From Octopus vulgaris (Eukaryota), in NCBI GenBank assembly GCA_951406725.2, contig OX597832.1, positions 2,604,001 through 2,668,000 of the forward strand: a DNA stretch of 64,000 nucleotides, in the 5' to 3' direction. The notes beneath the pieces were generated by a model. It was not told the origin of the DNA and ran no database searches. It worked only from the letters and a program-made list of their open reading frames with translations. Below are positions 1-64,000 of the stretch, one piece after another; the first letter of the stretch is position 1, and each line of letters begins with the position of its first letter. The position numbers and the translations under genes were made by a program.

Positions 1-170
1 TGTATATATATATGTGTATATATATATGTGTATATATATATGTGTATATATATATGTGTATATATATATGTGTATATATATATGTGTATATATATATGTG
101 TATATATATATATATATGTGTATATATATATATGTGTATATATATATGTGTATATATATATGTGTATATA

Positions 171-226
<56 letters not shown>

Positions 227-231
227 ATATG

Positions 232-316
<85 letters not shown>

Positions 317-585
317 GTGTATGCATATATGTGTGTGTATATATGTGTATGCATATATATGTGTGTATATATGTGTATGCATATATGTGTGTGCATATGT
401 GTGTACATATATGTGTGTACATATATGTGTATACATATATATGTATATATATATGTGTATATATATATGTGTATATATATATGTGTATATATATATATGT
501 ATATATGTATATGTATGTATGTATATATGTATGTGTATATGTATGTATGTATATATGTATATATATATATGTATATGTATATATG

Positions 586-618
<33 letters not shown>

Positions 619-667
619 GTATGTATATATATATGTATATATATGTATATATATATATGTATATATA
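1..667. repeat. Compound (TA)n/(TG)n microsatellite
   Basis: Almost entirely TA/TG/CA dinucleotide variants; explains the spurious Y/I/C/V/M ORFs. Confidence 0.97.
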
Positions 668-765
668 TCATCATCATTGTTTAAGGTCCGTTTTCCATGC
701 TAGCATGGGTTGGACGGTTCGACCGGGGTCTGGGAAGCCAGAAGGCTGCACCAGGCTCCAGTCTG

Positions 766-767
<2 letters not shown>
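668..767 (-). mobile_element. RTE LINE 3' tail fragment
   Basis: (CAT)n followed by ccatgctagcatgggttggacggttcg; reverse complement of the 3' end of the RTE copy at 24194-25715. Confidence 0.85.
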
Positions 768-796
<29 letters not shown>

Positions 797-798
797 TA

Positions 799-1543
799 GG
801 CCTGACCAGCAACCGGGACCTTTGGAAATATGCTGTACGTGAGAAGACCAGGCAGGACAAGTGAGCCCAGCCCACTTATGAATGCCTTTCCTCCCTTGGA
901 CACAAAGACCTGTTGAGGCAAACGAAGTCGATATAGAACCTCATCCGACGACAGGCACCCATGCCAACCCCCTTTGCTTGCGAAGACATGTTGGGGCAAG
1001 CGAAATCAAAATCGAATTGAACCAGCCAGGATCCCTGGTCTGGTGGTATGTAAAAAGCACTATCCGACTTGTAGCCGATGCCAGCGCCGCCTCCACTGGC
1101 TTCCGTGCCGGTGGCACGTAAAATACACCAATCTGACCGTACGACAGGCACCCATGCTTGCGAAGACATGTTGGAGCAAGCGAAAGCGAAATCGAATTGA
1201 ACCAGCCAGGATCCCTGGTCTGGTGGTACGTAAAAAGCACTATCCGACTCGTGGCCGATGCCAGCGCCGCCTCGACTGGCTTCCGTGCCGGTGGCACATA
1301 AAATACACCAATCCGACCGTGGCCGTTGCCAGCCTCGCCTGGCACCTGTGCAGGTGGCACGTAAAAAGCACCCACTACACTCACGGAGTGGTTGGCGTTA
1401 GGAAGGGCATCCAGCTGTAGAAACATTGCCAGATAAGACTGGAGCCTGGTGCAGCCTTCTGGCTTCCCAGATCCCCGGTCGAACCGTCCAACCCATGCTA
1501 GCATGGAGAACAGACGTTAAACGATGATGATGATGATGATGAT
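799..1543 (+). mobile_element. 5'-truncated RTE LINE (ORF end plus 3' UTR with an internal ~190-bp duplication)
   Basis: Encodes ...[16 protein letters not shown] as in ORF 24729-25130; acgacaggcacccatgc starts at ~948 and again at 1141; (GAT)n tail. Confidence 0.9.
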
Positions 1544-1570
1544 ATATGTATATATATATATGTATATGTA

Positions 1571-1640
<70 letters not shown>

Positions 1641-2574
1641 TATACAGATAGATGATTCAAAGGAGGCAGACAGAAAGAAAAGCACGAGTCATTCATGGCC
1701 TTTCGTCAGTCAAATTACCAGATGTCCTTACAGTTCTGGGCAGTTACACTTGAGAATGTTTGATCTAGTTTCCCTCAAAAAAGGTCTAAGCTAAGGGCAT
1801 TAAATTTTTTTGTAAGAAAGCTAGTAAATGTGTGCAACAACAAAGACAAAAAAACCCCAGAGAACATGGTACACAATTACAAATACAAACAACAAGAATA
1901 TAACAACAGGTGACTTTCGACTGAGGACGAATCAAACTGAGCTGGTGTGTATAAAGTGAAAGCTTAAAGGCAGGAACGTAGGAGATGGACATAAGAGGAG
2001 TTGGCGGTCAACAGTCAGGCCTAGAAAAAAAGATCGTGGCTGGCCGAACACTGGAAGGAAGAGAGAGGTGTAGTGGGCAGCAGGATTGAAGGATTAGAAA
2101 AAATCAAAGACACAAAGGGAAAGGTAGAGGGGAGATAAACAAGGAGGAAAAAGGGGGAGCAAGAAAAAGAAAAGAGGAAGAAAGTATGAGCATGGCCATG
2201 GTTCAGTGACTGAAACAAGCTAAGAGAGATAAGATGTGTTCCAGTAGTTTGCAGTACAGACTTCAATTCTTCTCCATGAAAAATGTTATCTCAGAAAAAC
2301 TAGTGTTCTATCCAAGAGGAAGTTTATCTCTTAATGGTACAGAAACCAAAGATAAACATTGTTCTAATGGATCATGGAGAAATATAGTATTGATAATATC
2401 TATGAGCAGATATTTTGATGGTATCTCACTTCAGGTCAATTAGAATATGAAAACTGAATTATAAAACCAGTATTATATTACAGTTATTAAAATTTAACAA
2501 CTGTTATTCAAACGTTTTACAATATACTTTTATGTATAAAAATTTGTACCATGAATATTTTGTTACTTTTTCAG

Positions 2575-2745
2575 AACAGTTAGTGTACTAGGAGCTGGTC
2601 TCATGGGAGCTGGTATTTGTCAAGTGAGTATTGATAAGGGTTTTAATGTTTTGATGAAGGACATGTCTGAAACTGGCCTTTCCCGAGGTATTGAACAAAT
2701 ACAAAAAGGATTACAAACTTCTGTGAAAAAGAAAAAAATCAGCAG
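2575..2745 (+). CDS. HADHA: HADHA exon (NAD-binding GAGLMG)
   Basis: tcag|A ACA GTT...ATC AGC AG|gtatat; [22 protein letters not shown]. Confidence 0.95.
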
Positions 2746-5700
2746 GTATATCAGTTTTTAATATTATTAACAATTGTAATGGCTTTAATAAATGTTGTAG
2801 AGACTTTACTGTCATGGTTCACTGATCAAAACTAAATTTAACATAATCTTTAATCTTTGGTCTTAATAAAATAAGTATTAATAATGTAATTTAAGTAGTT
2901 TAATTAGGGAAGATTAATTATTAATCACTAGTTTTATTGCTTTATTTTTAAAATTTAAGTGCTGTCTTAGATAATCACTTAGTAATCCTGTCAGCTCAAA
3001 TATTTAAAAGTGATATTATAAGATTGCTGGCTTGCTTGTATAACAGCTAAACCATGACACTCATCTGACTTTGTCTTCATTTAATATAGCTAAGTCAAGA
3101 GAGCTCAGCAGACCCATTTCTAGATAATCTAGTCTCATGAGCAGATTTGCACAACACCACAAATTATACTGTTCTAAAGCAGTCTCTCTTAGTCGCTCAC
3201 CACTAATCCCTCTGACTTGAGTTAAAGCAATGTCATTGCTCTAGACATCAGCAAAGCCTTCAACTATGTCTGGCATGCAAATCTTTGACAGCATCTTTGA
3301 CCTATGGACTCCACCTATCTCTTATATATTGGTTCAGTAGCTTCCTATCTGATAGCAACATGTGTGGAAGGAGCTCTTTCTGCCCCACTCATAATCAATT
3401 CAGTGTTCGTTTCACACTTTCATTCTTTTTCTTCTATAAACCAGTGATTACAGACTGTCATATCCAACAGCACATGCTTTTATGCACTAACTTTTCCCAG
3501 CTATGCATTATCCACATGCAACCTAGATACTGCATACCTAACCTGCATTTATTCCATAAGCAGACTTTGAGAGCATCCTCCAGTAGAACTATGCCAACCT
3601 TTTCTCTTTTAACAATAAAACAACTAAAGAAAATATCACTATTCTGCACCTCTTTCTCAATATGAGCAACACTCAGCTAGATCCCTTACATCTCCTCAAA
3701 CATTGAGCTTCACTATAAACAGAAAGTTTTCCTTGGTAAAGAAAACACTCAGCATAGTTAGAATGCTGCTTCAGCTGTATATGGTCAGAAAATAGTGTAA
3801 CCCCTAACAGCTGCTGACTTTCTACCAAGCTCAAATGAGGCCCACAATAGAGTACTGCTCCCACATCTGCAACAATACTGCTGCTGCTACTGCTATGCAC
3901 ACTGACATCCTGGGTCATGTCCAGAAAAGGTCACTTGACTGATTAGTGTTCACTTATTAATAGACATGCAGCAACACCAGGCTACAGACATGCTGTCATT
4001 TCTATAAAGTTGGCTGATTTCATACTTCCACCACCCAGGCATCCCTGACCTACTTGCTCTTCACCTCTCATCACCACCTAGCCTCACACTAACCACTGTG
4101 CTCAGTCTGTCTTCCCCCAGAATATCAACCCTCTGGAATCTGCTTGCTCATGCCTTTTCTACTGATTTACATGGAACTCCTTTAAAGTCTGCAAATAAAA
4201 TTTTTTTTTTTTAAATCAGTACCCCAACATGGCCACAACCTTAGAGCTGAAACATGTAAAAGAGTATGGTTCCTACTACTCTGAACTAACAGCCTAGATA
4301 ACATTACTAGTCAACATGCAAGCTTCCCTTCCTCTTACCATCACTGCTGGGTCTCACCCACCAAACCCTGCGCTAAATACTTTAATCAAACATTTACCGT
4401 AACAAAAACGGACTTGAAGACCTCTAGAAATCACTCTCTGCTGAATTGCATTAAAGATGCAGAATGTGTTAGATAGCATATACAACAGATGCAAGGTGTT
4501 AGCTGACACATGCAGAGATGCAAGTCATGTTGGATAGCATAATTACAGACAGAAGTGAGTGGGAGTGGCACATAATGTAGAAAATATGATAGATGAAACA
4601 GGTGGAAGGTATTGTTGGCAGACAGAATGGGTGGTACTTAAAGCAAAATATAACAATGTAAACTTGAAATGTAATGAATTACTTTGAGTATTAAACAAAA
4701 AGTAATTTTCATTTTCACACATTCAGTTTAGAATCTGAGAAAATGATATCAAATCTTGATGCAACCCTGTCCTATGGCAACTTTAAACATGTTGATATGG
4801 TGATTGAGGCTGTATTTGAAGATCTCAACATCAAACATAAAGTTATCCAAGAGACTGAAAAAGTAAATGACTCTTTTTAAAATTTTCTGTTGGTTAAAAA
4901 ATTTTGTTCCTCCTCTCTCTCTCTCTCTCTTTATCTCCATTTCTCTCTCTCAGCTCATTCTGCTTTTGGTTCCTTTTCAAATCTCTTGTCTCTCTTACAA
5001 CTTTCATTCACTCCAGTTGATTATATGCAAAGTAGTTAGTGAGTTCCTAAAAGATTTAATTTTAGAGTGGGGCATTGGAACAAGTATTTTGTGTGAAGGT
5101 TTGCCTGAAGGCAGAGAGCTCTTGTTGACGTCCAGTTAATTATACAAGTATTACTGCTCAATAAATCAGTGTAAACTCCAGATCCTGAAATCCACTGGAC
5201 CAATGAAAAGAAAGAAAAAGCTACCCAGAGACCTAGACCTCAGGCTGACGCTGACATTGGATTCGATTATGAAAAGCTATAGAAAAAAAAACGGACTGGC
5301 TTTTTGAGCAGAATATTTGCTATAGCCCATCATTTATATGAAGATAAACATGTACATGATAACATTTCCAAGCAGAAGCCATGAGAGCCACAACCTGGCA
5401 CTGCATCTTTTTCTTTTTGCCTGTTGTAAACTTGAAAATTGAAGACACGATTAGCAATTTTGAATTTCTATGTATCACTTTTCATTTTGAACTTGACAAA
5501 GACAGGCAAACTGTCAAAATGTCGTTCAATCAATAAAACATCTATTGCAATCACCTCACACTCTTTGTATTGTCTATTTACCTTTGTGAGGAGTTATATC
5601 AGTCCTTTTAATATAATATTATGTATTATTATTGTCAGCGGCAGTGGCATGGAGTAGGAGGAGGAGAAAATTATTGCCTAGATCAATCTTAGTGGCATAA

Positions 5701-8175
5701 ATAATATCATGATGCAGTTAAACTGAACAATAAAAAAATTATGTCCTATAATCAACAGACATGTTTGTCTAATTTCAGGCAAAATCAAAGTCATCAATGC
5801 CCCCATTGCGACTTCATAGCAAAATCCATACCTGAACTCATCATCCTTATGATACTTGTAATAAATGTAAACTCATGTAAAATATTTTAACATTGTAACC
5901 CTGCTAAGTATGAAGGAGCATCAGAGCAGATAACGGTTTAGCTGATGAGAATAACCATATGATATTAGTAATTATGACTAAATAAGAAAGAAAAGGATTC
6001 TATTATTATGAAAAAAACAGTGTTTTAACATGATTGAAAAGTGATGAACAAGTTGTTATGCAATTGACATCACTTCTGTCCCCTCAAAATAATGATCAGA
6101 AAATCTGTTTTTAAAATTTAGATTTTATTTTCTATGAAAATAATTGGTTTGTTTTTTGTTTTAATTGGATTTACTGATAGAATTGTTAAATTTGGTGACT
6201 ATTATAGTATTTTGAGCAGCTGTAATCTGTGAACCCCACTCATTACAGATTAACTGTTATAAAACTTGTGGTAATAAATTATTATGAATATAACTGACAT
6301 AAACTTGAAAGGGTTAATGGTAATTATTCAAGATTTTATAGTAACTGCTTCAACTTTCTTTATAATATTAATTGTGATGTTTATATACTAACATAACATG
6401 GCATTCCTGTAAAGGACGATGTTACTGTTGTTTTAGCCCCGGGAAAACATCTTTTCCAGCTGGCCAACAACACACAACCTGTGTCTGTATATAGCATTTG
6501 CAAAGGAGGTCATCGTTCCCATCTGTAGCCTTATGTGATACTCAGGTTTCTGGATGTTACATCCAGACCTAGGTTTCTGGATGTTATCTGTCCTCAGTGT
6601 GAGACAATCACCAGCTAGTGACGAAACTCCCTTGCAAATGCTAAATATGGACACAGCCTGTGTGTCATTAGCCAGCTGGAAAAGATGTTTTCCTGATTCT
6701 AAAACAACAGTAACATCGTCCTTTACAGGACTGCCATGTTATGTTGGCATATAAACATTACTATCTAGTACTGTTACTGTATTCCTCTCGCTCAGAGATT
6801 TAAAAAATATTAATTGTATTTTGTATTTTATCCTTTATTTATAATTATTTTTATTTCATGCTTTAGTTATAATTATGTCAATTTATTTTTTAAAATATTT
6901 TTCAGTATATCCCAGAACATTGTGTTTTTGCAACCAATACATCTGCTCTCCCTATTGCACAGATTGCAAAAGCAAGCAAAAGGCCTGAAATGGTATGTGG
7001 TGCTTTATTTTCTTTGAATAGAGGAAGGGGGAAAGTATATGAAAAGTAAGATTTAATTCATTGAAAGAACTGTAAATTGTTACAAAGCTGTTCTTTAGGA
7101 AAAGACATGAAATCTTGATCAAATATTTGGTTGTTAATTTTCTGTTCAGAGTTTGGTAAAAATTATTAGATCACATAAATATGGAGCTGCTTGTTGTGAA
7201 CAAAAAAAAAATACTACAAATATCAGGAGTTGAGATTCTGGTGAGGTAGACTATTATATGAAATTCTTTTTTTTGCTAGATTATGTTGGCAATATAGAGT
7301 AGACTCTTTCATAAGTATTGTTTTCAGAGTGACATACGATGATAGATACAACATTGTTTTGCACATTAAAAGCTATGTTTATTATCTTGTGTTATGAGCT
7401 GGGGGACATACTTCATTCATATTCAAATATGTTTATCATTTTTACATGCAATCAAAACAAATCAAAATAGATGAACATCAATGGAATTTGTATCTTTGTG
7501 GTACCAGTGCCGGTGGCACACAAGAAAACCATCCGAACGTGGCCGTAGCCAGTACCGCATCGACTGGCCTCCGTGCTGTGGGCACGTAACAAACACCATC
7601 CGATCGTGGCCGTTCGCCAGCCTCATCTGGCACCTGTGTCGGTGGCACATAAAAACACCATCCGAGCGTGGTCATTCGCCAGCCTCGTCTGGCACCTGTG
7701 TTGGTGGCACATAAAATCACCCACTACACTCTCGGAGTGGTTGGCGTTAGGAAGGGCATCCAGCTGTAGAAACACTGCCAGATGTGACTGGCCTGGTGCA
7801 GCCTTCGGGCTCCCCAGACCCCAGTTGAACTGTCCAACCCATGCTAGCATGGAAAGCGGACGTTAAATGATGATGATGATGATGATTTACTTTAAAATAA
7901 TGCAACTTTTTATCTCATGGTGTATAATAGAATTATACTAATTTTGAATTCAGTATAATCCTCAAAGGAGACTAAGAATGTTCACAATAGATAATATAAT
8001 ATGCTGTGTAGAGGGATGAATAATTACTCTCTGTAATTATATTTTATTTAAAAGGTAATTGGAATGCACTACTTCTCACCTGTTGATAAGATGCAGCTTT
8101 TGGAGATCATTACACATGAAGGAACCTGCAATGAAGCAATAGGTAAATGAGGTTTGTTTCTAATAGTAAGAGAGT

Positions 8176-8217
<42 letters not shown>

Positions 8218-11200
8218 CGGTTTTGGATTTGGTTTGCAAGATTCTTTGTGATTCGTGTGTTGAAGCATATTCTGTTGTGTCTGGGGAGAGTCATTCTCCT
8301 TTGGTGCCTTATAATTTAACACACTCACCTTAAAATTTCCACTTATTTCTTTTTTATTTGTCTAAAATTTTCGTTGCGTCTTGCAACCTTTTCATTAGTT
8401 TTGTCTCTGTCCATTATTTACACTGCGTTTCTTTTTGTTTGTTTGTGCGCATGTGTGTGGATCAGTGTGTGTGCCTATACATGCATGCATTTATATATGT
8501 ATGCATGTGTGTGTGTGTGCATATGTATATATTTATTTATGTATGTACATTTGTATGTATGTATTCTGCATATTCATGTTTTGCATGTCTGTGTTTGTGT
8601 TTTTATGTATGTGTGTGTGTTTGTATATATGTGTGTATCTACCTCTGTTTCCTTGTGTGTGCATATCTGAGTGTGTGTTTTGCAACTATGTACTGTGTTT
8701 GTATGGATGTGTATCTCCATATGTGTGGACGTGTGTCTCCATATGTGTTTTTGTGTGAAGTAAAGTGTGTGTGTGTGTATATGGTCATATGTTTCAGTCT
8801 TCATTTGCATATGTGTGCTTGTCTGTTCATATAACCTAAGTACCTAACCGTCTGTATGTTGATCTGTTTACTTTCATATCCATATGCTTACATACATGTG
8901 CATATACATATATATATATATACACCCTCATACATACATACATCTATCTACTACATAACAGCCCACTAACTATTCTACTCTACCTGTGTAAACTGTGGGT
9001 TTAGGGGTATGATATCTACTATGTATATTTCCTATTTAGTATTGGGGAAGTTTCATTTATAAGGACGTACTCCCGTCTTTGTCTGAGTGTTGGGTCCTTT
9101 GGGTGCTTGATAAGATGCGAATGTCAAGTTGACCCAGGGTGCTTTCATGTTGGTAGAGTATGGAGGACTGTTTTTTTGCTATCATATTGTCTCAAATGTT
9201 CATTTAGTTGTTCCGCAATGCTCCTAGATGTCTCCCTTATGTGTGTCATGTTCATGTCTTTACAAGCACCTTCTATGCATCTTATGCTGTAAACTACATT
9301 TCTAGTTATACAGTTAATGCCAGGGCTAACCCTACATGCCATGCAGTTATCATTGATGCATTTTAGTATTCTCAAAGGGGTATGTCCTACATAGTTGTGT
9401 CTGACGGAGTTCCCTGGCCCCTATTGCATGTGCAATCATTTCTTTCACCTGATTGTTGTTCTCAGGATTTTGGGTGGGTGCAGTCCAGCCACTCCAGTGC
9501 TCTGTGGTGCTTTTTTTCACTGCTGAGGTGATGGTGAGTAGTCTTCCCCTCTGTGACCTGGTGGGGCAGAATCTACTGAGGTCACGGTCATCTAATTAGT
9601 CACTGTCGTAGCTTAGTCTGAGGAGGAGGCCCAGTTCCCTTGTGTTGACCTTACGGAACTCCACTTCACTCTCACAGATTACCTGAATGCATTTCTCTAC
9701 AACAATAACAACAATAGGTACAACACAAGCATTACCACCACCACCAGCAACAACAACAACAACAAAGCCAGTAACTATAACAACAACCACGACGATAATA
9801 ATACTCTACACTCTGTCTTCTATAACCTTAACTACAAATCTTATGACATGACAAGGATCTACCCCACAAACTTCCCCTTTAACAAAAGGGTATGTATCCC
9901 ACCCCAAATTGACAGTGAAACAGAAGCAAAGATCTCCTTAGCTAGAAATAAACACCAACATATCTTAGACCGATACAACAAATCCACTAAAAAACATAGT
10001 GAGGAGGGGACCCATCAACTCAGTCCATCTGTTGACAAAGGCCTACAAAAACTGAAATAGCGAATTAGGAACAGAGAATTAGTGCGCCTCCCTACGGACA
10101 AGTCTGGCAGACTGTCAATAGATAGCTCACAGAACTATGTCCAAACCATGCAACAACACAACAGTAGCATGAGAGAAGTTGCACCACAGGAACATGAAAG
10201 AGTGGAAAAAACCCTCAATGCACACATGGGAATGTGGTGCAACATACTCCAATCTATGAAAAGGACAGCATACAATTTCCAGGCATCCAACGATGATGTT
10301 CCTACACTATACAGGTTACGCAAAGACCACAAACCCTACATAAACCCTATCATGGGACCCCCAGCCAGACCAGTTTGTGGAGCGAACATCTCCAGCAACT
10401 ATAGACTGGTTTACTTCCTCTCACAGGTATTACGACCTCTCATAGAGACGTCTCCAGATGTCTGTGTGACATGGGATCTCCTCAGTAAAATCAGTACTTG
10501 CAACCACTCCAACGACCTCACAGGTTGTGTAGTGGGTAGTATGGATGTGGTTTCACTCTACCCATCTATAGACATAGATTTTGCTGTGGAGAAATGCATT
10601 CAGGTAATCTGTGAGAGTGAAGTAGAGGGAACTGGGCCTCCTCCTCAGACTAAGCTACGACAGTGACTATTTAGATGACCATGATCTCAGTAAATTCTTC
10701 CCCACCAGGTCACAGAGGAGAAGACCACCAACTTCAGCAGTGAAAAAAAGCACTACAGAGCCCTGGAGTGGCTGGACCACACCCACCCAAAACCCTGAGA
10801 ACAACAATCAGGTGAAAGAAATGATTGCACATGCAATAGGGGCTAGTGTAAAAACCGCCTTGAAGAACCACATGGTAAAGTTTAATAAAAAAAACTATAC
10901 ATGCAGGTTCAAGGTGCAGCCATCAGTGTCGGTGTAGCTGGAGATGTGGCCAGCCTCTTCAAGACCTGGTGGGACAGAAAACCTTTTACACTTTCGATCA
11001 GCTGTCAGAAGATGTGGCACTCACTGAGCCAAGTTCATTGTGCAGAATATTCTCGACTCTTTCATGGGATATGCTAATAGCAGTGGCTATTTGATTTATA
11101 GTCAATTGCGTGTCATCCATCACCATGTGGTGAACTTGATCAATGCTTTCCTCAGTGGTAGCAGTTGCAGGATGTCCTAAATTCAGCTGCCCACTTTTGC

Positions 11201-11442
11201 ACTGTTAGTAATGTTGCAGCATCATCCCCTAATGTAACAATCATATCAGCACGAATGTCATTAGGGACAAAAACCTTTTTCTTTAGGTACTTGATAACAC
11301 TACAATGCCAAATTTTGTCCATTTTCAAGAGAAGTCTCACTACTGGTTTCTTTTGAAGTCTTCTTTGAACAGTCAGATGTCAGTTTACTTGGAAAGAAAC
11401 AATACATAGTCAGCATATGAACTTTTCAGCCCACTCTCATTC

Positions 11443-11473
<31 letters not shown>

Positions 11474-13304
11474 AACAGTCACATATACTCTGCTTATCCC
11501 CTAGTTAGGTTTGCTTACTTTCAGTTCCCTCTTGATTTTATGTGGAAAGAACATAACTTCTATCTTTGTAATTTTTAGTTTCACCACTACAGCCACACAT
11601 TAAATAATGTTATCTATTTCTGAGATATTGCTTATAAATAGGATTCCTCTGCTCATCTATCAATCCTTAAATATAAAGTATACATTGAAATTGTGTCGAT
11701 CATCTCATTCTCTATCTGGTATTATTATTCTTAAAGGTAAGAAATATTAGCTAATTTGTACTATGTAATTAATTCTTTAAAATATCTCGGTTGCATAATG
11801 GTAATTTATGCCTTTATAAAAAAAGAACTTAAAAAGCATTATTATGTATTTTAGCACGTGCTGTCAGTGTGGGATTGAAACAAGGCAAACTTGTGATTAC
11901 AGTAAAAGATGGACCTGGTTTTTATACAACCCGTATCCTAGCACCAATGCTTGCTGAGTGTGTACGTCTCTTACAGGTAATTTCTTCATTTTAGATTGAC
12001 CATTAACTGTCATTGTTTTAAACTAGTAGCATAGTAATACATGAAATTATTATTATTACATATAACCTTAAGAGCCCTCCAGTTCCTCTATTAGATATAG
12101 GAAATATATGAATAATAAGCCAAGAAAATACTTACCTACATTGCCTTATGAGTAAATATCATGTGCAACACACACACACATTCACACCAAACATTCTTAT
12201 ATATGACGAGTAACAAAATCTAGGCTGTATGTCCTAGCAAACCAACTCTGTGAACAAAGTACAGTTTCTGGTTGTTATAATCTTCATCAATCCTTCTCTG
12301 CAATCAATAGAGACTAATCACTTAGTAATGTATAACTAATTATTAAATGTCAAGCAAACATCTTTATTTTTTGCATGTTGTTCCCTTACTTGTATACAAT
12401 TTTGAACCATATATGAAGTGACATCAAAATGTTCCCAAACTAGTTCTGTAGCACACCAACAGATGGCAGCATACAGTTGCATGCACAGTGAGAGCTAGCA
12501 GTGACCTTCATCACGCAGTGTGCTGAGTGACATTGCTGTGTTTACTTCTCAAGTTGTGGAATTTGTGCTTTTATGATCACATCTATGCTGTAGTCTGCTA
12601 ATTTTGTCATGGTCAGAAACAAAGAGCCAATGTGAAATTTTGTGCTGAAATTTGGAAGTCTGCTACAGAGACATTGAGCATGTTTTGGTAAGCTTGCAGT
12701 GATGAGGCAATAGGTTGTACGCAATGTTTCAAGTGGTGTGAGTGCTTCAAAAGCCGAAGAACGTCTCTGGAACACCTGCCATAAGCGTTGTACCTGGTAA
12801 TGTGGTATTGTGCATCAAGAATTTGTCCCCCAGGGCCAGGCCATCAATTGAGAGTTCTATTGCAATGTTTGGAAGCATTTGAGAGAGGACATTCAGTGAA
12901 AGCGACTGGATCTGTGGAGTGTGAAGAATTGGATTCTTCACAACAATGCACCCTGTCACCGAGCTCTCCTCACTCGTAAGTTTCTCACCAAAAACAACAT
13001 GGTACAGCTTCTGTGTCCGCCTTATTCACCAGATTTAGCACTTGTGGACTTCCATCACCTCCTCAAGCTGAAAATGCAACTCAGAGGTTGCTGTTTTAAC
13101 ACCATTTCCAAGATCCAGAGAGAATCACAGGAGCTCCTTGACTCATTTACAGAAAACTACTTCCAGGCTGGATTCCAAAAGAATACTGGGACTGTGTATT
13201 GCTGCACAAGGTGACTGTTTTAAAAGAGTTGATGTTAAAACTTAGGTAAATAAGTTTTTTTTTTATTAAACATAACTAGCTGGCGAACTTTTTGATACCA
13301 CCTC

Positions 13305-13338
<34 letters not shown>

Positions 13339-16300
13339 ATATATATATATGTGTGTGTGTGTGTATATATATGTATATATATACATACATGCATACACCT
13401 TGTTTAAGTCATTAAACTACTGCGATGCTGGGGCACCACCTTGAAGAATTTTAGTTAGATGAATCAACCCTAGAAGTTATATTTTAAAGTCTGGTACTTT
13501 TTCTATTGATTGCTTTTGCCAAACTGCCTAGTTATAGGGATGTAAATACAACATCAGTTGTCAAGCATAGGTGGGGAATAAACACAGACACAAAGACACA
13601 CACACACATGGCAGATTTCTTTCAGTTTCTGTCTTCCAAGTCCATTCATAACACTTTGGTCTGCCCATGGCTATTGTAGAAAACAACTTGCCCAAGATGT
13701 CATGCAGTGGGACATGTACATATTTATTTCTTACATTTTCTTAACCTCACTATCCATCCCTCTTTCAGGAAGGAGTAACACCCAAACAGCTGGACAAACT
13801 CACCAAAAAGTTTGGTTTTCCAGTTGGCCTTGCAACTCTAGTTGATGAAGTTGGCATTGATGTTGCTGCCCATGTTGCTGAGGATCTTGGTAAAGCTTTT
13901 GGGTCACGCTTTGGTGGTGGAAATGTTGAGTTACTCAAAGAAATGGTTTCTAGAGGAGCTTTAGGTAAATTTTTTATTTCTGCTGTCTCACTTTTTGTAT
14001 TTCTCATTTTTTTTAAAAACTTTACTTTTGTTTCTCCATGCTGCCATAGTTTTAGAATAATCTGCCAACTTGGAGTTTTATATGTATTCGCAGAATTATG
14101 TTTGACAGCCATGTCTCTTTCCTACAATCAATCTCTACTTGAGTCTGTTTAATGTTTTCCAACAAATTGGGAGGATTAGAGGAACTTTTCTTATTAGTAC
14201 AAACATTGAAATTATACAGCATGATGTATAATGTTGATGAAATTATATAGTGTGGTGTGTAATGGGGCCACTTGACAGAATCATTATGCATTTCACTCTT
14301 TCAGAGTCAATAAATAAAATACTAGTCTTGCACTGAAATCAGTTCCTTTTTCTCACTTTGACTTTATTTTGGAAAAAGTTCATCATCATTGTTTAATGTC
14401 TGCCTTCCATGCTAGCATGCATTGGACGGTTTGACAGGAGCTCCTATGTCTATTTTGGCATGGTTTTTATGGCTGGGTGCCCTTCCTGACACCAACCACC
14501 CTGTACAGTGGACTGAGTGCTTTTTATGTGTCACTAGCACAGGCGAGGTCAGTTTTGGCATGGTTTTTACAGCTTGATGCCCTTCCAAATGCCAACCACT
14601 TTACAGTGTGGACAGGATGCTTTTTACATAGGTTGTCTGTAATAAAACCTGGAGAGGCAAAGACTTCACCAGATGTAAAAATGCCCAAATCTTGCTATAT
14701 GTTATGTTGGTGCTCCAGTGACTCCATGAAAGAGCTGAACACCTAAGGCAAGCATGTTGCATATGCCTCATCTGCCTAATATTGCATATATCTTTTTCCT
14801 CTTGTGATGTTAATGTCACAGTTCAGACATTCATCCATCATTTGGCATTAGTATCTCCAGTATCTTTAATGTTTCCTGAGAGATGAGATGGAGGAATTCT
14901 CAAGCATCTTATTGGTTGCTAACAACAAGCCAAATAGGGCAACATACATTAATCCCTATGCTAGAATCTATAACACTTTGGAATGTGATCCTAGTGGTTG
15001 AGAGCCATGGGAATTGTGATAAAAATTGTCTTTTAATTGAACACACTTCTTTAGCTCATATCTCTGTGAAGCTGGGTGGTTGGACTGAACCTGATCCAGA
15101 CTTTGCTTTGATTTTATTTATTTATTCATTCATTCATTTATTTAGTACTTCAAGACATAAAGTGGCAGCAGTAAGGTCAATCAGTAACTGTACAACAATA
15201 GTTGTATTATTAAATTATTAATAGTAGCAATAGTTGTAAAAGTTATAAAAACATTGGAACTTTGAACACTATAAACAGTGTCTTTGATAACGAGCAAAAT
15301 CCAAGAAACAATTTGAAACCTGACCAATAATATAAATTATGTCAGAGAAATTAAAAAATGCTGAAGTTGAAACAAGGAAGCTCCTAAAGTTTAAAACAGA
15401 CCAAGTCTCTTATCACAGTTGTTTACCTTCTGTATAAATGCAAGTTTATGTGGTTATGTATGTCTGTTTAGCCTCAAAAGACTCTAAAATGGTGCACCCT
15501 TGAGAAAAATGAATTTGATTTTTGAAATCTGCATCCCAAAGAGAATGTTGTATGTAAATAATAATAAAAAAATATAACCTGCCATGAGAAATGACTCAAC
15601 TTTTAGATTGATAAATCTGCTCTCTGTCACCATCAGGCTATTTCTCTTTTATGCCTTTCCTTCTCTCTATATATTTACCTCAATCTCTGTCTCTCTCTTT
15701 CTCTGTTTACTTTCATTTTATGATACACTGCTATTATGCACAAAATGTTAGCTGACAAATCATGTTTTCTTATTGGATAAAAATTATTATACTTTAAACC
15801 TGTGTAATATTTTACTAAAATATTTCTGGAATAAATGAATCTCATAATTGGATTCAGCATGAAAAAGTACATCAATATACCAAATTTGAAAATTTTCACT
15901 TAATTTTAAAATTTCTAAATCTGTGACAGTAACAGAAAAGATCTCTCTCTCTCTTTCATTTTTCACTTTTTTCATCTATATCTATATATATTTGCTACAC
16001 TCTCTGCTGACTTTGTGTGTGAGTAAGTGAGTGACTGAGAGAGGAATTTTATTAGAGTAACAAAGTGATTTCAAAAAGGTATGTAAAAGATAATTTATTT
16101 TAATAGCATACTTTTCTGTTAGTAAATGTGTTTTTCCTTATACACACAAGCAGAGACTCACTTGATATGGAGTGGATGTTAAAAATTTTAATTGCAGAAT
16201 TATTTTTTGGTGCTGCTTAAATCCCAGCAATGGATCACCCTTGGGTTAAACAAAACTGTCACTTTTACATCATAATTCCATAAAATGTGTTTATGGAGAT

Positions 16301-17120
16301 AAAAATATTGAAAAAAATTAATACATGTCAGAGTGGCAAAGAAACAAGGAAGGTACCAAATGGACATGGGATATACTAGAAACAAAAGCTAAATCTCCCT
16401 TAAATCACGCACCTTTGCATCTGAAAATTATTTTGAAATTATAAACAGAAACAAATTGCAGATTTAATTTTTTAAACCGAATCATCTTTAATATTTTGAC
16501 AAATCAAAAGCAACCACAATGTGGATGTAACCCCTATTTATAAAAACAAAATGCGTTGGGCTAATAGATTACTCTTTATTACTATTGCAGGTCGGAAGAC
16601 TGGTAAAGGTTGTTTCCTTTATGAAAAGAAATCAAAAGATAAAACAGAAAACCCTGAAGTGGCTGAGATAATCAGCAAATTTTCTCTTGAACCCAAAGTT
16701 GTGTAAGTTACAAGCTACACTGTTTTGTTTTCAATATTTATCATTCTTTCAAGGTAGTGGTAGTGAGCTGGCAGAATTGTTAGCACACTGGGTGAAATGC
16801 TTAGTCACATTTTGTCCATCTTTACTTTCTGAGTTCAAATTCCACTGAAGTCAACTTTGCCCTTCATCACTTTCAGGGTCAATAAAATAAGTACCTGTTG
16901 AGCACTGGAGTTGATGTAATTGATTTACCCCCTCCCCCAAAATTACTGGCTTTGTGCCAAAATTTGAAATCAATTTTTATTATTCTTTCACTGTGTCGGC
17001 CATTCTCGGGCTCTGCTTTCAAGAGTTTTAGCTGACCATATTGAACCTAGTACTTATTGTATTGTTACATTTTAGTTTTGATGAAGATACACAGCTTGAC
17101 ATCAGTTTACATAACATAAA

Positions 17121-17180
<60 letters not shown>

Positions 17181-20100
17181 TTATTTCTTTCTGATTTAAT
17201 GTTGCATATGGATGCAGGTTCATGGCTGAGTGATTAAGAATTCTGCTTCTTACCAGGTTCAGTGTCATTGCATGATATTTTAGGCAATTATCTTTAACCT
17301 TGTTTAAACCTTGGATTGACCAAAGAATAGTAAGTGAAACTGGGTTTCCCAGAAACTGTATGGTAGCCCATCAGATGGACTGTATCTGTAAATCAAAGAT
17401 ACATCTTTGTCACATTTGTGTCTAATCAATTATGCTTGTGAATTACATCATTACTCAGCCATTTCATATGCAAATTCAATAAGTAGGTCATTCAATTTCT
17501 GTTTGCCATGGACTTCTTGTCAATGTTCACATCAGATTTGAAAACTGACAGGAGAGTCCATCACAAGCCATCATGTTGTTTTGTTACACCAGCATGTGGT
17601 GTCCATTGTATATCCATATATTTCTTTTCCTCTATCAATCAGGCAGACTATTTCAGACACCTTTCACACCCGAAATCCTGGTTCTCTTTCAATCTGCTAC
17701 AGCTTAGCTTTTATATGCACTGACTACAAAATATTATTGACAGCTAAACTATTCCATTTCTATATGTTTGGCAGATTCATGTATTTTAGACTCTTCTGCC
17801 ATATGTCTCTTGCTTCTATTACTATCTGTATTGCTGTGTATCTAGCTCACTATTTAACTTTATTGCTACTTAGCCTTTCCCTATATTACCATCGCTTTCT
17901 ACTTAGTAATACATTCTTACAAATAATTTCCACACAAGCCACTAGAAAAATTGTGTAAGTTATATCTATTTCTTATTTTATGTATGTATATTTTTTAACA
18001 TTTGGGAAAATATGTCTTTATATTTACAAATCTTATCACTTTCTTTGTTGTATGCTTGTCTTTGATCTTATCTACATCGTTTTATATATATATATATATA
18101 TTTGTTATATGTTTGTCATTAATCTTATCTAGATGAAGATTTCTTTTCTAGATTTGCATATTAATTACTATTAAATGCAACATTGATAACATTTCCATTT
18201 TATTTTTCAGAAATACTGATGAGGTTATACAATATCGTCTATTTTCTCGATTTGTCAATGAAGCCATATTGTGTCTTCAAGAAGGCATCTTAGCTAATCC
18301 TGTAAGTAAATTTCTCGTTTAATCCTTTCTTAGTCATTCATGGATACCATCCCCGCCTTTATTATACGTATCTATTTTAATAAATCTTTCCTTTTATTTT
18401 ATTCTTTTGTTTTTGCCTTTAATATTTTACTGCTACAGTTCTGATAGTTGGGCTGACATGAACAGCAGTATTTACCAATATACTGAAATAATTTTAGAAA
18501 AGTCAACTTTTTTGAAAGTGTTGCTAGTCTGTGTAGTTCTTAATTCATCAGGAAGATCTCGAAACACTTTTGGCGGTAAAAAGAGACAGATTTTATGATA
18601 CATTTGTATAGAATTAATCTTGTGCATATTAATCTAGCATATTTGGTTAGGATGTCAGTTGAGATTGTTCTAAAGCTGCTGTTACAGTGTGGAAATAAAC
18701 TTCACAGTAATTTGTGGAAGAAAGTAGCAACCACCAACAGAATCTTGGTTGCCACATATGTATCTGCCATCCACTTTCCAGATATCCAAAAGGCATTTGA
18801 TATTATTATGAGTATGCAATAAATTTGATGTATGGCTGCACATGCTATTTGTTCATGTTACAAAAAATATATTCAAGAAGAAATAGTGTATATGTTTAAG
18901 AACATATACACTATTGTGTATATGTTACTTTTTTGGGGACTTCACCTCTGAACATATACACTATTGTGTATATGTTACTTTTTTGGGGACTTCACCTCTG
19001 AACATATACACTATTGTGTATATGTTACTTTTTTGGGGACTTCACCTCTGAAAATTCTTACTCTTATGTTTTCTTCCAGTCATCAATATTGAACACTACT
19101 ATTATTAGAGTCCCAACAATCATGATTTTCATTATCATTAGTGTCACTTCCATATTGCCATGAAGCTGCAGATTGGCCGTATCTAATTATAACTGCTGCC
19201 CTCTTAATATCTTAATACATGCAGCTCTAAAATGTCAGTGCTAGTTCCATTGATACGTTTGGTAGTGTTTCTCACTATACCAAGTAATTTTGGTTGGAAA
19301 TTTTACAATTTAATTTGTTCTTTTCAATCAAAGAGCATTTATTGTGGCATCAGCACTAAAGAACTTCTGTCAAATGAAGTAGTTATTGTTTTTACTCAAA
19401 CTTCAGTAGTCTACAAGACAACCCTTTCATGTTGAGTCTGTTAAATCGTTTGTGACAATATGATTTTTTTGGCAAAACTTTCAATGTTCCCAATGTTTTA
19501 TATATTATCATTAAACAGCTAGAAGGAGATATCGGTGCTGTCTTTGGACTGGGCTTCCCACCATTTTTAGGCGGTGAGTTATATCTATGTATACACACAC
19601 ATTTTTTAATTCCCCATCATTTTTTCTCTTTTTGATACTATACTGTCTGAGACTGCTCCTGGTCCTATCATACAAACTTCCTGCTTAAAATGATTTAAAT
19701 GATAACCTTCCATAATAACTTCATATTAGTTTATGTTCTAAACAGCAGCTTAACCCTTTGGATCCTTTTGACAAGCCTTACAGAGGGCATGCACTTTTTA
19801 AAAAAAAAAAAATTAAAAACAATAAAGTAATTACTTTACATATATAAAACTATGTATATTCTTGTAGGAAATTGAATGAACTAATACAATTTTCTTTGTT
19901 ATTCAACTTTTTGGCCAATAGATTAGACCTGGTGTCTCCTAAGGGTTAATAAGGACAAAGTTATTTTTTATTAAATTCTTCATTATTTTCAAAATTAATT
20001 GAAACACAAGCAGTGCATTTCAATAGAAGTTTGATATCAAAAAGGTTTTTAAAAAATCTAACCATTTCTAAATGGAAGTGTATATTAACATGTTTTTTTT

Positions 20101-20396
20101 TAATGGAAAGTTTATTGTAATATTATTTGAATTGTATTATGTCTTATGTGTATGATGTATTCTATAATTATTCTAGATTTCTATAAGTTTATTCAATAAA
20201 ATGTCCCTGAAATATTCTGTTATTCTGTTTAATGAAATCTTTAATGATAATTTAACAAAACATTTTCCTTAATAATTTTGTTAGACAATTCTTCTGCAAT
20301 ATTTTCTTTGATTAAACCATTCTCAGTAAAACAATTCAATATCTCCTAATATAATAATGAGCGTAGTGTTTTTATATATTTGTGTGTGTGTGTGTT

Positions 20397-20429
<33 letters not shown>

Positions 20430-21202
20430 GTAAAATGATATGTGACAGTTATTCGGTAGCCAAGATAAAACTCTGAGCTTCAGATGCCGAGGTGGAAATC
20501 CACAACACCATCTCTTCGGGTGCAGGAGGGAGTAGGAGAAAGAGTATATAAGTGAGGGGAGAGGAGAGAAAATAGTAATTCAGTGAAGGAGAAGTAGTGA
20601 GAGTAATAGTCCTGACTGAGAGGGAGTGAGAGAAAGTAATAGCAATGAGAGAGAAGAAGTGGCAAAGAGCACATCATGTATCTTATGTTTTTCTCCGTCA
20701 CAACATATGAACGAGAAAGGAAGGAGTGATAGATGAATAATGAAAGAAGTGGGTGCTGGCAAACCCAGAGTGGGATGATGGAAGTTCTATAGTGAAAAAA
20801 AATCAAACAGCATTTCAACTCTGTGTGAGTATATATGTGTATGTGTACAAGAGAAGTATTTGAATGGTTGTATCTGTGATCATTATGTACCTTATTTTGG
20901 TACATAATAATTTTGGTATTTCCTTTAAAGATCTTAACTGGTGTAATATTTAGTTCTACATAATGATATTTTGTTTAATGTTTCTGTTCTTTGTAATATG
21001 ATTGTAATACTCTTTCATAAAACACTCTTCCATATATATTGTTGATTTTGTAGGTCCTTTTCGGTATGTGGATCTTCATGGAGCAAAGCAGTTAGTGGAC
21101 AGAATGTCTGTATTTGAAAGTCACTATGGAGAACACTTCGCTCCTTGTCAACTACTGAAGGATCATGCAAATGACAGCAGTAAATTATTTCATAAAAAGT
21201 GA
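2575..21202 (+). CDS. HADHA: Mitochondrial trifunctional enzyme subunit alpha, 3' part; join(2575-2745,4727-4862,6906-6992,8055-8142,11855-11976,13769-13964,16591-16702,18211-18301,19519-19573,21054-21202); 5' exons lie outside the window
   Basis: Spliced translation gives [111 protein letters not shown], collinear with the 3-hydroxyacyl-CoA dehydrogenase half of HADHA; all introns GT-AG, phases consistent. Confidence 0.97.
3225..4150 (+). mobile_element. Highly decayed CR1/L2/jockey-type LINE RT remnant
   Basis: Fragments translate to [23 protein letters not shown] and [10 protein letters not shown]; many stops and frameshifts. Confidence 0.55.
4727..4862 (+). CDS. HADHA: HADHA exon
   Basis: ttcag|T TTA GAA...GAA AAA|gtaaat; [18 protein letters not shown]. 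Confidence 0.95.
6378..6758. mobile_element. Foldback MITE with ~135-bp imperfect terminal inverted repeats
   Basis: Left arm aacataacatggcattcctgtaaaggacgatgttactgttgttttag... is the reverse complement of right arm ...ctaaaacaacagtaacatcgtcctttacaggactgccatgttatgtt. Confidence 0.85.
6906..6992 (+). CDS. HADHA: HADHA exon
   Basis: ttcag|TAT ATC CCA...GAA ATG|gtatgt; [21 protein letters not shown]. Confidence 0.95.
7460..7887 (+). mobile_element. RTE LINE 3' UTR copy
   Basis: Four ggtggcac modules, ggttggcgttaggaagggcatccagctg, (GAT)n tail. Confidence 0.88.
8055..8142 (+). CDS. HADHA: HADHA exon (catalytic His, GMHYFSP)
   Basis: aaag|GTA ATT GGA ATG CAC...ATA G|gtaaat. Confidence 0.95.
8230..8400 (-). 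repeat. Dispersed repeat, probable Penelope-like element terminal region
   Basis: Second copy at ~43962-44144; this copy lies 3' of the minus-strand GIY-YIG remnant at 9145-9375. Confidence 0.55.
9060..9700 (-). mobile_element. Penelope-like element fragment (GIY-YIG endonuclease plus part of RT)
   Basis: [13 protein letters not shown]...[16 protein letters not shown] is a GIY-YIG signature; 9417-9697 is an inverted copy of 10588-10844. Confidence 0.8.
9800..10980 (+). mobile_element. Penelope-like element reverse transcriptase remnant
   Basis: [40 protein letters not shown] and a QGAAI-like motif; stops and frameshifts. Confidence 0.85.
11000..11440 (-). mobile_element. Mariner transposon 5' fragment
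   Basis: [16 protein letters not shown]...[20 protein letters not shown] resembles the mariner N-terminal HTH region. Confidence 0.7.
11855..11976 (+). CDS. HADHA: HADHA exon
   Basis: ttag|CA CGT GCT...TTA CAG|gtaatt; [25 protein letters not shown]. Confidence 0.95.
12414..13305 (+). mobile_element. Internally deleted mariner element with TIRs
   Basis: Imperfect ~30-bp TIRs (tgaagtgacatcaaaatgttcccaaactagt / actagctggcgaactttttgataccacctca) flanked by TA; HNNAPCH and [12 protein letters not shown] motifs. Confidence 0.85.
13400..13713 (-). mobile_element. tRNA-derived SINE, family B (CORE-like cttgggcaagt)
   Basis: Reverse complement matches 50780-51065; same orientation as 53945-54349. 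Confidence 0.7.
13769..13964 (+). CDS. HADHA: HADHA exon
   Basis: ttcag|GAA GGA GTA...TTA G|gtaaat; [27 protein letters not shown]. Confidence 0.96.
14381..14625 (-). mobile_element. Diverged RTE-type 3' tail
   Basis: (CAT)n, ttccatgctagcatg, gatgcccttccaaatgccaacc. Confidence 0.7.
16591..16702 (+). CDS. HADHA: HADHA exon
   Basis: gcag|GT CGG AAG ACT GGT AAA...GTT GT|gtaagt; [11 protein letters not shown]. Confidence 0.94.
16752..16975 (+). mobile_element. tRNA-derived SINE, family A (Nin/Deu-like core)
   Basis: B-box gagttcaaattcc followed by actttgcccttcatc...gggtcaataaaataagtacc; other copies at 30715, 53490 and 56485. Confidence 0.75.
17213..17390 (+). mobile_element. SINE family B, diverged
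   Basis: catggctgagtgattaagaa...ggttcagt...gaccaaag, as in 50780-51065. Confidence 0.55.
18211..18301 (+). CDS. HADHA: HADHA exon
   Basis: ttcag|A AAT ACT...AAT CCT|gtaagt; [19 protein letters not shown]. Confidence 0.95.
18901..19050. repeat. Three identical tandem 50-bp units, each with an internal hairpin
   Basis: aacatatacactattgtgtatatgttacttttttggggacttcacctctg x3. Confidence 0.95.
19519..19573 (+). CDS. HADHA: HADHA exon
   Basis: aacag|CTA GAA GGA...GGC G|gtgagt; [18 protein letters not shown]. Confidence 0.95.
19754..19945. mobile_element. piggyBac-type MITE, nested in an older piggyBac-like repeat (~19630-20047)
   Basis: TTAA|ccctttgga...tcctaaggg|TTAA; flank 19975-20046 resembles the reverse complement of the left end of the element at 34345. 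Confidence 0.55.
21054..21202 (+). CDS. HADHA: HADHA last coding exon
   Basis: gtag|GT CCT TTT CGG...AAA AAG TGA; [11 protein letters not shown]...[21 protein letters not shown]. Confidence 0.96.
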
Positions 21203-21239
21203 TTAAAAAGTAATGTGATTAAACAACTAATATCAGAGT

Positions 21240-21245
21240 AATAAA
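21240..21245 (+). promoter_or_regulatory. Candidate HADHA polyadenylation signal (alternative at 21366-21371)
   Basis: AATAAA ~40 nt after the stop codon; the AT-rich context weakens specificity. Confidence 0.4.
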
Positions 21246-21944
21246 GAATGTTGAACATTTCTTTTATTTACACTAAATGCAATATTGGTTTCCAATTTTG
21301 TTTAAAAAGAATGTAGCATAAATTATTGCTAAAAATACAAGAATTTAAGAAAACTATATTTGTAAAATAAAAATTATAATTTACTACATATTGTAATCTT
21401 AATATTTTTGAAACCTACATTTTTTATGTTGCTTTATGTCCACTTTTACCATACAAGCAAAGGTAAATAGATTTCGTAATTGTCAGCTTTTGCTTATTGT
21501 TGCTAAATGCTTTACACATGAAGCAATGAAACCTATTGTGGTTTAGGTACGTCATGGCAAACCTAGTATTATGGATTATCTCCATTAGTGTGATTGTCAT
21601 TACCATTGCAGTCATCATTTTTATTTCAGCATCCATTTTCTGTGATACTCATCTTGGGATGAGTGGGTCTAGAATACATACATCTTTGATACTCAGTAGT
21701 TTCATGTGTAATTAAATTAACTTCTCTCAAGTCTTCTAATGGTCTACCTTTATCATGATGAATTTTAACTACCTCAAAGAGTTCCCTTGATTATATTCAA
21801 GGAGGTACCCAAAAGTAACCAGAAACATTCCACCCATTCCTCTGCAAGAAGTATGTCCATGCCACCTACTCTGTCACTGTTACCTTTCTAGGGACATTAG
21901 AGCAAAGAAACAGGCCTGGAAGAGTGGGGGCAGCAAGGAACTGT

Positions 21945-22690
21945 ATCAGATACCCAGAAGGGAAGCTAGGAGACAGGTATATCTAGCCAAGGGAGAAGTA
22001 GAAACGAAGAAGTTTGTCTATGTTCAGCGTCGTGAGGACCAAATAAATGAAGTATTTCGGATTGCTAGGCAGTGTGTGAGAGAAAATTGTGATGTCATAG
22101 GAGAAAAATATGTTTGCATGGATGATAGTGCACTTGCTTTTAATGATTCTGCAAAAAAAGAGGCTTGGAGATGCCATTATGAAAGACTGCTGAATGTGGA
22201 AAATGAATGGGAGGAGGGAAACCTGCCAAATGTTGACCCAATTGAGGAACCAGCTACCCAAATCGACAGTACCCTGGTAGATAAAGCAATTAAGGATATG
22301 AAGACAGGGAAAGCCCCTGACCCATGAGGAATCACCACTGAGATGCTTAAAATATCTTGCAGTGTGGGTTATGGTCCAGTTACTCGTATTGTAAATCAGG
22401 TGGTTCATGAAAGAATCATACCCAATGACTGGTGTAGCAGAACCAATAGTCAGCTGCTACAACTGCCTTAGATAGAAATAATTACAGAAGTATCAAATTG
22501 TTAGATCAGGTAATGAAGTTATGGAGAGTTAGAGTCAGAGAGAGGTTAGTCTAGATGAGATGCAGTTTATGCCAAGCAAAAGCACCACTGATGCTATATT
22601 TCTCGCAAGGCAACTGCAAGAGAAATATCTAGCCAAAGATAAACCTCTGTACTTGGTTTTTGTTGACTTGGAGAAAGCTTTTGACAAGGG
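21945..22690 (+). mobile_element. RTE LINE internal (RT N-terminal) fragment
   Basis: AWRCHYERLLNVENEW, AIKDMKTGKAP, STTDAIFLARQLQEKYLAKDKPLYLVFVDLEKAFD. Confidence 0.88.
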
Positions 22691-24193
22691 AGAGAGAAGG
22701 TATGTTTTTTTTTTTGTTTTTGCTTGTTTGCATATATGTTTATGTAACAGTCTGCTATGTAGAAAATGATGTATAATGACAGTGGTCGAAGTTATAGACC
22801 CAATTTTTTTTTATTCAACTGTTACATGTGCCTTCTCGACTGCTACTGTGCAGCCTTAGTTTCTACTTGGTCTATTTTCATCATTATGGCATCATGCAAG
22901 GGACTGATAGAGTAATGTCTGTTGATGTGATGATGATGAAATACTAAGAGAAAGACGGGAGAGTTATAAAGTGAGGAGTTATCCTCATGAGAAAAGAGTT
23001 GCATGCAAAGGAAAAAAAGTTAAGAGTCTATAGATGTGCACAGAAACTGGGTGCAAGCATGCATATAGTTCTCTTGGTTGGGTAGCTGTCCTAAATGTTG
23101 CATTTATGTATGGCAACTGTTTCCCTAGTGGATCTGTGCATCGGGTTGCAGTACATTGTCTGCCACGTGGAATGTAATTGGTGTGTGTCCATTGAGTCGG
23201 TGACTTCATTCTTTTCGTGTTGTGTGACAATGGAACTGAAAACTATGAGTCGTGAAAGTTTGTGTCCTGTAATTGTTTTCAAGAGGTCATGCGATGCTGA
23301 AGCAGTAAGTCTTTGAAGTCAGGCTCACCAAATGTAATGGATAAGGTAACGGAGACTGCAATTCTGTGGCTCGGGAGTCCGCAATTGTGGCAGGGTTATT
23401 GTGTTCGAATCATGTTGTGAGTAACCAGCTGTATCATTGTGGTTGATGTATTCTAATAACGTCAGTCTGTCACCAAGTGTCGGAGCCGTCTAGCCGTGTA
23501 CCATGTGGCGCTTAATAACAAAAACTTTGCTCGTTGATTGTAGTCGACAGCGAGATGTGTTCTCTCTTGTCATTCTGTCAGTAGAGTGAGAAAGAGTAGG
23601 TAATGCTCGATGCTGACAATAGAGAATGTGAAGGTGGCATTGTCACTTCTTCATTTTGGCCGACTAGAAAAAGAGGTATATCATCGTGATAGCTATTGTC
23701 TTCGTGTGGTGTCCTTGTAGACCCGGAAAAGTTTAAAGTCAAATGGAAAACACATCAGTTGACTTAGCAAAGCCATGTGATGAAAGTAACTCAAAGAACA
23801 ATGCAGTTTATTCATTAGTGGAAATTTACCGATTTAGGTTCGAATTTAATCTATGTTCAAATGAAGTCACTACATATGTATAAATAGCTAGAGTTCGTTC
23901 TAACCATTTCTCTTATTTCTGTAAAATGCACATCTGTTTTGAAAATTGTGGAAGCAAATTTCAGAGAAGGAAATGGAAATATTAATTGTGCGTGGTAACA
24001 ATTTGTTTCTTGTTTGTTTGTTTTTTAATTTGGTTCAGACTCTCGATGTAATGGTTACCAATTCAAAAGCCATTGAAAAAATAAAAGACAAATAAAAACT
24101 TTAAACAGACTAAATTTGGCTTGCACGGGTTATTTCTGTGTGTATAAGACAATTTTGTAAAGGTATTTACAAATTAATTGTAAAGGTATTTAC

Positions 24194-25715
24194 AATTGCT
24201 GAGTCACTATCAGAACTGGAGGAGAAGTTTCAGGTGTGGAAACAAGGATTAGAATCGAAGGGCCTTAGAGTCAATCTAGCTAAAACCAAAGTCGTAATCA
24301 GTAGGAAGGTAGACAAATCACAAACGCCTTCAGGTAGATGGCCCTGCTCGATCTGTAGAAAAGGTGTAGGTAGAAACTCTATAAGATGCACCAAGTGTAA
24401 GCTATGGACACATAAGAGGTGCAGCAATGTCAAAGGACGGCTAACTAGGAAGAAGGTTTTTGTATGTGGCAGATGCTCAGGAACAATAAACACTGAAAAT
24501 GCTCTGAGACCAACTTCCGTCACTTTCCAGGGAGAAAAACTAGAAATAGTTGATAGCTTCCGTTACCTAGGTAACCAAGTCAGCAGCAGGGGTGGGTGTG
24601 TTGAAAGTGTAACTGCTAGAGTAAGAATAGCTTGGGCAAAGTTCAGAGAGCTCTTACCTCTGCTGGTGACAAAAGGCCTCTCGCACAGAGTAAAAGGCAG
24701 ACTATATGATGCGTGTGTATGAACAGCCATGCTACATGGCAGTGAAACATGGGCCGTGACTGCTGAGGATATGCGTAAGCTCGCAAGAAATGAAGCCAGT
24801 ATGCTCCTATGGATGTGTAATGTCAGTACTCATACTCGACAGAGTGTAAGTACCTTGAGAGAAAAGCTGGACCTAAGAAGCATCAGTTGTGGTGTGCAAG
24901 AGAGACGTTTGCGCTGGTATGGGCATGTGGCAAGAATGGATGAAGATAGTTGTGTGAAAAAGTGCCACACCCTAGCGGTTGAGGGAACCTGTGGAAGAGG
25001 CAGACCCAGGAAAACCTGGGACGAGGTGGTGAAGCACGACCTTCGAACTTTAGGTCTCACTGAGGAAATGACTAGAGACCTCGACCTCTGGAAGTATGCT
25101 GTGCGCGAGAAGACCTGGCAGGACAAGTGAGACCATAACCCGTGGCCTTCTACACGGGATATAGCTAGTCCACTTATGCATACCTTCCCTTCTTGGGACA
25201 CAAAACTCTACTTGTGAAGACCTGTTGAGGCAAGTGAGGATCATAATCGAAATCGATCAATGGAAATTGCAGCTGAGTTACCAGTTCCGGTGGCACGTAA
25301 GAGAACCATCCGTTCGTGACCGTTGCCAGCGCCGCACCGACTGGCCTCGTGCTGGTGGAACGTAAAAAGCACCATCCGTTCGTGTCCGTTGCCAGCCTCG
25401 CCCGGCCCCCATGCCGGTGGCACGTAAAAGCACCATCCGCTCGTGTCCGTTGCTAGCTTCGCCTGGCCCCCGTGCCGGTGGCACGTAAAAGCACCATCCA
25501 TTCGTGGCCGTTTGCCAGCTCCGGGTGGCACGTAAAAAGCACCCACTACACTCCCGGAGTGGTTGGCGTTAGGAAGGGCATCCAGCCGTAGAAACACTGC
25601 CAGATCAGACTGGGCCTGATGCAGCCTTCTGGCTTCACAGACCCCAGTTGAACCGTCCAACCCATGCTAGCATGGAAAGCGGACGCTAAATGGTGATGAT
25701 GATGATGATGATGAT
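24194..25715 (+). mobile_element. RTE LINE 3' half (RT C-terminus with PHD-type insert, 3' UTR, tail)
   Basis: GLRVNLAKTK, FRYLG, MLHGSETW, RLRWYGHV, RGRPRKTW; one in-frame stop at 24720-24722; (GAT)n tail. Confidence 0.93.
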
Positions 25716-25856
25716 TTTAAAATTCCGAAAATCATACAAGTTACAAGATCTGAAATGCGCATAGAGAAAAGAAAGAAATGCAAATAACTAAGATGCAAAA
25801 AAAGAAATTAATAATAAAAATAAAATCATACAGATTCCCATGAATTTGAGGCTAAA

Positions 25857-26797
25857 TTAAACAACAGAACACACTTTATGAACTTCATAAAACACATTTT
25901 TGAAATCATACTTTCTAATACATTTTATGAAGGTCATAAAAGTATTACTGCTGTTGTAACGTCGCCAACAAAATTCATGCAAATATGTTGAAAACAAATT
26001 ATCGGACGTTCCATGCATCATCCGATAATTTGATTTCACGTGACTCCACATCCCTTCCACAGTGTTTGTGTGGATTGAGGCATTGTTGGGATACTGTGAC
26101 ACTGTAGTTCACAGTCAAATGGTTGGGTAGGCTATTATATTCTCTCCGGGAATCTGTGATAATCTTAGTTCCTGGCAAAACATGGCGGGTAATAATAGGC
26201 AGCAATGTTGCTGACTTCTGTTTTCCACAGGAACTAAGACACATCCCAGACTTTCCCGTTCAACCATTCCAAAAACCCAATGACCTTCTTGATAACTACC
26301 ACGATGATGTTTCCTGTGCATGAACATGGATTCGTCGATCTCTACAACATCTTCTCCAAGTTGCACAGGGTGGTCAAAACACCACATAGCACAAACATCG
26401 CTGAAGTAATTGTACCAGTTGACAATCGCCTCTGATCCAATTCCAACTTCACTCATCACAACACTCTGTTTACATTCAATTTTTGCCCAGTAATACATCG
26501 ACTGAAGGAGACGAGTCAATGGTAGGTGTGAACCCGAGAAAAACGAGTCTTGCCTAATGCTACGAAATTGCCTGCCAACAGTACACCTCCACATTTTCCC
26601 ATCGGATACTGTATTGCGTGATGCAAGGTACATCCACTCATTACAATTGTGGATCAATTTCACAGATGCCAGGAGTTGGTTTGTTGAATCTGCGTTACTC
26701 GTTATGACAATAATGTCTCGCAGATTGTGAGATCTTTGAGTTATGTCATCATCGGAAAGGACAGATTCAATAATCCTATATCGTCCAGCCCAGCCAT
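25857..26797 (-). mobile_element. Merlin (IS1016/IS1595-like) transposase pseudogene
   Basis: VVEIDES...HWVFGMVER, TLLPIITRHVLPGTKIITD, HTNTVEGMWS...YLHEFCWR spread over three frames. Confidence 0.88.
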
Positions 26798-27899
26798 AGG
26801 GGAATCTAATGGAAGAGTATATGATGTAATTGTCTTAACAGGAATTGAGAAAATGTACAGGAGAGTCTGTTGCCAGATATGTATGTGTGCTTGTGTGTCT
26901 GTGTATGTATGTGTGTGCTTGTGAATCTGTGTTTGTGTGTACAGGCGTGTGTGTGTGCAAAATTTTGTCTGTGTTTGTGTCTGTGTTTGTGTCTGTGTGT
27001 GTGGGTGTGAGTCTGTTTATGTGTACAGGCGTGTGTGCGCAAAACGAAGATAAAATGAAAGATTTTAAGTTCCAAATGTCTCTGCATCCAAGAATTACAG
27101 GCCTGTATTTATATAATACATTTCAAAACAAATAATATAAACGAAACAAAAAAATTAATAAAAACGTATCTATGAATCTGATCATAAAATCGCCAACAAA
27201 CATAAAACAAATAAACCGAGAGAAAGAAAAAGTTAGCAACAGGAACAAAATTGTATCACTCACACACACGGACGGAACACCAACTTCTAAAGAACTTCCC
27301 CGACCCAATCGCGCGCTCTCTGTCTCGCTTTTTGAAAAATACCCCCCCCCCCCCCACATATATATTAAAATTTTTTTTACGGAAAGTGACGATCTTCTTC
27401 ATATGTAAACAAAAGCACGTGCTCCAGTTTGACAGTAACGGTACTTATACCGTAATTTAGCCTAAAAGAATATGTTACATAAATAAATAAATGATTTATT
27501 TCGATCTTGTTATGTCATTGAAAAAAGTCAAACTAATTCTTCTCTAAACAAAGCGATATTGAAATTCAATCGGGGAAAAATCTTAGGAAAGACATTACAA
27601 GCCGGCATAAAAAAAAAAATTTCGTCAGCTGCCAAACAAACAGATAATAAATTCGAAAAAGAAACGTGTTAATAAAATCCATCGAAAATGAACTCTCCCG
27701 AAGAACCTGAAGGCATGAAAAGGAGTTGATCCACACTGAACGCTAAAATGATTTTAAAATAGCGCTATCGTTTTTCAAAATTTCTCACAGTAGTCAAAAG
27801 GATAATCGCTAACAAAAAGCTAATTATATTCTTATCTGAATCCTTGAAGTTTTCTAACTATTCACCTTTAATATTTATAATATTAAGGGTTTTAGTACA

Positions 27900-29582
27900 A
27901 TGGATCGGAATAAGCTTCAATCTCAGATTTCTTTTCTTCAAGATGTAACTTTATCCCTTCAGTTCTTACTTCCGTTCATCGGACTGAGTACTTTACGCGA
28001 TTGGGAAATCTTGTCCCTTTTCGGATGCCGTAAATCCAATGTTCCGTTAATCCCAGACTCGGAAAATGTACGCCTCGCACAATTTCCTTTATTTCCGTGC
28101 CGAGAGATGTGCAAAAATATTGAATATGTGGATAATCTTTTAAAAGATATTCAGACTTGCTTAAAGCAAACGATTATTTGGGCAGCAATTTTTGTTCTTA
28201 TGTGTTCTATATATTGCTATCTGAGCAAGATTTGTAAATTAGAAAAGCGAGTAAACTTATTGAACATCTGGTTAAAGACATCAACGACTGGCTTCTGCTT
28301 ACAAGTATTTTATTATAGATATAGTTTTAAATCATTTCTAAAGTTTGTCAGTTTTGTATCTCGTTCTCTTTTGTTATTCGGCAAATGGACAAAATCAGTT
28401 ATTGGTGGGCAACTGTACAACGATATTATTGATTACATCCCTATGATTATTGATAAAGTTATTGTCTTGATTGCAATATTAATAACCACAGCAACTTTAG
28501 TGTTATTAAAAAATGTATGGAAAAGAAGGCAAGTACGGTGGAAAAGATCAATTCGCAAAAATTCGATGAAAGCTGAAACCAAAAATATTTCCCTCTTCGA
28601 TATTTCGGCTGCCTCGTTAGACTGTGATGTTTTAAATTTAAAGAATCAAATGATATTAGCAGGTCAGCGACAGAGTTCGGTAAATTCAAAAGGACAACCG
28701 AAATTATTGGCAAATATATTTGCGACAGTATTTATGGATTTCATTTACAGTCAAGTAATGTTATTGTGTAGAAGTGTGGCCCGAAAACATGATCTTAACG
28801 ACAGTGAATCTATGCTTTTACGCTGGACGTGTTTCAGTATCACAAATACTTTGTATGAAGCTAAGGGAAATCTTTCTCAAAGTAGTCACAAGATCGATAC
28901 TCTTTTGAAACTTGGATCAATGCTAAACTGCAATAGTAAAACGTTTAGATTGTTGGGAAATTCGAAGGGGATAAATTCGGTGGATGTTGGTGAACAGGAC
29001 ATCTTTTTTAATATTTTCTTTGAAGAAGACCACATCATATTGAGAAGCAAAGTATTTGATATTCCTTCAATCACTTGCTCTGACGACCGTCTAACACTGA
29101 ATCATTCGCGTCATTTCCCACTTCCACAGCGATTACAAAGACGACTAACAGATTATAAAGTAATGTCATTTTATGGCTCTGCACAAAGAATTAATGAAGC
29201 AATAAAAGACTTTGAAAAGAAAGCAGTTCAGTTTCTCAAGGGTCCTTTTATAATCGAGGATAAACCAAACAAACGGTCTGAGCTACAAAAGATCACTATA
29301 ACTAAATTCAGTGAAGTAGCTACTTTATTGAAACGTCCATTAGCACAGAACAACACTGAAAACATTTTGGAATGGAAACCTGTTCAAGCTGATGTAAAAG
29401 AAAGTTTTCTGCAAAATAGGAATAGCAAACACTTGTTAAACAACATTACCTACCTTCTTCAAGGTGAGCGCGAAAGAGAAAGCAGAAAACAAGTTTCTCG
29501 AGTTAATCTGAAGAAAAAACCTGACTTTAGGGAGTCTTTCTCCGATTTAAGAGCAAAAATTGAGCACATGAGAAATAAGTAA
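27900..29582 (+). CDS. Uncharacterised intronless 560-aa protein, predicted membrane-anchored
   Basis: 1683-bp stop-free ORF in AT-rich DNA with complex sequence; hydrophobic segments at aa ~91-108 and ~187-203, the second followed by KNVWKRRQVRWKRSIRK; no TE motif recognised. Confidence 0.75.
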   Translation: MDRNKLQSQISFLQDVTLSLQFLLPFIGLSTLRDWEILSLFGCRKSNVPLIPDSENVRLAQFPLFPCREMCKNIEYVDNLLKDIQTCLKQTIIWAAIFVLMCSIYCYLSKICKLEKRVNLLNIWLKTSTTGFCLQVFYYRYSFKSFLKFVSFVSRSLLLFGKWTKSVIGGQLYNDIIDYIPMIIDKVIVLIAILITTATLVLLKNVWKRRQVRWKRSIRKNSMKAETKNISLFDISAASLDCDVLNLKNQMILAGQRQSSVNSKGQPKLLANIFATVFMDFIYSQVMLLCRSVARKHDLNDSESMLLRWTCFSITNTLYEAKGNLSQSSHKIDTLLKLGSMLNCNSKTFRLLGNSKGINSVDVGEQDIFFNIFFEEDHIILRSKVFDIPSITCSDDRLTLNHSRHFPLPQRLQRRLTDYKVMSFYGSAQRINEAIKDFEKKAVQFLKGPFIIEDKPNKRSELQKITITKFSEVATLLKRPLAQNNTENILEWKPVQADVKESFLQNRNSKHLLNNITYLLQGERERESRKQVSRVNLKKKPDFRESFSDLRAKIEHMRNK

Positions 29583-30307
29583 TTGAATATTTTTGTTGGA
29601 TAGTAAATTAATTGTAACTACACGGATCATTTCTTATTCATTGTCTTTGTAGTAGCTGTTGTATAGGTCCAAATAATTAAGATTATTGTTTGAAATGAGG
29701 ATGGAGTAAAGCAAAACGTTTTCGAGAAAGATTTTATTTTTGATTTACTTTACATCACATTATATTTGGGGTTATGGATATTGCAGCTATTTCTATGTGT
29801 AAGCTTTTGTCTTGGCTTGAGTCGAAGTATATGTGGTTTTGTAAATGTTTTCTGATGTTTTGGATGTGTAGTTGTAGAAACTAAGCCTGGGGTTGCTGCA
29901 GCCACAAATTGTACTTTTCACATACCCAGGTGGTTTTTGAGTTTTAGTATTATTTTGTTGTCTTAGGGAGGCTGTGTACAACTGTAATGATTCAAAGTGT
30001 GCTGTTGTGCGGTTTTTGTTTGTTGTCAAAAAATTTTGTATACCCCAAATTGACAACGCCAGTTCATGCTGAAATATGCAAATATGAATGTCCTGGGTCA
30101 CAAAAATTACATTTTTTTGTGAATATTCTAGGTCCTTGTAGAACATAGTTATACAATTTGTTGTTTACATACATAGCTATAAAAATATATTAAATTTATC
30201 AAGATAAACATGTTGCAAAAATAAGTACTTTTGTGAACTGTGTTCCAAATAACCTTGCCTTTTAAATGGATTTAAAACTGTGTGAGCAAAGGAAAGAACC
30301 TCTACAT

Positions 30308-30540
30308 CAGTAGTTCCCAAACTTTTTTCAGGCCATATTCCTAGCACACCACCCACACAACGTAAATATATAGACCACTTTCTGCAGCAAATTCAAAACA
30401 ACTGTATTTCACAAATAAAACTTAAACCTAATTTACCTATTAATATTTTTTTACATCTATTACCCCATTATCATCCCACTTTTCTTCAACGCCCCACTGG
30501 ATCTATCTACCACCCCCAAGGAGGCAGTACTGCTCTACAT
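30308..30540. mobile_element. Possible hAT/Charlie-like MITE remnant
   Basis: Starts cagtagttcccaaactttt, similar to hAT-Charlie TIRs; second TIR not found. Confidence 0.3.
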
Positions 30541-30714
30541 GATCGCTCAACCTACAAAAATTAACTACTAAATCTTCCAAATTTTAACTGACGATATCTT
30601 GAAAACGGATGAATATACTGCACAAAGTAATCATGTCCATAATATGCCATTAAAGTAAATAAGATTCTCAGAGCTTGAAGTTTGGTTTACAGAAATGTAT
30701 GAAGTTGATGCACA

Positions 30715-30905
30715 CGGTTTCGTCTGCCGTTACGTTGTGAGTTCAAATTCCGCCGAGGTTGACTTTACCTTTCATCCTTTCGGGGTCGATAAATTAAGTA
30801 CCAGTTACACACTGGGGTCAATGTAATCAACTTAATACCTATGTCTGTCCTTGTTTGTCCCCTCTATGTTTAGCCCCTTGTGGGTAATAAAGAAATAGGT
30901 ATTCA
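30715..30905 (+). mobile_element. SINE family A (5'-truncated)
   Basis: gagttcaaattccgccgaggttgactttacctttcatcctttcggggtcgataaattaagtaccag. Confidence 0.8.
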
Positions 30906-31007
30906 TCTTGACCAAGGGTGGGGAAACTTTCTACACAAGAGAAAAAAAAGAGGTCTATGGGCGGATCACAAGTTCTAATTCTTATATCTGTGTAGATCTT
31001 GTATATA

Positions 31008-31148
31008 TTAGGTTGTCCCAAAAGTTCGTAAACACTTGCGAAAATTGAATTTTTACTCGCCAAGTACTAACAAAAACAACAAAAATTATTCCTCAAAATA
31101 AAGACCATTATTTTCCAAGACTTTCTACGAACTTTTGGGACAACCTTA
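31008..31148. mobile_element. Mariner-derived MITE
   Basis: TA|ttaggttgtcccaaaagttcgta...tacgaacttttgggacaacctta|TA. Confidence 0.85.
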
Positions 31149-31801
31149 TATCTATGTATAATTTGATATACATTAATATAACATGTAATCATCTTCATTA
31201 ACACCGCCACTGAATTTAGGACATTTATATTACTTAAGAGGTTTCTATATTTTTCAGCTAGAGTGTAGTTGGGTCTCAAGGGGGTGGTACAAACCCAGCA
31301 GTATGTGTTTTATAGTGATAGTGAGAACAAAATTTCTATTCAAATGGCAATTACCCAACAAGTTTCTGTTCAAGTCTAACCATTTTAAGTCGTGGAAATG
31401 CAACCTATGTCGCAACCAGGCAGACGAATATTGTATAGATTTTATAATTGAAAAATTTACTCCAAGTATATCAGCCTGTGGGCAAAATAAAATGGGCTTG
31501 CGTGCGGGGATTTCCCTACCCCTGACCAAGACCTTTTGTAGGAAATATGTAGCTGAGGAGGATTGAAATACAGCAGAGATGAAAATAGAATCATATCGAA
31601 TAGTGTATGCTTGAGGTGTATAGTTAGAGTATTCATAGGAGCAGTTACTATTGTAGAAAGAGAGAATAAAGCTGATGTATTTTCATGTTTTCAAGAAAAT
31701 TCCTAGAATTAGTGATGCAGTCATAGGATGGTTTTATAAGATTTTCATGGTGTTGGAGTATTTTCTTGATGTGGTGGTTGTGTTTTGTTACTGCTGAATA
31801 T

Positions 31802-31893
31802 AATGTTACATTTAATTGTTCATTGTGTTTGATTCCTTTTTGCTTTTGCTTCCAGCGTTCAGCACATTTCTTCCTCTTGAGTTTGGTATTTGA
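31802..31893 (-). pseudogene. 92-bp duplicated fragment of the KRI1 last exon
   Basis: Matches 33481-33572 with 4 mismatches. Confidence 0.85.
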
Positions 31894-32324
31894 AAGGTAC
31901 CCTAATTGCTAAAAAGCATTTCAGATATGATTATCCTGTCTTTTTGTTTTTAGGATTAGACTGGATTGCATTATCTAATGTTTCCTGTTCTTATATAAGA
32001 TTTTGATTACCATTTCTAGCAAGTGAAATGGCTACTAAGGGCTTTAACTGATATACAGGACTTTGTCAGTTGCAAATGGAAATCGAAACCAGATATTGAG
32101 TGTTACAATCTTGTCTCTTTCAACAGCAAGAAAACACAAATGCTACTCATATCAAACATCAGACCCTTCCACTTTAATCATGAGCAGCATGCAACTATGA
32201 CCATCACAATTGCTTCAAATGCTGGGTCTCACTATAACTGGAGATCTCTCTTGGCAAAAGTACATCCTTAACATAGCTGGAACCACCAGGGAAAACTTTC
32301 ACATTTGGGATGGTGTCACTGTTG

Positions 32325-33064
32325 TATGATCCACTGGATGTGTAATGTCAGTGGGCATGCATGACAGAATGTAAGTTTCCTGAGAGAAAAGTTGGGCATA
32401 AGGAACATCAAATGTGGTGTGCAAGAAATGACTGCGCTGGTATGGTCATGTGTTACATATGAATGAGGACAGCTGTGTGAAGAAGTGCCACTCCCTAACT
32501 GTGGAAAAAGTAGACTCAGGAAGACACAAGATGAGGTGGTGCAGCATGACCTTCGAACATTGGGTCTCACAGAGGCAATGACAGGAGACTGAGGCCTTTG
32601 GAGATAAGCTGTAATATAGAAGACCCGGTAACTAAAGTGAGATCGAATGCCTGGCCAAGTTAAGAGTACCGCTGATGCGCCATGTGATATGATATGCTTG
32701 AGAAGACCTGTTGAGTCAAGTAAAACCAATATCGTAGCTGTGACCAGTGCCCCCTGACTGACTCCTGTGTCGGTGGCACGTAAAAAGCACCATCTGAACG
32801 TGGCCAATGCCAGTACCCCATGACTGGCTCTTGTGCCGGTGGCATGTAATAAGCTTCATCTGAACGTGGCTGAGGTCAGTACCCACTGACTGGCACGTAA
32901 AAAGCACCCACTACACTCTCAGAGTGGTTGGCGTTAGGAAGGGCATCCAGCTGTAGAAACCTTGCCAAATCAGATTGGAGCCTAGTGCAGCTGCTGGTTC
33001 TCCAGACCTCAGTCAAACCGTCCAACCCATGGAAAATGGACGTTAAACGATGACGATGATGATG
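32325..33064 (+). mobile_element. 5'-truncated RTE LINE
   Basis: Homologous to 24800-25715; (GAT)n tail. Confidence 0.88.
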
Positions 33065-33404
33065 AAGGTAAATGTGTTTAGGCATTTCTGAGACTTGGGA
33101 AGTATTATAATGATTGTTAAATGAATTTTATGAAAATATGAAGATCTGTTACTAATTAAAGAATGTTGCAAGCATGGGTTTATATTTTGATGTAGCTCTT
33201 AATGGTGAATTGGGTGAAATGTTAGGAAGGGAAATTATATTATACATGTATGTTTGTGAAAGTATGTGTATGTATAACTGTGTAATTAAGTATGTATATA
33301 ACAGATTGTAATGATGTCAATAAAAACAGTAAAGGAGAAAGTACTAAAATATAGAAGAAAACAAAACAAAACAATAAACCATTACAGCAAATTATCAATT
33401 GTTT

Positions 33405-62183
<28,779 letters not shown>

Positions 62184-62942
62184 CTATGAACAAGGAATTA
62201 AAGAATGTAAACAACTATTTTACCTTTATAATGTACTGGATAACAAAATGAAGCTGATGGTTTTTAAAACTAATAATAACTATGAGTAAACCTGTGCTGT
62301 TAAATATTATGCCATTTTAAAAGAAATAACATACATTCTCTATATTTAATATGGACTTGTAAGAATGAGTAAATTTTTATTGAAAATACTTTAAGAAAGT
62401 GGATCCAAAGAGACTGTACATTTTAATCACTATTAATCGCTATAAGTAGTTGAACTTGTGGATGTCTTTGTTATTTCTACCACTAAACATGATATAAAAT
62501 TTCTGTAAACAATAAATATAATTTAGATGGAAGAGAAGAAATGTGTGTGTGTGAGTGTATATATATATGTAATTTAGTTAGAGGATATGTTAATCTTGTG
62601 AAAGGATGGTTGCAGCCAAAGAAATACTGGTTCAATACTTAGTATTTTGGGGGAATGAAATTCCCTTAAAACAATAGGTATATATTTAGCATAAAGTTTA
62701 TATCCATTTAAAAGAAGAAAAGAAAATGGAGATAAGTAAGTTAATAATTGTTTATTATTAACAAATTGGTCATCTTCGCTTCTTATAGCCGTTTCAATTA
62801 ATACTCCTTAATTTAATTACAAATTTGTACATTAAATTTACATTTATGTGACAGGTTCATCAGAGAAAAAAAAAAGACATACCTCTGGATGTTATATGTG
62901 GACCTATTAATTCAGCAGACTAAATGTTATGGTTTATCAAAG

Positions 62943-63002
<60 letters not shown>

Positions 63003-63004
63003 CC

Positions 63005-63145
63005 ATTATCATAAAATATCTGTTCTCCATGCTAGCATGGATTGGACAGTTTGACAGGTTTCATGTCATGCTCCAATCTCTGTTTTGACATGCTTTCTAT
63101 AGCTGGATGTCCTTCCCAACTCTAATAACTTTATAAAGTATACTG
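63005..63145 (-). mobile_element. Diverged RTE 3' tail
   Basis: ctccatgctagcatggattggacagtttgac...agctggatgtccttcc. Confidence 0.7.
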
Positions 63146-63149
63146 GTAT

Positions 63150-64000
63150 CATATAGCTGGACCAAGTGATGAAAGTTACAGAGAGGGTCATAGCTCAAAT
63201 AATTAGGAAGAGAGTTAGTCTAGATAAGATGCAAATTGGTTTTATGCTAAGCAGATTCATTACTGATACTATATTCTTGGTAAGGCAACTGCAAGAGAAG
63301 TATTTAGCTAAAAATAAACCTCTGTACTTGGTTTTTGTCGACATGGAGAAAGTTTTTGACAGGGTCTCCTGCACCCTTATCTGGTGGTCAATGTGGAAGT
63401 TAGGGATAGTTGTGTGGTTGGTAAGAGCTGTACAAGCCATGTACAGGGATGCTGTCAGTAAAGTGAAAGTTGACAACGGGTATACAGCAATGAATTTAGT
63501 GTACAGGCAGGAGTTCATCAAGGATCAGTTCTCAACTCCCTCTTGTTCATCACAGGAATTTAAAACTGGCTGCCCCCTGGGGGCTCTTCTACGCTGATGA
63601 CCTTATTCTTATAACTGAATCACTACCAGAAGAAATTTCAGGTGTAGAAGCAAGGTTGGGAATCAAAGGGCTTTAGAGTTAATTTAAAAAAGATCAAAGT
63701 CCTAGTGAGTAGGAAGATAGACAAATGACAACTCCCTTCAGGACGATGGTCCTGCACAATATGTGGAAAAGATGTTGGTAGAAACTCCATATGACATATG
63801 CAGTGCAAGCTATAGATACATAAGAGGTGTAGCAGTAACAGAAGGTTAACAGAGAAATTCTTTGAGTGTATCAGACTAGGAATGTACAGAAAATAGACTT
63901 CCTCAAATGCCAGGGGGTAGGGTGGGGGACTTAGAAGTAGTAGATAGCTTCTGTTACCTAGGTGACCAAGTTAGTAGTGGAAGAGGATGCTCTGAAAGTG
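63150..64000 (+). mobile_element. RTE LINE RT fragment, runs off the window end
   Basis: IFLVRQLQEKYLAKNKPLYLVFVDMEKVFDRV, YADDL and a decayed PHD-type insert. Confidence 0.9.

What the first reader, a model, noticed from the sequence alone, without database searches (positions are those of the whole stretch)
27900..29582. Intact intronless 560-aa orphan membrane protein between HADHA and KRI1
Seen: by far the longest ORF in the window, stop-free over 1.68 kb of AT-rich DNA where every TE ORF is broken. It is non-repetitive, has two clear hydrophobic helices (aa ~91-108, ~187-203), a polybasic stretch after the second, a ~350-aa C-terminal region and a charged helical tail. A ttttag acceptor-like site ends 4 nt before the ATG, so a 5' UTR intron is possible. 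I recognise no transposase, RT, viral or cellular domain. Inference: a lineage-restricted gene under selection (retrogene, de novo or fast-evolving, e.g. reproductive or sensory), or a recently captured foreign ORF.
Basis: partly seen in the sequence, partly recalled or inferred. Interest (0 to 1): 0.75.

Follow-up and report, generated by a model that had tools for sequence, protein, structure and literature searches.

The report
Octopus-cuttlefish orphan membrane protein gene
Octopuses and cuttlefish share a single-copy, transcribed gene under purifying selection whose protein matched no known family in our searches and is predicted to sit in a membrane, where it likely acts as an anchor that holds a partner molecule through a conserved helical domain.

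Summary
The ORF is real and is a gene: 560 codons without a stop (chance about 1e-19), one copy in this octopus genome, covered unspliced by transcript contigs in runs that splice the neighbouring KRI1, and under purifying selection against a close octopus relative (dN/dS about 0.4; 0.14 in aa 261-460; 1 in-frame indel in the CDS against at least 11 indels in the 3'UTR). It is not an octopus orphan: cuttlefish has a 33%-identical, probably orthologous protein (E 5e-49), which puts the family at about 275 million years or older. That rules out a recently captured ORF and a young de novo gene. The proposed 5'UTR acceptor is not used in the contigs seen. No family, viral or structural match was found. 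Resemblances seen by eye to FMR1/KH, cGAS/Mab-21 and STING were tested and stayed at or near chance. Best reading: a fast-evolving multi-pass membrane protein with a conserved cytosolic helical domain, likely a non-enzymatic membrane anchor. Its decay rate alone would hide relatives older than about 515 million years, so an old gene diverged beyond recognition is likelier than de novo birth.

The parts
27900..29582 (+). Single-exon CDS, 560 aa (P0001)
   Evidence: one match in own genome with P0001 and with the cuttlefish protein
27427..27899 (+). Transcribed upstream region (putative 5'UTR, unspliced in run X16; six short upstream ORFs of 4-18 codons); true 5' end not known
29583..30425 (+). 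Putative 3'UTR; AATAAA at 30414-30419; contig of X17 stops aligning at 30425, contig of X4 at 30282
27927..27983 (+). Hydrophobic segment aa 10-28 (weak in octopus, stronger in cuttlefish); possible first membrane helix
   Evidence: inference
28170..28226 (+). Predicted membrane helix aa 91-109, hydrophobic in both lineages and followed by K/R
28266..28319 (+). aa ~123-140: strongest hydrophobic segment in cuttlefish, marginal in octopus; possible membrane helix
   Evidence: inference
28455..28511 (+). Predicted membrane helix aa 186-204 (strong in octopus, weaker in cuttlefish)
28512..28583 (+). Polybasic stretch aa 205-228, start of a fast-changing linker (8 of 60 positions invariant in aa 206-265)
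28695..29264 (+). Conserved soluble core aa 266-455: helices at ~266-296, ~301-341 and ~428-446 around a poorly modelled strand-rich insert; dN/dS 0.14
29265..29579 (+). Charged tail aa 456-560; the last ~85 aa are absent in the cuttlefish proteins
27050..27470 (.). End of an interspersed repeat (51 further matches among 40 of 252 candidates scored); it overlaps the 5' end of the transcript contig; 27475-27900 is unique

Best explanation
This is a single-copy, transcribed, selected gene shared by octopus and cuttlefish whose protein is predicted to be held in a membrane by two to four N-terminal helices and likely works as a non-enzymatic anchor that binds a partner through a conserved helical domain on the cytosolic side. 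Shown: intact frame, single copy, unspliced transcript contigs, purifying selection concentrated in aa 261-460, a 33%-identical cuttlefish relative. Inferred: membrane insertion (about 0.85), C-terminal domain facing the cytosol (about 0.65, positive-inside rule), adaptor rather than enzyme (about 0.6), descent from an older gene that has diverged beyond detection, possibly as a retrocopy (about 0.65). The partner is not identified; the net basic charge (pI 9.6-9.9) allows RNA or acidic lipids or proteins.
For: Orthologue-like proteins at 93% and 90%, 32-33% (E 5.4e-49; named Sepia pharaonis) and a second decapodiform-like one 86% identical to that. dN/dS 0.41 (40 non-synonymous of 1331 sites, 25 synonymous of 349; p 0.0009) and 0.14 in aa 261-460 (p 0.0004). 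1 in-frame indel in 1683 nt of CDS against at least 11 in 700 nt of 3'UTR (p 1e-5). Transcript contigs over the CDS in X16, X4, X6 and X17; X4 and X17 also hold 2.1-kb KRI1 contigs that stop aligning at or within 6 nt of its splice acceptor. Hydrophobic segments with K/R on the inferred cytosolic side in both lineages. Invariant positions cluster in aa 1-110 (32 of 110), 266-345 (32 of 80) and 401-455 (22 of 55) and are led by Leu, Lys and Ser, with no catalytic motif that I recognise. The confident parts of the core model are helices. Exponential decay of the score predicts loss of detection at about 515 million years.
Against: Function is not shown by any search. The structure models are weak (full length pLDDT 33; core 50.5, and 36-40 in the other four models). 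The strongest membrane helices differ between lineages, so topology is uncertain. An N-x-S sequon at aa 300 and two cysteines (290, 311) are invariant, which would fit a lumenal domain. The same decay model predicts about 69 bits at 415 million years, so a Nautilus relative should have been detectable, and none was returned (I do not know whether the library holds Nautilus proteins). dN/dS outside the core is not significantly below 1.
Confidence: 0.5

Rival explanations
1. A very old FMR1/FXR (KH-domain) retrocopy that lost its RNA-binding loops, gained membrane helices in place of the Agenet domains, and would tether FMR1 granules or RNA to a membrane.
For: Cuttlefish P0006 aa 424-476 aligns with octopus FMR1 at score 63 against shuffles 32 +/- 4.6 (0 of 500 reach it, both matrices). 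Octopus aa ~300-385 is the best local match to FMR1 KH0-end/KH1 in several pairs (best 5 of 500). A KH profile picks aa 421-436 and a KH-like Pfam scores E 0.11 there. FMR1 does retropose in this genome.
Against: The two registers conflict and no internal repeat explains them (92-352 of 500 shuffles reach the score). Only 2 of 24 pair tests reached 0 of 500, both the same pair; the cuttlefish match is not reproduced with two other FMR1 proteins. FMR1 profile: hmmsearch E above 0.1, hhalign probability 0.17%, profile alignment reached by 23 of 200 shuffles. KH profile score 12.0, below the best shuffles (14.6). The core profile finds no FMRP chain at E up to 10 in the PDB, where unrelated gp120 chains score E 0.1 by chance. 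The candidate was chosen by eye after the fact.
Confidence: 0.12
2. A cell-surface or secretory-pathway protein whose conserved domain faces the lumen or outside, glycosylated at aa 300 and disulfide-bonded, acting as a receptor or adhesion protein (for example in gametes).
For: Invariant sequon at aa 300, a second sequon near aa 324 in all 5 proteins checked, 7 invariant cysteines; only three clear hydrophobic segments in cuttlefish on one scale.
Against: A polybasic run directly follows the last hydrophobic segment in both lineages; the core is predicted helical and basic; the aa 300 motif also fits a helix N-cap in the model (inference).
Confidence: 0.2
3. A gene born de novo, or domesticated from a virus or transposon, in the coleoid stem lineage.
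For: No relative outside coleoids among 1.84 billion representatives (2 hits); no introns in the CDS; no Nautilus hit although one is predicted to be detectable; top structural rows are archaeal virus coat proteins (Z 7.3, rmsd 4.5, 106 aligned).
Against: Non-detection beyond about 515 million years is expected from the decay rate alone. No relative in viral contigs, metagenomes, prokaryote genomes, phage records or PHROGs. Z 7.3 is within noise for helical bundles. Single copy.
Confidence: 0.15
4. A diverged STING-like or catalytically dead cGAS/Mab-21-like membrane sensor.
For: Several N-terminal membrane helices followed by a cytosolic domain; no canonical STING domain found in this genome (which had no positive control). 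The motif resemblances are recalled.
Against: No Pfam or PDB sequence match at E up to 10; the acidic residue that suggested a nucleotidyltransferase is not kept in cuttlefish; only one Mab-21 match in the genome, elsewhere.
Confidence: 0.03

Closest known systems
Uncharacterised proteins A0A0L8FHY1 (Octopus bimaculoides) and CAE1297779.1 / A0A812DBL6 (Sepia pharaonis)
   Same: Same family: 93% and 33% identical, colinear over the membrane region and core.
   Different: Database entries without name or function; the cuttlefish form lacks the last ~85 aa. A full-text search for the three accessions found 0 papers.
Cephalopod-restricted genes as a class (1597 Doryteuthis genes with similarity only to cephalopod genes; PMC9068888, passages)
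   Same: Detectable only in coleoids.
   Different: Single-copy and non-repetitive, unlike the arrayed reflectins and suckerins named there; whether the paper's supplementary table lists it was not checked.
FMR1/FXR KH0-KH1-KH2 proteins (PF17904, PF00013; PDB 2QND, 4OVA)
   Same: Two short patches of weak similarity.
   Different: No GXXG loops, no Agenet or RGG region, has membrane helices; profile tests at chance.
STING (TMEM173) and membrane-anchored Mab-21-fold proteins (ITPRIP, MiD49/51); recalled
   Same: General layout only: membrane helices first, soluble domain after.
   Different: No sequence match; no such row among the top 50 structural matches of a weak model.

Membership tests
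FMR1/FXR family | Sequence or profile match to KH0-KH1-KH2 | tested here: inconclusive
   One pair far above shuffles (0 of 500), not reproduced; profile tests at chance
FMR1/FXR family | GXXG loop in KH1 and KH2 | tested here: not met
   No GXXG at either candidate register in any of 7 aligned proteins
FMR1/FXR family | N-terminal Agenet/Tudor domains | tested here: not met
   Agenet found in true octopus FMR1, none in aa 1-217, which is hydrophobic and helical
KH domain proteins (type I) | Three-stranded sheet with three helices | tested here: inconclusive
   Core model pLDDT 50; strand region under 50
cGAS/Mab-21 nucleotidyltransferase fold | G-S motif followed by two catalytic acidic residues | tested here: not met
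   Candidate stretch aa ~312-338 lacks the motif and is not conserved as such in cuttlefish; modelled as helix. Motif definition recalled.
STING (TMEM173) | Match to the ligand-binding domain PF15009 or its fold | tested here: inconclusive
   No hit at E up to 10; weak model; no STING sequence was on hand for a profile-profile test
STING (TMEM173) | Binds cyclic dinucleotides as a dimer | not testable with these tools
   Needs a binding assay
Transposon or viral ORF | Multiple genomic copies or a transposase, RT or viral domain | tested here: not met
   One match among 23 candidates scored; no Pfam, PHROG, viral-contig or phage match
Retrogene | Intronless coding sequence | tested here: met
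   Single 1683-nt frame; colinear transcript contigs
Retrogene | An intron-containing parent gene | tested here: inconclusive
   No paralogue at E up to 0.001 or 1; an old parent could be undetectable
De novo gene | Non-coding orthologous DNA in outgroups | not testable with these tools
   No other animal genome could be searched
Taxonomically restricted gene | Homologues detected only within one clade | tested here: met
   2 hits among 1.84 billion representatives, both in clusters or lineages tied to coleoids; three word-based searches limited to 0.55-1.75 times the query length

The most novel reading that the evidence does not exclude
The gene is an ancient FMR1 retrocopy remodelled in the coleoid ancestor into a membrane protein: a KH-derived domain without RNA-binding loops that docks FMR1/FXR granules, or RNA, onto an organelle membrane, a cephalopod invention in RNA localisation.
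Probability: 0.1. Interest if true: 0.7.

Novelty: new member of a known kind. Interest (0 to 1): 0.28.

Why it matters
It turns an anonymous ORF into a validated, expressed, coleoid-wide protein family with a defined conserved domain that no library searched could name, a fair target for structure determination or knockout in squid. It is one of many such cephalopod-restricted genes (1597 in one squid, PMC9068888), so by itself it is not surprising. It would matter more if the weak FMR1 link held, or if a richer alignment showed a new fold.

Tried and rejected
Family and sequence searches without a significant hit: Pfam on whole proteins, parts and alignments, NCBIfam, PHROGs (best E 0.034 in 1 of 7), PDB sequences, ESM Atlas by features (7, 24) and by a pLDDT 0.36 model (TM 0.27 or less by query; 24), viral contigs (55), metagenomes (56), prokaryote genomes (111), phage records (130). 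The alignment-based protein search (25) missed even the cuttlefish proteins, so it is insensitive. Structure: full-length model pLDDT 33 (49), never searched; core model against PDB by Foldseek, best E 0.93 (116); by VIA-align, best Z 7.3, none of 48161 chains at Z 8 or more, and no KH, Mab-21 or STING entry among the 50 rows shown (105), which excludes nothing; the viral structure library could not be run. Homodimer prediction of aa 261-460: no answer, score 0.00, alignment not used (125); no evidence either way. No holder was on record as RNA in the run list (14); RNA status is inferred from KRI1 splicing and run size. X17 has no cover at 31510-32064 (40), a weak control only. The unaligned 5' piece of the X4 contig has no match in the window (78). 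A guessed minus-strand exon near 27260 lies inside a repeat (75) and was dropped. Internal repeat: none (94). Literature searches: accessions, 0 papers (37); HADHA + KRI1 + octopus, 0 (128); orphan/coleoid/single-exon terms, 0 (80); listings showed no title on this gene. Earlier scan notes: none by sequence (47); 8 shown of 20 by words, none on this gene (120).

Full report
1. Observation. The frame 27900-29582 (+) gives 560 residues and a stop. It is the longest of 30 stop-to-stop frames of 120 aa or more in the window, 574 against 262. At GC 0.348 such a run has a chance of 1.5e-19, and the other five frames carry 23-46 stops. It lies between a fatty-acid oxidation gene that ends at 21202 (3HCDH exon; the name HADHA is recalled) and KRI1 on the minus strand (Kri1 Pfam; last exon 33405-33921 by reading). 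The genome is an octopus genome of 2.8 Gb (nearest named protein from O. bimaculoides).

2. It is a gene. The protein matches once in the genome (23 candidates scored), also when the cuttlefish protein is the query (7 scored, E up to 1). 20 of 24 listed runs hold the stretch or part of it, 8 of them half or more of its words; none is on record as RNA. I laid 6 of the 24. X16 has one contig over 27427-29325 and a second from 29296 on; X6 covers 27776-29580; X4 covers 27866-30282; X1 gives five short pieces. X17 covers to 30425, next to an AATAAA at 30414. X4 and X17 also hold 2.1-kb KRI1 contigs that align only to the last exon and stop at 33917 and 33923, at the acceptor, so these runs are RNA by inference. 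X15 is of genome size and was laid as a DNA control. Contigs give no tissue, strand, level or true 5' end; the X17 contig has 1419 letters upstream of 28550 and may start inside the repeat that ends near 27470.

3. Selection. The contig of X4 encodes the P0002 residue at 558 of 560 positions. From the 65 substitutions listed in the CDS: 40 non-synonymous of 1331 sites, 25 synonymous of 349, dN/dS 0.41, Fisher p 0.0009. By region: aa 1-206, 0.53 (p 0.15); aa 207-260, 1.87 (p 1.0); aa 261-460, 0.14 (p 0.0004); aa 461-560, 0.40 (p 0.10). The tables were cut to the best-supported rows; two amino-acid differences near the edge of the second stretch (aa 219, 225) were probably filtered out, which would raise the overall ratio slightly. 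The CDS has one in-frame 3-nt indel, the first 700 nt of the 3'UTR at least 11 (p 1e-5).

4. Age and spread. Near relatives: 93% (O. bimaculoides A0A0L8FHY1), 90% (a Logan contig) and a shorter identical entry. phmmer over 1.84 billion representatives gave 2 hits, one a 478-aa protein at 32% identity over aa 20-454, E 5.4e-49, whose cluster holds Sepia pharaonis CAE1297779.1. A further protein is 86% identical to that one. Orthology rests on single copy and full-length colinearity; synteny was not checked. Octopus and decapodiforms split about 275 million years ago (PMC9068888, passages). A recent capture or young de novo origin is therefore excluded. An exponential fit through two points (1247 bits self, 184 bits at 275 million years) reaches the detection limit of 34 bits at about 515 million years. 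So missing gastropod or bivalve hits are expected even for an old gene. The fit predicts about 69 bits at 415 million years, near the Nautilus split (415-423 Ma, PMC8257504, passages), and no such hit was seen; this is the main point for a coleoid-stem origin, weakened by not knowing whether Nautilus is in the library and by the crudeness of the fit. Divergence beyond recognition as a source of orphans is described in PMC12904771 (abstract and outline only).

5. Anatomy. Hydrophobic segments: aa 91-109 and 186-204 are strong in octopus; in cuttlefish the equivalents of aa 10-28, 91-109 and ~123-140 are strong and the last is weaker. K/R follow aa 91-109 and aa 186-204 in both lineages, which is self-consistent with four passes and a cytosolic C-terminus (inference). 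125 positions are invariant in 7 sequences, in three blocks: aa 1-110, 266-345, 401-455. The core model (aa 261-480, 5 sequences) has pLDDT 50.5, with 70-82 in helices near aa 281-310 and 431-440 and under 50 in the strand-rich middle. The full-length model is unusable (pLDDT 33).

6. Leads tested. (a) Nucleotidyltransferase: dropped, motif not conserved. (b) Generic KH: a profile of 22 of the 39 octopus KH matches scores 12.0 against the core, below the best of 100 shuffles (14.6). (c) FMR1: I fetched the octopus gene and its retrocopy (identity confirmed) and 17 metagenome loci. Profile tests were at chance: hmmsearch E above 0.1, hhalign 0.17%, 23 of 200 shuffles. Among 24 pairwise tests, cuttlefish P0006 against octopus FMR1 stood out (63 against 32 +/- 4.6; 0 of 500 shuffles with both matrices), P0009 gave 8 and 20 of 500, P0003 against another FMR1 15 and 5 of 500, the other 18 were not significant. 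The registers conflict and there is no internal repeat. I keep this at about 0.1. (d) STING: no hit; the genome search found no STING domain but lacked a positive control; absence of STING is reported for Aplysia (PMC9334734, passages). (e) Virus or transposon: no match in five collections.

7. Mechanism. The most economical reading is a membrane-anchored adaptor: a membrane region that tolerates change, a fast-changing basic linker, and a helical core that carries most of the constraint without a recognisable active site. The gene-level claims are shown; membrane insertion, orientation and the adaptor role are inferred, and no call tested function. The main rival on anatomy is a lumenal core with an invariant sequon at aa 300 and cysteines 290 and 311.

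8. Novelty. No description in print was found by the searches (open-access full text only; supplements were not read, and tables of cephalopod-specific genes such as Supplementary Table 4 of PMC9068888 may list it). It is an undescribed family within a well-known class, cephalopod-restricted genes. Interest 0.28.

Noticed in passing
L036:1920-3863 (+) = G000:C4:98494419-98496362: Intact 647-aa intronless FMR1/FXR retrocopy, 98-100% identical to nine exons of a multi-exon parent on C19 (53.24-53.26 Mb); one Agenet domain, KH0-KH2 kept, two Gly/Asp changes in KH2 relative to the parent exons. Very young; expression not checked.
   Followed up: partly
window 31802-31893: 92-bp, 96%-identical copy of part of the KRI1 last exon (33481-33572) about 1.7 kb downstream of KRI1.
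   Followed up: partly
window 26115-27470: Decayed DNA-transposon-like element (239-aa minus-strand frame, ISXO2/Merlin-like by recall, no Pfam hit) whose end overlaps the 5' end of the gene's transcript contigs; it may supply or merely abut the promoter.
   Followed up: partly
G000 whole genome: No STING ligand-binding domain and only one Mab-21 match were found, which hints at loss of cGAS-STING signalling in octopus; the STING search had no positive control and genes match exon by exon.
   Followed up: partly
window 34643-35062 (-): PiggyBac-type transposase fragment (PF13843, E 1e-8) in the last KRI1 intron.
   Followed up: no
window 27472-27760: Six short upstream ORFs (4-18 codons) in the putative 5'UTR; may damp translation.
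   Followed up: no
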